A stretch of DNA of 64,000 nucleotides from Clostridium sp. CAG:1000 (GTDB lineage: Bacteria; Bacillota_I; Bacilli_A; RF39; UBA660): contig HG000341.1 of the NCBI GenBank assembly GCA_000436975.1, positions 1,535 through 65,534 of the forward strand. Reading direction: 5' to 3'. The translations under genes were made by a program, and so were the position numbers. This document shows, piece after piece, positions 1 through 64,000 of this stretch. A model generated the notes under the pieces. The model did no database searches. It saw nothing but the letters and a program-made list of their open reading frames with translations, and was not told the origin of the DNA. Position 1 is the stretch's first letter, and every line of letters begins with the position of its first letter.

Positions 1-413
1 AAAATAATTATAAAACATTAAATGAAAAAGTATCTGAAATAGATGTAAAATTATATGACATTGGTAAAAATGGTAATTATAACACTATACTTGCTACTAG
101 TGATGTATTTAATTATTTAACTAAATATAATATTAATGTTATATCAATAGATAAAAATACTGAATCAATAGATAAATCTTATGCAAAAGCAACTAGTCTT
201 ATCAAATCAAAAAAGATTGAATATATATATGTTCTTGAAAATGAAAAGCTAACTGAGGAACAAGAAAAATTCATTTCATCTAACTCATTAACTAAAGTTA
301 CTATTAATGATATGTATACATTAACTGATGAGGAAAGAAAAGAAGAAAAAGATTATATTACACTTATGGATGAAATAATTGATAATTACAAAAAAGAATT
401 ATATAAAAAATAA
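1..413 (+). CDS. C-terminal fragment of a possible metal ABC-transporter substrate-binding protein (ZnuA/TroA-like); 5' end lies outside the window
   Basis: The frame is open from the window edge (phase of nt 3) to TAA at 411-413. The tail ...KIEYIYVLENE...DYITLMDEIIDNYKKELYKK resembles the C-terminal lobe of cluster-9 binding proteins. The assignment is weak. Confidence 0.4.
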   Translation, partial: NNYKTLNEKVSEIDVKLYDIGKNGNYNTILATSDVFNYLTKYNINVISIDKNTESIDKSYAKATSLIKSKKIEYIYVLENEKLTEEQEKFISSNSLTKVTINDMYTLTDEERKEEKDYITLMDEIIDNYKKELYKK

Positions 414-473
414 TTCTTTTTATTTACAAATTATTTTTTAATGCTATAATATAAATCAAATGAGGGGACGCAT

Positions 474-773
474 ATGAACACCAGTAATATTTATAATGGT
501 AGATTAGTCGAAATAACTGATATCGAAAGATATGTATTAAATGGAGAAGAAATTTTTAATTATAAGCTATCTTTAATCAAATGGGGACTATTTTATAAGG
601 TCGGAAGTAGTTATATAGATTTAGAAACATTTAAATCATATAAGCTAACTAGTAAAAATAAATTTCATTATCTTTATGAAAGAAGTATAGATCCTAGAAG
701 TTTATCTTTCATAAACGAAAACAAAAAACATATTAGTTATAGACAAATTAAAAAGATATTAAAACAAAATTAA
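474..773 (+). CDS. hypothetical protein (99 aa)
   Basis: ATG ORF preceded by a GAGGGGA Shine-Dalgarno. No recognisable motif. Confidence 0.45.
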   Translation: MNTSNIYNGRLVEITDIERYVLNGEEIFNYKLSLIKWGLFYKVGSSYIDLETFKSYKLTSKNKFHYLYERSIDPRSLSFINENKKHISYRQIKKILKQN

Positions 774-781
774 TATCTTTT

Positions 782-1792
782 TTAATAATCAAATAAACTT
801 TGCTGATTATTTATTTTAAACTCTTTATATGTTTTCTCAGTTATTATTCTTCCCCTAGAAGTTCTCTTAACATAACCTTCTTGCAATAAGAAAGGCTCTA
901 TAACATCCTCTATGGTAGTGGCCTCTTCACCAATAGATGATGCGATTGACTCTATACCAACAGGACCCCCATTAAATTTATTTATAATACTCATTAAGTA
1001 TTCAATATCAGTACTATCAAGACCTGATTCATCTATTTTAAGCCTTTTAAGTGATGTTTTAACTATATCAAGACTAATAACACCATCACCATTAACTAGT
1101 GCGAAATCACTAACTCTTTTTAATAATCTATTAGCTATTCTAGGTGTTTTTCTACTTCTTTTTGCTATTTCATAAGCAGCATCATCTTCAATTTCAAGAT
1201 TAAGTACCCTTGCAGACCTTTTAACTATTTGACTTAACTCTTCATTAGTATAAAACTCTAATTTTGATATAATACCAAATCTATCTCTTAAAGGAGCTGT
1301 TAAATCTCCTGCTCTAGTAGTCGCACCTACTAAAGTAAATGGTGGTAAATCTATTTTAATATTTCTACTTTGTCCTTCTCCACCAATAATTATATCAAGT
1401 TTAAAGTCTTCCATCGCACTATATAATATTTCTTCTATATATCTAGGAATCCTATGTATTTCATCTATAAATAAAACATCATTAGGCTCAAGCGTAGAAA
1501 GTATTGCTGCTAAATCCCCACTCTTTTCTATAGTAGGACCACTTGCTGTTTTAATATTACTTCCAAGTTCATTTGCAATAATATGAGCAAGTGTCGTTTT
1601 ACCAAGACCAGGTGGGCCATATAAAAGAACATGATCAAGATTAGTACCTCTCATTCTAGCCGCCGATACAAAAACTTTAATGTTTTCTTTAACATCAGTT
1701 TGACCAACATATTCATCAAATGAATCTGGTCTTATAGTTTTTTCAAAAGTATCAGCTTCTAATTCATGATTTGTAACTATTCTTTCGTCCAT
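782..1792 (-). CDS. ruvB: Holliday junction branch-migration helicase RuvB
   Basis: Walker A motif [11 protein letters not shown], sensor motifs and full-length RuvB architecture. It lies in a ruvA...ruvB arrangement. Confidence 0.97.
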
Positions 1793-2361
1793 TTATAATT
1801 CTCCTTTACATATTTATATATATCAGACCAATTATCAAATCTAGTGAATCTCTTTTCATCATGATTATATGCATTTGTAAATAATATTACATCTATTCCA
1901 GCTTCACTTACTTCTTCACAGTGATCTTCTTTATCATCAATAAATAAGTTTACTTTAGATTCCATACATTCATCCACTTTAGAGCCAGTATCAACATATA
2001 TCTTATCAAATTTAACGCCCTCTTTTTTTAACCAATCTTCAGTTAATTTATATGGATCAGTTAAATATTTAGCTTTTCTAAATGTAATTATAATTATTTT
2101 ACATCCCTCATCATGAAGTTTATTAATAACCTCACGAGCATCTGGTTTAATAGTTGCACTACTCATAATGAATTCTAATTTATCTTTAAAGAATTGTCCC
2201 TTCATCTCAGGATTCCATCCTAACATATCAGTAAATTCATATGCCTCTACATCTTTAACACCAGTACCTCCTAGTACCTCTTTATCATACTTATCTGCTA
2301 CTTCTATTATTAGTTCATTAGTAGAACAAATAGTATCATCCATATCAATTCCTATTACCAT
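1777..2361 (-). CDS. HAD-superfamily 5'(3')-nucleotidase-like hydrolase
   Basis: N-terminal DxDxT motif (IGIDMDDTI) and late FIDDKEDH motif. Overlaps ruvB by 16 nt. Confidence 0.6.
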
Positions 2362-2368
2362 AATAACC

Positions 2369-2920
2369 TCACTTCAACAATAATTTTAATGCCTCTTTAA
2401 TTTGGGCCTCTATTCCTTGAGTCTTATCTACTTTAACAACAACACCCTTTATATCACTGGCCTTATATCCTAAAGATTCTAATGCAAGAACTAATTCATC
2501 ACTATTATCAACTGATGCATTCTCACTCATAACAAGTTTTCCTTTTAAATCAAGAATTATTTGTCTAGCTACCTTTTCACCAATCTTAGGAAATTTTTTA
2601 AGATAAAGTATATTCTCTCTATCTATTGCATCTATAATTCCATTAATAGAACCAGTTGCTAGTATTGGCATAGCCATTTTAGGGCCAAGTCCTTTAACAT
2701 TAATAAGTTTTAAAAATAAATCACGTTCATCTTCACTACTAAAACCATATAGAGCATTTTCATCTTCTCTTACATGATTGTATACATAAAGTTTGGACAT
2801 TTGTCCTTCCTTAAACTTATATGGATTAGGTGTATATATTTTATATCCAACGCCATTACAATCAACAACTACATAGTTTAGTACTGTCTTACTAACAATA
2901 CCATTTATATAATCAAACAT
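2369..2920 (-). CDS. ruvA: Holliday junction DNA-binding protein RuvA
   Basis: MFDYINGIV... OB fold, HhH motifs (GLGPKMA, KIGEKVA) and a C-terminal domain III. Confidence 0.95.
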   Translation of the reverse strand: MFDYINGIVSKTVLNYVVVDCNGVGYKIYTPNPYKFKEGQMSKLYVYNHVREDENALYGFSSEDERDLFLKLINVKGLGPKMAMPILATGSINGIIDAIDRENILYLKKFPKIGEKVARQIILDLKGKLVMSENASVDNSDELVLALESLGYKASDIKGVVVKVDKTQGIEAQIKEALKLLLK

Positions 2921-2944
2921 AATATTACCTCACTTAAAATTATA

Positions 2945-3553
2945 TCATAGATTTATTAATTCTTTATATTTTTTTGTTATCCTAAACATTGTATTTTCAA
3001 CAAACTTTTTATCTTTATCTATAAGACTAGATATTTCAGCATTTTTTAATCCTTTGAGTTTAAGTTCAAGAATATTACATTCCATCTTACTCAGTCTTTT
3101 CTTAAGTCTATTTACCATATCTTTTTGTTCTTCTTCATCTATAAGCAACTTATTTGGTTCCTGAGACATATCTTTAAATACTTCATAATAATTATTAGTT
3201 GATTCATTAAATAATTTATCTAATGAATAAGAATTATTAAGTATTCTATTTTTTTGTCTAAATGTTAATCTTATAGCTGATATAATGCTTTTTCTTATGC
3301 AAGTACATGCATATGTATAAAATAGTACTTCTTTATTTTTATCAAATGTCTCTATTGCATGTAAAAGCCCAATTAAACCCTCTTGATAAAGATCAGATAT
3401 TTCTATTCCAATAATGTTATACTCTTTTAAATATTCTTTTAAAATAGTTATAATACAACTTTTATATTTATTAATTATTAAATTAATTGCATCTTCATTA
3501 TTTTCATTGCATAAATAAATAAGTTCGTTATCATTTAATTCTCTATAGTCCAT
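2945..3553 (-). CDS. sigH: RNA polymerase sigma factor, SigH-like (sigma-70 family)
   Basis: Region 2 (DLYQEGLIGLLHAIETFD), a SigH-typical RQKNRILNNSYSLD segment, and a region 4 HTH. It lies directly downstream of rlmB, as in the Bacillus yacO-sigH order. Confidence 0.7.
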   Translation of the reverse strand: MDYRELNDNELIYLCNENNEDAINLIINKYKSCIITILKEYLKEYNIIGIEISDLYQEGLIGLLHAIETFDKNKEVLFYTYACTCIRKSIISAIRLTFRQKNRILNNSYSLDKLFNESTNNYYEVFKDMSQEPNKLLIDEEEQKDMVNRLKKRLSKMECNILELKLKGLKNAEISSLIDKDKKFVENTMFRITKKYKELINL

Positions 3554-3560
3554 AATACAC

Positions 3561-4259
3561 CTATTTATATTTAACTATTTCATATATTAATATACCACTT
3601 GCGACAGATGCGTTTAATGAGTTAACTTTACCCCTCATAGGTATAGATACAATTTCATCACAACTATCAGATACTATTTGTTTAAGCCCATGTCCTTCGT
3701 TACCTATTATTAAACATGTTTTGCCACTATAATCTATAGTTCTATAGTCTTTACCTTTCATATCAGCGCCATATACCCAGTAATTCAAACTTTTAAGTTT
3801 AGCAATTGCATTTCTAAGATTAACTACTTCACATATTTTAATATTTGATATCGCACCACTAGATGTTTTATAAACTGTGCTATTAACAGTAACACTTCTT
3901 TTTTTAGGTATTATTATATAGTTAACATGAGCAGACTCACACGTCCTTATAATCGCACCAAAGTTATGTGGATCTTCTATTCTATCTAGCATCACTATAA
4001 AGTTAGAATTCGGATCATTTACTATATCATCAAGAGTATAATATTTAAATTCCTCTATATCAAGTGCAATACCTTGATTAGTAGAACTTTGACACATCTT
4101 ATCAAGCTTATTTTTATCTATATGAAACTTCTTAAGATTCTTTTTATCTATTAATGATAACATCTCTTCATCTTTATAATTTTTATCAAGAAATACTTTA
4201 TTTATTTTATAATTACCTTTGAGTATTTCTACCGCTACATTTTTACCATATACTAGCAT
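3561..4259 (-). CDS. rlmB: 23S rRNA (guanosine-2'-O)-methyltransferase RlmB / TrmH family
   Basis: SpoU/TrmH motifs (NFGAIIRT, IGNEGHGL, SLNASVASGILIYE). Confidence 0.85.
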   Translation of the reverse strand: MLVYGKNVAVEILKGNYKINKVFLDKNYKDEEMLSLIDKKNLKKFHIDKNKLDKMCQSSTNQGIALDIEEFKYYTLDDIVNDPNSNFIVMLDRIEDPHNFGAIIRTCESAHVNYIIIPKKRSVTVNSTVYKTSSGAISNIKICEVVNLRNAIAKLKSLNYWVYGADMKGKDYRTIDYSGKTCLIIGNEGHGLKQIVSDSCDEIVSIPMRGKVNSLNASVASGILIYEIVKYK

Positions 4260-4267
4260 AAACCCTC

Positions 4268-5155
4268 CTAATGCTTACTAACATACTTTTTAGCACTCAA
4301 TGCTGCAATTGCCCCATCACTACAAGCAGTTATTATTTGATATACATTTTTTTTAATAATATCTCCGCATGCATAAATACCATCTATGTTTGTTCTCATA
4401 TTGTTATCTACTTCAATATATCCTTTATCATCTGTTATATTTAAATTACTTATAAATGATGTTTCTGCACTATATCCATAATAAATAAACACACCAGAAC
4501 AATTAATAACATTTCCATTGTCTAATAAAACTCCTGATATTTTATCATTACCGATAAATTCGCTCACTGACACGCCTGTCATTATATTAATATTTTTATT
4601 TTTAGCTTCACATATAAGCTCATCATCAGCAGATATTTCATTCTTAACTATGATTGTTATTTTGCTTGCAAAGTCACTTAAATAAATTGCTTCTTCAAAG
4701 GCAGAGTTACCTCCTCCTAAAACAACTAATTCTTTATCCTTATATAAAGCTGCATCACATATAGCGCAATAACTAATTCCTTTATTTTTATATTTTTCTT
4801 CATTAACTATACTACTACTTTTAGGTTTTCTTCCTATTGCAAATATAATTGTTTTAGTTTTATATTCTCCTTTGGTTGTATATATAGTTTTATAATCATT
4901 ATTATTTTTAACACTTGTTACAGTTTCTATTTTATATGGAATTTCTTCACTCCTTACATGTTCAAACATCTTAAGTGCAAGATCTATTCCACTAATAGAA
5001 CCAACTCCCAGATAGTTTTCAACTATAGATATTTTATTTAATAAACCACCAGGGGCACTACTATCTATTATGAGTGTATTCATACCACTTCTCTTAGCAT
5101 ATAAAGCAGCACTCATCCCAGCAGGTCCCATTCCTACTATTATGCAATCGTACAT
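4268..5155 (-). CDS. trxB: thioredoxin-disulfide reductase
   Basis: FAD motif GMGPAGMSAA, redox CAICD, NADPH motif GGGNSAFEEA. Confidence 0.88.
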   Translation of the reverse strand: MYDCIIVGMGPAGMSAALYAKRSGMNTLIIDSSAPGGLLNKISIVENYLGVGSISGIDLALKMFEHVRSEEIPYKIETVTSVKNNNDYKTIYTTKGEYKTKTIIFAIGRKPKSSSIVNEEKYKNKGISYCAICDAALYKDKELVVLGGGNSAFEEAIYLSDFASKITIIVKNEISADDELICEAKNKNINIMTGVSVSEFIGNDKISGVLLDNGNVINCSGVFIYYGYSAETSFISNLNITDDKGYIEVDNNMRTNIDGIYACGDIIKKNVYQIITACSDGAIAALSAKKYVSKH

Positions 5156-5164
5156 ATTATCTCC

Positions 5165-5980
5165 TTAAAATCTAATTTCTTCTTTTAATCCAGTATTATA
5201 TAAATTATCTAACTTAGGTTTCTTATTTTGAATAACAGTTATAATAATACCAGTAATAAACATAATCACACTCATTACACATGCTATTTTAATACTTCCA
5301 AGCATTAAACTATCAGTTCTAAATATTTCAATAAAGAATCTAGCAAAACCATACCATATTAAATAAAATGAAAGTATTTGGCCATCTTTAATGTATCTCA
5401 TTCTTCTTATTATTAAAGAAATAATAAAACCTAAAAAACACCACAAAGATTCAAAATAAAACATAGGTAAATGATAAGCACCATTTATATACATATTATC
5501 TATTATAAATTGAGGTATTATTTTTAAATTAACAAGTGTCTTATATTCAACTGATATACCATATGCTTCACTGTTAAAAAAGTTTCCCCATCTTCCAATT
5601 GCTTGCGATAATAATAATGCAACTACTATTATATCAAGTACTTTAAGAGAATTAACTTTATATTTTTTACAATATAAAAGTATGGTTATAAGTCCAGCAA
5701 TAGTACCGCCAGTTATAGCAAGCCCACCATTCCATATTTTAAATATTTCAGCTACATTATGAGAATAATAAGATAAATTAAACAATACATAATAAAGTCT
5801 AGCACCAATAATACCAAATATTAAAGTCCAAAAAAGCAGATTAAAAGTAAATTCCTTTTTAATATTAAGTCTTTCCCCTTCTCTAATAATCATTGAATAC
5901 GATATAAGTACAGAAATTGTTATTAAAACGCTATACCATCTAACCTCAAAAGAACCCACTGTAAAAATAATAGGAGACAT
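5165..5980 (-). CDS. lgt: prolipoprotein diacylglyceryl transferase
   Basis: Polytopic membrane protein with the Lgt signature GRWGNFFNSEAYG. Confidence 0.9.
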   Translation of the reverse strand: MSPIIFTVGSFEVRWYSVLITISVLISYSMIIREGERLNIKKEFTFNLLFWTLIFGIIGARLYYVLFNLSYYSHNVAEIFKIWNGGLAITGGTIAGLITILLYCKKYKVNSLKVLDIIVVALLLSQAIGRWGNFFNSEAYGISVEYKTLVNLKIIPQFIIDNMYINGAYHLPMFYFESLWCFLGFIISLIIRRMRYIKDGQILSFYLIWYGFARFFIEIFRTDSLMLGSIKIACVMSVIMFITGIIITVIQNKKPKLDNLYNTGLKEEIRF

Positions 5981-5981
5981 A

Positions 5982-6395
5982 TTACTTTCCTCCTATATTT
6001 TTAGTAATAAAACTATCTAAAAACATTTTCATACCACTTATAAATATTGCTATTATAAATGTAGAAAAGAATCCGCTTATTTCAAATGAACTACCCATTA
6101 AAATATCACATATCTTTAATATGATCATATTAACAATAGGATAAGCAATTCCAAACGTTACTACACTAAGTGGTAAAGTCCAATATATTAATATAGGCTT
6201 AATAGTATAATTTAAAGCACTTAATATTAATGCTGCTATTAATGCATATAAAAAGTTCTCTACATAAATATTTTTAAATAAAGAATTCGCAAGCATTAAA
6301 ACAATCGCATACACAACAAGGCTTACTATAAAAGTTGTTGTATCACTTTTAGGATTCATATTTTTATCAATCTTATATAATTTTCCTTTACTCAT
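5982..6395 (-). CDS. phage-holin-4_2 / DUF360 (YvlD-like) membrane protein
   Basis: Four transmembrane segments with an IKPILIYWTLPLSVVTFG core typical of the YvlD family. Confidence 0.65.
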   Translation of the reverse strand: MSKGKLYKIDKNMNPKSDTTTFIVSLVVYAIVLMLANSLFKNIYVENFLYALIAALILSALNYTIKPILIYWTLPLSVVTFGIAYPIVNMIILKICDILMGSSFEISGFFSTFIIAIFISGMKMFLDSFITKNIGGK

Positions 6396-6456
6396 TTTTC
6401 ATCACCATTATAATTATAATATAATTTCAAAAAAAATAAAAGACAATATATTTATA

Positions 6457-7626
6457 TTACATTGTCATTTCATTTTTTCTCTCTACCATCATATCAAACA
6501 ATGAAGCATATTTACTTTGAAGTTCTCCCATAATGTCACTTATTTTTCTACCCCTGTCTTCTACTTTTATAAATCCATCATGTTCTTTAATAAAAGTTTT
6601 ACCATCATGAACCATTTTATCAATCATACCATCAATTTTATTCATTATGTCAAAATACGTAATTTTACTTGTTTTATCTGAACCAATCAAATCATTACCA
6701 TGTTTACTCTTAAACTCTTCATAGTTTTTATCTATATTGTATACACTTAGTAGATTTAATAACTCTTTACCATCAACACCTACACTAGATAATAAATTTT
6801 TATATTGCCTAATCTTATAATCAAGAAAATCTCTATATTTAAAAGCAGTTTGACTCTTAAACGCTACACTTTCTTCATTATAAAACATAGTATCACTAAG
6901 TTCTCGTATAATACCATTAAGTTTATCTTTAAAACCATTCGTATCAATAATATATTCTTTTTCACTAACAAATGATTTAGAATATATTTCATCCTCAATA
7001 CTTTCTATTTCCCCTAACGCATTTATACCATCAAAGCCAAGAACAGATTCAACTATTTTTTCTCTTTCGCTACATAAGTCAAATACTCTTTTTCTCTTTT
7101 CTAAAGTAGAACCATTTCTATATAAATCTGTTTTAGCATCCTTAATTTCATTTAGCATAGCAATAATACTTAAAACATCACCATCACTATATTTCATTTT
7201 AGTAGTTTTATTATTTACAGAGTCTTTACTTTTATCATATTTATCAGTATAACTTTTAATAGAACTAATAAGTTCACAAAGAACATTATATTTAAAAGTC
7301 AACCTATCAGATTCAGTCTTATATTTAATTTTATCCTCACGTGTAGTACTAGTTTTAAATAAATTAACCATCTCATTTTGTCTAGTTACTATAGATGTAA
7401 TATTAGACTTTAAAAGTGTAATAATACTTTTTAATCCATCTATATTACTTACTTTATTAATCATGTCATAAACACGCTTAAATTCATTATATTTAACTAT
7501 ATTATTTTTACTTTCAACACCATCTACAGTATTATTTTTTTTATGAGACTCATACAAAAAATAACAATCATTTATTGTTTTAATTAATTCATTAAGTAAA
7601 CCATTTATTATTTCCTTCTCACTCAT
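6457..7626 (-). CDS. hypothetical protein (389 aa), lineage-specific
   Basis: Long ATG ORF immediately downstream of the pilin-signal surface protein gene. No recognisable motif. Confidence 0.5.
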   Translation of the reverse strand: MSEKEIINGLLNELIKTINDCYFLYESHKKNNTVDGVESKNNIVKYNEFKRVYDMINKVSNIDGLKSIITLLKSNITSIVTRQNEMVNLFKTSTTREDKIKYKTESDRLTFKYNVLCELISSIKSYTDKYDKSKDSVNNKTTKMKYSDGDVLSIIAMLNEIKDAKTDLYRNGSTLEKRKRVFDLCSEREKIVESVLGFDGINALGEIESIEDEIYSKSFVSEKEYIIDTNGFKDKLNGIIRELSDTMFYNEESVAFKSQTAFKYRDFLDYKIRQYKNLLSSVGVDGKELLNLLSVYNIDKNYEEFKSKHGNDLIGSDKTSKITYFDIMNKIDGMIDKMVHDGKTFIKEHDGFIKVEDRGRKISDIMGELQSKYASLFDMMVERKNEMTM

Positions 7627-7729
7627 ATTATCACAATACTATAATAACATAATAGCGATGTTTTTACAATCAAAAAAGTTGCTTAAATTATTAGGCAACT
7701 CTTTTTATTAATTCACTTCATATAATTAA

Positions 7730-9268
7730 TTATTTAACTACAAATGTAAGACCAGAAGGTTTACCAGAACTATTATTGAATTTATTAGCATCATTTTGTG
7801 TCCTAGCGTATCCAGTTGTTGCTTTGCTATTGCCGAACATAGCATCCATATAAATTACATTTGATGTATCAAAACTACTTAAATCCAATGTCGTTGCTGC
7901 GCTATCAAAAAACATATAGGACATATTGGTAACATTCGAAGTATCAAAGCTACTTAAATCTAGTGTTGTTGCTTCACTTTTGTCGAACATACCGCACATA
8001 TCAGTTACTTTTGAAGTATCAAAATTATTTAAGCCTAATATTTTAGTAATTTTACTATATAAAAACATTTCACTCATATCAGTTACATTTGAAGTATCAA
8101 AATTACTTAAATCCAAAGTTGGAACTTGAACTCCCCAAAATGCTCCGGACATATTAGTTACTTTTGTTGTATTAAAATTTTTTAAATTTAATTGTTTGAT
8201 TTTACTAAAAGAAAACATATTACTCATGTCGGTCAAATTATTAGTACTAAAGTTTTCTAAGCCTTTCACTTCAGTTGCAGCACTTCTGTCGAACATATAA
8301 TCCATTCTAGTTACTTTTGAAGTATCAAAGCTACTTAAGTCTAGCGAAACAGCCCCACATCCGTCAAACATATTGCTCATATTAGTCACATTTGACGTAT
8401 TAAACTTATTGAAACCTTTTATTTCTGGTGTAGTACAATCTCGAAACATATAACCCATTGTAGTTACTTTTGATGTATCAAAATCACTTAAGTCTAATGT
8501 AGACATTTGCCCCCCTTGAAACATAGCACTCATATCAGTTACTTTTGATGTATCAATTGAATTATTAAAGTCTATTTTTTGTAAGTTTCCCAAATACTTA
8601 CCAGTACTGCTGTCCAAACGTGCAAATTGAAACAAACATCTAGAATTTTCAGGAAATGCAATGATTCCATCAGCAACAATTGATATATCATATAGATTAT
8701 TGCTATTTTGCTTAATATACATTAATACGCTTTTATCTTGCTTTTCAGATACATCATAACTATCAGAATCAGCAATTACTCTCCCATCACTATAGAATGT
8801 TATTGAGTTTACAAGTGTTCTATCAGTATTACCAGATATTGAGTAGAATCTTTTACTAAGCGTGCCAACAGGCTTATAAAGATCACTACGAGAACATTTA
8901 TCACTTATATCACTTGTTTTTAAATTTGTATAGTCGCCAGTAGTTACTACACAATAAGTTCCATCTGATACTATCATACTTTTGATTTTACCATTAGAGT
9001 CTAACTTGAATTCATATTCAATATTTCTTCCTGATAAATCAAGTGAGTTTTGTTTATTACTTATAGTAGTTAGTTTATTACCTTTCATGCTTTCTGTTAT
9101 ATACTTAGATGATACATCTTTTGCTAGTGTTTTAGCTTCTGTTAAGAAACTATTCTTTTTTGCGTTATTATACATTTTTAATACATTTGGAAGTGCTATT
9201 ATTACTAATATTGCTAAAATTGCTATTACTGCTAGTAATTCTACTAATGTAAATCCTTTTTTCTTCAT
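7730..9268 (-). CDS. prepilin-type signal (class III) protein with a C-terminal DUF285/BspA-like 26-residue repeat array
   Basis: MKKKGFTLVELLAVIAILAILV has the G|FTLVE cleavage/methylation motif with Glu+5. About ten FDTSxVTxMxxMF repeats follow. An AAGGAG SD lies before the ATG at 9268; the ORF-track start at 9322 lies in the promoter region. Confidence 0.85.
   Translation of the reverse strand: MKKKGFTLVELLAVIAILAILVIIALPNVLKMYNNAKKNSFLTEAKTLAKDVSSKYITESMKGNKLTTISNKQNSLDLSGRNIEYEFKLDSNGKIKSMIVSDGTYCVVTTGDYTNLKTSDISDKCSRSDLYKPVGTLSKRFYSISGNTDRTLVNSITFYSDGRVIADSDSYDVSEKQDKSVLMYIKQNSNNLYDISIVADGIIAFPENSRCLFQFARLDSSTGKYLGNLQKIDFNNSIDTSKVTDMSAMFQGGQMSTLDLSDFDTSKVTTMGYMFRDCTTPEIKGFNKFNTSNVTNMSNMFDGCGAVSLDLSSFDTSKVTRMDYMFDRSAATEVKGLENFSTNNLTDMSNMFSFSKIKQLNLKNFNTTKVTNMSGAFWGVQVPTLDLSNFDTSNVTDMSEMFLYSKITKILGLNNFDTSKVTDMCGMFDKSEATTLDLSSFDTSNVTNMSYMFFDSAATTLDLSSFDTSNVIYMDAMFGNSKATTGYARTQNDANKFNNSSGKPSGLTFVVK
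7820..8567 (-). repeat. About ten tandem coding repeats of roughly 75-78 nt (DUF285-type leucine-rich surface repeat)
   Basis: Periodic ...(L)DLSxFDTSxVTxMxxMF... units are visible in both protein and DNA. Confidence 0.85.
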
Positions 9269-9300
9269 ATTTATCTTACTCCTTTTATTGTCATGATAAA

Positions 9301-9329
9301 ATTGTATCATTTTTTTTAACACTAGTCAA
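9301..9329 (-). promoter_or_regulatory. sigma-A-type promoter of the pilin-signal gene (TTGACT-17-TACAAT)
   Basis: Reverse strand has TTGACT (9329-9324), a 17-nt spacer containing an A8 run, and TACAAT (9306-9301). The same -35 and upstream 22-mer recur at 30461-30482. Confidence 0.7.
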
Positions 9330-9369
9330 TTTACAAATGATCGACAACCAACTAGGCTCAAAATTAATT

Positions 9370-9678
9370 TCACAAGAATGATGATTTCTTATACTTAAGA
9401 ATGACAATCATGATTAATAATGGTATATTTTTATCAGAAAAAGTTGTTCTTTGACTGTGTCCCTTAACTGAGGGCACGTCTGTCTCTTCTATGCTTCCGT
9501 CTTCATTATAAATAGTCATGGTTTTACCTGCTAGATTGTTATAAACATAATCTTTATCTATCTTATGCCAAGATATTGGCTTATTACCCTTAAATATTTT
9601 TGTGTCCAACTCTACTATTTTCATTCGATGTATGGTTCCTCCTATTATATATATATCAGTCATAAATAGGAATAACAC
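9370..9678 (-). CDS. hypothetical small protein with a C-terminal hydrophobic segment
   Basis: ORF only. The more likely start is MKIVELD at 9624, after an AGGAGG. Confidence 0.35.
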   Translation of the reverse strand: MLFLFMTDIYIIGGTIHRMKIVELDTKIFKGNKPISWHKIDKDYVYNNLAGKTMTIYNEDGSIEETDVPSVKGHSQRTTFSDKNIPLLIMIVILKYKKSSFL

Positions 9679-9714
9679 TTATTATTTTACAAAAAAATAA
9701 ACAAATCGCTTTGT

Positions 9715-10518
9715 TTATTTTTTCATATGTATATCCATTTGAGGATATGGGATTTCAATTTTATTTTTATCTAATGTTTCTTTGATTAATTCAATAATAT
9801 CATAATATGCTATCCAATAATCCTTAGTATTTACCCATGCTCTAAAAATAAATATTAAGGACGAATCTGCCATTTCTTTTAATCTAATATTGATATCTTT
9901 ATCTTTTAATATTAAATCATAATTATTAGCAATATCTGATAAAACTTCTTTTACTTTCTTAATATCTGAATCATATGATACCGAAACATTAATATCAAGC
10001 ATTCTAAATTTATTCATTGTATAATTAGTTATTTCACTATTTGATAAATTACCATTAGGAAGTTGCAACACTTTATTATCTATACTAATTAAACATGTAT
10101 AAAACATTGTGATACTTTTAACTGTTCCTTCATAATTATTTGATTTAATATAATCTCCTACTTTAAAAGGTTTAAATATTAATATCATAAGTCCACCTGC
10201 TAAGTTTGAAAGCCCACCTTGTAAAGCAAGACCTACTGCCAAAGCACATGAACCAAATAATGTAACTATAGTTGCTGATGGTACACCTAAATTAGTTAAT
10301 GCCATAATACATAATAATACTTTTAATCCTATAATTATAAAACTAACTATAAAACTTTTAACACTTGGATCTAATTTAGAAAACTTATGTTCTTTTTTAA
10401 ATGATTTTTCAAGCATTCCTACTATCTTAAAACCAACAACAAGTATTAATAAAGATACTATTAAATCAATTAAAAAGTCAGTTCCTCCACTAGTTATTTT
10501 TTCAAAAAACTTTTCCAT
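9715..10518 (-). CDS. small-conductance mechanosensitive channel (MscS family)
   Basis: Three transmembrane segments plus the MscS beta-domain signature (FKPFKVGDYI...GTVKSI...LQLPNGNLSNSEITN). GGAGG lies 5 nt before the ATG at 10518. Confidence 0.85.
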   Translation of the reverse strand: MEKFFEKITSGGTDFLIDLIVSLLILVVGFKIVGMLEKSFKKEHKFSKLDPSVKSFIVSFIIIGLKVLLCIMALTNLGVPSATIVTLFGSCALAVGLALQGGLSNLAGGLMILIFKPFKVGDYIKSNNYEGTVKSITMFYTCLISIDNKVLQLPNGNLSNSEITNYTMNKFRMLDINVSVSYDSDIKKVKEVLSDIANNYDLILKDKDINIRLKEMADSSLIFIFRAWVNTKDYWIAYYDIIELIKETLDKNKIEIPYPQMDIHMKK

Positions 10519-10560
10519 ATCTACCTCCATAATAAAATTATATCATAAGATAATTTAATT

Positions 10561-10586
10561 AAAAAGAAAAAGTCACATGGTGACTT
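10561..10586 (-). terminator. intrinsic terminator after rpmF
   Basis: Reverse strand AAGTCAC-CAT-GTGACTT followed by a T-rich run. The stem overlaps the stop codon. Confidence 0.65.
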
Positions 10587-10797
10587 ATTTAGTTTCTTCT
10601 TTAACTTTTATAGCAGCTTTACCTTTATAGTATCCACACTTAGTACAAGCTCTATGTGGTGCTAAAACATTTCCACAATTACTACAAGTAGCAACAGTTG
10701 GAGCAGTTTTCTTTAAATGAGTTCTTCTTTGTCTTTTAGCAGTCTTACTAATTCTTCTAAAAGGTAATGCACCAAATAAAGTAATATTTAATTTCAT
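10585..10797 (-). CDS. rpmF: 50S ribosomal protein L32 with a 9-residue N-terminal extension
   Basis: ALPFRRISKTAKRQRRTH...CxxC...CxxC is the L32 core. AAGGAGG lies 7 nt before the ATG at 10797, so MKLNITLFG appears to be translated. Confidence 0.9.
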   Translation of the reverse strand: MKLNITLFGALPFRRISKTAKRQRRTHLKKTAPTVATCSNCGNVLAPHRACTKCGYYKGKAAIKVKEETK

Positions 10798-10956
10798 TTT
10801 TATTCCTCCTTATTATCAAGATCAATCAATACTATCTCTTCGCTCTAACATTTTCCCACAAAATAGAAAAAATATCAAGTAAAATCTTGTATTTTGTATT
10901 AAAAATTGAATATTTTGTATATTTTTGCTATAATTTCATTGATAAAAGGAGAAGTC

Positions 10957-12111
10957 ATGAAGAAAGTTATTGGTATAATCGCAGAATATAATCCATTTCA
11001 TAATGGTCATATTTATCAAATTAAAAAAATAAAAGAAAATTATCCAAATTCTATTATAATTGTATGTACTTCATCATCTTTTACTCAAAGAGGAGAACTA
11101 TCAATATTAAATAAATGGGAAAAGACAAAAGTATCTTTATTAAATGGAGTTGATATAGTAATAGAACTTCCATATGTATACTCTACTCAAAGTAGTGATA
11201 CATTTGCTAAATATGGAGTTTCATTATTAGAAAAATTTCATATAAATTATTTATGTTTCGGAAGTGAAAGCAACGATACTACTAAATTATTAGATGCTGC
11301 TAAAACACAAATAAATAATATTGAATTTGATAATAAAGTTAAATTTTATATGAAAGAGGGATATAATTACCCTACTTCTCTTAATAACGCTTTAAAAGAA
11401 TTAATAAATTATGATATTAAAGAGCCAAATGATCTATTGGCAATCAGTTACATAAAAGAAATAATAAATAATAACTATAATATAGAAGTATTTAATATAA
11501 AAAGAACAAATAGTTATCATGATTTAGACCTAGACAATAAAATAGTTTCAGCATCAAATATAAGAAATAAATTATTAGAAAATAAAAATATAAAAGACAA
11601 GGTACCTAAAGAAACATATGATATTTTAAAAAATAAAAGTTTAGAAAATAAATATTTTGAATTTTTAAAATATAAAATTATATCTGAAACTGATTTAGAA
11701 AAATATGTTGATGTAGATGAGGGATTAAATGTTAGAATAAAAAAGTATATTAATAAATCAAAATCACTTGATGAGCTTATAATGAATATTAAGACTAAAA
11801 GATATACATATAACAGAATATCAAGAATGTTAAACCATATACTTTGCTCTTTTACTAAAGAAGAGAATGACAAAATAAAAAAATTAGAATATATTAGAAT
11901 ACTAGGATTCAATGAAAATGGTAGAACTTATCTAAATGAAATTAAAGATAGTATTGAACTACCTATTTTGAATAAATATGATACTAAAAAATATAAAGCT
12001 TTAGAAATAGAAAAAAGAGTCACAGATATATATTCAAATATTTATGATAATATTATAGATCAAGAAATTAAAAACAAACCAATTTATATTAAAAATAATT
12101 TATCAAAATAA
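10957..12111 (+). CDS. tmcAL: tRNA(Met) cytidine acetate ligase (YlbM/UPF0348 nucleotidyltransferase)
   Basis: GIIAEYNPFHNGHIYQI HIGH-like motif and YlbM-like length. The start is set at MKKVIG after AAAGGAGAAG. Confidence 0.8.
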   Translation: MKKVIGIIAEYNPFHNGHIYQIKKIKENYPNSIIIVCTSSSFTQRGELSILNKWEKTKVSLLNGVDIVIELPYVYSTQSSDTFAKYGVSLLEKFHINYLCFGSESNDTTKLLDAAKTQINNIEFDNKVKFYMKEGYNYPTSLNNALKELINYDIKEPNDLLAISYIKEIINNNYNIEVFNIKRTNSYHDLDLDNKIVSASNIRNKLLENKNIKDKVPKETYDILKNKSLENKYFEFLKYKIISETDLEKYVDVDEGLNVRIKKYINKSKSLDELIMNIKTKRYTYNRISRMLNHILCSFTKEENDKIKKLEYIRILGFNENGRTYLNEIKDSIELPILNKYDTKKYKALEIEKRVTDIYSNIYDNIIDQEIKNKPIYIKNNLSK

Positions 12112-12136
12112 AAAGTTCCATTAAGGAACTTTTTAA
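12110..12136. terminator. bidirectional hairpin between convergent tmcAL and glyQS
   Basis: AAAGTTCC-loop-GGAACTTT is flanked by A and T runs on either side. Confidence 0.6.
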
Positions 12137-13506
12137 AATCTTACTTTATCTTCAATATAACTTACTAAATCATCTAAGTTTATTACTTCTTGTTTCATAG
12201 TATCTCTATCTCTTACTGTTACTGTGTTATTATTAATAGTTTCATCATCAACAGTTATACAAAATGGAGTACCTATAACATCTTCTCTTCTATATCTTTT
12301 ACCTATTGATGCTGTATCATCATAAGTACACATAAAATTCTTTGATAATTTTTCATATACTTCGTTTGCTTTTTCACTATGATATTTTTTTACAAGTGGA
12401 AGCACTGCTACTTTATATGGCGCTAAATAAGTAGGTAATTTTAACACTTCTCTTTCTTCACCATTATCTAGTACTTCTTTATGATAATGTTCAAATAGCA
12501 CTGCTAAAACTGTCCTATCAAGTCCATATGTTGATTCAATAATATAAGGAATAAATTTCTCATTAGTAACTGGATCTAAATATCTTTGTTGTATTCCACT
12601 ATATTCTTCATGTCTTGATAAATCATAATCAGTTCTATTATGAGTACCATTTATTTCGCCCCATCCGAATGGAAACTTATACTCTATATCACAAGCTTCT
12701 TTAGCGTAATGAGCAAGTTTCTCATGATCATGGAATCTTAATTTATCTTCACTAAGTCCTAAATACATAAAGAATTTCTTACCATAATCTTTAAAGTATT
12801 CATATAATTTACTATCTTCTCCTTTTTTACAAAAAGTTTGATATTCCATTTGTTCAAATTCAATAGTTCTAAATGTAAAGTTACCTGGCGTAATTTCATT
12901 TCTAAATGCTTTACCTATTTGTCCAATACTAAATGGTAATTTACATCTCATACTTCTTTGTACATTTAAAAAGTTAACATATTCACCTTGAGCATTTTCT
13001 GGCCTTAAATAAACAACTGACTTATTATCTTTAACTACTCCTCTATAAGTTTCAAACATAAGTTTAAATTGTCTAATATCGGTAAAATCACATTTACCAC
13101 ATTTAGGACATGGTATATTATTATCTTTAATATATTTTATTAATTCTTCATTAGATAATGTATCTCCAATACTTGTATGCGTATAATCATTTACTAGATT
13201 ATCTGCTCTATGACGTGTCTTACAGTTCTTACAGTCTGTTAATGGATCTGCAAAAGAATCTACATGTCCACTAGCCTCCCATACTCTCGGATGCATTAAT
13301 ATATCAGCATCTAATTCATATGCATTACTTCTTTCTTGAATAAATTTTTTTCTCCATGCATCTTTAATATTATTTTTAAGTCTACTTCCTAATGGTCCAT
13401 AATCCCAAGTATTCGCAAGTCCTCCATATATTTCACTTCCTTGAAATATAAATCCATAGTTTTTACAGAAGTTTGTTAATTCTTCCATAGTAATTTCTTT
13501 TTCCAT
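12133..13506 (-). CDS. glyQS: glycine--tRNA ligase (alpha2 type)
   Basis: Full-length class II GlyRS (YGGLANTWDYGPLG, FRNEITPGNFTFRTIEFEQME). AAGGAGGA lies before the ATG at 13506. The ORF-track N-terminus (MDPYVV...) runs into the T-box leader. Confidence 0.95.
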   Translation of the reverse strand: MEKEITMEELTNFCKNYGFIFQGSEIYGGLANTWDYGPLGSRLKNNIKDAWRKKFIQERSNAYELDADILMHPRVWEASGHVDSFADPLTDCKNCKTRHRADNLVNDYTHTSIGDTLSNEELIKYIKDNNIPCPKCGKCDFTDIRQFKLMFETYRGVVKDNKSVVYLRPENAQGEYVNFLNVQRSMRCKLPFSIGQIGKAFRNEITPGNFTFRTIEFEQMEYQTFCKKGEDSKLYEYFKDYGKKFFMYLGLSEDKLRFHDHEKLAHYAKEACDIEYKFPFGWGEINGTHNRTDYDLSRHEEYSGIQQRYLDPVTNEKFIPYIIESTYGLDRTVLAVLFEHYHKEVLDNGEEREVLKLPTYLAPYKVAVLPLVKKYHSEKANEVYEKLSKNFMCTYDDTASIGKRYRREDVIGTPFCITVDDETINNNTVTVRDRDTMKQEVINLDDLVSYIEDKVRF

Positions 13507-13640
13507 TTTATCCTCCTTAAAATAAAAAACTCCTAAAACAACATAAGGGTCCATATGGACGGTTCCACCTTATTTATTCTAGAAGAATCACTCTTTTTTT
13601 ATAGCCTCGGTATTTTACCATCATACCTTCATCGCTTGAT
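13507..13640 (-). promoter_or_regulatory. T-box riboswitch leader, glycine-specific, with a very short Stem I
   Basis: The T-box sequence AAUAAGGUGGAACCGUCC folds as an antiterminator. Helix A1 is AUAAGG/CCUUAU, the 7-nt bulge is UGGAACC, and helix A2 is GUCC/GGAC. A competing helix ACCCUUA/UAGGAGU is followed by U6AU4. A GA/K-turn-like AGCGAUGA...GAGGCU lies upstream with Gly codons GGU and GGC. Confidence 0.8.
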
Positions 13641-13646
13641 AAATAG

Positions 13647-13675
13647 ATTATAACACTAAATTATATATTTTTCAA
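13647..13675 (-). promoter_or_regulatory. glyQS promoter (TTGAAA-17-TATAAT)
   Basis: Read on the reverse strand: TTGAAA, a 17-nt spacer, then TATAAT (13652-13647). Confidence 0.6.
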
Positions 13676-15727
13676 TTATTTTATTTTAAGTATTTTATTT
13701 TTCATATTTCTTTTTGGATTTTCATAATCTCTTTCTCTAACATCACATTGATCAAAAATCATTGGTTCAGTTTCAATATATTGAATGTCCCCATTATCAT
13801 CATACCAAATAGTTACAAAATAATCTCCCATTAAATTAGGTATTTCATTTTTCATCATAAATCTAGATTGATCAACATTGCATGGGCAAAGTAACATATG
13901 AATATTCCTATAAAGCATATAGTATACTTTATGATAATGTCCTCTTAATGATAAATTAGGTTTAGTATTTGACGGTATTTGATCTATACCATTTTGTGGT
14001 TTAGTTGATAATATTCTAGATGTTCCACCTCCTGGATGAAATAATTCTATTTTACATTTATCAAAGCATACTATTCCTTTATCTTGACCAATATATTCTA
14101 AATCATTTTTTCTTCTTTTTTCTAATTCTTTTCCAAAATCAAATGGTCCATAATTAAATGAATGACTTTCATCATGACTACCACATATAACTTTCCATTT
14201 CATACCTGGGTATTTAGGCAATGTTTTAGCAGCATAATCAACATGAGCAGTTGCTCCATATAAAAATACATGTTTTACATAATCAGGTCTAATAGTATGA
14301 TAATCTCCATCTGATATATCCCCTATATGGAACATATCAGTTATACCTCTATTATATGCTTCGTAACAGAATGTATTTACCATACTTGGTTGAGACCATA
14401 TACTTCCATAATGAGTATCTGATACAACTCCAAATTGTTTCATATGAAGTTCTTCTTTAGGTGGTTTAACTTCATAATGTTTTCTCTTTTGAAAATATTT
14501 TCTTACTACTAATTCACCATCTATATCAACTATATCAATATTTCTTCCATATTGTTGAAGCATATCAATAAGTCCATATAATTCATTACTACTCATATTT
14601 AATCTATCTTTTAACGAATTAAAACTCTCTTCTTTTTTCATCAATCTATATAGTTTATCAAATCTATCAAATAATTTCCTTTCATCCCTAGTTATAGAAC
14701 TCTTATTTTCAATAATATCTAAATCTTCTGAAAGTGATATATCAAGTGGCTTAACAGTTAAATAGTTTTCATTACTTGGAACATAATATGGAGAGAAAAA
14801 ACTTGTAAGCCTTTTTAATTTACCTGTTTTACCAAATGAAAGACCAAATTCATAAGAACCCATAGTATTTTGTTGAGATTTACTTCTCATTTTAGGAGTT
14901 CTTGATACTACTGATGGAATAGCAAATATTCTAGTATCTCTAATCTTAGGGAAATCCTGAGCAGTCAAAGTACCACCTAAAAATATACAATCATAATCTT
15001 CATAACTTGCTAAACTTCTACTATATTTTTGAGGAGGATATGCTATAGTATAAGCTTCTCCTTGTTTTTTTAAATTTTCAAGTCTTAATATTGATTTATT
15101 AATATGGACTGTACAACTCTTAGGACCTAAATAAACCATATCTTCTCTTTTTGATGAAATATATTCACCAACATTTAATTCTTTATTCCATGTGTGATCA
15201 GTGTCCCCTGTTATAAATAATGTTTTAATTCCCTCTACTTTTGGAAAAAATTCTATTAAATGATCACATTGTCCTTCTGCACTATTATATATAAGACTTT
15301 TACCAAAATCATGCTCGGTATTACCGCTGTATTTCCCTTCAAGTAAATTACCTGTTATAAAAACATACTTAACTCCATCTTTTAAAAACTTTCTATAAAT
15401 ATCATTCAATATAGCTATTTGTTCATTTTTAGAACCGAATCTTAAATCAGATATTACTCCTATTTTAATATCATCATTTTCATCTTCAATTCTATATTCA
15501 TTTTCTTTTGTATAATCCGGATGATTATTTATAATAAGTGAAATATCACTTCCTTTATCACTAAAGGTTACATTAATATTTTCATCTTTTAATTGTTTAA
15601 CATATCCAAATAAATCATAATCTGATATATTTAATTCTTCACATAACGAATTAACACTTGAACCTTTAACTAATTTATTTTTTAGTATTTCAAGTATTTC
15701 TGATTCTGATAATATTTCTTTTTCCAT
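13676..15727 (-). CDS. tandem wHTH-like + calcineurin-type metallophosphoesterase protein (two modules; the first looks catalytically degenerate)
   Basis: Module 2 has VVSDTHYGS, HIGDISDGD and ICGSHDESH. Module 1 has the degenerate equivalents VISDLRFGS, ITGNLLEG and ITGDTDHTW. Each module is preceded by a similar HTH-like segment. Confidence 0.6.
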   Translation of the reverse strand: MEKEILSESEILEILKNKLVKGSSVNSLCEELNISDYDLFGYVKQLKDENINVTFSDKGSDISLIINNHPDYTKENEYRIEDENDDIKIGVISDLRFGSKNEQIAILNDIYRKFLKDGVKYVFITGNLLEGKYSGNTEHDFGKSLIYNSAEGQCDHLIEFFPKVEGIKTLFITGDTDHTWNKELNVGEYISSKREDMVYLGPKSCTVHINKSILRLENLKKQGEAYTIAYPPQKYSRSLASYEDYDCIFLGGTLTAQDFPKIRDTRIFAIPSVVSRTPKMRSKSQQNTMGSYEFGLSFGKTGKLKRLTSFFSPYYVPSNENYLTVKPLDISLSEDLDIIENKSSITRDERKLFDRFDKLYRLMKKEESFNSLKDRLNMSSNELYGLIDMLQQYGRNIDIVDIDGELVVRKYFQKRKHYEVKPPKEELHMKQFGVVSDTHYGSIWSQPSMVNTFCYEAYNRGITDMFHIGDISDGDYHTIRPDYVKHVFLYGATAHVDYAAKTLPKYPGMKWKVICGSHDESHSFNYGPFDFGKELEKRRKNDLEYIGQDKGIVCFDKCKIELFHPGGGTSRILSTKPQNGIDQIPSNTKPNLSLRGHYHKVYYMLYRNIHMLLCPCNVDQSRFMMKNEIPNLMGDYFVTIWYDDNGDIQYIETEPMIFDQCDVRERDYENPKRNMKNKILKIK

Positions 15728-15741
15728 AAAAGTCCTCCTCT

Positions 15742-15778
15742 AAAAATAAGGAAATCAAAAAAATTTAATTTCCTTATT
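15742..15778 (-). terminator. strong hairpin downstream of rnhB, ending 5 nt before the SD of the next gene
   Basis: Reverse strand AATAAGGAAAT-12 nt loop-ATTTCCTTATT, then TTTAGAGGAGG. Confidence 0.5.
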
Positions 15779-15852
15779 TATTCTCCTATCATATTAAGAA
15801 TACAATAATAAAATTTAAAAATCAATATATAAAAACAAAATAAAAAAAGTTT

Positions 15853-16461
15853 TTACTTTTTATTAGTAAGTTCACTTACTGGGGCAAAACTTTTTCTGTG
15901 TTCTTTTAATGGACCATACTTATATAATGCTTCTATGTGTTTTTTAGTTCCATATCCTTTATTATGTTTAAAATCATACATGGGATACTTTTTATCAAGT
16001 TCAACCATCATTCTATCTCTTGTTACTTTTGCTATTATAGAAGCAGAGGCTATACTTTGACTTTTAGCATCTCCTTTTATTATTGATGTTTGTGGTATAT
16101 CTATATCTAATTTTACTGCATCAATTAATAAATGTTCTGGCTTGATACTTAAATTATTTATAGCTTCTATCATCGCTTTTTTAGTAGCATTTAGTATATT
16201 TATTTCATCTATCACCTCAGGTGATGATATGCCTATTCCTACACTAAGAGCATTTTCCATTATAACATCATATAATAATTCTCTTTTTTTCTCAGTTAAT
16301 TTCTTAGAATCATTAATTCTTTCGTCATAAAAATCCTTTGGTAATATTACAGCTGCTGTAACAACAGGTCCAACTAAAGGACCACGTCCTACTTCATCTA
16401 TACCTGCTATAAAATTAATTTTATTATTATAAAGTTCATTTTCAAATTCTTTCATAAACAC
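15853..16461 (-). CDS. rnhB: ribonuclease HII
   Basis: [27 protein letters not shown] and [10 protein letters not shown] motifs. Confidence 0.93.
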
Positions 16462-17295
16462 CTACTTAATCGTATCAACATAATTAGTTGCTTTATTTCT
16501 ATATGATTCAAATATCTTTCTTTTAATTCTAGTCTTATCACTACTTCCAAACCCGAAAACATAGTCATCTCCAATAACAGTTAGTGGGTATCCTATTCTT
16601 TGCACTTTAAAATGTTTTAATGAAGACATAAACAAATCATATTTATCTGTATATTCATAACTTACAAGTTCAAATATATTACTATAGTCATTTAATAATT
16701 CTTTCATATAAGCACTTTCCTCTATACAGTGAGGACAATCCTTTTGTTTAAACATATATACCATAATCTTAGGATTATTATACTCAAATGTATATGTTTT
16801 TTTATTTGGAATAAAGTTTTTCTCCATTTTAGCATTTTCATTAGAAATACTAATATTATATTTTGAAACAAACATTTCATCTATAATATATTTTTTATAT
16901 ATTTCATATTCTTTATCTTCAACTAAATATTTTTCAATATCTTTTCCATCTATTAAAACATTATTTTTAGAAGGAACTAATAATTCTATATTATTAACTA
17001 CTCCACTATTAAATTTAAGTTTATAATTGTTAAAAATAAATAATTTTTTAGATGCATTTATTACACTTACATTATCTTTATTTTTTTTATATATTTCTTT
17101 AAACTTATCAATAGACATTATATTACTATCTTTAAAATCAAATAAATTATATAGTCTTTCATAGTTATTACTCTTACTAAAATGATTATATTTATTTAAT
17201 AAATATTTCTCACTACTCAAATAAAATAAACTTAATATTAGTACTAATATAATTATTAATGGTATATATTTAACTCTCTTCATACTTTTCACCAT
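16462..17295 (-). CDS. membrane-anchored thioredoxin-fold protein (CPHC motif)
   Basis: N-terminal transmembrane segment, and a C-terminal KQKDCPHCIEE CxxC motif in a thioredoxin-like context. Confidence 0.45.
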   Translation of the reverse strand: MVKSMKRVKYIPLIIILVLILSLFYLSSEKYLLNKYNHFSKSNNYERLYNLFDFKDSNIMSIDKFKEIYKKNKDNVSVINASKKLFIFNNYKLKFNSGVVNNIELLVPSKNNVLIDGKDIEKYLVEDKEYEIYKKYIIDEMFVSKYNISISNENAKMEKNFIPNKKTYTFEYNNPKIMVYMFKQKDCPHCIEESAYMKELLNDYSNIFELVSYEYTDKYDLFMSSLKHFKVQRIGYPLTVIGDDYVFGFGSSDKTRIKRKIFESYRNKATNYVDTIK

Positions 17296-17386
17296 ACAAA
17301 TTATAACATTTTAAATTAATAAATGTAAACCATTAAACATTCTATTGATATCAAAATAAATGTATGATAATCTTAAAGAGGTGAAA

Positions 17387-18004
17387 ATGATGGAAAACAA
17401 TAATTGTAAAAAATATATGAAAATATTTGGAAAAGATAGATTTAGTGTAAAATTTGGAAACTTTCTTCTTTTATTTTCAACGATTTTATTTATATTAAAT
17501 TTGATAATTTGTTTTTGTGGGGATGTTGAAATTTTGTATATATATTTTTTTGGACCTATATTTTTATTCATTATGGGATTACTTCTAGGAAACTTTTTTA
17601 AACCAAAACCAGATGATACAAATATCTTTATTAGAAACGATAATCATCTTTATTTTATAAATAGCAATAATATAACTATTCCAGATGAATTAAAATCAGC
17701 AAGACGTGCCATGACATATAATGCTCCAAAAGAAATATCAGGAGTATATAGTCTTATCGGATTAATAGAACAACGTAAAAAAATAAAAGAATTATATAAG
17801 TATTTAAGTCAGCATGATTTCAATGAGCCAAGATATTTAGATCGAATTGGTTGTATTATTAAAACACAAATAGTAAGTGAAACTAAAACACATATAAAGG
17901 TATGGCTTATGTTTGAAAAATTAAAGCCAAAAAAAGTAACAATATATAATAATTATAATGATTATCAAGAATTAGTTTCATTATTAAAAAATATGTCACA
18001 CTAA
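17387..18004 (+). CDS. hypothetical membrane protein
   Basis: ORF with two N-terminal hydrophobic segments. A GAGGTG SD lies before the ATGATG at 17387/17390. Confidence 0.45.
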   Translation: MMENNNCKKYMKIFGKDRFSVKFGNFLLLFSTILFILNLIICFCGDVEILYIYFFGPIFLFIMGLLLGNFFKPKPDDTNIFIRNDNHLYFINSNNITIPDELKSARRAMTYNAPKEISGVYSLIGLIEQRKKIKELYKYLSQHDFNEPRYLDRIGCIIKTQIVSETKTHIKVWLMFEKLKPKKVTIYNNYNDYQELVSLLKNMSH

Positions 18005-18050
18005 TAGACATATTTTTTTATTATCTTTATAAATTAAATACTATAATTCA

Positions 18051-19133
18051 TTATTTTATATTATCACTTATATTAAGAATTATACCAATAGATATCATAC
18101 TTACTAGTAAAGATGAACCACCATAACTTATAAAAGGTAATGTAACTCCTGTTATAGGTACTAATCCTACTACTACTGATAGATTTAATAGAGTTTGAAA
18201 AACAAGTAAGAAAAGGAGTCCAAATATTAAATATTTACCAAATAAATCATTACATCTTATTGCAAGTTTAGTTATATTATAATAAAGAATTATAAACAAT
18301 GATATAACTACTAAAGCACCTATAAAGCCAAACTCTTCTGTTATAATTGAGAATATAAAATCAGTTTGGGGTTCTGGTAAATAAAAATGTTTCTGTCTTG
18401 AACCTAAAAAACCAAATCCTAAGAGTCCTCCTGGCCCAATCGCATATAAACTTTGTATCATTTGAAATCCACTACCGAGTGGATCTGACCATGGATTTAA
18501 AAATGAAGTGATTCTACTTAATCTATATGGTGCTATTAATATAAGTACTACTATTCCAATAACACCAGCAATGCCAATTTTAACAAATATAGATATATCT
18601 GTACCTGATATGAATATTAATCCAATTAAAGAAATTACAATAACCATACCAGTACCAAAATCAGGTTCTAGCATAATGAGTCCAAATAATGTTAAAATAA
18701 CTCCTAAAATTGGTAATATAAATTTAAATGTATTTCTCTTTAGCTTATCATTATTTGACAAATATTTTGCCGTAAAAATAATAATAGCAAGTTTTGAAAG
18801 TTCACTTGGTTGAAAACCTAATCCAAAAAGACCAAACCAACTCCTGCTTCCATTTCTAACACTACCTATTCCAGGTATTAAAACTAATAAAAGTAACAAA
18901 AAACAAATACCTAAAAAAGTATTTGCTTTTCTTTTGTAAATATTATAATCTATTTTTCTAAATATTTTCATTAAGAATATACCAATGATTAAAAATATCA
19001 TTTGAGATATTACATATTTATATGGGTTATTATATTTATATTCTGCCCATATATAACTACTTGAATATATCATAATAATACCAATTATTGATAATAAAAG
19101 AGTACTAGCAATAACAATTTTATTTGTCTTTAT
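18051..19133 (-). CDS. ftsW: SEDS-family peptidoglycan glycosyltransferase FtsW/SpoVE; the start is probably non-ATG, upstream of the 19073 Met
   Basis: FtsW/RodA motifs (QPSELSK, PEPQTDFIFS, PFISYGGSS). The frame stays open to 19139 and encodes TM1 (KIVIASTLLLSIIGIIMIYSSS) before the first ATG. Confidence 0.8.
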   Translation of the reverse strand: MKTNKIVIASTLLLSIIGIIMIYSSSYIWAEYKYNNPYKYVISQMIFLIIGIFLMKIFRKIDYNIYKRKANTFLGICFLLLLLVLIPGIGSVRNGSRSWFGLFGLGFQPSELSKLAIIIFTAKYLSNNDKLKRNTFKFILPILGVILTLFGLIMLEPDFGTGMVIVISLIGLIFISGTDISIFVKIGIAGVIGIVVLILIAPYRLSRITSFLNPWSDPLGSGFQMIQSLYAIGPGGLLGFGFLGSRQKHFYLPEPQTDFIFSIITEEFGFIGALVVISLFIILYYNITKLAIRCNDLFGKYLIFGLLFLLVFQTLLNLSVVVGLVPITGVTLPFISYGGSSLLVSMISIGIILNISDNIK

Positions 19134-19150
19134 GTAGAATCATTCCTTTC

Positions 19151-20143
19151 TTACATCCAAACTCCATAATAAATTGCTACCATACCTAACATAAATCCTA
19201 CTATGTAAAACATTTTAACTATATCTGTTTCTTCCCATCCTAACTTTTCAAAATGATGATGTATTGGAGTCATTAAAAATACTTTCTTGCCAAATTTCTT
19301 TATTGCAGTTAGTTGTATTATACTAGATAATGCCTCTATAACAAATACACCGCCTATAACAGCAAGAGAAAGTTCATGTTCCGTAAGTATTGCTACTGCA
19401 GCTAAAGTTGCCCCTAGTGATAGTGAACCTGTATCTCCCATAAATACTTTCGCAGGATGCGTATTATAAATTAAAAATCCCAATAATGAACCTACAAGTA
19501 TAAAACAAAATATTGCTATTTCTTGATATCCCTCTATCCAAGTTGAACCCCATGTAATAATACCAAAACTTAAGAACGCTATTAATGAAAGTCCACCAGC
19601 AAGACCATCTAACCCATCTGTTAAATTAACCGCATTTGATGAACCTACTAATAAGAATAATATAAATATTCCATAGAACCATTTCATATCAACACTAATA
19701 TTTAATGATGAAATAGTTACATTAGCATCTCCTCCGCCTTGCATATATATATAAAAGAATATAAGAGCTATTAGAACCTGGGCAAGTAATTTTTGTGGTA
19801 TTGAAAGTCCATCATTATTATGTTCTCTTATCTTTAAATAATCATCTACAAATCCAAGCATAGCATAAGATATAAATACAAATAATATAATAAGTAAACT
19901 GTGTGTTATTTGAAGTGAACCCCTCAAATATAAAAACAGCATTGCAAGTAATGTTGGTATTATAAATATTAATCCACCTATAGTAGGCGTGCCATTCTTT
20001 TTGGCATGACTAAAAGCAGTAAATACACTAATACTTTGTTTACATTTCAACTTCTTTAAAACAGGTATTAAAAACCATCCTAATACAACTGCTAAAAAGA
20101 AACCAATCATCATTCCTAATATACTTTTTGCAAGAATTAACAT
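19151..20143 (-). CDS. mraY: phospho-N-acetylmuramoyl-pentapeptide transferase
   Basis: MraY signatures (NAVNLTDGLDGLA, MGDTGSLSLG, PIHHHFE). Confidence 0.95.
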   Translation of the reverse strand: MLILAKSILGMMIGFFLAVVLGWFLIPVLKKLKCKQSISVFTAFSHAKKNGTPTIGGLIFIIPTLLAMLFLYLRGSLQITHSLLIILFVFISYAMLGFVDDYLKIREHNNDGLSIPQKLLAQVLIALIFFYIYMQGGGDANVTISSLNISVDMKWFYGIFILFLLVGSSNAVNLTDGLDGLAGGLSLIAFLSFGIITWGSTWIEGYQEIAIFCFILVGSLLGFLIYNTHPAKVFMGDTGSLSLGATLAAVAILTEHELSLAVIGGVFVIEALSSIIQLTAIKKFGKKVFLMTPIHHHFEKLGWEETDIVKMFYIVGFMLGMVAIYYGVWM

Positions 20144-20226
20144 TATATCACTTCCCTATTTATTATTATACGATAAATTATACTATACTTCATTATATTT
20201 TACGTGTCTGGTGTAAAGTATATACA

Positions 20227-21153
20227 TTATATTTTTAAAAAAAAGTTTTCAAGCACCTTATATTTATCAAGACCTTTTACTTTTATATCAATATCTAAAT
20301 TACTAAGTTCATACAAATTATTTATAAGTTCTTCTTCTTCATAATTATTTACATTCTCATGAGCCTTTTTAACTACATAAGGATTTAATCCCAACTTTCT
20401 TGATATTTCTTTCTCATCCATAGTCTTACATAATATTTTAACTTGATACAAAGTTCTAAATTGTCTTGCTAAATTATCTATGAGTACAACTGGTTCAATT
20501 CCACTTCTAATTAAAATATTATATGAGTTAAATATTTGTTTTAAATTCTTTTTCATTACCGCATCACTCAGTGTAAATATCTCTTTTTCAGAACTTTTAC
20601 TTACTACTTTATCTATATCATCATCTGTTATTACATCCTCACCAATCTTATATAATAGTAACTTCTCAGTTTCATTAATCGCAAGATCATCATTATATTC
20701 ACATCTATTTAATATTTCTTTTACTTGATTATAAGTAATTTTTTTATTATTAGACACAAACATATTAGTAATATATTCATGTAACTCTTTATAATCCATT
20801 TTCTTTATTTCTTCTACTTTACATTTTTCTCTTAACTTTTTGGTAATATTTTTTCTTTCATCAAGACTTTCATCTATACATTTTAAAATAATAACATTAT
20901 CATTCATATTATCTATATATCTTAATAATTCTTTTTCAAATGCATCTTTAACTTTTTTAAAAGAAAAATTAGATACTATTATTAACTTCTTTTCGTTAAA
21001 TAAATCAACATAATTAGCTTCATTTAATATATCAATAATATTAGAATCATCAAAATCATATTCAATTATATTATTTATATTTAATTCATGCTTTAAGCCG
21101 TCTATTCTTCTTTTTAATAAGTTTATTTCATTTCCTAAAAAAACATATATCAT
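20227..21153 (-). CDS. holA: DNA polymerase III delta subunit
   Basis: Length and N-terminal IYVFLGNE...LL pattern typical of HolA, with a C-terminal helical domain. Divergent sequence. Confidence 0.7.
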   Translation of the reverse strand: MIYVFLGNEINLLKRRIDGLKHELNINNIIEYDFDDSNIIDILNEANYVDLFNEKKLIIVSNFSFKKVKDAFEKELLRYIDNMNDNVIILKCIDESLDERKNITKKLREKCKVEEIKKMDYKELHEYITNMFVSNNKKITYNQVKEILNRCEYNDDLAINETEKLLLYKIGEDVITDDDIDKVVSKSSEKEIFTLSDAVMKKNLKQIFNSYNILIRSGIEPVVLIDNLARQFRTLYQVKILCKTMDEKEISRKLGLNPYVVKKAHENVNNYEEEELINNLYELSNLDIDIKVKGLDKYKVLENFFLKI

Positions 21154-21157
21154 ACTA

Positions 21158-22021
21158 TTATTCCTTTATCAAAATACTTCTAACATTAGAGTCTATTACA
21201 AAACTTTTAATGTTTTTTATTTCTTTACCATTTACATATACTTTTTTACCTCTATATTGTACTTTTAAAGCCCTTAATATTTCAAATAATGCAGTATATA
21301 ATTTAACTTTAACTATTATAGGGTGTTCACTACTACATATAGTAAACATAACAGAATCATACATATAGTCTAAATGTATTGCTTTATAAATAGCAAGTAT
21401 TTCTTCTACTGTATAAAAAACACAAGTAGAATCTTTAAATTTATTATTAGAATGTACGATACATATATTTGGAAATGCATTAATATATTTCTCATATGAT
21501 GAAGTAGAAACTATATCATTATTTGGTATAGATATATAACAAGTTTTCATATTAAAAATATTCATAAACTCATCTATTGCCTCTAATATTTCTTCATATG
21601 ATTCATAATTAATAACCATATCTTTTAAATCAGTATTTTTGTCATAAAAAGAATTAACTACTAATGTAGTCTTACTATTAATTTTTTTATTAAGATTATA
21701 TTTTTCTAAAGATTCAGTTATTTCACTCTTTTTAAGTTTATTAATATTTCTAGTTGGATTTAATTTTTCACGTCTATCAATGAAATCATTTTCAATAACA
21801 AGACAATTCTTAAAAGAATCACTATATTCCATATTACTGATACCTATTATTTTACCACTAACTGGACTAAATATTTTTTTACCATTTGAAAGAGTTCCTA
21901 AACATGAATTATTATATGTATATTTATCTTTAGGTAAACTTAATAATTCTTCTTTATCATAAGGAATATAAATATATTCTGCTGTTAAGTATGTTAAATA
22001 TTCTTGTATTTTCTTTTTCAT
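21158..22021 (-). CDS. hypothetical protein (287 aa)
   Basis: ORF only. A faint resemblance to an RnfC-type N-terminal barrel (SPVSGKIIGI) is not enough for a call. Confidence 0.4.
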   Translation of the reverse strand: MKKKIQEYLTYLTAEYIYIPYDKEELLSLPKDKYTYNNSCLGTLSNGKKIFSPVSGKIIGISNMEYSDSFKNCLVIENDFIDRREKLNPTRNINKLKKSEITESLEKYNLNKKINSKTTLVVNSFYDKNTDLKDMVINYESYEEILEAIDEFMNIFNMKTCYISIPNNDIVSTSSYEKYINAFPNICIVHSNNKFKDSTCVFYTVEEILAIYKAIHLDYMYDSVMFTICSSEHPIIVKVKLYTALFEILRALKVQYRGKKVYVNGKEIKNIKSFVIDSNVRSILIKE

Positions 22022-22045
22022 AATTTACTCCTTTAATATTATATA

Positions 22046-22579
22046 TTATTTAGATATATGTTTCAAATATAAATCTTTAAGATTTTTATTATTCAAAAAA
22101 CTTTCTCCTTCTTTAGATAATCTAATAAAAACTTCTTCTAAAAAAGATATTAATCTCTTATCCATTTTAATTTTATCTTTTTTACTATTAAAGTATTCAA
22201 GAGCTCTATTGTTATTATAATTACCTTTATAATATACCTTAGATGCAGATACTCTGTCACATATCATTTCTTTCATATATTTAAATGGAATTATAGGAGT
22301 TTTCACTCTAGCATCATAGTCATACCAATATTCAAAATGGTGTTTATTTCTACCCTTATGATGTAACCATGCAAGACTATATCCTTTAATGTTCTTTTCT
22401 TCTGTTAAGGGACTTTTCTTACCGTCTGTGAAATATTTAACTGATGGAATAAGTTCACTTAATGAATACTTAGATAAATCATGTGTAAGTCCTTGAAAAG
22501 GTATTCCAACTTTACAACATAATTTAAATACGTAAAATCTATGAATGTTTACATTATGCAAGTGACGAATCAGTTTCAT
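22046..22579 (-). CDS. conserved hypothetical protein (DUF5662-like; HDxSK...HHK..NKHHxEYW)
   Basis: Motifs LTHDLSKYS and AWLHHKGRNKHHFEYW. Family assignment is from memory only. Confidence 0.4.
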   Translation of the reverse strand: MKLIRHLHNVNIHRFYVFKLCCKVGIPFQGLTHDLSKYSLSELIPSVKYFTDGKKSPLTEEKNIKGYSLAWLHHKGRNKHHFEYWYDYDARVKTPIIPFKYMKEMICDRVSASKVYYKGNYNNNRALEYFNSKKDKIKMDKRLISFLEEVFIRLSKEGESFLNNKNLKDLYLKHISK

Positions 22580-23232
22580 ATAACCTCCACATCAAATATA
22601 AGAGTTGTTTTAACGTTATTATAGTTAGATACTACTTCAATATTATAAATACCACTATTATTAATATAAGTACTCAAATTATTATTAAAAATGCCATTAT
22701 ATATAATATTATTATTACTAGTAATTTTAATACTTTCAATATTAATTTTAACATTTTCATATATTGGTTCAGAATAATAACAAGCATCAACATAGTTGCC
22801 CTTAGCGTCTTTACTTCTACATAAAGTAGCACTAATATCAAGCATCATATTCGAATTATACTTAATAGTATTTTTAACAGCATCATTACTAGAATCAATA
22901 TTATGAAAATATACAAAATATGGTATTAATGGATAGCTTTTATCATTAATATATCTAAAACTAGTAGCCTCATCATTAATAGTAATCCTATATAAAGGAC
23001 TATATGGTTTTTCAAAATCAATACCAAGAAATGTAAGTGAAGTAGACTTAATATTCAAAGGACCATATTTTCCTCTAAGTAAAAGTAAACCAATAATAAT
23101 AGAAAATATAATAATTAAAGTTAAAAATCTCTTAAGAGTAATTCTTATCCTATCTTTTCTAACATTATTTCTAGCATCTTTCATTTCTTCTTGTAATTTT
23201 TCTTTCATTTCTTCTTCATTTTTATATATCAT
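22576..23232 (-). CDS. hypothetical membrane-anchored protein
   Basis: ORF with one transmembrane segment. Its TGA stop overlaps the next start (ATGA). Confidence 0.45.
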   Translation of the reverse strand: MIYKNEEEMKEKLQEEMKDARNNVRKDRIRITLKRFLTLIIIFSIIIGLLLLRGKYGPLNIKSTSLTFLGIDFEKPYSPLYRITINDEATSFRYINDKSYPLIPYFVYFHNIDSSNDAVKNTIKYNSNMMLDISATLCRSKDAKGNYVDACYYSEPIYENVKINIESIKITSNNNIIYNGIFNNNLSTYINNSGIYNIEVVSNYNNVKTTLIFDVEVI

Positions 23233-23273
23233 AATAACACCATATTAATTATATAATAAAAATACCAATATTT

Positions 23274-23498
23274 CTATTGATATTTTTGCATTTGTTTCAT
23301 TAATTGATTAACTTGTTTTTGACTTGGGTTTCTTCCCATACCTCTCATTAATGTTTTTATCATTTCTTCATTAATTGGTGGATTTTCTTTTAATTGTTTT
23401 TGAAATAATTTTTTAGCAATTAGAAATCCAGCAACTAATCCAGCTATTAATCCACCTAATAAATATAAAATATCATAAAGCATACCTTTTACCTCCAT
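23274..23498 (-). CDS. yneF: UPF0154 membrane protein YneF
   Basis: One transmembrane segment plus a conserved KENPPINEEMI...GRNPSQKQVNQLM tail. Confidence 0.88.
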   Translation of the reverse strand: MEVKGMLYDILYLLGGLIAGLVAGFLIAKKLFQKQLKENPPINEEMIKTLMRGMGRNPSQKQVNQLMKQMQKYQ

Positions 23499-23514
23499 AA
23501 ATATTATATCATAC

Positions 23515-23949
23515 TTACGATGTTATGCAAGAGGAATAAATAGTATCTTCAAGTAAAAAATAATCATGATTATTAAAGTCACATACAAAAATATTCTTAA
23601 AATTTCTAATATTATAAAAGAAAGATGGTACATTTTTATTAGTTTTAATTTTAATATGTGAATTATTTATTATCATCTTAGTTGATTCATTAAAATAAAA
23701 ATCATTTATAGTATGCGTGTAATTATAACATATATAGTTTTCTTTTCCTAAGTTATTCTTTTTAATATAATCATTATACTCTTCTTTTTTCATTGGATTA
23801 ACTATTCTTTGGTATATATTAAAACCTAAAATAATATCTTCTGTTTTTAAATAATGAATACTTTCAAGTAAACTATATAATTCTTCATAATTATTCCTAT
23901 AATTTTTAAGTATATTTTCTTTAACATCAAATAAATAAAATGTTCTCAT
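23515..23949 (-). CDS. hypothetical protein (144 aa)
   Basis: ORF only. Confidence 0.4.
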   Translation of the reverse strand: MRTFYLFDVKENILKNYRNNYEELYSLLESIHYLKTEDIILGFNIYQRIVNPMKKEEYNDYIKKNNLGKENYICYNYTHTINDFYFNESTKMIINNSHIKIKTNKNVPSFFYNIRNFKNIFVCDFNNHDYFLLEDTIYSSCITS

Positions 23950-24000
23950 GTTTTCACCTCAAGAACATTTTATAACTTTTAATTTGAAAAATTTGTCGAA

Positions 24001-26175
24001 TTAATCTTCTTTTTTAGTTTCTTCTTTATATTTTGGTTCCAAAACTACATTCAAAGGATTATTTATATCAATAACGCTATCATTTTTAACATCATAACTT
24101 TTAACATACCCATATCCATCAAAATTAACATTTAAATTAATCATTTTAGCAAATACTAATACATCACCTCTAGACCAACCCTTTATATTAGGCATTTTAT
24201 AACTAGTATCATTAGTTTTTAAGAATATTTTATTGCCTAAATTTAAAGTTGTTCCCTCAGTAGGATATTGACTTATTATTTTGTTTCCCTCACCTATAAT
24301 AATGGCTTCCATATTTGAATTATTAATGTTTTCTGCTTCACTTGTTGTATCTTTATTAATGTATGAGTCTACTGTAAACACATCTTCTTTAGTATTTTCT
24401 GTTTCATCATATATATTTAAGTATGTTCCGACATCTTTAACAAGTCCTTTAATTGCAGTTTTCATAACATTTGAGTTTGTAAGCTTAGAAGCAGCTAAAT
24501 ATACAATAATTTCAGGATCTTCACCGGGGAATAAACCAGCAAAACTCTTAACGTAGTTTCTGCTTCCCTTTAAATATCCACCCTTATTAGAAGCAATTTG
24601 AGCAGTACCAGTCTTACCTACTAAATCATATCCTTTTATATAGTAACCAGTACCAGTAGATGCCTTAAATGAACCATCTACTACACCTCTCATTATCTCT
24701 ATCATTTTATTTACTGTTTCAGTATTACAAACTTTTCTTACTTCTGTTCTTTTATTTTTAAGAACAATACTTCCATTCTCACTATTAACTATTTTAGACA
24801 CTATATATGGTTTAATCATAGTCCCATCATTTGCTAACGTAGTAAGAGCTTGTATCATTTGTACAGCAGAAATAGTCATACCTTGTCCATAAGATGCTGC
24901 GGCTATTTCAGTATTATATCTAAAGTTTACTAACCCCTCACTTTCATTGGGAAGACTTATACCTGTTTTAGAGCCAAATCCAAGTGAATTATAAAAATCT
25001 TTTAATTTAGCACGGCCTAGTTTAAGCCCAAGATTAACGGCTGCTGTATTTGAAGATGCCATAAATCCTTGATCATACGTAATTTCTCCCCATCCATAAT
25101 TATTCCAGTCTTTAATCTTTGCTTCATCCACATTAATTGTACCACTCTTATAAGTTTCATTACCATTATATATTCCGTTTTCCATAGCGGCCATAAAACT
25201 AAATATTTTCATAGTTGATCCTGGCTCATATGCATATGAAGTAAATGGATCATAATATGATGTTATATCACGAGTATTGTTGTTAAACGATGGACTAGAT
25301 GCAACTCCTAAAACCTCACCAGTTTTAGCGTTAACAACAGATATAGTAGCCCACTCTGGAGATGAAGTCTCAATCTTATTCATAGCCTGTTCAGTAAACA
25401 TTTGAATATTATCATCAAGAGTTAAATATATATCATTGCCAGATGTACTTTTCTTTTCAATAGATGGTGTACTAGTTATTTGATAACCCTGTAAATCAGA
25501 CTGATATTCAATATATCCATCTTTACCAGTAAGTTCTTTATTATAGAATAGTTCAATACCCATTTCACCCTTAAATAAACCTTCATCATTACTTTTAGCA
25601 TAACCTAAAGTATATGATGCGAAGTTACCATTAGGATAATATCTTTTGGTACTAGATATAAAGTCAATCCCAGGAAGATCAAGCTCGTCTATTTGATCCT
25701 TAACAAGCTCAGTAATTCCTCTACCACCCGGTCCTAATTCAACTTGATATGGACTTACATCCTTACAATTATTATCATTATCGCACTTTTTAACAGTAGT
25801 ATTTAATATATCAAGTATCTTTTCTTTTGTCATATTAATTAAAGGACTTAACTTTTCAGCAGTAAGTTCTTTATCAATAACATGATAAGGTCTTTTAGGA
25901 TCTTTTGTTCTAGATGAATCTAAATAAGCAATTACTGTATAACTATTAACATCCTTAGCAAGCACTTCTCCATCGCGAGAATAAATAGTTCCTCTTTTTG
26001 CCCTAAGTGTTTTTTTCTTAGTATCCCTAGCACTAGCAAACTCTGCAAGAGTGTTTTTACCTACCTTAATATTACCAGTGCCAATATACACTAATCTAAA
26101 AATTATACACAAAAAAATAAAAACAACAATAATTATGAAAATTGGATTTATCTTAACTATTCTTGTTTTCTTCAT
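24001..26175 (-). CDS. class B penicillin-binding protein (PBP2B/FtsI-type) with C-terminal PASTA domains
   Basis: N-terminal transmembrane segment, transpeptidase motifs STMK, SSN and KTGTA, and two PASTA-like modules. It sits in the dcw position after ftsL. Confidence 0.9.
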   Translation of the reverse strand: MKKTRIVKINPIFIIIVVFIFLCIIFRLVYIGTGNIKVGKNTLAEFASARDTKKKTLRAKRGTIYSRDGEVLAKDVNSYTVIAYLDSSRTKDPKRPYHVIDKELTAEKLSPLINMTKEKILDILNTTVKKCDNDNNCKDVSPYQVELGPGGRGITELVKDQIDELDLPGIDFISSTKRYYPNGNFASYTLGYAKSNDEGLFKGEMGIELFYNKELTGKDGYIEYQSDLQGYQITSTPSIEKKSTSGNDIYLTLDDNIQMFTEQAMNKIETSSPEWATISVVNAKTGEVLGVASSPSFNNNTRDITSYYDPFTSYAYEPGSTMKIFSFMAAMENGIYNGNETYKSGTINVDEAKIKDWNNYGWGEITYDQGFMASSNTAAVNLGLKLGRAKLKDFYNSLGFGSKTGISLPNESEGLVNFRYNTEIAAASYGQGMTISAVQMIQALTTLANDGTMIKPYIVSKIVNSENGSIVLKNKRTEVRKVCNTETVNKMIEIMRGVVDGSFKASTGTGYYIKGYDLVGKTGTAQIASNKGGYLKGSRNYVKSFAGLFPGEDPEIIVYLAASKLTNSNVMKTAIKGLVKDVGTYLNIYDETENTKEDVFTVDSYINKDTTSEAENINNSNMEAIIIGEGNKIISQYPTEGTTLNLGNKIFLKTNDTSYKMPNIKGWSRGDVLVFAKMINLNVNFDGYGYVKSYDVKNDSVIDINNPLNVVLEPKYKEETKKED

Positions 26176-26185
26176 TTTACACCTC

Positions 26186-26473
26186 TTACTTTGAAACTAC
26201 TTTAATATTACTATTATTATACTCCAAACCAAAAGTATCTGCAACTTGCATTGTATTATCTAAAGATGCAAGTTCATTTATTTTCATTTGCATACTCAAA
26301 TTTAATTTTTCTTGAGTTTCAATTTTACTCTTTAATCTTTGAAGTTCAGAGTTTTTAGATTGGATTTTAGCATTACCAACAAAATTACACATCAAAATAC
26401 CAAAAATAAGAACAAATATTATTTTTTTCATAGTTTTTTCGCCCTTAAATCTTACGTATTTTCTCTTTTTCAT
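26186..26473 (-). CDS. ftsL: cell division protein FtsL-like
   Basis: Small bitopic protein (transmembrane segment plus coiled coil) between rsmH and the PBP gene. Confidence 0.65.
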   Translation of the reverse strand: MKKRKYVRFKGEKTMKKIIFVLIFGILMCNFVGNAKIQSKNSELQRLKSKIETQEKLNLSMQMKINELASLDNTMQVADTFGLEYNNSNIKVVSK

Positions 26474-27375
26474 TATCTTACCCTTTCTATAACTCTTAAT
26501 TTAGAACTCCTGCTTCTATTATTTTCATTTATTTCATCTTCACTAGGAGTTAATTTAACTATCATTTTAGCTTTTGCTTTTAACTCTTCTGGTACGAATG
26601 GGAGCCTCTTTGTTGATTCATCATCAGAACATAATTTTTTAAATACATTACTCACTATTTTATCTTCTAATGAATGAAATGTTATTACAACAAGTCTACC
26701 ACCCACATTAAGTAAATCAAATGCATCGTTTAAAGAACTTTCTAATATATCAAGTTCATGATTTACTTCTATTCTTATTGCTTGAAATACCTTTCTTGCA
26801 GGATGAGATTTATTTCTATAACTGATTGGTACAGACTCTTTAATAATTTCTGCTAGCTCAAGAGTAGTATTAATTGGTCTAGAGTTTATTATGGCCTTAG
26901 CAATTGATTTTGAATATTTTTCTTCGCCGAATTTATAAAATATTCTAACCAAATCATTATAGCTATATTCATTCACTACTTTTCTAGCATCTAGTGGATT
27001 ATTTTTATCCATTCTCATATCAAGAACTGCATCTTTGTGAAAGCTAAACCCTCTGTCACCATCATCTAGTTGAGGACTTGATACACCAAGATCAAATAAT
27101 ATTCCATCAACTTTCTCATTAACATAGTTTTTCATATTAACAAAGTTACTTTTAAATATTGTGAAATTATCACCAATCTTGCTAAGTCTTTTAGTTGAAT
27201 ATGAAATTGCCTCATCATCTTGATCAAAGGCGAAAAGAACCCCTTCTTTTCCTATTTCCTTTAGTATGTGACTTGAATGACCACCATAGCCAACAGTCGC
27301 ATCTATATATTTACCACCCTGTTTCAAATTTAAATACTCTATTACCTCATTTAATAATACACTCTTATGCTTCAT
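26473..27375 (-). CDS. rsmH: 16S rRNA (cytosine1402-N4)-methyltransferase
   Basis: HKSVLLNEVIEYL, DATVGYGGHS and FDLGVSSPQLD motifs. Confidence 0.95.
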   Translation of the reverse strand: MKHKSVLLNEVIEYLNLKQGGKYIDATVGYGGHSSHILKEIGKEGVLFAFDQDDEAISYSTKRLSKIGDNFTIFKSNFVNMKNYVNEKVDGILFDLGVSSPQLDDGDRGFSFHKDAVLDMRMDKNNPLDARKVVNEYSYNDLVRIFYKFGEEKYSKSIAKAIINSRPINTTLELAEIIKESVPISYRNKSHPARKVFQAIRIEVNHELDILESSLNDAFDLLNVGGRLVVITFHSLEDKIVSNVFKKLCSDDESTKRLPFVPEELKAKAKMIVKLTPSEDEINENNRSRSSKLRVIERVR

Positions 27376-27805
27376 AAATATCACAATCGAAGATATTTTC
27401 AGTTATCTGTTCAAGATTGTCTTCATTATCATTCATATAACTTTCAAATTCTTCCTTACTCCATATTTCTAGTCGTTCACTTACGCCAATAATGACACAT
27501 TCTTTTTTTATATTGGCGTAATGAACTAACGGTGAGGTAATATTAATTCGACCTTGTTTATCGAATTCAATTAAAGAAGCTCCACCTATGAATGTTCTTT
27601 CAAATGCTCTAACATTCTTTTTAGTAAATTGTAAAGATGATACTTTTTGCATTAATTTGTTCCATTCAGTTTCTGAATAAACAAATAAGCACTTATCAAG
27701 ACCCTTAGTGATTACGAATCTTTCCCCTAGTTCACTTCTAAACTTAGCAGGAATAATAAGACGACTCTTTTCATCAATATTATGATGATATTCACCCATT
27801 AGCAT
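27365..27805 (-). CDS. mraZ: transcriptional regulator MraZ
   Basis: MLMGEYHHNIDEKSRLIIPAKFR, with two SpoVT/AbrB-like halves. The start is set at 27805 because upstream ORF-track residues overlap the operator repeats. Confidence 0.92.
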   Translation of the reverse strand: MLMGEYHHNIDEKSRLIIPAKFRSELGERFVITKGLDKCLFVYSETEWNKLMQKVSSLQFTKKNVRAFERTFIGGASLIEFDKQGRINITSPLVHYANIKKECVIIGVSERLEIWSKEEFESYMNDNEDNLEQITENIFDCDIYEA

Positions 27806-27817
27806 TGATAAGTCACC

Positions 27818-27854
27818 CCACTTTCTACCACTTTGTTTCACTTCCTACCACTAT
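27818..27854 (-). promoter_or_regulatory. putative MraZ operator: four (A)AGTG(G/A) boxes with exact 10-bp phasing
   Basis: Plus-strand CCACTTT at 27818 and 27828, TCACTTC at 27838 and CCACTAT at 27848. The last box overlaps the -10. Confidence 0.65.
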
Positions 27855-27881
27855 ATTACTCTTTTTAGAGTAATTTGTAAA
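27853..27881 (-). promoter_or_regulatory. mraZ/dcw promoter (TTTACA-17-TAATAT)
   Basis: Reverse strand TTTACA (27881-27876), a 17-nt spacer, then TAATAT (27858-27853). Confidence 0.5.
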
Positions 27882-27921
27882 TACCAATCATAAATTTAAT
27901 TGTAAAAAAAGTGTAAAATTT

Positions 27922-27950
27922 TGCAAAAAAAATAACCATATGGTTATTTC
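27922..27950 (-). terminator. intrinsic terminator overlapping the stop of the 27944-28711 gene
   Basis: Reverse strand AATAACCA-TA-TGGTTATT followed by T8. Confidence 0.65.
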
Positions 27951-28711
27951 TTAGTTTTGTTTGATAGAATAAATAGCAAAATAGCTACCGCTAAAAATGT
28001 TGTCATAAATATATAAAATATATTAATATTTATTATATAACTGCTTTCATTCATAAGCAACATTAACTTTTTTTCTAAGATAAATCTTTCAAATAAAACA
28101 AATATCAAACTCGACGCAGCTAAAGCACAAAAAGTATAAGCAAAAGCTTTAAATTTTTCTGTCTTATTTATCAAAAGCATACTAATAAACGATATTACTA
28201 GCAATATACTAAATATATATTTATATTTATTCGTAATATTATAAATTTTCAAAATTGGTTTAACAAGACCATTGTTAACCACGCTATCAAAAGAATACTC
28301 ATAAATAGAATTAAAGTCTGAATTATTAATTTCCTGTTTAATCTTAAACAATTCTAATTTACTAAATTCACCATCAAGTTGGGATAACATTTTATCAAGT
28401 TCATTGTCTATATTTACTCTACTTGCTTGGCCAGTTTGTATGTCTTTAACCATAGCATTTACATATTTTTTAGAAATATCATTCATATATGGTGATGATT
28501 CTATAGATGATTGAATACTCCCAAGTTTTTCAATTGGCATATTGGGTATCTTATTATATATTGCAGTAATCACATAAGAAGAAACTCTTTTACCTGTAAA
28601 TGCACTACTAATAGTAGAATATAAATTTTTATTAATAATATAATTTCCAGTTAAAAATAAAAACGAAATTACTATTACTAATATAATCAAAACATTAAAA
28701 ACTTTCTTCAT
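27944..28711 (-). CDS. hypothetical membrane protein (255 aa)
   Basis: ORF with an N-terminal and several C-terminal transmembrane segments. Confidence 0.45.
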   Translation of the reverse strand: MKKVFNVLIILVIVISFLFLTGNYIINKNLYSTISSAFTGKRVSSYVITAIYNKIPNMPIEKLGSIQSSIESSPYMNDISKKYVNAMVKDIQTGQASRVNIDNELDKMLSQLDGEFSKLELFKIKQEINNSDFNSIYEYSFDSVVNNGLVKPILKIYNITNKYKYIFSILLVISFISMLLINKTEKFKAFAYTFCALAASSLIFVLFERFILEKKLMLLMNESSYIININIFYIFMTTFLAVAILLFILSNKTKK

Positions 28712-28714
28712 AAT

Positions 28715-30405
28715 TTACCTCAATTCTATTTGATAAGGATCATCATATGTTCCTTTACCAGACTTATATACCACATTATTTTTAAGACTCACAACAGGTC
28801 TTACTGATAACTTACTTCTAACATCCGAAGCATAAATTCCTTGGCTTCCAGATGCAACAAGAGTTGATGTTTTATCTGGGTCATTAGGATCATTATAACT
28901 TCCTGCAGCATCCATTAACCATCATGGTTCATCTTCATTATATAAATAATAATTTCTATTTAAAGAATTATACTGAGCACCAGCAAATATTGCTTCATCT
29001 ACAGATAATAATCCAACAGGGTATTTAAGTGCTTTATTTCCATTATTATTAGACACTGTATATAAATCATTCTTATTAGAACATTTAAACGATGGTTTTG
29101 TTTTTTGTTGATACTTATAATATAGTGAATATAAAGTAAAATTATTTCCATAGCCAAGTCCCGTATCAACCACTTTATTTGATTCATCAGTTATTCCATA
29201 TGCTGTTGAATCAAATTTAGGATAACTATCTAAGGCAAGAGACCTATCTGCACAAAATCCTGAATCAGCAAGATATGATGAATATTTAGAAAAACTATTT
29301 TGAGAAAAAGCATCCATTTTAGTTTTTATCAAACTATCATTTATATTCGCATGAGTATCATTATAATTATTACTTTTAGTTTTACCATACATATATCCTA
29401 CATATGCATTATCGTCATATAAATTATTGAATGGAGAATTAAATACACCTTTATTAGTAATTATCCTTATAGAATAATCATCATTAAACCTCACTATTCT
29501 CCACAACACGCCACCAAAACTCAAATAGTTGTTAATCACATTACCTCTAAAATAGTATATTTTATTTCCATCATCATCATTATAATATAACCCATTTCCA
29601 TTATTAGTTCTTTGATTTGGTATAGTAGTGATTTTAATAACACTAAGTTCACCGCTTGGCTTAATGCTAGATATCTTATACATCTCATCACATGAAGCTC
29701 TACTTTCACAAAAAATACTATTTCCAGATTTAAAAGATTGAATTAAATCAGAGGAGGTACTACTATTAATAGGCGTTAGCTTTCCAGTTTCATAATCCAT
29801 CTTAAAATCATTTCCACAATAATATGTAATATTATTCTTAACTGAATATGAAATTTCTTCAGAACCTATATTCAAACTATATTTATCAGAAGAATAGTTT
29901 TTAGCCATAAAGTCAATTTTATCATCAGAATATATTTTGTTATCACTTAGAATTTTGTCTGTGAAATAAACACCATTTGTTAATTTATCTCTACCAAGAA
30001 CTCTATCTAAATCATTGAAATTATCACAGTTTCCATCATTAATATCATCAAGAGTAATAGAACTTATATTTTTATTTGAATCTATACAATAATTACTATC
30101 ACTTATGATATATGATAAAACTTTCCCATTATCATCAAGTTTAATTTCATATTTTAATTTATTATTATTTAAATTCAATTTAGTCTCATCAAGAGAATTA
30201 ATATTATTTAATTTATTTCCTTTCATATTTTCACTAATATATTTATTAGTTGATTCATTTAATGCACTTTTAACTTCAGTTAAAAATATATTTTTCTTAG
30301 ACTGATTATACATCTTTAGTACGTTAGGAAGTGCTATTATTACTAGTATTGCTAATATTGCTATTACTGCTAGAATTCTACTAATGTAAATCCTTTATTT
30401 TTCAT
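28715..30405 (-). pseudogene. disrupted paralogue of the prepilin-signal surface protein, with a different C-terminal domain (WWL...VRPVVSLK type)
   Basis: ATG at 30405 gives MKNKGFTLVEF, then TAG. Relative to 9230-9268, one base is missing near 30373/30374. A second lesion is an in-frame TGA at 28922-28924 inside ...EP*WLMD. Confidence 0.85.
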
Positions 30406-30436
30406 TTTGTCTTACTCCTTCTACTATCATAGTAAG

Positions 30437-30466
30437 ATTATATCATTTTAAATTAATAATAGTCAA
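30437..30466 (-). promoter_or_regulatory. promoter of the disrupted pilin-signal paralogue (TTGACT-18-TATAAT)
   Basis: Same -35 and upstream 22-mer as 9324-9345 (21 of 22 identical). Confidence 0.6.
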
Positions 30467-30706
30467 TTTACAAATGATTGACATTTTCTATTTCTTTTTA
30501 ACAACTTCCCAACTCTAGGAAATTGTTCTAGAACATTATAACCACTCTGTTTACAAACTATCATCGAATTTTTAATTACATTAGAAAATCTCTCACATTT
30601 TTTATAATCCAAAACTTTTTGTAATTCATTTATTTTCTTATCCCTTCTAGAACTTATTCCTCTATTATAATAATCAGTGATAAGAATAAAAACACTTTTT
30701 CTCCAT

Positions 30707-30729
30707 AAAAAAATAGAGATTCCTCTATT
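30707..30729 (-). terminator. intrinsic terminator after the 30725-31282 gene
   Basis: Reverse strand AATAGAG-GAAT-CTCTATT followed by T7. Confidence 0.6.
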
Positions 30730-31282
30730 TAAGTTTTCTTGTATACTCTTTTTGATTTTCTTCTACTTCATTAAAATTATCTTCAATATCTTGTTTTAGA
30801 GATAAATATTGACTCTTTAACTCTTTTATTCTTTTTAACTCTTCACTTTCATTAATAACTACTAAACTTTTTTCTACAGGGATTTCTTTATATTCTTCTT
30901 TTTTCTTATCAAAAGCTAAACATAAAGCATTAAAAGTAGTAGGTTTTCTGCTGTAAGCATTAAATTCTTCATCAGTCATTTTTCTATAATAGCCAAGATA
31001 TTCCATATCTTCACAAATAGCATATTGATTTTTAGCAATCAAATATGAAAAATTCAAAGATGTTATTAAATTTAATAATGGAAATACTGTATATAAATCA
31101 AACTCTGGTGTATTTTCAACAATTACTCTAATTAAATCAAAATACATGTTATCATTATTATGCTCTTTATTAATTAAATATCCGTTATTCGCAGCAATAC
31201 CCGCCATTTTATATAATGCTCCATACTGCATAACTAAACTTGTTGGTATAGACATTGCCCAAAATGCTAATAAACCTAACAT
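30725..31282 (-). CDS. hypothetical protein (185 aa)
   Basis: ORF only. Confidence 0.4.
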   Translation of the reverse strand: MLGLLAFWAMSIPTSLVMQYGALYKMAGIAANNGYLINKEHNNDNMYFDLIRVIVENTPEFDLYTVFPLLNLITSLNFSYLIAKNQYAICEDMEYLGYYRKMTDEEFNAYSRKPTTFNALCLAFDKKKEEYKEIPVEKSLVVINESEELKRIKELKSQYLSLKQDIEDNFNEVEENQKEYTRKLK

Positions 31283-31335
31283 ATTCCTTCACCTCGAGTG
31301 CATATTATATCAAAAAATGTAGTGAATATCAATCA

Positions 31336-32418
31336 CTACATTATCTCATTAAGTATTTCATTACTAATATATAATTTATCTTCATTAATTCGTATAAAGC
31401 CCTCATCAAGAATCAAGTCTTTTTTATCAAGAGCATCTTCTATTTTAAACATCTTAAACATGCTTATACCAAATCTTTCTTCAAATTCTGATAAACTAAC
31501 TCCTTTAAGCTTTCTAAGCCCTAAAATAAGCTCATTTTCCATCTCTTCTTGTGTTGAGATTAATAGTTCATTCAATCTATATTCTTCATTTAAATATTTA
31601 TTAAAGTTTCTTGTATTTTCATATCTCATATTATTAATATAACCATGTGCTCCTAAACCAAAACCATAGTATTCATTATTATCCCAATATGTTAAATTAT
31701 GTTTGCTCTCATGACCATCTAATGCAAAGTTACTTATTTCATAATGATTATAATGATGACGCTTTAACGTTTTACATATATATTTATACATTTTAAAATC
31801 TAAATCTTCACTTATAGGTTTAACTCCTTTATTATGAAGAAGTGTATGTTCTTCTATTATTAAAGAATATGTACTTATATGATCAACCTTAAGTTTTAAA
31901 GCATACTTAATATCACTTTTTAATATAGACATATCTTCAATAGGAAGAGCATATATAATATCTATATTTATATTATCAAAGCCTATCTTACGAGCAAGTG
32001 CTATCTTAGAAAATATATCTTTTTTATTATGTTTTCTATTTAAATACTTAAGTTTATATTTATTAAAGCTTTCAACACCAATGCTTAATCTATTAACACC
32101 ATTCTCTTTTAAAAATATCAAAAACTCTTCACTAAGATCATTAATATTACATTCATATGTAAATTCATAATCAGAACTTAGTCTAAATACTCTAATAATT
32201 TTAAATAATTTAATTAAATTATCATATGATAAACAACTAGGTGTCCCACCACCAATATATAAAGTTTTAACCATATCTTTTTCATAGTATTTATCTATTT
32301 CTTTTTTTAAATAAGTTAAATAATTACTTGCCCAAATATCATTATTTAAAAACTTACAAAAATCACAATAAGAGCAAATACTATTACAGAATGGTATATG
32401 AATATAAACACTTCTCAT
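31336..32418 (-). CDS. hemW: radical SAM heme chaperone HemW (HemN-like, oxygen-independent coproporphyrinogen oxidase family)
   Basis: YIHIPFCNSICSYCDF CxxxCxxC motif, GGGTPS, and HemW-like length. Confidence 0.85.
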   Translation of the reverse strand: MRSVYIHIPFCNSICSYCDFCKFLNNDIWASNYLTYLKKEIDKYYEKDMVKTLYIGGGTPSCLSYDNLIKLFKIIRVFRLSSDYEFTYECNINDLSEEFLIFLKENGVNRLSIGVESFNKYKLKYLNRKHNKKDIFSKIALARKIGFDNINIDIIYALPIEDMSILKSDIKYALKLKVDHISTYSLIIEEHTLLHNKGVKPISEDLDFKMYKYICKTLKRHHYNHYEISNFALDGHESKHNLTYWDNNEYYGFGLGAHGYINNMRYENTRNFNKYLNEEYRLNELLISTQEEMENELILGLRKLKGVSLSEFEERFGISMFKMFKIEDALDKKDLILDEGFIRINEDKLYISNEILNEIM

Positions 32419-32468
32419 AATTTTACCTCAAGTTAATTTTAACACAAAAAAATCAGTATTTCTACTGA

Positions 32469-33155
32469 TTATTTTAAAGTAAGTTTAGGTCCAGATACTT
32501 TTTCACTTTTACTCTTTATATCTTTATATTTTTCTACTATTGCATTTACTTTAAGTACCTGTTGCTTTATTTCTTCTTTAGATGCATTATTCATAACCAT
32601 CATATCATATATTCTTTTTTCTTTGTTGTATTCACTTCTTAAATAGTCTAAAGGACTCATTTTAGGATTACTTTGAGCATATGCAACTCTTCTTGGTGGT
32701 AGTGGCTTTTCAGCTATCTTTTTATCTGGTTCAATAACATAATCATCATTTTTAGTAGCCACTCTTCTAGCAGGTAATGGTGGTATTTCTCTATCATTAG
32801 TTGTATCAGGTGTTCTTGTTTCTTGTACCGTTTCAGTTGGTTTAATAGTAGATTCATCATCTAATTTTTTATCTAAATAAAAGTAACTTTCTAAAGTATC
32901 TTTTTTCCATTTAGAATATAATGAATCATTACTAGTTCTAAGATTTTTAATAGAATGAATAATATTAACAACAGGACATAAAGTTATAAATATATTTTTA
33001 ATATTACTCATAATCTTTGCTTTTGTACTTAATTTATTAAACTTACGTATAACCTCATCATTATTATACTCCATCTTCTTTTTTATATACATTGACTTAC
33101 TCACATTAATAATACCACTTACCAAAGTAGTTATTAAGTATAAATTTAACCACAT
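32469..33155 (-). CDS. hypothetical membrane-anchored protein with two PLPxRRVA motifs
   Basis: An ORF with a GGGGGA SD and a TTGACA-17-TATCAT promoter at about 33190-33222. Confidence 0.5.
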   Translation of the reverse strand: MWLNLYLITTLVSGIINVSKSMYIKKKMEYNNDEVIRKFNKLSTKAKIMSNIKNIFITLCPVVNIIHSIKNLRTSNDSLYSKWKKDTLESYFYLDKKLDDESTIKPTETVQETRTPDTTNDREIPPLPARRVATKNDDYVIEPDKKIAEKPLPPRRVAYAQSNPKMSPLDYLRSEYNKEKRIYDMMVMNNASKEEIKQQVLKVNAIVEKYKDIKSKSEKVSGPKLTLK

Positions 33156-33359
33156 AATATTTTCCCCCTTATCAAATAATGCTCATTATGATACTACAAA
33201 ATAGATGATTTGTCAACTAAAGAGCCAAGTATTATAAAATAAAAAGAGAACTAGGTTCTCAAATTATTTTATAATTCATTTACTATTTCTTCTAATGTTT
33301 TAAAATTATCTTTTTAAACTCTCTTTCACCTTTTTTATCTAACTAAAGTCAATCATAAG

Positions 33360-33380
33360 AAAAAAACTGCCTAAGCAGTT
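33360..33380 (-). terminator. intrinsic terminator after tRNA-Arg
   Basis: Reverse strand AACTGC-TTAG-GCAGTT followed by a T run. Confidence 0.7.
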
Positions 33381-33392
33381 TTATATTCAATA

Positions 33393-33469
<77 letters not shown>

Positions 33470-33523
33470 AACTTGAAATTACTAATAAAGTATACAACAT
33501 TATTCAGTATTTTTCAAGTATTT

Positions 33524-34453
33524 TTAATTATTTTTTGTAATAGTTGCTATATTATTTTTTTCTTTAGTACTAAAAACTACTTCTTTAACATTATAATTAT
33601 CAAAAATAGACTGTGCTATAGCATACTTAACTTCTTCTAAAACAACTAACTTTTCTTTATCTAAAATAAATTCATTAAATATTAAATTCATCTTATCATC
33701 ATTCACGTCATGACTAACAACTTCCAAATCATTGGGTATATAACTATTTAAATTATATTGTGCATTAACTATACTTTTTAACTCTTCGATAATTATATCA
33801 ATCTTTTCACTAGTAGTATTCATAACCTTAGTAATTGGTACTAAATATTCAACATCATCATAACTTTTATTAAAATAAATAGTAGTCTTTGTTATATTAT
33901 TCAAACTATCTAAATCATACTTTTTATTTATACCATAACCTCTATTTAATGGATAAGGTATTTCTTTATTACTTTTAGGAAGAATCTTAAGTGGTTCTTT
34001 ATTAATTGATAAGTAGATATTATCTATACCATTAATATCTGTTATTGTATAAATAATACTTTCTATCATTAATTCTTCATTATACTTACTTACATTTAAT
34101 ATATCTTTTGAAAAATCAATATATATATTATTCTTATCTACTTTTATACTATTAACTTTTGTATTCTTTGGTATTATAGGACTAAAACTATTAAGTTCAT
34201 CACTTCCATTAATAAGAATATCTAACTTTTTATTTACTAAATCAACTATATTATCATAACTTGCATACTCTATCATTCTACCTAAATAATAATCTTTATC
34301 CATTAAATACACTACTACTTCTTTCTTATCACCTATACTTTTATCTATTTTAACTTCACTTTCTGGAGTACTCGGTACTAAATAAAACATCAAAATCAAG
34401 AAAAGAGAAACAGATGTTACACATAGCTTATTTATTGTATATTTCTTTATCAT
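33524..34453 (-). CDS. gerM: GerM-like protein (two GerMN-type domains)
   Basis: N-terminal anchor, then two repeats of the GerMN pattern (VVVYLMD...YLGR; TTIYFNKSYDDVEYLVPITK). It neighbours gerE and spoIIIAH. Confidence 0.5.
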   Translation of the reverse strand: MIKKYTINKLCVTSVSLFLILMFYLVPSTPESEVKIDKSIGDKKEVVVYLMDKDYYLGRMIEYASYDNIVDLVNKKLDILINGSDELNSFSPIIPKNTKVNSIKVDKNNIYIDFSKDILNVSKYNEELMIESIIYTITDINGIDNIYLSINKEPLKILPKSNKEIPYPLNRGYGINKKYDLDSLNNITKTTIYFNKSYDDVEYLVPITKVMNTTSEKIDIIIEELKSIVNAQYNLNSYIPNDLEVVSHDVNDDKMNLIFNEFILDKEKLVVLEEVKYAIAQSIFDNYNVKEVVFSTKEKNNIATITKNN

Positions 34454-34501
34454 ACTAAATATTATTCTCTATATATAAAAAAATGACTTTAAAAGTCATT
34501 T

Positions 34502-34708
34502 TTATAATGATATTTCTCCTAACTTCAAAAGTTCAATAACAGCTCCAGCTCTTCCCTTACATCCAAGTTTTTGCATAGCATTAGATACATGATTCCTTAC
34601 TGTTTTTTCACTTATTCCTAATATAGTTGCTATCTCTTTAGTTGTTTTATTTTGAACTAATAACTCAAAAACAGCCTTTTCTCTTTTAGTTAGTATATTT
34701 CCTGTCAT
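34502..34708 (-). CDS. gerE: LuxR-type sporulation regulator GerE
   Basis: LTKREKAVFELLVQNKTTKEIATILGISEKTVRNHVSNAMQKLGCKGRAGAVIELLKLGEISL is near-colinear with B. subtilis GerE. Confidence 0.85.
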   Translation of the reverse strand: MTGNILTKREKAVFELLVQNKTTKEIATILGISEKTVRNHVSNAMQKLGCKGRAGAVIELLKLGEISL

Positions 34709-34795
34709 ATTAACCCTCTCTTTAACATATATTTTATTCACTATCCTAAAGTAATGTATGAATAATTATAAAATATGTGAAAGAAAAAAGCCTAT

Positions 34796-35287
34796 TTATG
34801 ACTCAAACTTAATAGTTATATTTTTCTTTTCTTTAAATTCTTCTTGTATACTTCTCATTATTTTATTAGCAAGTTCACTATTATGTTCACTAGATGATAT
34901 AGTAACTTTAATATTATCATTATTTATTTCAACAAAAGATTTAATCTTAAAATCATTTAATATTTTATCTTCAAGATAAGTTTCTTTTCCTTTTGCTAAA
35001 TTTAATAATTGTAATTCTTCAAAAGCACTATTTTTCTCTTCACTAGTTAATGATGATGATGTTAATTTATCTTGAAGTTCACTCATAGTAGTCTCTATCT
35101 TCTCATTTCTTTTAACTCTTAATGCCACTAACTTATCATTTTCACTTATTTTAACATCTATTTTTTTATTTACCTCTTTAGTTTTATTATCACTAAATAT
35201 TTCACTTGGAAGTGTTATATAGTAAATACCCAACACTAATATTAAAGAAAACAAAGTTAAAAACCATAAATTCTTTCTATTTATCAT
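34796..35287 (-). CDS. spoIIIAH: stage III sporulation protein AH-like
   Basis: N-terminus RKNLWFLTLFSLILVLGIYYITLPSE and C-terminal YscJ/FliF-like fold segment (IKVTISSSEH...ANKIMRSIQEEF...ITIKFE) parallel B. subtilis SpoIIIAH. Confidence 0.7.
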   Translation of the reverse strand: MINRKNLWFLTLFSLILVLGIYYITLPSEIFSDNKTKEVNKKIDVKISENDKLVALRVKRNEKIETTMSELQDKLTSSSLTSEEKNSAFEELQLLNLAKGKETYLEDKILNDFKIKSFVEINNDNIKVTISSSEHNSELANKIMRSIQEEFKEKKNITIKFES

Positions 35288-35345
35288 ATTTCACCTCTAT
35301 TATATATTATTAAAAAGAAATGAAAATTATAACAAGAAAAAAACA

Positions 35346-36125
35346 CTATTTATAATAGTTTAGTGTTTTCTCAATTATTCTTCTAATATCTCTTTCATTA
35401 AATGGCTTAGTAAGTAAATCAACAACTGGATAATTAAATACATTCTTAACTGAATCAGCAGTATCATTACCAGTTATTATAGATACAGGCATCTTATAGA
35501 ATAAATTATTCTTTTGAAAATAATCTAATACTTCAAATCCATTAACATTTGGCATATTCAGATCAAGTAAGCAACATTTTATTCTATCAGCATTACCTCC
35601 ATTAATTATTTCAATAGCTTTAGCACCATCATTAGCAATATATACATCATATTTATTATCAAATATTTTTTTAATAAAGTTAGCAACAAGATTAGAGTCA
35701 TCAATAACTAATATTGCCTCATCTTTAACTACGCTTGTCATATCTTCCATAATGTCTTCAGTAGTATCCATGCCTAAATATTGTTTAGATATTTTAATAA
35801 TTCTTTTGGCTTCATTTAATAATGTTTGATAATTATTGTAGATGTACATTAAATCATTAGCTTTTGCTTTTAATTCAAATTGATAAGATAAATCAGCTAA
35901 AGCTGTAAAACCTAAATAACTTGCATCACTTTTAAGTGAATGAACTTCATTAGCATAATTTTGTAAATCAGCTGTTTCTCTATATCTTTTTAAATTAGCA
36001 AGTTTAGCATCTACTAATTGTAAAAAGTCTCTTAAAGTCGCATCATACATTTCCATATCACCAAAAAGTTCTAAACTTTTACTTACATTTACACCATTAT
36101 TAGTTAATAAATTAACATCATTCAT
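35346..36125 (-). CDS. Hpt domain + receiver (REC) domain phosphorelay protein
   Basis: Hpt motif HSLKSDASYLGF. The REC domain has ILVIDDS...LLDLNMP...TKPF. Confidence 0.8.
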   Translation of the reverse strand: MNDVNLLTNNGVNVSKSLELFGDMEMYDATLRDFLQLVDAKLANLKRYRETADLQNYANEVHSLKSDASYLGFTALADLSYQFELKAKANDLMYIYNNYQTLLNEAKRIIKISKQYLGMDTTEDIMEDMTSVVKDEAILVIDDSNLVANFIKKIFDNKYDVYIANDGAKAIEIINGGNADRIKCCLLDLNMPNVNGFEVLDYFQKNNLFYKMPVSIITGNDTADSVKNVFNYPVVDLLTKPFNERDIRRIIEKTLNYYK

Positions 36126-36197
36126 ATTATCACTCTACCCTTGATTTAATTATACCATATATTAACAAGAGTTCAAGTTTTTTTTACACTCAAAATG

Positions 36198-36845
36198 TTA
36201 ATTTAATGTCATTGTAAGTGGCTTTTCATCACGATTTATATAATTCTTAATTGTATTAACATTATAACAGAATATTATAACGTCTTCATCTTCAAGAATA
36301 TATGTAATACCTGCTTCATCACATAAGTATTTTAGTAATGAATAGTTAACATTCTTAACAGACTTCTTGCATTTAGCAACACCGGTAAAATAGCTTGATT
36401 TTACCTGTTCTAACAAACTTTTTGATATATCCCCAAATAAAGACATTGTATTTGCTCTTATAAGTTGTAATCCATAATTATCATTAGTCATTACATTATG
36501 CAATAAATAATTTTTAAAATTAGAATTATTTTTATCAGTTAACTTTTCAAGATTATATTTAAAATATAATCTAAATAATCCCCTTCCATCATCAACAAAG
36601 AAGTCAAAAGATAATTCTATATCATCCTTTTTACATAACTCATTTAGTAAACCTAAATCTATATTATTTGATAAACAAATATTTTCATAATCAATATATT
36701 TTCTATCCTCATTAAATAACATACATGCATCATATTTTCTGGCTAATATTGACTTTGTTTCTTCATATAATCTAATTGTTTTAGTATTGCTTGACTCCTC
36801 ACTTTTATTCTCTTCTAATGCTTTAATTTGTTCTAAAAAACTCAT
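36198..36845 (-). CDS. hypothetical protein (about 215 aa) embedded in the phosphorelay cluster
   Basis: ORF with an AAAGGGGAG SD before the ATG at 36845. No motif recognised. Confidence 0.45.
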   Translation of the reverse strand: MSFLEQIKALEENKSEESSNTKTIRLYEETKSILARKYDACMLFNEDRKYIDYENICLSNNIDLGLLNELCKKDDIELSFDFFVDDGRGLFRLYFKYNLEKLTDKNNSNFKNYLLHNVMTNDNYGLQLIRANTMSLFGDISKSLLEQVKSSYFTGVAKCKKSVKNVNYSLLKYLCDEAGITYILEDEDVIIFCYNVNTIKNYINRDEKPLTMTLN

Positions 36846-36908
36846 TAATATCTCCCCTTTCATGTGGCTTTATATTATAACATAGTTTATTCAAAAAATA
36901 AAGAAGTA

Positions 36909-38144
36909 TTAACTCAAATACTTCTTCATAACTCTATTTAGTTCTAATTTTTCAATTGGTTTAGCAAGGTAATCATCAAATCCCTCACTTAGATATTGTT
37001 CTCTCATCCCAGTAATTGCATTAGCTGTTAGTATTACTACTGGTGTATTGAATCCTTCTATTTCTTTTAGTTTAACAAATGTTTCTCCACCAGTCATTTT
37101 AGGCATCATATCATCTAATAATATTAAATCATATTTACCCAAATTAACTTTATCTAAACATTCTTGTCCTGACATAACACTTTCTATTGTTACATTATAT
37201 TTTGCAAGTAATCTTTCTGCTACTTTTATATTAAGTAAGTTATCATCTACTACAAGAACTTTCTTTCCATGAGCATCTATTATTTGTTCTGTTTGTACAG
37301 GCTTTTTATTCTTAGCTTTTTCTAATTCTTCACCTTCAAGAATCTTTTGATCTACTCTAATTATAAATTTACTTCCTGAACCATACTCACTTTGAACATT
37401 AATATTTCCATGCATTAACTCAACTAACTTTTTAGTAATCGCAAGGCCAAGTCCAGTTCCTTCTACCGAAGTTTCTTTTTCTACTCCCAATCTGTCAAAC
37501 TTACTAAATAATTTATCTATATTCTCTTTTTTAATACCAATACCTGAATCTTGTACTGTTATTACTAATTTAACTTTATCTTCTTTAATTTTACCTGATA
37601 TATTAAGCATCATGTATCCAGTATTAGTATATTTAACTGCATTTGTTAATAAATTTATTATTACTTGTTTTAAGCGTATCGCATCTCCATATAAATATTC
37701 AGGTATATTTTTATCATATGAATATTTAAAATCAAGTGGTTTATCACCTAATCTAGCTTTTGTTAATAACACGAGTTCATCAAACATATCCCTAAAATTA
37801 TATGGTGTCTCTATTATCTCTAGCTTATTAGCCTCTATTTTAGATATATCTAATATACCATTTACAAGTTCAAGTAAGTTTTCACTTGCCATTACTATAT
37901 TTTTAACATCACTTTTAGCCGCATCATTTATTTCTTCTTCTAAAAGTCCATTACTAAATCCCATGATTGCATTTAAAGGCGTTCTTATTTCATGTGACAT
38001 GCTGCTTAAGAACTCACTTTTAGCATGATTAGCTTTATCTGCTTGTTCTTTTGCTACCTCTAATTGTTTTATCATTTTAACATCAGGGTTCTCAATAGTG
38101 AAATACATTAAGAAAGTTACAAATACTTCCATCGATGTTGTCAA
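36909..38144 (-). CDS. hybrid sensor histidine kinase, catalytic part (HisKA-HATPase-REC); continuous with 38185-38889 after a 1-nt correction
   Basis: H-box SHEIRTPLN, N/G boxes (NAVKYT, DSGIGI, GTGLGLAI), and a REC domain (VLVVDDN...LLDDMMPKMTG...AKPI). The listed TTG start has no SD and falls inside a transmembrane helix. Confidence 0.85.
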   Translation of the reverse strand: MTTSMEVFVTFLMYFTIENPDVKMIKQLEVAKEQADKANHAKSEFLSSMSHEIRTPLNAIMGFSNGLLEEEINDAAKSDVKNIVMASENLLELVNGILDISKIEANKLEIIETPYNFRDMFDELVLLTKARLGDKPLDFKYSYDKNIPEYLYGDAIRLKQVIINLLTNAVKYTNTGYMMLNISGKIKEDKVKLVITVQDSGIGIKKENIDKLFSKFDRLGVEKETSVEGTGLGLAITKKLVELMHGNINVQSEYGSGSKFIIRVDQKILEGEELEKAKNKKPVQTEQIIDAHGKKVLVVDDNLLNIKVAERLLAKYNVTIESVMSGQECLDKVNLGKYDLILLDDMMPKMTGGETFVKLKEIEGFNTPVVILTANAITGMREQYLSEGFDDYLAKPIEKLELNRVMKKYLS

Positions 38145-38184
38145 AAGTAACCCAGGATATATTTTTTGAGCAATGATTACTAAA

Positions 38185-38889
38185 CTACCAAATATTAAAT
38201 ATAAATATAATGGTAAATATTTTTTCAGGGTTCTCGATGGTATGATACATTAGAAAAGAAACTAAGGATTGAACAAAAATATTTAAAATTATCTCAGGAT
38301 GGCATTTTTGTATTAATGCTGATGTTGCAAATAAAGCAACACATAAAATAATTGGTGTATATTTTTTAATATTTTTATTTCTAATAGACTTTAAAATTAT
38401 ATATACATTTACAATCATAATAATTAAACAAGTAAGATATACGTAATTAACAGATGGACCAAAAGTATATGAATAATAGTTATTTTCTGGCTTAAAGTAA
38501 AACTCTATAGGTAGAGCAAATACAATAAAAATGGATGCAAATATAAAGTAAAATGCTATTTTTTTAAAACGATTATATTTTTTAATGTACTTTTTCGGTA
38601 ATGAAATATAAGCATTGTACAATGTTAATATTGTAAACCATAATATAGTTAATAGTAAAAATACTTTTGCCACAATTATATTAAGTACATATAAACTAGA
38701 AAACTCATCAGATAATAGCCTCATAGATATTTCAAAAAATATTTCAAAGATTAGTACAATCAATAATTTAGAATATAGCTTAGTTTCTTTGTTACTTGTT
38801 CTTTCCTTAGAATAAAACAAAATAGTAATAATTATAATATAAAACATACTTGCCACTGACAAAAGCAACATATTATTCATGTTTTCCAC
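38185..38889 (-). CDS. polytopic membrane sensor domain of the same histidine kinase (frameshift-separated)
   Basis: About seven transmembrane segments, ending ...FLMYHTIENPEK. It then runs out of frame in an A6 tract (plus-strand T6 at 38220-38225). Confidence 0.75.
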   Translation of the reverse strand: MENMNNMLLLSVASMFYIIIITILFYSKERTSNKETKLYSKLLIVLIFEIFFEISMRLLSDEFSSLYVLNIIVAKVFLLLTILWFTILTLYNAYISLPKKYIKKYNRFKKIAFYFIFASIFIVFALPIEFYFKPENNYYSYTFGPSVNYVYLTCLIIMIVNVYIILKSIRNKNIKKYTPIILCVALFATSALIQKCHPEIILNIFVQSLVSFLMYHTIENPEKIFTIIFIFNIW

Positions 38890-38969
38890 TTCCCTACTAA
38901 ATTATACAATAAGTACATAGCTTATTATATATATAATACAACAAACAATAATAAAAATAAATGTTTTAA

Positions 38970-38998
38970 TTGACTAAATGTATCATAATTGATACAAT
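38970..38998 (+). promoter_or_regulatory. promoter TTGACT-17-TACAAT, placed so that transcription should start at or next to the ATG at 39005 (leaderless)
   Basis: -35 at 38970-38975 and -10 at 38993-38998, with only 6 nt and no SD before the ATG. Confidence 0.6.
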
Positions 38999-39004
38999 AT
39001 TAAT

Positions 39005-39277
39005 ATGAAAAAGAAAAATATGTATGATTATATAAATTATATTGAAGTAGATAAGACCACTAAAGAAATTGAAGAAGATTTTGTTCAAGATTTTATAAGT
39101 TTTAGGAAAGAAAATAACTTAACACAAGAACTACTTGGAATATATTCTAACGTAAGTAGAACTAAAATAGCTAGAATAGAAAGTGGTATGCACTCTCCTA
39201 CTATTAGAAACCTACTTCAAATACTAGGGCCTATAGGGTATACAATAAAAATAGAAAAAATAAAGAAAAATAAATAA
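39005..39277 (+). CDS. XRE-family helix-turn-helix transcriptional regulator
   Basis: LTQELLGIYSNVSRTKIARIESGMHSPTIRNLLQIL is a Cro/C1-type HTH. Confidence 0.75.
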   Translation: MKKKNMYDYINYIEVDKTTKEIEEDFVQDFISFRKENNLTQELLGIYSNVSRTKIARIESGMHSPTIRNLLQILGPIGYTIKIEKIKKNK

Positions 39278-39309
39278 TTTTATAGTATAATTAAAAATAG
39301 AGGTATAAA

Positions 39310-40680
39310 ATGAATATAGAAAAAATTGTAAAAGAACAAAGAAAATATTTTAATGAGTTTAACACAAGAGATATAAACTCAAGAATTAACACATTAAAAA
39401 CTATTCGAAAATGGATATTAAATAATGAAGATAAAATATATGAAGCTTTAGAAAAAGATTTAAATAAATCAACAGTTGAAACATATATGTGTGAAATAGG
39501 AATGGCACTTAGTGATATTAGATATCAAATTAATCATTTAAAAAAATGGTCTAAAAGAAAAATGGTTTTAACATCTTTAGCACAATTTCCATCTATTGGT
39601 TATAAATATTATGAGCCATATGGTGTTACTTTAGTTATGAGTACATGGAACTATCCTTTTTTATTATCAGTACAACCCACTATTGCTAGTATTGCTGCTG
39701 GTAATACTGTTATATTAAAACCAAGCGTATATGCCCCTAATACTAGTTCGCTTTTAAATAAAATGTTTACTGAAACTTGCAATAAAAATTTAGTAACTGT
39801 TGTTGAAGGTGGTAGGCGTGAAAATGAAGAAATATTGAATCAAAAATATGATTATATTTTCTTTACAGGAAGCAGTAATGTTGGAAAAATAGTTATGTCA
39901 AAAGCAAGCGAACATTTAACACCTGTTACACTAGAACTAGGTGGTAAAAGTCCATGTATTATAGATGATGATGATAATTTTAAAACATGTGTAAAAAGAT
40001 GTATATTTGGTAAATTATTAAATTCAGGTCAAACTTGTATCGCTACAGACTATTTATTTATAAGAGAAGACTTAAAAGAAAGGTTTATTGAAGAAGCTAG
40101 AATTATTATAGAAGACTTCTTTGGAGATAATCCATTAGCTTCAGATCAAATGGTAAAAATAGTTAATAAAAAACATTTTGATAGACTAAATGGATTACTT
40201 AAAGATGCAAAAATATTGTTAGGTGGTAAAATTGATTTAAAAGCTTTTAAAATAGAGCCAACTTTAGTTGAAATAAAATCAAAAGATTCTAAATTAATGC
40301 AAGAAGAAATATTCGGCCCTATTCTTCCAATTATGACATATAAAAATATTGATGAAGTAATTAAATATATTAATGATCATGAAAAGCCTCTAGCTTGTTA
40401 TATATTCTCAAGTGACAAAATAATTCAAGATAAAATAATTCAAGAATGTAGTTTTGGTGGCGGATGTATTAATGGCACAATAATGCATGTTTTATCACAT
40501 AGCCTTCCATTTGGTGGGGTTGGTAAAAGTGGAATGGGTTCTTATCATGGTAAATATAGTTTTAATACTTTCTCACATGAAAAAAGTATATTAAAGAAAT
40601 TTAAATCATTTGATTTCTCTGCAATATACTATCCATATAATAAATTAAAATTAAAAATCTTTAAAATAGTTATCAAATAA
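39310..40680 (+). CDS. NAD(P)+-dependent aldehyde dehydrogenase (class 3-like)
   Basis: ELGGKSP Glu motif, catalytic Cys in GQTCIATDY, EEIFGPILP. Confidence 0.88.
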   Translation: MNIEKIVKEQRKYFNEFNTRDINSRINTLKTIRKWILNNEDKIYEALEKDLNKSTVETYMCEIGMALSDIRYQINHLKKWSKRKMVLTSLAQFPSIGYKYYEPYGVTLVMSTWNYPFLLSVQPTIASIAAGNTVILKPSVYAPNTSSLLNKMFTETCNKNLVTVVEGGRRENEEILNQKYDYIFFTGSSNVGKIVMSKASEHLTPVTLELGGKSPCIIDDDDNFKTCVKRCIFGKLLNSGQTCIATDYLFIREDLKERFIEEARIIIEDFFGDNPLASDQMVKIVNKKHFDRLNGLLKDAKILLGGKIDLKAFKIEPTLVEIKSKDSKLMQEEIFGPILPIMTYKNIDEVIKYINDHEKPLACYIFSSDKIIQDKIIQECSFGGGCINGTIMHVLSHSLPFGGVGKSGMGSYHGKYSFNTFSHEKSILKKFKSFDFSAIYYPYNKLKLKIFKIVIK

Positions 40681-40711
40681 AAGAGCAATCTAATGCTCTT
40701 TTTATTTGATA

Positions 40712-41959
40712 TTAATTTGTATATTTATCAGATAATGATTCGCAGAAGTATTGTTCATCTCCATAATATCTAGAACCATTAAATGGTATTGATGATAATG
40801 AAAGACCACTATTTTCCTCTGCAATTATATATCTTTTATTTGCTTCATCTATTCCTACTATTAAAGCTATATGTCCTGGACATGAAAGTGCATCTCCTAT
40901 TTTACATACAGCAGTGGACTTTCCAGATAGTTCAATTCTTGGTTTATCATCATACCACACAGCAGTCTTTTGCATCCCTTGTGATACTGCCCAGTTAAAG
41001 AAACCTGAACAATCCATTCCTCCATAGTAGTATGTATTGCCACCTCTTGAAGTAGCAGAAGCTCCTACATTAGCACCCCATTTTGGATTAACACCCATTT
41101 TTTGATATGTTCCACCCCAATAATAAGGTAATTTATATCCATATTCAGCAACTGTTCCAATAAGAGTCATTGCTGAATAAACAGCTGCTTCTCTACTCCC
41201 CACTCCAGCAGCACGTACACCAGTTAAAATTTTATCATTTAATTCACTAATACTTGAACCATTTTCCTTTAATAAATCTTTTAATGATTTACCCTCTAAA
41301 GTTTTAAGATTTTGATATAATGAATCATCAGGATTAACAGGATAATTACTTACGTTAAGATTCTTGTTTTTAATCACATCCTCATATATTTTAGATATTT
41401 TATTTTTTATATCTGGATCGGTAATTGAGTCTATCTTACTTTCTATTGATTTAGATTTACTTATAAAGTTCTTTTTATTTAAAGAATCTATTTCACTAAC
41501 AATATCAACATATACTTTATATTTCTCTAATCTTTTTATTTGGACTTCTTTATTCACTTTTTTGTCATTAACATTGTTTATATATCTTAACGCCTTATTA
41601 TAATCAGTTTTACTAAAAGATGATTCTATTCTTTCGATATACGCATCTATTACGCCCATCTTATTTCCATTTTTAAAACAATCAACTATATCATTTGAAT
41701 TACTTCCAACTATATTAAATATATTTTCTACTATAGTAGGTATTAAAAATATTGAAGCAGCTGCTATAAGCATATTAACAATAGTTTTATTTGCTTTATT
41801 TATTCTATTATCATCAGGATCAAGTATAGCTCTTATATATGTAATCATACCGAATATAATTAATATAATTGGTACTGCTATTTTAATAATAGTAAGAACT
41901 ATCTTAATAATTCTCATAACTTCTAATACTTCAGGAGCACTACATATTCCTAATATCAT
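40712..41959 (-). CDS. membrane-anchored NlpC/P60 (C40) cell-wall peptidase
   Basis: N-terminal transmembrane helices, then a C-terminal catalytic GGMDCSGFFNW ... CPGHIALIVG. Confidence 0.75.
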   Translation of the reverse strand: MILGICSAPEVLEVMRIIKIVLTIIKIAVPIILIIFGMITYIRAILDPDDNRINKANKTIVNMLIAAASIFLIPTIVENIFNIVGSNSNDIVDCFKNGNKMGVIDAYIERIESSFSKTDYNKALRYINNVNDKKVNKEVQIKRLEKYKVYVDIVSEIDSLNKKNFISKSKSIESKIDSITDPDIKNKISKIYEDVIKNKNLNVSNYPVNPDDSLYQNLKTLEGKSLKDLLKENGSSISELNDKILTGVRAAGVGSREAAVYSAMTLIGTVAEYGYKLPYYWGGTYQKMGVNPKWGANVGASATSRGGNTYYYGGMDCSGFFNWAVSQGMQKTAVWYDDKPRIELSGKSTAVCKIGDALSCPGHIALIVGIDEANKRYIIAEENSGLSLSSIPFNGSRYYGDEQYFCESLSDKYTN

Positions 41960-42015
41960 TATATCACCTACAGTCTATTAAAATTATATCATAAAAAGAA
42001 AAGACACAAAAGTGT

Positions 42016-43668
42016 CTAATTAAATTTACTGTATCTTTTTATCATTTTGTCTTTTCCAAGTAACTTCATAATATGATATAAGTCAGGTGTATTTGATTTA
42101 GTAGTTAATGCAACTCTAAGTACAGTTGATACATCCGCTACATTACCTTTAAAGTTCTCAGGATTTTTCTTATATTCTTTAATATTAGATGCATAACCTA
42201 ATAATTCACACATCTCTTTAATTTTGCTAAACCAAACATCTTTTTCATCATTTTCATCATAATATTTAGTTATATAAGTATTTAATATATTTTTAATTTC
42301 ATCTTTATCAGTTATATTTTTCCATTCATATACTTTATCTTCTTTGTCAAATAAGTCATCATACATATACCATATTAAGCTCTTAATCATTTTATAGTTA
42401 TATATATCTTTTCTTGGCTTTTCTTGCTCTCTTTCAATATTTAAAATACTTGTATAATAATTTTTATCTCTATCAATTAATTCTTTGAAGTCAGTATCAT
42501 ATATGCATGCCCATTCATAAGACTTATCACATAAATCACTTGCCTTCATCTTAGAAATTATATCCTTAGATATATTATTTAATTTTTCAAGGTCAAATAA
42601 TGCACCTGATGCTGACATCTTATCAGCAGAAAATTTAAAATCAGTAAATAATGCATCGGGGTTACTACGTCTCCATTCTTCATAATTAGAGTTTATTATA
42701 GTCATTACTGCTTCAACTACTGCATTTGGAACATACCCATTTTCTTCATAAAAACTCATTGAAGCTTCAGGATCTTTTCTCTTACTAATCTTTCTTTTAA
42801 TATCACCATCTTGTTTTAATATTAATGGGTATTGAATATACTTAGGTAATTTAAAGCCAAATGCTTCAAATAATTCAATATGTTTTGGTACAGAACTAAT
42901 CCATTCTTCTCCTCTTACAACATGAGTAGTATGCATTAAATGATCATCTACTAAATGAGCAAAGTGATATGTTGGTAATTTATCACTAGATTTCATAATA
43001 ACAAAGTCTTCATCGTTTGATGGAAATTCTATTCTACCTTTAACTTCATCATCAAAAGGTATTTTGGTTTCAAAGTCACCCATTGATTTAAATCTAATTA
43101 CATAATCTTCACCATTTTTAATTTTATTACACATTTCATCTATAGATAAGAATCTACATCTAGCATATTTACCATAATATCCAGTTCTTTGTTTTTTTCT
43201 TTCTTGATTAACCCTCATAGTATCTAATTCTTCTTTATTACAAAAACATGGATATGCCCTTCCAATCTCTATTGCTTTTTTAATATAAGCATGATAGATA
43301 TCTATTCTTTCGCTTTGAATATATGGGCCATAATTACCAACCATTTTACCATCATATTCATATTCAGTTGGTTTTAAACCATAATGATTAAGTACATGAG
43401 TTATTTTTTCAACTGCATCAGGTATTTCACGTGCTTTATCAGTATCTTCATTTCTTAAGAAAAATACCCCATCACTATTCTTATATATAATATAGTCTAT
43501 TAAAGCACTCATAAAGTTACCTATATGCATATATCCAGTAGGACTAGGAGCAAATCTAGTAACATATTGTCCTTCTTTTAAGTCTCTTTCTGGATATAAC
43601 TTTTCATAATATTCAGTATCATATTTTAAATCAGGAAATATCAAATTAGCTAAATCTTTGTTTGTCAT
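42016..43668 (-). CDS. gltX: glutamate--tRNA ligase (long form)
   Basis: Class I motifs HIGN (PSPTGYMHIGNF) and KISKRK, with catalytic core conservation. Confidence 0.88.
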   Translation of the reverse strand: MTNKDLANLIFPDLKYDTEYYEKLYPERDLKEGQYVTRFAPSPTGYMHIGNFMSALIDYIIYKNSDGVFFLRNEDTDKAREIPDAVEKITHVLNHYGLKPTEYEYDGKMVGNYGPYIQSERIDIYHAYIKKAIEIGRAYPCFCNKEELDTMRVNQERKKQRTGYYGKYARCRFLSIDEMCNKIKNGEDYVIRFKSMGDFETKIPFDDEVKGRIEFPSNDEDFVIMKSSDKLPTYHFAHLVDDHLMHTTHVVRGEEWISSVPKHIELFEAFGFKLPKYIQYPLILKQDGDIKRKISKRKDPEASMSFYEENGYVPNAVVEAVMTIINSNYEEWRRSNPDALFTDFKFSADKMSASGALFDLEKLNNISKDIISKMKASDLCDKSYEWACIYDTDFKELIDRDKNYYTSILNIEREQEKPRKDIYNYKMIKSLIWYMYDDLFDKEDKVYEWKNITDKDEIKNILNTYITKYYDENDEKDVWFSKIKEMCELLGYASNIKEYKKNPENFKGNVADVSTVLRVALTTKSNTPDLYHIMKLLGKDKMIKRYSKFN

Positions 43669-43736
43669 AATACACCTCTTTTTAACAAATAAAATTATAT
43701 AATATTTTCCAAATTAAAACAAGACTATTCGTCTTG

Positions 43737-43994
43737 TTATCTAACAGTAAATATAACATATATGAACACAGAACTAATTGTCACTATAAGAGAAAGTAAC
43801 ATATAATCAGTAACCCTCATCATTTTTTTCTTTTTAGTGACATGCTCTTCTTCTTCAATAACCGTTCTTTCAAGTATTGGTTCCATCTTAATAGTATTTA
43901 AAAGTTCTTCTTCTTTTAATGCTTCTTCTCTTTTTCTAATTTGTTCATCTATATCTATAATCGCAGTTGTTTCAAAACCTACTGTATCTTTCAT
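43737..43994 (-). CDS. hypothetical small protein with a C-terminal transmembrane segment
   Basis: ORF only. Confidence 0.4.
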   Translation of the reverse strand: MKDTVGFETTAIIDIDEQIRKREEALKEEELLNTIKMEPILERTVIEEEEHVTKKKKMMRVTDYMLLSLIVTISSVFIYVIFTVR

Positions 43995-44090
43995 ATTTAC
44001 ACTTCCTTATATCTTTATATATCAATAATATCACAAATGTAAAACATATTACAAGTTTTTTTGCTTATTTTCTAACTTTATTATTTTCTC

Positions 44091-44119
44091 TTGACTTATC
44101 CAAAAATTTATCGTATTAT
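44091..44119 (+). promoter_or_regulatory. tRNA-Ser promoter (TTGACT-17-TATTAT)
   Basis: Hexamers at 44091-44096 and 44114-44119, about 15 nt before the tRNA 5' end. Confidence 0.6.
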
Positions 44120-44133
44120 TTATATGTGCTTAT

Positions 44134-44224
44134 GGAGACATACTCAAGAGGCTGAAGAGGTGCCCCTGCTAAGGGTATAGATCGGGAAACTGGTGCGAGA
44201 GTTCGAATCTCTCTGTCTCCGCCA
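44134..44224 (+). tRNA. tRNA-Ser (anticodon GCU), encoded CCA
   Basis: GGAGACA acceptor stem pairs with TGTCTCC. It has a CTGCTAA anticodon loop, a long variable arm and a GTTCGAATC T-loop. Confidence 0.92.
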
Positions 44225-44234
44225 TATGAAAATT

Positions 44235-44259
44235 AACTCAAGATTTCTTGAGTTTTTTT
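44235..44259 (+). terminator. intrinsic terminator after tRNA-Ser
   Basis: AACTCAAG-ATTT-CTTGAGTT followed by T5. Confidence 0.75.
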
Positions 44260-44292
44260 GTTTTTAATTTTATAATTGTATTAGGAGGAACT

Positions 44293-44670
44293 ATGATAGA
44301 TTTTAAAAATAAAACATTTTTCAAGTTAAAAGCAATTGATAATAAAGAAGGAGAAAAAATAGTTAGTGACATTTTAATACCTAATGAAAAAGTATTCGCA
44401 TCATTCGGAGCATTAAGAGACAAACTAGTATTTACAGACAAAAGAATAATTTCAATTAATGTGCAGGGAATTACAGGTGCTAAAAAAGATTTTACATCTA
44501 TTCCCTACTCTAGAATACAAACATATTCAGTAGAGACTGCTGGTACATTAGATTTAGATGCTGAACTTGATATAACTATCAGTGGACTGGGTACTGTTAG
44601 ATTTGAATTAACAAATTCAAGTAATATAAAAGAAATATGTGCTAAAATATCAGAAAAGATTTTAAACTAA
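44293..44670 (+). CDS. bacterial PH-domain protein (YokE-like)
   Basis: AGGAGGAA SD before the ATG at 44293. The pattern ...ALRDKLVFTDKRIISINVQG...FTSIPYSRIQTYSVET... is typical of bPH domains. Confidence 0.55.
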   Translation: MIDFKNKTFFKLKAIDNKEGEKIVSDILIPNEKVFASFGALRDKLVFTDKRIISINVQGITGAKKDFTSIPYSRIQTYSVETAGTLDLDAELDITISGLGTVRFELTNSSNIKEICAKISEKILN

Positions 44671-44685
44671 AAGCAAGATTTTGAA

Positions 44686-45219
44686 TTAGTCTTGCTTTTT
44701 ATTTGTTTTATTATATTCATTACATTTTTCTTCTAATAATGTAAAATTGCAACATCTTTTATAAATGTTTGAGTCTAAAGTTCCATTTTTGAATTTATTA
44801 TATAATTTTTTAGATTTATTATAAAGTTTTTCATCATTACGATTAAGCCAATAAATCTGTTCCTGCAACATTTTTGTATATTTTAATTCACTCGTTGTAA
44901 AACACTCTTTATCTAAATCGATTTTTTCAACATTTTGACTCATTACTGGAATCATATTGTTGAAATTAACAGCACCAAGTTTACCATTATCTATTTTTAA
45001 AAAGTCTAGTGTAGTTCTCATTGTCTTATGTTTAGACTTTGGACTTGATAAAGGAGCAAAATAACTACAATTATTTACTTTAAATAAAACTCCAATAAAT
45101 GGTCTTAATTGTTTTTTATCAAAATTATATGGAATCCTTTTATCAAACTTTCTTAAATAATCACAATATTTTTGATCTAATCTAACTAAAATTAAATTTT
45201 CCACTTTCATCACCTCCAT
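44686..45219 (-). CDS. toxN: type III toxin-antitoxin toxin, ToxN/AbiQ-family endoribonuclease
   Basis: YFAPLSSPKSKH, LGAVNFNNMIPV and CNFTLLEEKCNEY align with ToxN LAPLTSPKKWH, LGLINLKFMIP and CNFSLLEEKYRDF. The true start may be the GTG at 45204, after GGAGG. Confidence 0.9.
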   Translation of the reverse strand: MEVMKVENLILVRLDQKYCDYLRKFDKRIPYNFDKKQLRPFIGVLFKVNNCSYFAPLSSPKSKHKTMRTTLDFLKIDNGKLGAVNFNNMIPVMSQNVEKIDLDKECFTTSELKYTKMLQEQIYWLNRNDEKLYNKSKKLYNKFKNGTLDSNIYKRCCNFTLLEEKCNEYNKTNKKQD

Positions 45220-45253
45220 TTTATAAGTGTCGTTTTATTTAGTTGATATAACA

Positions 45254-45282
45254 TTTATATCATGCAAACAAAAGTTTGTCAA
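45254..45282 (-). promoter_or_regulatory. candidate internal promoter (TTGACA-17-TATAAA) between the antitoxin terminator and toxN
   Basis: Reverse strand TTGACA (45282-45277), a 17-nt spacer, then TATAAA (45259-45254). Confidence 0.45.
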
Positions 45283-45303
45283 TTGCTTTTTTATCATAAT
45301 ATT

Positions 45304-45327
45304 AAAAAACTAGAGTTTGCTCTCTAG
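45304..45327 (-). terminator. intrinsic terminator between antitoxin repeats and toxN
   Basis: Reverse strand CTAGAG-AGCAAA-CTCTAG followed by T6. This is the position where ToxIN-type loci attenuate toxin transcription. Confidence 0.75.
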
Positions 45328-45330
45328 TTA

Positions 45331-45442
45331 CTTTTTTAAGTTCCATTTACGGCTGGAATCACCGCTTTTTTAAGTTCCTATCAAAGTTGGAATCACTTCT
45401 TTTTTAAGTTCCTATCAAAGTTGGAATCACTTGCTTTTTTAA
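45331..45442 (-). ncRNA. toxI: ToxI/antiQ-like antitoxin RNA: three tandem 34-35 nt repeats plus a partial fourth
   Basis: Units lie at 45332-45365, 45366-45399 and 45400-45434, with a partial unit at 45435-45442. Units 2 and 3 are identical over 33 nt. The transcribed-strand unit is GAAGTGATTCCAACTTTGATAGGAACTTAAAAAA. A TATAAT -10 lies at 45465-45460. Confidence 0.85.
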
Positions 45443-45612
45443 TATTACACACTTACAATATTATATGAATATATACTCTACTGTTTCGTGCATATTAAGT
45501 ATATCATAAAAATATATGTTTGTCTATTACTTTTTTTGTAAAGAAATTGTCTTAATAATTAAAAATAATATCTTATTATGATAAAATAAATAAGTATGAT
45601 TAAGGAGTTAAA

Positions 45613-47757
45613 ATGAATAAAGAAATAATAGATGAAATATCAAATAATTTAAATATTAAAAATAATCAAATAGAGGCAGTATTAAAACTACTTGAAGAAG
45701 GAAATACTATTCCATTTATCGCACGTTATAGAAAAGAAGCAACCGGTGCTTTAGATGAGGAACAAATAAGACAAATAAATGAATATTATGAATATCAAAT
45801 TAGCCTACTTAAGAGAAAAGAAACTGTAATTAAGCTTATTGATGAAAAAGGAATGCTTACAGATGAAATTAAAAATAATATAATGTCTTGTAAAAAATTA
45901 GTTGAGGTTGATGATATATATGCACCTTATAAAGAAAAGAAAAAAACTAAAGCAACTGAAGCTATCAAAAACGGTCTTGAAGGCCTTGCTAAAATAATAA
46001 TGAGCGAGCCTGAAAAATGGAATGAAGAATCAGTAAACAAATTCTTAAATGAGAATGTTAAAAATATAGAAGATGCTTTAACTGGAGCTAAGTATATAAT
46101 TGCTGAATGGATAAGTGATAATGCTTACTATAGAAAATGGATAAGAAGTTACTTTTTTAAAAATGGTATACTTACTACTAAGTTAAAATCAAAAGCAGAA
46201 GATACAAATAAAACTTATGAGATGTATTATGAGTTTAGTGAACCAGTTAAATACATAAAACCACATAGAGTTTTAGCAATAAATAGAGGCGAAAATGAAA
46301 AGATATTATCTGTATCAATAGATGTCAATATAGAAGATATATTATCATATATAGAATCTAAAAATATTAAAAAAGAAAGCCCTGTTAACTATTTAATAAA
46401 AGATGCTATTAAAGACAGTTATAAAAGACTTATTTGTCCTTCAATAGAACGTGAAGTTAGAAGTGAACTTACTACTAGAAGTGAAGATAAATCTATAGAA
46501 GTATTTAAAGAAAACTTAGAAAATCTTTTATTAATTGCACCTATGAAAGAAAAAACTGTATTAGGCTTTGACCCAGCATTTAGAACCGGTTGTAAACTAG
46601 CTGTAGTAGACCCTACTTCTAAAGTACTTAATATATCTGTTATATATCCTCATGAACCTAAAAATGAATGGGAAAAGTCTAAACAAATATTAAAAGATAT
46701 AATTAATAAATTCAAAGTAGATATAGTTGCGATTGGTAATGGTACTGCATCTAGAGAAAGTGAAAAATTGGTAAGTGAAACAGTTAAGGAATTAAATCAT
46801 TGTAAGTTTGCTATTGTATCAGAAGCAGGAGCAAGCGTATATAGTGCAAGTCCTCTTGCTATTAAAGAATTTCCTGATTTACATGTAGAACAAAGAAGTG
46901 CTGTTTCTATTGCAAGAAGACTTCAAGATCCATTAAATGAACTTGTTAAAATAGATCCAAAGTCTATAGGCGTTGGTCAGTATCAGCATGATGTTTCTCA
47001 AAAGAAATTATCAGAATCTCTTGATTTCACTGTTACAAAATGTGTTAATAATGTAGGTGTTAATATTAATACAGCTTCCCCTTCCATATTAAAATATATA
47101 TCTGGTCTTACAACTGCTGCGATTAATAAAATAATTAAATATAGAGAAGAACATGGTAAAATAACTTCAAGAGATGAAATAAAAAAGAAAAAATTATTAA
47201 ATGATAAAACTTATGAACAAGCAATAGGTTTCATGAGAGTAATAGATGGACCTAATAAACTTGATGAAACAAATATTCATACAGAAAGTTATGATAAAAC
47301 TCTTTCTTTATTAAAACATATTAATATGTCAGTAAATGATATTGGTACTAAAGAATTAATAAGCAAGTTAGATACTCTTGATATTAACGAAACATCTAAA
47401 TTATTAGATATAGATATTTATACCTTAAATGATATTATTGATTCATTAAAAATGCCTAATAGAGACTTTAGAGATGATTATGAAACACCACTATTAAAAA
47501 GTGATGTCTTATCACTCGATAACTTAAAAGTTGGTATGAAACTCGAAGGTACTGTTAGAAATGTTGTTGACTTTGGAGCATTCATAGATATAGGACTTCA
47601 TGATGCTGCTTTAGTACATATATCAAAAATAACTAATAAATATATTAAACACCCTAGTGAAGTATTAAGTGTTGGTGATATAGTTACTTGTTATGTAATA
47701 GATATAAATAAAGATAAAGAAAAAGTTTCCCTTTCACTAATAGATCCAAATAATTAG
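45613..47757 (+). CDS. tex: transcription accessory protein Tex (S1 RNA-binding domain protein)
   Basis: N-terminal IPFIARYRKEATG, YqgF-like and HhH regions, and a C-terminal S1 domain (GTVRNVVDFGAFIDIG). Confidence 0.93.
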   Translation: MNKEIIDEISNNLNIKNNQIEAVLKLLEEGNTIPFIARYRKEATGALDEEQIRQINEYYEYQISLLKRKETVIKLIDEKGMLTDEIKNNIMSCKKLVEVDDIYAPYKEKKKTKATEAIKNGLEGLAKIIMSEPEKWNEESVNKFLNENVKNIEDALTGAKYIIAEWISDNAYYRKWIRSYFFKNGILTTKLKSKAEDTNKTYEMYYEFSEPVKYIKPHRVLAINRGENEKILSVSIDVNIEDILSYIESKNIKKESPVNYLIKDAIKDSYKRLICPSIEREVRSELTTRSEDKSIEVFKENLENLLLIAPMKEKTVLGFDPAFRTGCKLAVVDPTSKVLNISVIYPHEPKNEWEKSKQILKDIINKFKVDIVAIGNGTASRESEKLVSETVKELNHCKFAIVSEAGASVYSASPLAIKEFPDLHVEQRSAVSIARRLQDPLNELVKIDPKSIGVGQYQHDVSQKKLSESLDFTVTKCVNNVGVNINTASPSILKYISGLTTAAINKIIKYREEHGKITSRDEIKKKKLLNDKTYEQAIGFMRVIDGPNKLDETNIHTESYDKTLSLLKHINMSVNDIGTKELISKLDTLDINETSKLLDIDIYTLNDIIDSLKMPNRDFRDDYETPLLKSDVLSLDNLKVGMKLEGTVRNVVDFGAFIDIGLHDAALVHISKITNKYIKHPSEVLSVGDIVTCYVIDINKDKEKVSLSLIDPNN

Positions 47758-47783
47758 TAAAATAAAATAAAAAATCGTAAAAT

Positions 47784-48800
47784 TTACGATTTTTTTCTTG
47801 CTATTAAAGTACTCATCCATAAAAATATAATTGATATAAATATAAGTATTACACTAACTATAATATTATAAAATAAATAAGGGATACTTATTACTAAAAG
47901 ACTAAGACATATACTTAATAACGCTGAAGTAATAAAAGTATTTTTAACATATCCTAGTAACATTACTTTCTTATTTAATTTCTTCAAATTATTAAGTATT
48001 AGTAAAATACCAAACATACTTATTACAGTTAATACTACTCTACTAATCCATAATAATATCTGATTGTTATTTGATAACTCATCTAGTATTTCTTCGCCTG
48101 TTTTAATACCATCAACTGTTTTATTAATAACTGTTCCATTAGATGAATTATATGACTCAAATGTATTAGATTTTTGTACTGCTAAAACACTCATTTCTTT
48201 ATAGTCATTATATTTAAATGTTATTCTTATATCCCCTATTTTAGGATTATTAATATCACTCGAATTAGTTATATATTTACCATGAATAACATAACCTAAT
48301 GAACTAATTATATTTTGATTAAACTCATCAAAATATTTATTAGTATCTAAATTATTTAATTGTTCAAATGATAGTTTGAAAGCACCTATCATAACCTCAC
48401 TAGCATAATATGATGTAGAACTATATGGCATAGATATTGGATTTTTATATTTTTCATTATAAGATGTATCAAATAATTCATTTGACCATACTTTAGTATA
48501 TTTATTACCCACTGGTTTATATTGGTACATTTCTACAACTCTAACAAGTTTAGGAGTTTTTACTGATACTCCAAATTTACTATCACTAAGAGTTTCATTA
48601 ACACTAACTTTTCCGCTTACACAAACCAAACTATCTTCATATAAATCATTTACCATATCATTTTCAATGTTAGATAGGTTGTCTCTCTCTATTTGCGTAC
48701 TTTTATAAATATTAATATATTTATTCTCATTTAAATAAAGTAATATAATTGAAACTATAACTATAATTATTCCAAATATTATTCCTTTTTTCTTTCTCAT
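47784..48800 (-). CDS. TMEM43/DUF1625-like membrane protein
   Basis: N-terminal transmembrane segment, an extracytoplasmic domain with VRVVEMYQYKP, and a C-terminal transmembrane cluster. A GGAGGTG SD precedes the ATG at 48800. Confidence 0.5.
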   Translation of the reverse strand: MRKKKGIIFGIIIVIVSIILLYLNENKYINIYKSTQIERDNLSNIENDMVNDLYEDSLVCVSGKVSVNETLSDSKFGVSVKTPKLVRVVEMYQYKPVGNKYTKVWSNELFDTSYNEKYKNPISMPYSSTSYYASEVMIGAFKLSFEQLNNLDTNKYFDEFNQNIISSLGYVIHGKYITNSSDINNPKIGDIRITFKYNDYKEMSVLAVQKSNTFESYNSSNGTVINKTVDGIKTGEEILDELSNNNQILLWISRVVLTVISMFGILLILNNLKKLNKKVMLLGYVKNTFITSALLSICLSLLVISIPYLFYNIIVSVILIFISIIFLWMSTLIARKKS

Positions 48801-48855
48801 AACACCTCCATAATTTATTTTATTATAACATAAAAGCGACATAAAGTCGCTAATA

Positions 48856-50100
48856 TTATTTTGTAACAATTTCCATTGCTTTTCTCATAAGCAAATCATA
48901 TTTAAATAATTCTTTATTACCTATTTCTTTTAAGAAGTCTTCAACACTCATCTTATATTGTTCACTAGTTTTCTTTAATTCACTTTCAAGTTCTTCATCA
49001 CTTACTTCAATTTTTTCATTTTCGATAATAGCATCCATTATAAGTCTATATCCAACTCTCTTATTAGCATCATCTTTTAAAGTAGCTTTAAAATCATTTA
49101 TATTTGAATTGATATATTTTAAATAATCTTCTAATTTTAGTCCTTGATAACTTAATTTTTCACTGAATTCTCTTACTAATCTATTAGTTTCATCTTCAGT
49201 CATTTCTTCTGGTATATCAAATTTAGAATTTTTAACTACTTCATCTAAACATTTAAATAAATATTCATCTTCAATTTGTTTAGAACGTTCAGCAGTCATA
49301 TTTTCTTTAATATATTTCTTTAAGTCTTCTAAACTTTCTACCCCACCTACATTTAAATCTTCAAAGAATTCCTTATTAAATTCTGGTAATACTCTTTCTT
49401 TAACAGCTTTAACTGTTACTTTAAATATAACTGGTTGTCCTTTTAAATCTTCTGAATGATAATTTTCTGGGAATGTTACATTGACATCTTTAGTGTCACC
49501 TTTCTTTAACCCAACTAAAGCCTCTTCAAATCCAGGGATGAATGTATGAGAACCTATTTCTAATGAATAATCTTCTCCTTTACCACCTTTGAACGCTTTT
49601 CCTTCTTTGAAACCTTCAAAGTCAATAACAGCAACATTTCCTTCTTTTATTACAGCATCATCATCTAATTCTTTTACTTCAACAAATTGTTCTTGTAAAT
49701 GATGAAGCTCATGTTCTATTTGAGAGTCAGTTACAACTACTTCTTCTTTCTTAATTCCAAGTTTAGTATGTTTACCAAGCTCAACTTTTGGAGCTGATAC
49801 TAAGGTAAATTCTATTTCTATTTCATCATGATTAATATTTTTAATATCAATACCTGGAGTTGCTACTGGAATAATAGTTTTTTCATCTTTTAATAATTTA
49901 GCATATAAAACATCAACTGCAATATCAACAGCATCCATATATAATGCTTCTACTCCCATCTTTTTAACATAAACATCATATGGAACTTGTCCTTTTCTAA
50001 AACCATCCATTTTGATATCTTTTTTCTTTTTATCAAATGCATGTTTTAAGCAATCTTTCCATTCTTTTCCCTCTAATTTTACATCATATTTTTCTTTCAT
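48856..50100 (-). CDS. tig: trigger factor
   Basis: The ribosome-binding GFRKGQVP motif, a central FKBP-type PPIase (VIDFEGFKEGKAF...) and a C-terminal arm domain. Confidence 0.92.
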   Translation of the reverse strand: MKEKYDVKLEGKEWKDCLKHAFDKKKKDIKMDGFRKGQVPYDVYVKKMGVEALYMDAVDIAVDVLYAKLLKDEKTIIPVATPGIDIKNINHDEIEIEFTLVSAPKVELGKHTKLGIKKEEVVVTDSQIEHELHHLQEQFVEVKELDDDAVIKEGNVAVIDFEGFKEGKAFKGGKGEDYSLEIGSHTFIPGFEEALVGLKKGDTKDVNVTFPENYHSEDLKGQPVIFKVTVKAVKERVLPEFNKEFFEDLNVGGVESLEDLKKYIKENMTAERSKQIEDEYLFKCLDEVVKNSKFDIPEEMTEDETNRLVREFSEKLSYQGLKLEDYLKYINSNINDFKATLKDDANKRVGYRLIMDAIIENEKIEVSDEELESELKKTSEQYKMSVEDFLKEIGNKELFKYDLLMRKAMEIVTK

Positions 50101-50140
50101 AACTTTTCCCTTCTATTTAATATCACAAAAGAAGATATTT

Positions 50141-50611
50141 CTATCCTATTGCAACGATCTTAACATTATAAACACCATCTGGTGAAGAAACTTCAACTGT
50201 GTCCCCAACTTTTCTACCCATTATTGCAGCAGCTATTGGACTTTCATTTGAAATCTTATTATTAAATGGATCAGCTTCTTGACTACCTACTATTTTATAA
50301 CTTTCAGTATCATCATCATCTTCGTATTGTAATTCAACATTACATCCGATTCCTACTTTACCATCATCACTAGATTTATCAATAACGGTTGCATGTTCTA
50401 ATGTATATTCAATCTCTAGTATTCTTTTCTCTAAATTTGCTTGTTCTTCACGAGCTTGATCATATTCAGAGTTTTCTGATAAATCACCTAAAGCACGAGC
50501 ATCTTTAAGAGTTTGAGTCACTTCTTTTCTCTTTTCATTTCTTAAATAATTAAGTTCATTTTCAAGTTCCAAATAACCTTCACCTGTAAGAAAAATTTCT
50601 TTCTTTTTCAT
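50141..50611 (-). CDS. greA: transcription elongation factor GreA
   Basis: Coiled-coil N-domain with DLSENSEYDQAREEQ, and a C-terminal GreA/B domain. Confidence 0.93.
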   Translation of the reverse strand: MKKKEIFLTGEGYLELENELNYLRNEKRKEVTQTLKDARALGDLSENSEYDQAREEQANLEKRILEIEYTLEHATVIDKSSDDGKVGIGCNVELQYEDDDDTESYKIVGSQEADPFNNKISNESPIAAAIMGRKVGDTVEVSSPDGVYNVKIVAIG

Positions 50612-50660
50612 TACGTTAAGTCACCTCTTTCTTGTACCAACAAATGATACTATAAATTTG

Positions 50661-51842
50661 TTAGTTTGTCAATATCTTTACTCTTAAAATATCATTTTCG
50701 TGTACCTCAAATGGTATTTTTATTTTAATAATTTCTTGTGGATGGGAAGCACTATCCACACTTTCATTCCTATCATTAACTATATTTGTAACAGTAAATG
50801 TATTTAATAAAGTATTAGGTCCAAATACCTCTATTTCATCCCCTACACTAAATTTATTTCTTTGTTCTACTGTAGCTATCATATTATCTTTATCAAATGA
50901 TTTAATAAGCCCTAAAAAGTCTTGATTACTCGCTTCTTGTCTACCAGTAAAATATTGTCCTTCTACAAGTGGAACACTATCATAAAATTGAGGAGCATTC
51001 TCACGATTAGATACACGTTCTAATACTTTTTTATAATATTTTATATCATCTTCAGTTAGAGTATTATTAATCTTTTTATCCATTATTGTTCTATAGCTAT
51101 TAGCGACAGTTGCAATATAGTACATACTTTTCATTCTACCTTCTACTTTATATGACTCAATACCCATATCCATCATATCACTAATGTTATCTATCATATT
51201 CAAATCTTTAGAAGATATACAATATTCATAAGGAGTATTATTATCAAATGTAAATCTACATACTTGACTGCATCCACCTCTATTTGAATCTCTTAAAGTT
51301 ACATAATTTGACATAACACATCTGCCACTATAAGAAGTACACATCGCACCATGAATAAATACTTCTACTTCAGTATCTATATTTTCTTTTATAAACTTCA
51401 TATCTTCACGTGAACATTCTCTTGCAAGTACTACTCTATATGCGCCTAAACTCTTATAGAATTTAACTGCTTCTAAATTAGTAATAGATTTTTGAGTAGA
51501 TATAAAAAATGGTGTTTTTAAGTTTTGTCTATGAATTGACTCTATAACAGCAAAATCACTAACTATATATGAGTCTATTCCAATCAGATCAAGTGCTTTT
51601 AAATATTCATCAAGTCCATTTAAATCTTCATTATGCATTATCATATTAACTGTTACATATACTTTTTTATTTAATTTATGGGCAAACTCTACACCTTCTT
51701 TTATTTCATCTAATGTAAAGTTATTAGCATTAGCCCTAAGACTATAATATTCTCCTCCTATATAAACAGCATCAGCACCATATAAAAATGCAAATTTAAG
51801 CCTATTTAAGTCCCCAGCAGGTAATAATAATTCATATTTCAT
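50661..51842 (-). CDS. U32-family peptidase-like protein (YrrO/TrhP-type, tRNA ho5U pathway by synteny)
   Basis: U32 signature E.FIHGAMCTSYSGRC. It lies in the Bacillus-like block yrrM-yrrN-yrrO. Confidence 0.8.
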   Translation of the reverse strand: MKYELLLPAGDLNRLKFAFLYGADAVYIGGEYYSLRANANNFTLDEIKEGVEFAHKLNKKVYVTVNMIMHNEDLNGLDEYLKALDLIGIDSYIVSDFAVIESIHRQNLKTPFFISTQKSITNLEAVKFYKSLGAYRVVLARECSREDMKFIKENIDTEVEVFIHGAMCTSYSGRCVMSNYVTLRDSNRGGCSQVCRFTFDNNTPYEYCISSKDLNMIDNISDMMDMGIESYKVEGRMKSMYYIATVANSYRTIMDKKINNTLTEDDIKYYKKVLERVSNRENAPQFYDSVPLVEGQYFTGRQEASNQDFLGLIKSFDKDNMIATVEQRNKFSVGDEIEVFGPNTLLNTFTVTNIVNDRNESVDSASHPQEIIKIKIPFEVHENDILRVKILTN

Positions 51843-52642
51843 TTTAAATCACCCACCTTATATTTAATATCATTTTCTAAAAAATAATAATCACTATCTA
51901 TTAAATTACATAAGGAATCACTTTCACACTCAGATAATATTATTTTTTCACTAATATCATCTATATCAGTAAGATTAATTATTAAATTAAAGCATTCTAA
52001 TTTATTAAGATACTTTGATGCACAAAATATTCTATCATTTAGAATAACACTTCCTGTTTTTTCTTCTTTAACAATAAGCTTATGATGAGAAGATTTTTCA
52101 TTAAGATTATAATAGTTCTCATTACTATCTATATTATAATATTTATTAAAATTACTTACTAATGCTCTTCTTGAATACATAAGTGTATTTTTAGAAACAT
52201 AAAAATAAAATATATTACTCTTACATTCATTATTTATTTTCATAAGTTCATCTATTGTAAGATCATTATTAATAACAACACTATTAATACCAAGAGTATT
52301 TAAATAATTAACTGCTTTATAATTTGATAATATATGATGCTCATATAAAATTATTCTTTTTTTTGGTATAAAGCTTAAAAGACCAATATCTTCAACAATA
52401 AATTTAATGTTATCATTAAACTTACTTAAGTCAAAATCATATACTTGTTTATGTAGTAATCTATTCATAATAACATAAACTGCATTAGACTTTGCAATTT
52501 TATTTATTTCATCAATCTCAAAATAAACATTAAATCCTATAGAATAATCTTTTAATGGTAAGATAAAAGTATTGAAACCATACTCTTCATATAGTTTCAA
52601 TTCTTTTCTTTTTGGTAAAATTATAAATTCTTTCTTTTGCAT
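51839..52642 (-). CDS. U32-family-like protein (YrrN position)
   Basis: A 4-nt overlap with the downstream U32 gene and conserved synteny. The sequence is divergent. Confidence 0.5.
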   Translation of the reverse strand: MQKKEFIILPKRKELKLYEEYGFNTFILPLKDYSIGFNVYFEIDEINKIAKSNAVYVIMNRLLHKQVYDFDLSKFNDNIKFIVEDIGLLSFIPKKRIILYEHHILSNYKAVNYLNTLGINSVVINNDLTIDELMKINNECKSNIFYFYVSKNTLMYSRRALVSNFNKYYNIDSNENYYNLNEKSSHHKLIVKEEKTGSVILNDRIFCASKYLNKLECFNLIINLTDIDDISEKIILSECESDSLCNLIDSDYYFLENDIKYKVGDLK

Positions 52643-53214
52643 ACCCCTATCGTATCACCTACTTTTATAAATTCAACTGAAAACTCATCTTGAGTCTTTA
52701 AATATGTTATAAACTTTTCTATTTTACGAACCATTTGTCTTAAATTTCTACTTTTAATAGAAGAACTATTAAATACATAACCATGGAAATCCAAGTTATC
52801 GATTATTATAACACCTTTTTCATTTAAATTATACTTATATTTATCTAAAAATCTTTTGTTTTGGCTTTTAGCAGCATCTATAATAATTAAATCATACATA
52901 CCTTCAATATTTGTATTTAAAGCATCATAATGTATTAATTCTATATTTGATAAACCACTTGATAAGACATTATTATAAGCAATATTATATCTTTCATCAT
53001 CTCTTTCAATACTAGTTATCTTTTCAATATTTTTATTACTAGCAAAACATAAAGTAGAGTATCCAATAGCACTACCTATTTCAAGTATAGATTTAATATT
53101 ATTTTCATCTATTATTTTATTAATTGTATCAATAGTATCTTTACTCATTATTGGTACATTATTATTAATACCATATTTTCTTATTTCATCTATTAATTTT
53201 GATATTCTATCCAT
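52621..53214 (-). CDS. trmR: SAM-dependent O-methyltransferase (YrrM/TrmR-like)
   Basis: SAM motif ILEIGSAIGYST, DLIIIDAAK, and position between mltG and the U32 genes. Confidence 0.75.
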   Translation of the reverse strand: MDRISKLIDEIRKYGINNNVPIMSKDTIDTINKIIDENNIKSILEIGSAIGYSTLCFASNKNIEKITSIERDDERYNIAYNNVLSSGLSNIELIHYDALNTNIEGMYDLIIIDAAKSQNKRFLDKYKYNLNEKGVIIIDNLDFHGYVFNSSSIKSRNLRQMVRKIEKFITYLKTQDEFSVEFIKVGDTIGVCKRKNL

Positions 53215-54284
53215 AATCCTTCACTCTTTAATTTATTAACTGTTTTAATATGACCACTATCTGTTTCATTAAAATATGTTTTACCATTTTTATCAGCAAC
53301 AAAATAATAATATTTATGTTTTGTTGGCTCAATAGACGCCACTATTGAATCTATACCAGGGTTACACACAGGAGATACTGGTAACTTACCATTCATACAT
53401 GTACTACGAGTATTATATGCATTACATTTATTTAATTGACTTACTTTTAAATCAACAGACCAATTATCTAACTTTTCTGCATAATAAGTAGTAACATCAC
53501 TACCTAAACTCCATTTATTATTAAGTCTATTATAAAATACTCCAGATACACCCTTTCTATCATTAGAAGTACCTGCTTCTAACTCAACTATTGATGCTAA
53601 AGTAAGCATTTGATGAACAGTATAATTACTAGTTTCTATCTCACTTTTATATGGGGTTAATTTCTTATCCATATTATCAAGCATACTTCCAAATATATCT
53701 TCTAATGAAGCAGTAGAATAAAACTCATATGTATCAGGATATAAATATCCTTCAAGAGAATAATAAATATCTTTATTTTTAATCTCATCAGTTAGAAACC
53801 AATATTTATTAATTAATGTGTCTAAATAGCTACTATCAGATAGTTTAGTTAATATTTCTTTTTCACTGAAACTAAAATTTTCAATTAATTTAGATATAAC
53901 ATATCTCATATTTTTGCCTTCTACAAAAGTAATTTTTTTAGTTTCACTATTATTTTGACCACCTTTTTCAAAAGCATTAATTAATTCACTTAAATTATAT
54001 GATTTTTTAAGTTCATATTTTCCATAAGTTAGATCCTTAGGCTTATTTAATTTAATATATATTTTATAACATAAAGTAGATTTAATAAGCCCCTCACGCT
54101 TTAACTTATCAGCTATAGTATTATAAGTATCTCCGGAGTTAATAACAATACTTACAGTATCACTACTTTTACCATGAGAATTAACTATATAAAAATAACT
54201 ACCTACTAAAATACCTAAAACTATAACACACAAAACAAATATAAAAGCTATAAACTTTTTTACATTGAATACTTTTCTTTTCAT
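53193..54284 (-). CDS. mltG: endolytic murein transglycosylase MltG (YceG-like)
   Basis: N-terminal transmembrane segment, plus LASIVELEAG...GVFYNRL...LGSDVTTYY. Confidence 0.88.
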   Translation of the reverse strand: MKRKVFNVKKFIAFIFVLCVIVLGILVGSYFYIVNSHGKSSDTVSIVINSGDTYNTIADKLKREGLIKSTLCYKIYIKLNKPKDLTYGKYELKKSYNLSELINAFEKGGQNNSETKKITFVEGKNMRYVISKLIENFSFSEKEILTKLSDSSYLDTLINKYWFLTDEIKNKDIYYSLEGYLYPDTYEFYSTASLEDIFGSMLDNMDKKLTPYKSEIETSNYTVHQMLTLASIVELEAGTSNDRKGVSGVFYNRLNNKWSLGSDVTTYYAEKLDNWSVDLKVSQLNKCNAYNTRSTCMNGKLPVSPVCNPGIDSIVASIEPTKHKYYYFVADKNGKTYFNETDSGHIKTVNKLKSEGLWIEYQN

Positions 54285-54293
54285 AATACACCT

Positions 54294-54557
54294 CTAATTC
54301 TTTTTATATTCCAGTGAAGACAATATTTTACTAATAAAATCAAACTCTTCTCTATTAGTAACAGGTTTTAACTTAGTCATATTCCCTTTCTCACTCAATA
54401 CATAACTAGATGCATATGAAATAATTTCTCCACTTTTATTCTTCTTATCTTCTGTATATATTACATAATTAATATCATCACACTCTATATTAAAGAGTAT
54501 CCTACACTTAATTTTATTTCCGTTTTTATCTTTAAGAGTCAATAAATTCTTTTCCAT
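54294..54557 (-). CDS. DUF1292 protein (YrzB-like)
   Basis: Small acidic protein in the yrzB position between ruvX and mltG. Confidence 0.7.
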   Translation of the reverse strand: MEKNLLTLKDKNGNKIKCRILFNIECDDINYVIYTEDKKNKSGEIISYASSYVLSEKGNMTKLKPVTNREEFDFISKILSSLEYKKN

Positions 54558-54966
54558 TACCTCTCCTGTCTAAAAAAGTCTGAAGTATAATAGTCGCTGC
54601 TATTTTATCAATAACCTTTTTTCTATTTTTTCTAGTAGTGTTATTATTTATAAGCATTCTTTCTGCTTCAACTGTAGATAATCTTTCATCTTGCAAATAT
54701 ATGTCGAGTGAAAATCTTTCTTTAAGTAATTCCATAAACTTTAGTGTTTCTTCACTCCTTTTAGATAAACTCCCATCAAGATTTAATGGGTTACCCAACA
54801 CTAAAGCATCGATTTTTCTTTCATTAATTATAATTTCTAATTTATCTAATAATTCATCATAAGTACTATATCTTAATACTTCAAGAGAAGTTGCTATAAG
54901 ACCTGTCCTATCACTAATAGAAAGTCCTAGTGTTTTACTACCTAAATCAAGTCCTAAAAATGTCAT
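54532..54966 (-). CDS. ruvX: Holliday junction resolvase-like / pre-16S rRNA nuclease RuvX (YqgF)
   Basis: GLDLGSKTLGLSISD and ERLSTVEAE motifs. Confidence 0.92.
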   Translation of the reverse strand: MTFLGLDLGSKTLGLSISDRTGLIATSLEVLRYSTYDELLDKLEIIINERKIDALVLGNPLNLDGSLSKRSEETLKFMELLKERFSLDIYLQDERLSTVEAERMLINNNTTRKNRKKVIDKIAATIILQTFLDRRGNGKEFIDS

Positions 54967-55211
54967 TATTTAATATAACTTTCTAACATTATTTCAAGTA
55001 TATCTTCTCTTTTAAACTCAAGTATTCTATTTCTACATTCCTTATAACTTGAAATATATCCAGGATCCCCACTAATCAAATAAGCAACTATTTGTTTAAT
55101 AGAATTATATCCTCTTTCGTCTAAATCTTCACATATTTTTTGTAAAGTAGTTTTAATGTTTTCACATGTAATTTCTTCAGTGTTCACAATGGTAGTTTCA
55201 CTATTTTTCAT
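54966..55211 (-). CDS. ireB: IreB-family regulatory phosphoprotein (UPF0297/YrzL)
   Basis: ERGYNSIKQIVAYLISGDPGYISS core. An AGGAG SD precedes the ATG at 55211; upstream ORF-track residues are spurious. Confidence 0.88.
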   Translation of the reverse strand: MKNSETTIVNTEEITCENIKTTLQKICEDLDERGYNSIKQIVAYLISGDPGYISSYKECRNRILEFKREDILEIMLESYIK

Positions 55212-55295
55212 AAATTTCACTCCTAACATGTATATTCTATCAAAAAAATGCTTTATTCTCAACCTCAATTTGATATAATATGTAAAGGTGATATA

Positions 55296-56552
55296 ATGAT
55301 AAAGATAATTACAAAAAATGAATTTGAAAGTAAAATTAATGATTTTGATATTATATTTACTGATCAAAAATTAAATAATAAAAAGGAAATATTAATTAAA
55401 ACTTCAAAAGATTTATATCATAATTTAGATAAAGTTACTAAAAATAATAATGTTGCATTAATAATGATGAATAAAAATCAAAGAAATGAATGTTATCAAC
55501 TACTATATTTCTATCAAAATTATCTTAGTAAAATTGATATATTTAAAGAAAAAATAAATGAAATTAATAATACTTTTCATAAAGAACATGACAGTAGATA
55601 TGCATATGATGCGATAGAAAAACTAAAGTACATGAATTGTGATGGTAAATTCTTAAGAGCATTTCTTATTACAGTTGGATATGAACTTAAACATAAAAAT
55701 ATTGATTATATAATCCCTCTTGCTATTGCATATGAAACATTTCAAACATCAATACTAATTCACGATGATATTATTGATGATGCAGACACAAGAAGAGGTA
55801 AAAAAACAATACCCGAACTTTATAAAAAACAATTAAATGTAAATAATAGTGTTCCTTCTTCACTAGCTATGTGTATTGGGGACTTAGGCTTTTATTTAAC
55901 TAATGAAATAATATTTAATTATTATAGAAATGATAAAAAATTAGTAAAATACTTAGAATATTTAAATAAAATTATAATTAACACTATAAAAGGTGAGATT
56001 GCTGATGTATACTTACCTGCTAAAGAAACTTTTGAAGGCGAAAAGAAATTTACTGAATTAGAAATAATGGAAATTGCTAGACTTAAAACATCATGGTATA
56101 CAGTAGTTGGTCCTTTCTGTTTAGGAGCAATTGCCGCTGGTGCAAAAGATGAAAAAATTGAAAAGTATGAATACTATTTAGAACCTATGGGAATGGCATT
56201 CCAAATTAGAGATGATATCTTAGGTATCTATGGTAATAGTGATAAAACTGGTAAGCCAAATACATCAGATATTAAAGAGAAAAAATTAACACTAATGTAT
56301 TCTTATCTAAGAACTATTAAAACTGAATATTTTAAAGAGTTTGCTAAATACTATGGAAAAGAAGATGTAACTGAAAAAGAAGTAGAAAAAATAAGAGAGA
56401 TAATAAAAGAATCTGGTGCTCTTGAATATGCTGAGAGTTTTGTAGAAGAATTATTAAAAATAACAAAAGATGAAGTAGTTAAATATAAAAATAAACATAT
56501 TAAAGATATATTAATTGGTTTAATGGTTTATATCAAATTAAGAGAAAAATAG
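55296..56552 (+). CDS. trans-polyprenyl diphosphate synthase with an N-terminal extension
   Basis: FARM motif IHDDIIDDADTRRG and SARM motif FQIRDDILG. The synthase core begins only about 125 residues in. Confidence 0.85.
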   Translation: MIKIITKNEFESKINDFDIIFTDQKLNNKKEILIKTSKDLYHNLDKVTKNNNVALIMMNKNQRNECYQLLYFYQNYLSKIDIFKEKINEINNTFHKEHDSRYAYDAIEKLKYMNCDGKFLRAFLITVGYELKHKNIDYIIPLAIAYETFQTSILIHDDIIDDADTRRGKKTIPELYKKQLNVNNSVPSSLAMCIGDLGFYLTNEIIFNYYRNDKKLVKYLEYLNKIIINTIKGEIADVYLPAKETFEGEKKFTELEIMEIARLKTSWYTVVGPFCLGAIAAGAKDEKIEKYEYYLEPMGMAFQIRDDILGIYGNSDKTGKPNTSDIKEKKLTLMYSYLRTIKTEYFKEFAKYYGKEDVTEKEVEKIREIIKESGALEYAESFVEELLKITKDEVVKYKNKHIKDILIGLMVYIKLREK

Positions 56553-56575
56553 TTTTAAAATAAAAACTATTTTTT
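56550..56575 (+). terminator. weak AT-rich hairpin plus T run after the polyprenyl synthase gene
   Basis: TAGTTTT-loop-AAAACTA followed by T6. Confidence 0.45.
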
Positions 56576-56873
56576 AATTTGTTTATAAATAAGTCACGAC
56601 CAAAACGCTACTTTTAATTCTTGAGATTGTTCATTAACAATATTTCTTAAAGTATTCTAAGTCTTTCTTTGGTCTTCTTCTCTATCTAGGATGATTGTTT
56701 ATCTTTGAATTTATAAGTTCAGTATTTGTCTCTATATACAAGTCCACTACTTTACCTTTAGTATGGGCACTATTCTTTAAAAGTTCTTTATCTTATAATA
56801 GCTCCTCCTTTCTAGAGAATGTTTATCATTCCCTATTATAATAATTAGCTATAAAAACAAAAAAATTCTTTTT

Positions 56874-56908
56874 TTAAAAAAAATAAACAAATTTTACTTT
56901 GTTTATTT
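56874..56908 (-). terminator. intrinsic terminator overlapping the uppS stop
   Basis: Reverse strand AAATAAACAAA-GTAAAA-TTTGTTTATTT followed by a T run. Confidence 0.6.
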
Positions 56909-57604
56909 AACAGTTCCTTTAGTTATATTTCTTTCAAAATATGAATCAAGCGCTTTATCAAATTCATTTTCATCAAAATCAGGGAAACATGTATCTGTAA
57001 AATATAATTCAGCATAACTGATACTATAAAGCATAAAATTACTTATTCTAACTTCTCCGCTTGTTCTTATCATTAAATCTATAGGTGGTAGAGGATTATA
57101 TAAATAATCATAAAAATTGTTTTCATTAATATCATCAATATTAAGTTTACCTTCGCTTGCGAGTTTAGCTATTCTTTTACTAGCATCAACTATTTCAGCT
57201 TGTCCACCATAATTAAGACATACATTAAAAACTCCTTTTGTACAATCACTAGTTAGCTTTTCTATTTCTTTCATAGTATTGTAAACTTTATCACTTAAAG
57301 GTTCTTTTCTACCAGAAAATATTATTTTAATATTATTTTTTACAAAGAAATCTTTTTCTTTCTTAAACGCAGTTACAAATAAATTCATTATATAATTTAC
57401 CTCTTCTTCACTTCTTTTAAAGTTCTCAGTCGAAAAAGCAAACACTGATAAATATTTAACTCCTTTGTCTAGTATATATATAGCTGTTTTTTTAAGTCTA
57501 TTATAACCTGCTAAATGTCCTTGCGTTCTTTTCATACCTTGTCTTGTAGCCCATCTACCATTACCATCCATTATTATTCCAACATGATTTGGTATTTTAT
57601 TCAT
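56903..57604 (-). CDS. uppS: undecaprenyl diphosphate synthase (cis-prenyltransferase)
   Basis: HVGIIMDGNGRWA and RTSGEVRISNF motifs. A GAGGTG SD lies 6 nt before the ATG at 57604. Confidence 0.93.
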   Translation of the reverse strand: MNKIPNHVGIIMDGNGRWATRQGMKRTQGHLAGYNRLKKTAIYILDKGVKYLSVFAFSTENFKRSEEEVNYIMNLFVTAFKKEKDFFVKNNIKIIFSGRKEPLSDKVYNTMKEIEKLTSDCTKGVFNVCLNYGGQAEIVDASKRIAKLASEGKLNIDDINENNFYDYLYNPLPPIDLMIRTSGEVRISNFMLYSISYAELYFTDTCFPDFDENEFDKALDSYFERNITKGTVK

Positions 57605-57726
57605 TTTATTCACCTCATATTTATCTATTATACAAAAAATAATTAGGATTTATATTGTTTTTAAAACTTTTTTACACTTTTTTTATACTTTTGTAGTATA
57701 ATTTTAAAAAGAAAAAGAGGTGGCTT

Positions 57727-59061
57727 ATGAAACAAAATATAGAAAAACTTATTAAAGATAAAAAATATTCTAAAATTAAAGAAATATTAAACAAGATGAA
57801 TGAATATGACATAGCTAATATATTTGAAGACTTACCTCAAAATGAAATGGTTAAGTTATTTAGATTACTGAATAAAGATATAGCTGCGGATGTATTTTCG
57901 TATTTAGAAACAGATACAGAAGCTATGATAATATCTTCCCTTAGTGATAATGAGGCTGTATCAATAATTAATGATATGTCTGCAGATGACGCGACTGACC
58001 TGATGGATGAAATGCCTGCGAATGTAGTAAGCAAATTATTATCTAAAGTTGATGTTGAAACTAGGCGTGATATTAATACACTACTTAAATATCCTGATAA
58101 TTCAGCTGGTAGTATAATGACGGTAGAATACTTAGATTTTAAAGAATATATAACTATTAAAGATGCTATTAAAAAAATAAAGAAAGAATATGATGAAAAA
58201 GAAACCATAGATACTTGTTTTGTAACTGATAAAAAAAGAAAACTAATTGGAACTGTTAAATTAAAAGATTTAGTTATCAATGATGAGGATACTCCTATCG
58301 GCGACATTATGGATGATAGTGTTATGTCAGTTGACACACTAACTGATCAAGAAGAAGTAGCAAAAATAATACAAGATTATGATTTAACCTCTATTGCAGT
58401 TGTTGACTCTGAAAGTAAACTTGTTGGTATTATTACAATAGATGATGTTATTGATATTATTGAAGAAGAGACTACAGAAGATATAGAGAAAATGGCAGCT
58501 ATTCTTCCTACTGAAAAATCATATTTAAAACTATCCACATTTGATTTATGGAAAAGTAGGATACCTTGGTTATTACTTCTTATGATATCTGCTACATTCA
58601 CTGGTAAAATAATACAACATTTTGAACAGTCTCTAGCCGCTTGTGTTATTTTAACATCGTTTATACCAATGCTTATGGATACAGGTGGTAATGCAGGTGG
58701 GCAATCATCTGCAACTATTATACGTGCACTATCACTAAATGATATTGAATTTAAAGATATATTTAAAGTAATATTTAAAGAATTTAAAGTTGCCCTTGTA
58801 GTAAGTTTAACACTTTCAGTTGCTAACTTCATAAAACTTATTTTTATTGATGGCATTACTACAAACGTAGCTTTTGTTGTTTGCCTTACTTTAATACTTA
58901 CGGTATGTATTGCTAAAATAGTTGGTTGTTCTTTGCCTATACTGGCTAAAAAAATAGGATTTGACCCAGCTGTTATGGCAAGTCCATTTATTACAACCAT
59001 AGTTGATGCTATTTCATTACTTGTTTATTTTCAAATAGCTAGTCAAATATTACATATATAA
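57727..59061 (+). CDS. mgtE: magnesium transporter MgtE
   Basis: MgtE N-domain, tandem CBS domains, and a transmembrane domain with MDTGGNAGGQSSA. Confidence 0.93.
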   Translation: MKQNIEKLIKDKKYSKIKEILNKMNEYDIANIFEDLPQNEMVKLFRLLNKDIAADVFSYLETDTEAMIISSLSDNEAVSIINDMSADDATDLMDEMPANVVSKLLSKVDVETRRDINTLLKYPDNSAGSIMTVEYLDFKEYITIKDAIKKIKKEYDEKETIDTCFVTDKKRKLIGTVKLKDLVINDEDTPIGDIMDDSVMSVDTLTDQEEVAKIIQDYDLTSIAVVDSESKLVGIITIDDVIDIIEEETTEDIEKMAAILPTEKSYLKLSTFDLWKSRIPWLLLLMISATFTGKIIQHFEQSLAACVILTSFIPMLMDTGGNAGGQSSATIIRALSLNDIEFKDIFKVIFKEFKVALVVSLTLSVANFIKLIFIDGITTNVAFVVCLTLILTVCIAKIVGCSLPILAKKIGFDPAVMASPFITTIVDAISLLVYFQIASQILHI

Positions 59062-59083
59062 AAAACACTTTCAAAAAGTGTTT

Positions 59084-60145
59084 TTACATTGCATAATTAT
59101 TAGCTCTATTTCTCATTATTTGACTCGCAAGTGTACATGAACCTTTCTTTTCATTTAAAGCTCTAATTTTTTCTTCTTGTTTCTTTAAACTAGCTTCACT
59201 TCTTTGTAGTCTTATATTTTCTATATTTAACATTCCTCTTTGGACAGTTGCACCTATACCTTTTTTACCTCTTAAGTTAGCTAATTCCTCTTGCGTGCTT
59301 TGAATATCTTGCCTTATTCCTTTTTGAGTTATTTGATTTTCGCTCATTTGTGTTTGATAGTTACTCATATTTTCTGCTTCTTCAAAAAGAACTTCAAATT
59401 CTCTTTTCTTTATTTCAATATATTTATCACTACCCTTATTTACTATTCTAGTTTGCTTACTTTGTAATTTACCTTTTTTGTTATTTAGTTTATTTAATCT
59501 TTCCTCTAGATGCCTTTTTCTATTGTCAACTCTTCTTTGTTTAAATTTAGAAGTAACATTCATTTTATTTAATTTATCTAATTCTTCTTCTGCTTCTTGT
59601 ATCTCTATTTCTGTTTCCCCAACTTTTCTATTAGTGTTTTTTAATGTATTTTTATCAACATTACTTAATACACTAGAATTAAATCCTAAATTATCACTAG
59701 TAAGACTTATTCCTTTAATAACACTATCATATGATTGTTTTAATTTATTTAAAAAATCAATTTGGAAAGTTAATGAGGATACATCACTTTTAAAATAGTC
59801 TTGAAAGTCTTCAATATTAATATTATCTAAATCTATTTTCTTTGATGGATCTTTTTGCATTTTACTTAAAATATCAGTATATTTATCAATAAGTAAATCA
59901 TATCTAGACATAAGAGCATTATGAGTAGTTTTAATATCATTGTTTACCTCATTGTTATATTTAGAATAGTTTATACTCGCATTAGCTATTTGCCTTACTC
60001 TATCTATTAATTTATCGTCTATATCATAATCTTCAGTTCTTTTGTTCAAAGAAACTCTAATTCCTAAATTATCTAATATTTGAAATATAGTACTCACATT
60101 AACTTCAGGTAATTTACCTTTTTTTATAGCATCTTTAATCTTCAT
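59084..60145 (-). CDS. hypothetical coiled-coil protein (353 aa)
   Basis: Long basic/acidic heptad-rich ORF. It is the last gene of the block coupled to spoIVB. Confidence 0.5.
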   Translation of the reverse strand: MKIKDAIKKGKLPEVNVSTIFQILDNLGIRVSLNKRTEDYDIDDKLIDRVRQIANASINYSKYNNEVNNDIKTTHNALMSRYDLLIDKYTDILSKMQKDPSKKIDLDNINIEDFQDYFKSDVSSLTFQIDFLNKLKQSYDSVIKGISLTSDNLGFNSSVLSNVDKNTLKNTNRKVGETEIEIQEAEEELDKLNKMNVTSKFKQRRVDNRKRHLEERLNKLNNKKGKLQSKQTRIVNKGSDKYIEIKKREFEVLFEEAENMSNYQTQMSENQITQKGIRQDIQSTQEELANLRGKKGIGATVQRGMLNIENIRLQRSEASLKKQEEKIRALNEKKGSCTLASQIMRNRANNYAM

Positions 60146-60147
60146 AG

Positions 60148-60393
60148 TTATTCGCCTACTATTCTATCTATTTCAGAATTAATATATTCTATTTCTTTAT
60201 TATCAGTTATAGTGTCTAAAGAAAATGTTTCCTCTTTCTCATTTAATATAGATGCAAAAATATTTTCATCATTATCATTGACAGTATATATCATAAAAGT
60301 TTTATTAAATTCTAACGAATCAATTATATCAAGCACATTAACTGTTACTTCACTGCCATCTTCAATAGTTACCTTTAATTTATTATTTTTCAT
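60148..60393 (-). CDS. DUF1292-like small acidic protein
   Basis: Pattern ...EDGSEVTVNVLDII...FMIYTVNDNDENIFASIL... resembles the YrzB family. A second copy is in the window at 54294-54557. Confidence 0.5.
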   Translation of the reverse strand: MKNNKLKVTIEDGSEVTVNVLDIIDSLEFNKTFMIYTVNDNDENIFASILNEKEETFSLDTITDNKEIEYINSEIDRIVGE

Positions 60394-60405
60394 GTTTCCT
60401 CCTTA

Positions 60406-61851
60406 TTACTTTGGAATATTAACTCTACATGAATCAATTATATTATTCAAAGCTGATTCTATCCTGTCACATCCTTCTATATCAGGGCAACTCATAATAT
60501 AGTTATTAACAGCTGCAATTAATTCATCATAACTATATTCTGATAGCTTATCTCTATAATTTCCATTACTATTTGTTATATAGCTTAAATTATTATGTGA
60601 TATCATTCTTATAGCATGGCAGGCTTGAGCTGCTCCATATTTGGCTTGTGTTTCATATATTGCTCTTACAAACAGTGAAATTATTTCATCATTATTATTT
60701 TCTTTTATATTAAATAATTTATTAATATAACCTTTTACATCATTATTAGTTATTCTTAATATGTCATATGGTGTTAAATTTTTAACGAATAAATCACGAA
60801 AATTATTATCTCTTGTTATAGCATTTTCATTACCATCTAAATATGAATTTATATACACTATTACATTTGCAGCACCATATTTATTTTTAGCATACATTAA
60901 ATATTCATTAAATAGTTTTCCCTTGTCATTATTTGTATAAGTACTACTAGGAAGTTTTTCTTCCATATTACTAAAATATTCAGATAATTTATAAAACCTA
61001 ATATTATCTTGACACATACGTACATGATTAAAAAAGTCTTCTAATTTAGTTTTACTATCAAGCGCCAATATTATAGTATGAAACACTTGATAAAAATTAG
61101 CCATTCTATCAGAAATTTTAGGATAGGTATCTTTATAATTTAAAAATATATCGGAATTACTAAAGTTTTCATATTCATTGCCGCTTGCGAATACATTATT
61201 ATGATAATTAATCACAAACCTTCTAAAATCTAATAAACTTACTTTATCATAGTCTTCTACTTTTTTAAAATACTCAGCCATTATAAATGATAATGTATCA
61301 TTATAGCTAAGAAATCTATCATTAGCAAGGCCTGCTACTCCAGACTTGATTAAGAAAGGATTTACAGGCTTTGCTCTTGTTGATAAATATTCATTATTAT
61401 TAATAAATTCTAATAATTTTTTAGCATCCTCAACATTACTCATTCTTAAAACTACTTCGTCGCTTCTTCTTACATCTGCTACTTTAGATAATGTACTTAA
61501 TTCATTTTGATCAATATAGTCAAATATCATATTTACACATTCAAATACATCCTCTTTAGAAAACGATAAATATATTTTCACATGATCCTTTTTTTCATAA
61601 GCATTATAATGAAATTGTAAAAAACGAGGCTGTTGAAAAGAATAAAACACATTCACCTTTCTCCCTCTAAAACGATATTGCCAATCATCAAAATACTTTG
61701 CTAGACTTTGATCAACCTCATCATTTTGAAGTTCATAATTCATTAAATCATTATAAATAGTTTCTTTTTTGATTTTTAAACCTGGATTTTGTTTATAAAG
61801 TTTAGCGTGATATTTTAAAAATTCTTCCATTTGTACTATTCTACTGTTCAT
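60406..61851 (-). CDS. hypothetical protein (481 aa)
   Basis: ORF overlapping the upstream gene by 11 nt. No motif I can assign with confidence. Confidence 0.5.
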   Translation of the reverse strand: MNSRIVQMEEFLKYHAKLYKQNPGLKIKKETIYNDLMNYELQNDEVDQSLAKYFDDWQYRFRGRKVNVFYSFQQPRFLQFHYNAYEKKDHVKIYLSFSKEDVFECVNMIFDYIDQNELSTLSKVADVRRSDEVVLRMSNVEDAKKLLEFINNNEYLSTRAKPVNPFLIKSGVAGLANDRFLSYNDTLSFIMAEYFKKVEDYDKVSLLDFRRFVINYHNNVFASGNEYENFSNSDIFLNYKDTYPKISDRMANFYQVFHTIILALDSKTKLEDFFNHVRMCQDNIRFYKLSEYFSNMEEKLPSSTYTNNDKGKLFNEYLMYAKNKYGAANVIVYINSYLDGNENAITRDNNFRDLFVKNLTPYDILRITNNDVKGYINKLFNIKENNNDEIISLFVRAIYETQAKYGAAQACHAIRMISHNNLSYITNSNGNYRDKLSEYSYDELIAAVNNYIMSCPDIEGCDRIESALNNIIDSCRVNIPK

Positions 61852-62065
61852 TTATATCAATCTCCATAGTTTTTTCTATCTCATTTATAACTGGTGTTAA
61901 ATTAGTAGTGTCATCAAATTTATTTATTTCATCCTCTGTAGGATTATCAATAACATCATTGTCTAATTCTAATACAACTTCTACTTTTTTTCCATCTACA
62001 AATACTTCTTCTTTCACGCTATCACCTACTATAACAATTATAGCATTAAAAAAGTTAAGAAGCAA
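61841..62065 (-). CDS. hypothetical small acidic protein
   Basis: Starts 2 nt after the spoIVB stop (TTG; an internal GTG after AGGTGA is also possible). Confidence 0.4.
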   Translation of the reverse strand: MLLNFFNAIIVIVGDSVKEEVFVDGKKVEVVLELDNDVIDNPTEDEINKFDDTTNLTPVINEIEKTMEIDINEQ

Positions 62066-62067
62066 TC

Positions 62068-63039
62068 TTAACTTTCTCCTGTTTCTAACATAGTAGTTAT
62101 AAGTATTCCATATCCAAGTGTAACATTATCTACAAGCACATTAGTAACAGCGCCAACTAACTTATCGTCTTGTATAATTGGTGACCCACTCATTCCTTGT
62201 ACAATACCACCTGTTTTATTAATTAAGTCTTTATCTATTATTTCAAAACTTATAGCTTTAGTAGTATTTTTCTTACTAGGATATTTGTCTACTATGTTAA
62301 TTTTATATTTTTTTAATTCAGTATTATTAGTAACTGTATATATGTATGCATGCCCTTTTTTTATATCATTAAAATTAGCTATTTCTATTGTATCTTTTCT
62401 AGGTAATGTAGATGTATAATCTCCATATATACCATTTACAGTGTTTTTATTAATTGTCCCTATCTTTTTATTAAATAAAATATTTGCGTTTTTACTTCCC
62501 ACTTTTCCATTTCTACTTTTGTTAATGCTAGTTACCTTGGACATTAAAATATTACCGTTTTTAACCTCTATTCTTGAGTTAGTTTCACTAAGCAATATTT
62601 CATGTCCAAGAGCCCCCCATATTTTAGTAACTGGATCTATATATGTTAATGTACCAAGGCCAACAACATTATCTTTTACATAAAGACCAGTTTTTAATAA
62701 ATTATCTTCTTTTACTAGTTTTAATTTAGTATTAACTTCTTTATTTTTTCTCAGTAGTTTAACATCGACCTCATCAGTATTGCTCTTTTCAATAACATTT
62801 GAAAGCTCACTAATAGAATATACTCTCTTATTATTTATATGTGTAATATTATCTCCTATCTTAATATTATCACTCGCTATATATTTATCATTAACCTTAT
62901 AAAATCCAACAACTATTAAACCATCAGATTCTATTTTAATGCCTATACTTTCTCCTCCTGGTATAACACTTTTAGAATATGCTAGTATATTTAATGGGCA
63001 AAATAAAATAATAAAGAAAGTAAGAAGAATCTTTTTCAT
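62068..63039 (-). CDS. spoIVB: stage IV sporulation signalling serine peptidase SpoIVB (S55)
   Basis: Signal anchor, a PDZ region (GDNITHINNKRV), and S55 catalytic segments (GTLTYIDP...WGALGHEI, GIVQGMSGSPII). Confidence 0.9.
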   Translation of the reverse strand: MKKILLTFFIILFCPLNILAYSKSVIPGGESIGIKIESDGLIVVGFYKVNDKYIASDNIKIGDNITHINNKRVYSISELSNVIEKSNTDEVDVKLLRKNKEVNTKLKLVKEDNLLKTGLYVKDNVVGLGTLTYIDPVTKIWGALGHEILLSETNSRIEVKNGNILMSKVTSINKSRNGKVGSKNANILFNKKIGTINKNTVNGIYGDYTSTLPRKDTIEIANFNDIKKGHAYIYTVTNNTELKKYKINIVDKYPSKKNTTKAISFEIIDKDLINKTGGIVQGMSGSPIIQDDKLVGAVTNVLVDNVTLGYGILITTMLETGES

Positions 63040-63092
63040 ATACTTCACCTCTTTATTATTATTCTCATATTATTTTATATGATATATCCAAT

Positions 63093-63320
63093 TTATTCTT
63101 GAATCTCAAAATCTGTTATTTTGCCATTTTTTTCCACTAGTTTATTAATAGTTTCAGTCGCACTATTTAGTTTACTTTCACAGTTTTCTATCAATTTCAT
63201 AGCTTCAGTATATTTAGATATAGATTTATCTAAATCAAGTTCACCACTTTCAAGTTCGCTTATAATTAGTTCTAATTTTTTAACTGAACTTTCAAAAGTT
63301 TCATTTTCTTTCTTTTCCAT
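63093..63320 (-). CDS. xseB: exodeoxyribonuclease VII small subunit
   Basis: [39 protein letters not shown] is typical XseB. Overlaps xseA by 20 nt. Confidence 0.9.
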
Positions 63321-64000
63321 TATTAACTCCTTTTACTACCGCATCAATATTACCATTTTTAACCACTATATTTATTAGGTCATTAATACCAATACTATTT
63401 ATATCTTTTATTATTTTATTATCTTTATATATTATAGAATATCCTTTATCTAGAATATTATCTGGATTTAATAAATCAAGTTTTACTTTAATAGTATCAA
63501 TTCTATTTTTATTATTATTTAGTATATTTAATATTTCTTTATTTAAAGTTGTATTTATATTAGATAATTTATCTTTTTCTTTTTCATATAAAACCTTGGG
63601 ATTATTTAGTATATAGTTTGATTTAATTTTTTCTAGTCTATGTTTACTATTATCAAGTTTTACCCTAATATTAGTATTTAATTTTTCATATAGAATATCT
63701 AGTTTTTGCTCTTTCATTTCATATAATCTTATAGGATTATTAATTATATAGTTCGATTTATATTTTTTTAATAGTTCTGAATAACTATCAAGTTTATTTG
63801 ATATAGATGTATTTATTCTATCTTTAGCATTACTGAAGTATCTTTTAACTTCAACTATATCAGGAACCGCTATAATAGCTGCGCCTGTTGGCGTTGGAGC
63901 TCTTTTATCAGCAACAAAATCGCTTATAGTAAAATCTATTTCATGGCCTACACCACTTATTATAGGTATTCTACTATTGTATATAGCTCTTGCAACTATT
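63301..64000 (-). CDS. xseA: exodeoxyribonuclease VII large subunit, C-terminal part (5' end beyond the window)
   Basis: The frame is open from 63999 down to the stop at 63301. It reads [41 protein letters not shown], then a coiled-coil tail. Confidence 0.9.

Follow-up and report, generated by a model that had tools for sequence, protein, structure and literature searches.

A locus on the minus strand (44686-45526) of the window, the 64-kb stretch of DNA that was analysed here, carries in order promoter-like sites, a tandem repeat array, a hairpin followed by a T-run, a ribosome-binding site (RBS) and the gene toxN (Table 1). Type III toxin-antitoxin loci are defined in the literature by this same element order (PMC5086642, PMC8860590). 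The host is an uncultured, very AT-rich gut bacterium, and the neighbours of the locus are housekeeping genes (Tex, tRNA-Ser, GltX, trigger factor and GreA) rather than a defence island. Comparison of the ORFs of at least 130 aa in the 64-kb window against PADLOC detected no other defence proteins and, within this scope, an initial sequence-only reading was right to single out the locus as the sole clear defence element in the window.

Table 1. Features of the toxIN locus, with positions in the 64-kb window
Feature	Position	Strand	Remarks
Distal promoter-like site, TAGACA-17 nt-TATACT + TG extension	45498..45526	-	10/12 match plus TG; motif-level
Leader, distal promoter to unit 1	45441..45497	-	57 nt
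Proximal -10-like TATAAT, part of the conserved CATATAAT motif	45460..45465	-	CTGCATATAAT motif also at the pAW63 ToxIN_Bt promoter position
ToxI-like antitoxin unit 1, 35 nt, AAAAAAGCAAGTGATTCCAACTTTGATAGGAACTT	45406..45440	-	Model R1, 43.6 bits
ToxI-like antitoxin unit 2, 34 nt, AAAAAAGAAGTGATTCCAACTTTGATAGGAACTT	45372..45405	-	Model R1, 53.4 bits
ToxI-like antitoxin unit 3, 34 nt, AAAAAAGCGGTGATTCCAGCCGTAAATGGAACTT	45338..45371	-	Model R1, 48.3 bits
Partial fourth unit, AAAAAAG	45331..45337	-	Same A-run + G before the hairpin in nearly all relatives
Intrinsic-terminator-like hairpin, AACTAGAG-AGCAAA-CTCTAGTT	45304..45329	-	Hairpin 45329-45308, T-run to 45304
Toxin-proximal promoter-like site, TTGACA-17 nt-TATAAA + TG extension	45254..45282	-	Encloses palindrome CAAACTTTTGTTTG (45278-45265)
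Shine-Dalgarno GGAGG	45213..45217	-	8 nt before the GTG start; aligned GAAGGTGAT/GGAGG precedes the start codons of relatives
toxN, ToxN/AbiQ-family endoribonuclease toxin, 172 aa	44686..45204	-	GTG start; stop codon 44688-44686
Bidirectional terminator-like hairpin, common to toxN and the convergent bPH-domain gene	44669..44699	.	MFE -10.8 kcal/mol, z = -3.3 (minus strand)

The ORF on which the sequence-only reading was built (44686-45219(-), 177 aa) is real and holds the blocks YFAPLSSPKSKH, LGAVNFNNMIPV and CNFTLLEEK that it quoted. Translation most likely starts at the GTG at 45204 (172 aa) rather than at the ATG at 45219 (177 aa), since the GGAGG motif (45217-45213) is suitably placed upstream, the 99%-identical protein cluster P0001 has a length of 172 aa and the homologues begin with M-E-(S/N)-L at the aligned position. 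A search against ToxN/AbiQ profile models, which the same reading had proposed, returned Pfam PF13958 (Bitscore: 164.4; e-value: 3e-48; cut-off: 25 bits) over profile positions 3-159 of 159 and the PADLOC AbiQ model (Bitscore: 135.8; e-value: 3.7e-40), while no NCBIfam model matched the toxin. Four solved relatives were found in the PDB with e-values ranging from 1e-14 to 1e-25, namely 4ATO (ToxN_Bt; best match; e-value: 2.8e-25), 2XD0 (ToxN_Pa), 7D8O (ToxN_Ec) and 4GLK (AbiQ; e-value: 2.8e-14). The AlphaFold model of the toxin (pLDDT 86.7; pTM 0.79) has the predicted fold of a ToxN protein, with Foldseek TM-scores of 0.76, 0.75, 0.79 and 0.72 to these four structures, respectively, and the next family, CptN, following at 0.57 (e-value: 1.7e-3; 16% identity). 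Membership of the CptIN or TenpIN families was considered and rejected on the basis of this distance to CptN, the exclusive match to PF13958 and a repeat length of 34-35 nt.

The active site of ToxN_Pa comprises Tyr29, Lys33, Thr52, Ser53 and Lys55 (PMC5086642; residue roles also in PMC8860590). Arg34, Ser53, Ser54 and Lys56 of the window toxin align with ToxN_Pa Lys33, Thr52, Ser53 and Lys55, respectively, and a 23-sequence alignment of the clade shows no variation at Arg34, Ser54 and Lys56 and almost none at Ser53. Across the 23 homologues 59 columns are invariant, with active-site positions among them. An arginine at the ToxN_Pa Lys33 position is also found in E. coli clusters 4 and 5 (PMC8860590). 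ToxN_Pa Tyr29 is not conserved, with Lys30 in its place in the window toxin, and it is not kept in ToxN_Bt either.

Upstream of toxN, Tandem Repeats Finder delimits an array at 45331-45442 (period 34; 3.3 copies; 87% matches; score 159). The three direct repeats of 34-35 nt and the partial fourth described previously on the toxin strand are thus borne out, the units being 35, 34 and 34 nt in length followed by AAAAAAG. Two of the units had been called identical over 33 nt; units 1 and 2 are indeed nearly identical, with 34 consecutive nt in common. All units in the window open with A6-G, a junction which is invariant in 111/111 distinct units of the family and which is what would be expected, by analogy, of a cleavage site for a toxin with the A/AAAA specificity of ToxN_Bt (PMC5086642). 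The partial fourth unit may represent the 3′ cleavage site that would free unit 3. The array is located upstream of the toxin gene in 79/86 related loci, most of the remainder being cut by a contig end, and its dimensions (34 nt x 3.3) are inside the range given for toxIN repeats (31-62 nt, 1.9-5.6 copies; PMC3401426). The extra nucleotide in unit 1 recurs in 53/68 arrays. The arrays are mostly fixed at three position-specific units. Elsewhere in the window, a search for orphan units returned only weak partial matches of at most 13 bits with large deletions, which represent noise.

An Rfam scan of window positions 44000-46000 showed no match to the ToxI model RF02519 (gathering score: 50 bits), even at e-values of up to 10, and nothing else on the repeats. 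The model recovers the pAW63 units used as positive control (59.2, 47.1 and 39.8 bits) and also misses the ToxI_Pa, Fusobacterium, C. botulinum and C. difficile-phage units, suggesting that it is narrow and essentially describes pAW63-type units only. Model R1, which describes the window RNA family, in turn misses the reference ToxI RNAs, whose sequences were read directly from pECA1039, pAW63 and other loci. The suggestion that the repeats may define a new antitoxin RNA variant consequently stands at the level of the sequence family, where RF02519 and R1 mutually miss, and falls at the level of unit architecture, which is the same as that of ToxI_Bt-type RNAs. The antitoxin RNA is a distinct sequence family unrecognised by current RNA databases, within a class of system that is already known.

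Each unit is predicted to form an H-type pseudoknot with single-stranded tails, in which positions 9-11 pair with 19-21 (S1) and positions 14-18 pair with 26 and 28-31 (S2). The sequence-only reading had named a pseudoknot prediction on one repeat unit as a check, and the result is positive through covariation. In a motif-anchored, N-padded alignment of the 111 distinct units, 91.2% of the cells are paired compared to 79.2% in shuffles, and the covariation score of 0.373 (0.155 in shuffles) was reached by 0/500 of the shuffled alignments, while controls in which the helices were slid gave 29-47% paired. Covarying pairs include N9:N21 (GC 78, AU 32), N11:N19 (UA 48, CG 36, UG 26) and N18:N26 (GC 42, CG 36, AU 25). 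The naturally gapless subset of 31 units of 34 nt, which served as a cross-check, gave 98% paired cells, again with 0/500 shuffles. Four units that carry an additional C following the core (L054.6 and L065.1-3) were left out of the alignment. Unit alignments made with MAFFT at default settings and with L-INS-i were discarded, as they placed the 3′ GGAA block out of register. The MFE fold of unit 2 is no better than those of its shuffles; since single-unit MFE folding cannot represent pseudoknots, the structural argument rests on covariation rather than energy. That the repeats are instead DNA-level elements, such as iterons or operator repeats, or a chance AT-rich tandem duplication, is barely credible. 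Units 1 and 2 do resemble recent duplications in their near-identity, but compensatory changes maintaining two crossing helices over 111 distinct units are the signature of selection on RNA structure, and both the invariant A6-G junction and the strict link of the array to toxN, in fixed orientation and at fixed distance among the relatives, likewise argue against this.

Upstream of the array, the TATAAT previously noted at 45465-45460 is present, with no good -35 element 16-18 nt upstream of it as read from the window sequence. At the position of the distal promoter-like site, ~65-75 nt before unit 1, an extended -10 motif (TGnTATAnT) is observed in most relatives. Positions 45436-45500, across the leader, fold with -13.6 kcal/mol (z = -2.9), and a small hairpin abuts unit 1 in the relatives (mean MFE -4.26 vs -1.20 +/- 0.17 in shuffles; 68 loci), though it is weak in the window itself (-0.6). 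The hairpin and T-run described as separating the repeats from the toxin gene are also present. This hairpin (MFE -9.4 kcal/mol; z = -2.7) is nearly base-identical across the relatives, loop included, and by motif and energy represents a Rho-independent terminator between array and toxN. Terminator-like sites number five in 2 kb, against 0.3 expected.

Candidates for all elements of the proposed layout of promoter, repeat RNA, attenuating terminator and toxin are present, but a scheme with one promoter may be incomplete, given the strong promoter-like site in the gap between terminator and toxN. Type III loci are described as expressing both genes from one promoter that precedes the array (PMC5086642), a description with which a promoter at 45282-45254 would clash. 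The site matches the consensus at 11/12 positions and is among 12 such sites in the 64-kb window (both strands, 128 kb of strand), six of which carry the TG extension. It furthermore shares 81% identity over 37 nt with the region of the distal promoter (family D2), of which it is a paralogous copy. Among the relatives, TATAAT occurs in 45/68 post-terminator spacers, mostly 17-29 nt before the start codon, compared to 13.4 +/- 2.9 in shuffles, a count inflated by the relatedness of the loci to each other; when collapsed to 24 spacer clusters it is still present in 11, compared to 4.0 +/- 1.7. The palindrome enclosed by the site resembles a LexA box, with 8/10 matches in its arms, and is one of three sites of this kind in the window. 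Palindromes of this type with at least 8/10 matches are found in 5/24 long spacers, where 0.05 would be expected. Enrichment in the post-terminator spacers is limited to the TATAAT hexamer and the palindrome, with generic extended -10 and full -35/-10 patterns showing none that is significant.

These observations suggest a variant with two transcription units, in which the array would end at an efficient terminator and toxN would be transcribed mainly from its own promoter at 45282-45254. A repressor bound to CAAACTTTTGTTTG may then hold the toxN promoter, and two promoters, not read-through, would set the toxin:antitoxin ratio. A natural deletion that takes exactly the toxin-proximal promoter and the 5′ end of toxN fits this arrangement, which we hold to be possible rather than probable: the evidence consists throughout of matches to a consensus in DNA of 25% GC, the window has TATAAA and not TATAAT, and the palindrome arms are AAAC/GTTT rather than the GAAC/GTTC core. 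Furthermore, spacers of 22-32 nt leave no room for a promoter, so that read-through must be enough in some relatives. An approximate B. subtilis LexA query found no lexA in the window, for which 64 kb is uninformative. As a general statement on the ToxIN clade of gut Bacilli and Clostridia, namely that toxN has a promoter downstream of the terminator with an operator-like palindrome similar to the LexA box of Gram-positive bacteria, making array and toxin separate and differently regulated units, the proposal seems unlikely. The promoter and palindrome are features at the motif level only. Published type III models work instead with one promoter and read-through of the terminator. If toxN did have a separate promoter, DNA damage or another signal sensed by a repressor could tip the balance to the toxin, and a conserved toxin-proximal promoter and palindrome, if real, would revise how the type III toxin:antitoxin ratio is set. 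In a related point, an array that always has exactly three position-specific units would provide, with each transcript, the RNA for one 3:3 complex.

The protein matches (PF13958, PADLOC AbiQ and four solved relatives), the fold, the active site, the same-strand array, the terminator and the promoter-like sites all agree with the initial assignment to ToxIN/AbiQ. We thus consider with high confidence that the region 44686-45526(-) represents a chromosomal type III toxin-antitoxin locus of the ToxIN family, within its ToxN_Bt-like branch. In such a locus the array promoter (45526-45498 and/or the TATAAT at 45465-45460) would drive the leader and the three pseudoknot units, transcription would mostly halt at the hairpin at 45329-45304, and toxN (45204-44686) would be made by read-through and/or from the promoter-like site at 45282-45254. 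By analogy with ToxN_Bt (A/AAAA), ToxN may cut the precursor inside the invariant A-run of each unit into RNAs of 34-35 nt. The freed RNAs would fold as H-type pseudoknots with single-stranded tails, bind ToxN head to tail and block its active site in a complex that is probably 3:3 and triangular, like those seen in the structures of ToxIN_Pa and ToxIN_Bt. A drop in RNA supply or displacement of the RNA, through phage infection or transcription shut-off, would free the more stable ToxN, which would cleave A-rich RNAs and stop growth, resulting in abortive infection or addiction. A-rich RNAs are abundant in this genome of 25.5% GC.

The cassette is located at the same site in 10/10 same-species places examined, with no empty site seen among the ten. 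Over the same 1,021 bp, 8/10 places with the same Tex protein show 100% identity, while toxN-null alleles occur in 2/10 distinct places, through a premature stop (Q90* in L101) and a 174-nt deletion (L098), both with the array intact. As two of the ten places are toxN-null, the toxin appears to be dispensable or costly in the species. It is nevertheless very improbable that the locus is decaying or already inactive, with a catalytically dead or unexpressed toxin and relic repeats. The two independent null alleles would fit such decay, but the window ORF is intact and full length, its homologues share the invariant columns and active-site positions described above, the identity over 1,021 bp is complete in the eight places and the RNA stems retain compensatory changes.

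Within the ToxIN module favoured here, a role in phage defence is the weakest link, because ToxIN_Bt, its closest characterised relative, has been reported to act in plasmid retention during sporulation (PMC4615649). That report, the housekeeping surroundings with no other defence protein detected in 64 kb and the occupation of one site throughout the ten same-species places would be consistent with a module that serves chiefly for selfish addiction or stabilisation, or in the stress response, rather than in abortive infection. This alternative appears somewhat unlikely, in that ToxIN_Pa and AbiQ are abortive-infection systems (PMC5086642), the chromosomal locus has no obvious replicon to stabilise, and null alleles with an intact array fit relaxed or fluctuating, phage-driven selection. 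Relatives found on phage and plasmid genomes also speak against it. The neighbourhoods of the cassette differ between genomes, suggesting that it is a module complete in itself.

Relatives of the window toxin are encoded at more than 500 genome loci, indicating that ToxIN-type modules with RNA antitoxins are common among the uncultured, AT-rich Bacilli and Clostridia of the gut. Current annotation misses the cognate RNA, as the Rfam ToxI model is narrow and gene tables list the toxin alone. The 111-unit alignment, in which covariation is clear, could serve as the seed for a new RNA family and allow better annotation of defence systems in gut metagenomes. The locus itself is an ordinary member of the ToxIN class of toxin-antitoxin and phage-defence modules, in which a short repeated RNA restrains a toxin that cuts RNA, and is an expected kind of element that would not surprise a specialist.

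Among characterised systems, the closest solved relative of the window toxin is ToxN_Bt of Bacillus thuringiensis pAW63 (4ATO). The repeat had been judged closer to antiQ than to ToxI (36 nt, 5.5 copies), an assessment that can be refined: the nearest characterised system is ToxIN_Bt (34 nt x 3.1 as read from pAW63; 34 nt x 2.9 in PMC5086642) and not specifically antiQ. The two loci have in common a 34-nt unit in approximately three copies that opens with an A-run fitting A/AAAA specificity (PMC5086642), the unit order (A-run, GGUG-type S1 5′ strand, S2 5′ strand, S1 3′ strand, purine-rich loop, S2 3′ strand and tail), an arginine in place of ToxN_Pa Lys33 and the CATATAAT -10 motif upstream of the array. 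They differ in that toxin identity is only ~32%, the RNAs belong to different families (RF02519 gives the pAW63 units 40-59 bits and the window none, while R1 misses ToxI_Bt), ToxIN_Bt is borne on a conjugative plasmid and the window locus is chromosomal, with 57 nt of leader ahead of unit 1. The pAW63 locus furthermore lacks the promoter-like site that the window has between terminator and toxN.

The AbiQ-antiQ system of L. lactis pSRQ900 (4GLK) is recognised through the PADLOC and PDB matches and has a serine (Ser51) at the position where the window toxin also has Ser and ToxN_Pa has Thr52 (PMC5086642). antiQ (35 nt x 2.8), in the A-run of which AbiQ cuts (A/AAA; PMC5086642), is set beside the window RNA by length and copy number only. 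AbiQ is farther from the window toxin than ToxN_Bt or ToxN_Pa by sequence and fold scores, and is plasmid-borne with a demonstrated abortive-infection phenotype. The founding member, ToxIN_Pa of Pectobacterium atrosepticum pECA1039 (2XD0/2XDD), resembles the window locus in fold, locus order, pseudoknot antitoxin and the GGUGAUU start of S1 in the units of both. Its repeat of 36 nt x 5.6 is, however, without an A6 run and is cut at AA/AU (PMC5086642), Thr52 and Lys33 take the place of the Ser and Arg of the window toxin, and toxin identity is ~28-32%. The two remaining type III families, CptIN and TenpIN, follow the same overall plan of a tandem RNA array, a terminator and a toxin with endoribonuclease activity, with repeats of 40-48 nt in cptI and 39-57 nt in tenpI (PMC3401426), but the window toxin matches the ToxN Pfam family only.

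The closest plasmid- and phage-encoded toxins (39-45% identity) belong to ToxIN loci, so far uncharacterised, on a Fusobacterium polymorphum plasmid, Clostridium botulinum p1 and phage D-1873, and Clostridioides phage pCD1602_4. Their units are longer (37-39 nt x 3.2-3.4), have other S2 sequences, are missed as whole units by R1 and reside on mobile replicons, unlike those of the window. Their layout nevertheless parallels that of the window, with units of the form A5-6 G(U)CGGUG ... UACC(G/A)UAUAAG ... and a terminator hairpin next to them, and the C. difficile phage has one variant unit, GGUAAGUUCCUACCAUAAGUGGAA, that partially matches the window model R1 (11 bits).

The locus represents a bona fide type III toxin-antitoxin locus of the ToxIN family. 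The sequence-only reading had described a 177-aa minus-strand ORF (44686-45219) with ToxN/AbiQ peptide blocks, both of which are found in the sequence, and the profile search proposed there returned matches to the entire Pfam ToxN_toxin model (PF13958; 164.4 bits; E = 3e-48) and to the PADLOC AbiQ model (135.8 bits). Solved relatives of the protein are ToxN_Bt (4ATO; 2.8e-25), ToxN_Pa (2XD0), ToxN_Ec (7D8O) and AbiQ (4GLK), on which its AlphaFold model (pLDDT 86.7) superposes with TM scores of 0.72-0.79, compared to only 0.57 for CptN. The active site of ToxN_Pa comprises Tyr29, Lys33, Thr52, Ser53 and Lys55 (PMC5086642, PMC8860590). By alignment, Arg34, Ser53, Ser54 and Lys56 of the window toxin occupy the positions of the latter four, with Arg34, Ser54 and Lys56 invariant and Ser53 nearly so across the clade. 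ToxN_Bt likewise carries Arg at the Arg34 position and AbiQ Ser at the Ser53 position, while ToxN_Pa Tyr29 shows no conservation, as in ToxN_Bt.

The toxN gene most likely starts at the GTG codon at 45204, giving a 172-aa product, since a GGAGG Shine-Dalgarno sequence (45217-45213, minus strand) lies 8 nt upstream, the protein cluster P0001, 99% identical to the window toxin, is 172 aa in length, and the start positions of ToxN homologues align with this codon. The ATG at 45219, from which the mechanical ORF begins, overlaps the Shine-Dalgarno sequence (window 45202-45219). A ToxN homologue on the Fusobacterium polymorphum plasmid pKKCOM1330A (locus L089, 674-1546) is annotated as 290 aa in length, with a C-terminal extension of ~120 aa that other ToxN proteins lack.

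Features of the toxN locus and its surroundings (window coordinates)
Feature	Position	Strand	Details
toxN	45204-44686	-	172 aa, GTG start most likely
Unit 1	45440-45406	-	35 nt
Unit 2	45405-45372	-	34 nt
Unit 3	45371-45338	-	34 nt
Partial unit	45337-45331	-	AAAAAAG
Distal promoter-like site	45526-45498	-	TAGACA-17-TGaTATACT, motif match
Toxin-proximal promoter-like site	45282-45254	-	TTGACA-17-TGaTATAAA, in long spacer
Terminator-like hairpin	45329-45308	-	AACTAGAG/CTCTAGTT, T-run to 45304; adjoins partial unit
Bidirectional terminator-like hairpin	44669-44699		common to toxN and bPH-domain gene
bPH-domain gene (PF08000)	44248-44670	+	flanks cassette, convergent on toxN
Terminator-like hairpin of tRNA-Ser(GCT)	44235-44254
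tRNA-Ser(GCT)	44134-44224	+	just upstream of bPH-domain gene
85-aa ORF	43737-43994	-	hydrophobic C-terminus; beside tRNA-Ser and GltX
Tex gene	45613-47757	+	flanks cassette
L101 null allele (GCA_902472265.1)	44937		G to A, Q90* nonsense
L098 null allele	about 45107-45281		174-nt deletion between AATTGNTTTTTTATCA direct repeats
ORFs with weak PADLOC matches	782-1792, 2945-3553, 26473-27384, 52621-53214

Upstream of toxN, on the same strand, Tandem Repeats Finder (TRF) delineated an array at 45331-45442 (period 34, 3.3 copies, 87% matches), bearing out the three full units and partial fourth noted previously. A genome scan for relatives of the toxin identified at least 529 encoding loci, 80 of which were kept and combined with six same-species metagenome contigs into a comparison set of 86 loci. 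A 34-40-nt array, mostly of ~3.2 copies, precedes the toxin in 79/86 loci (TRF), and most of those without one are interrupted upstream by a contig end. Exactly three full units are present in 58/68 arrays. The units are position-specific orthologues rather than copies homogenised to identity, since unit 1 is 1 nt longer in 53/68 arrays and an identical unit-1 sequence recurs in 13 loci. With three units followed by a final A-run, processing of each transcript would release three RNAs, and as a triangular ToxIN complex has 3:3 stoichiometry and thus contains three RNAs (PMC5086642), we infer that each transcript would supply the RNA number of one complex.

The sequence-only reading also proposed a pseudoknot check on the repeat unit, for which 115 distinct unit sequences were taken from related arrays. 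A MAFFT alignment placed their 3′ half out of register and was therefore replaced by one anchored on sequence motifs only, with length differences N-padded. Excluding four units that carry an additional C left 111 distinct units. The H-type pseudoknot considered pairs N9-N11 with N19-N21 (S1, plus a weak N8:N22 pair) and N14-N18 with N26 and N28-N31 (S2), and covariation backs both helices. Its cells are paired in 91.2% of cases, against 79.2 +/- 0.6% for shuffles, and the covariation score of 0.373 (versus 0.155) was reached by 0/500 shuffles. A set of 31 distinct 34-nt units, whose alignment is naturally gapless, agrees (98% paired; 0/500). Because the units share ancestry, these shuffle counts are not probabilities. 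The stronger argument comes from the controls, in which sliding the partners by 1-3 columns left 29-47% of cells paired, and from the multiple pair types at N9:N21 (GC 78, AU 32), N11:N19 (UA 48, CG 36, UG 26), N18:N26 (GC 42, CG 36, AU 25, UA 1) and N15:N30 (UA 107, CG 3). The repeats are conserved together with the toxin and appear to be a structured RNA. The A6-G junction shows no variation in 111/111 units, as would be expected of a sequence-specific cleavage site, and agrees with the A/AAAA specificity of ToxN_Bt (PMC5086642).

A conserved leader precedes the array (window 45441-45526, minus strand; upstream regions of the related loci L001-L080), and many of these loci harbor a GCACATAAGTGATTATGTTGTGC-type inverted repeat within it. 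An extended -10 (TGnTATAnT) is common among the relatives ~65-75 nt upstream of unit 1, while a second common motif, GCATATAAT, lies ~20-30 nt upstream and is also found at the promoter position on pAW63, the plasmid of ToxIN_Bt. The window copy of this motif region contains the TATAAT (45465-45460) pointed out in the sequence-only reading. A small hairpin of variable sequence adjoins unit 1 (mean MFE: -4.26 versus -1.20 +/- 0.17). The hairpin and T-run reported between repeats and toxin gene were likewise located, the former folding at -9.4 kcal/mol (z = -2.7). Including its loop, the terminator, ACTAGAGAGCA(A/C)ACTCTAGTTTT, is almost base-identical where the toxins are only 60-75% identical. 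Its sequence conservation exceeds the needs of a terminator.

A TATAAT, mostly 17-29 nt upstream of the start codon, occurs in 45/68 of the spacers between terminator and toxN (13.4 +/- 2.9 in shuffles), and in 11 of the 24 clusters into which these collapse (versus 4.0 +/- 1.7). A promoter-like site in this spacer is thus common, but not universal, as spacers of 22-32 nt are too short for a promoter. The proximal site of the window is near-consensus, being among 12 sites of 11/12 or better in the entire 64 kb. The distal and proximal promoter-like regions are paralogous copies, forming a 37-nt direct repeat (45500-45536 and 45256-45292; family D2; 81% identity). AAAAAAG, the start of the repeat unit, precedes both copies on the minus strand. 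Between the -35 and -10 of the proximal site lies a palindrome, CAAACTTTTGTTTG (45265-45278), resembling a Gram-positive LexA box, and boxes similar to CGAAC-N4-GTTCG occupy the matching position in related long-spacer promoters. Such palindromes of 8/10 or better occur in 5/24 of the long spacers, against 0.05 expected. Sites with at most two mismatches occur only three times in the window. Loci L033, L038, L043, L046, L054, L063, L065, L068 and L070 also combine a promoter-like site and palindrome between terminator and toxN. Type III loci are described in a review as having a single promoter (PMC5086642), and our literature search found no paper linking LexA to type III systems. We hypothesize that the toxin may be transcribed independently, under operator control.

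The window has a GC content of 25.5%, and the labels of the relatives denote MAGs of uncultured gut Bacilli, 'Tenericutes', Erysipelotrichaceae or Clostridia. The cassette is present at 10/10 places with an identical Tex protein. Its neighbours in the window occur within 3 kb in 0/80 distant relatives. Independent natural toxN-null alleles of the same species were observed at 2/10 of the identical-Tex places, with the antitoxin arrays intact in both; through the deletion, L098 has lost the RBS, the 5′ end of toxN and, together with its -10, most of the proximal promoter. The nearby 85-aa ORF has no match in the Pfam search, but all same-species contigs conserve it and have it annotated as a gene. 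Sixty other window ORFs of at least 130 aa gave only partial domain matches in PADLOC. Weak matches to IetA, MzaA and mad2 were rejected, as Pfam identified the checked ORFs as housekeeping proteins (RuvB, a sigma-70 factor, RsmH/MraW and an O-methyltransferase). The proposal that this is the only clear defence element in the window therefore stands for ORFs of this size compared against PADLOC.

By analogy with ToxIN_Bt, ToxIN_Pa and AbiQ, ToxN would process the precursor RNA at the A-run, the pseudoknot RNA would inhibit ToxN, and loss of the RNA would release it; a putative role in phage defence is plausible. Reference antitoxin arrays, taken directly from their own loci, comprise those of ToxI_Pa (AGGTGATTTGCTACCTTTAAGTGCAGCTAGAAATTC; period x copies: 36 x 5.6), ToxI_Bt (AAAATTGGTGTAACCTTACCGTAGTAGGTGCTAA; 34 x 3.1), the F. 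polymorphum plasmid (AAAAAGTCGGTGTACTCTACCGTATAAGTGAGAACTA; 37 x 3.4), C. botulinum p1 (38-39 x 3.2) and a C. difficile phage (AAAAAGCGGTGATGCTCTACCATATAGTGAGCAATTT; 37 x 3.2), compared with AAAAAAGCGGTGATTCCCACCATAAGAGGAACTT, the consensus of the window family (34 x ~3.2). The A-run types among them share an identical element order with the window family. The Rfam ToxI model (RF02519) scores 59, 47 and 40 bits on the pAW63 units, with no match in the window or the remaining reference arrays. Conversely, R1, a model built from the window's unit family, scores 44-53 bits on the three window units and detects none of the reference antitoxins, save that one variant unit of the C. difficile phage gave a partial match of 11 bits. 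The new antitoxin variant suspected in the sequence-only reading is therefore a new sequence family, missing from Rfam, which has its architecture and mechanism class in common with ToxI_Bt.
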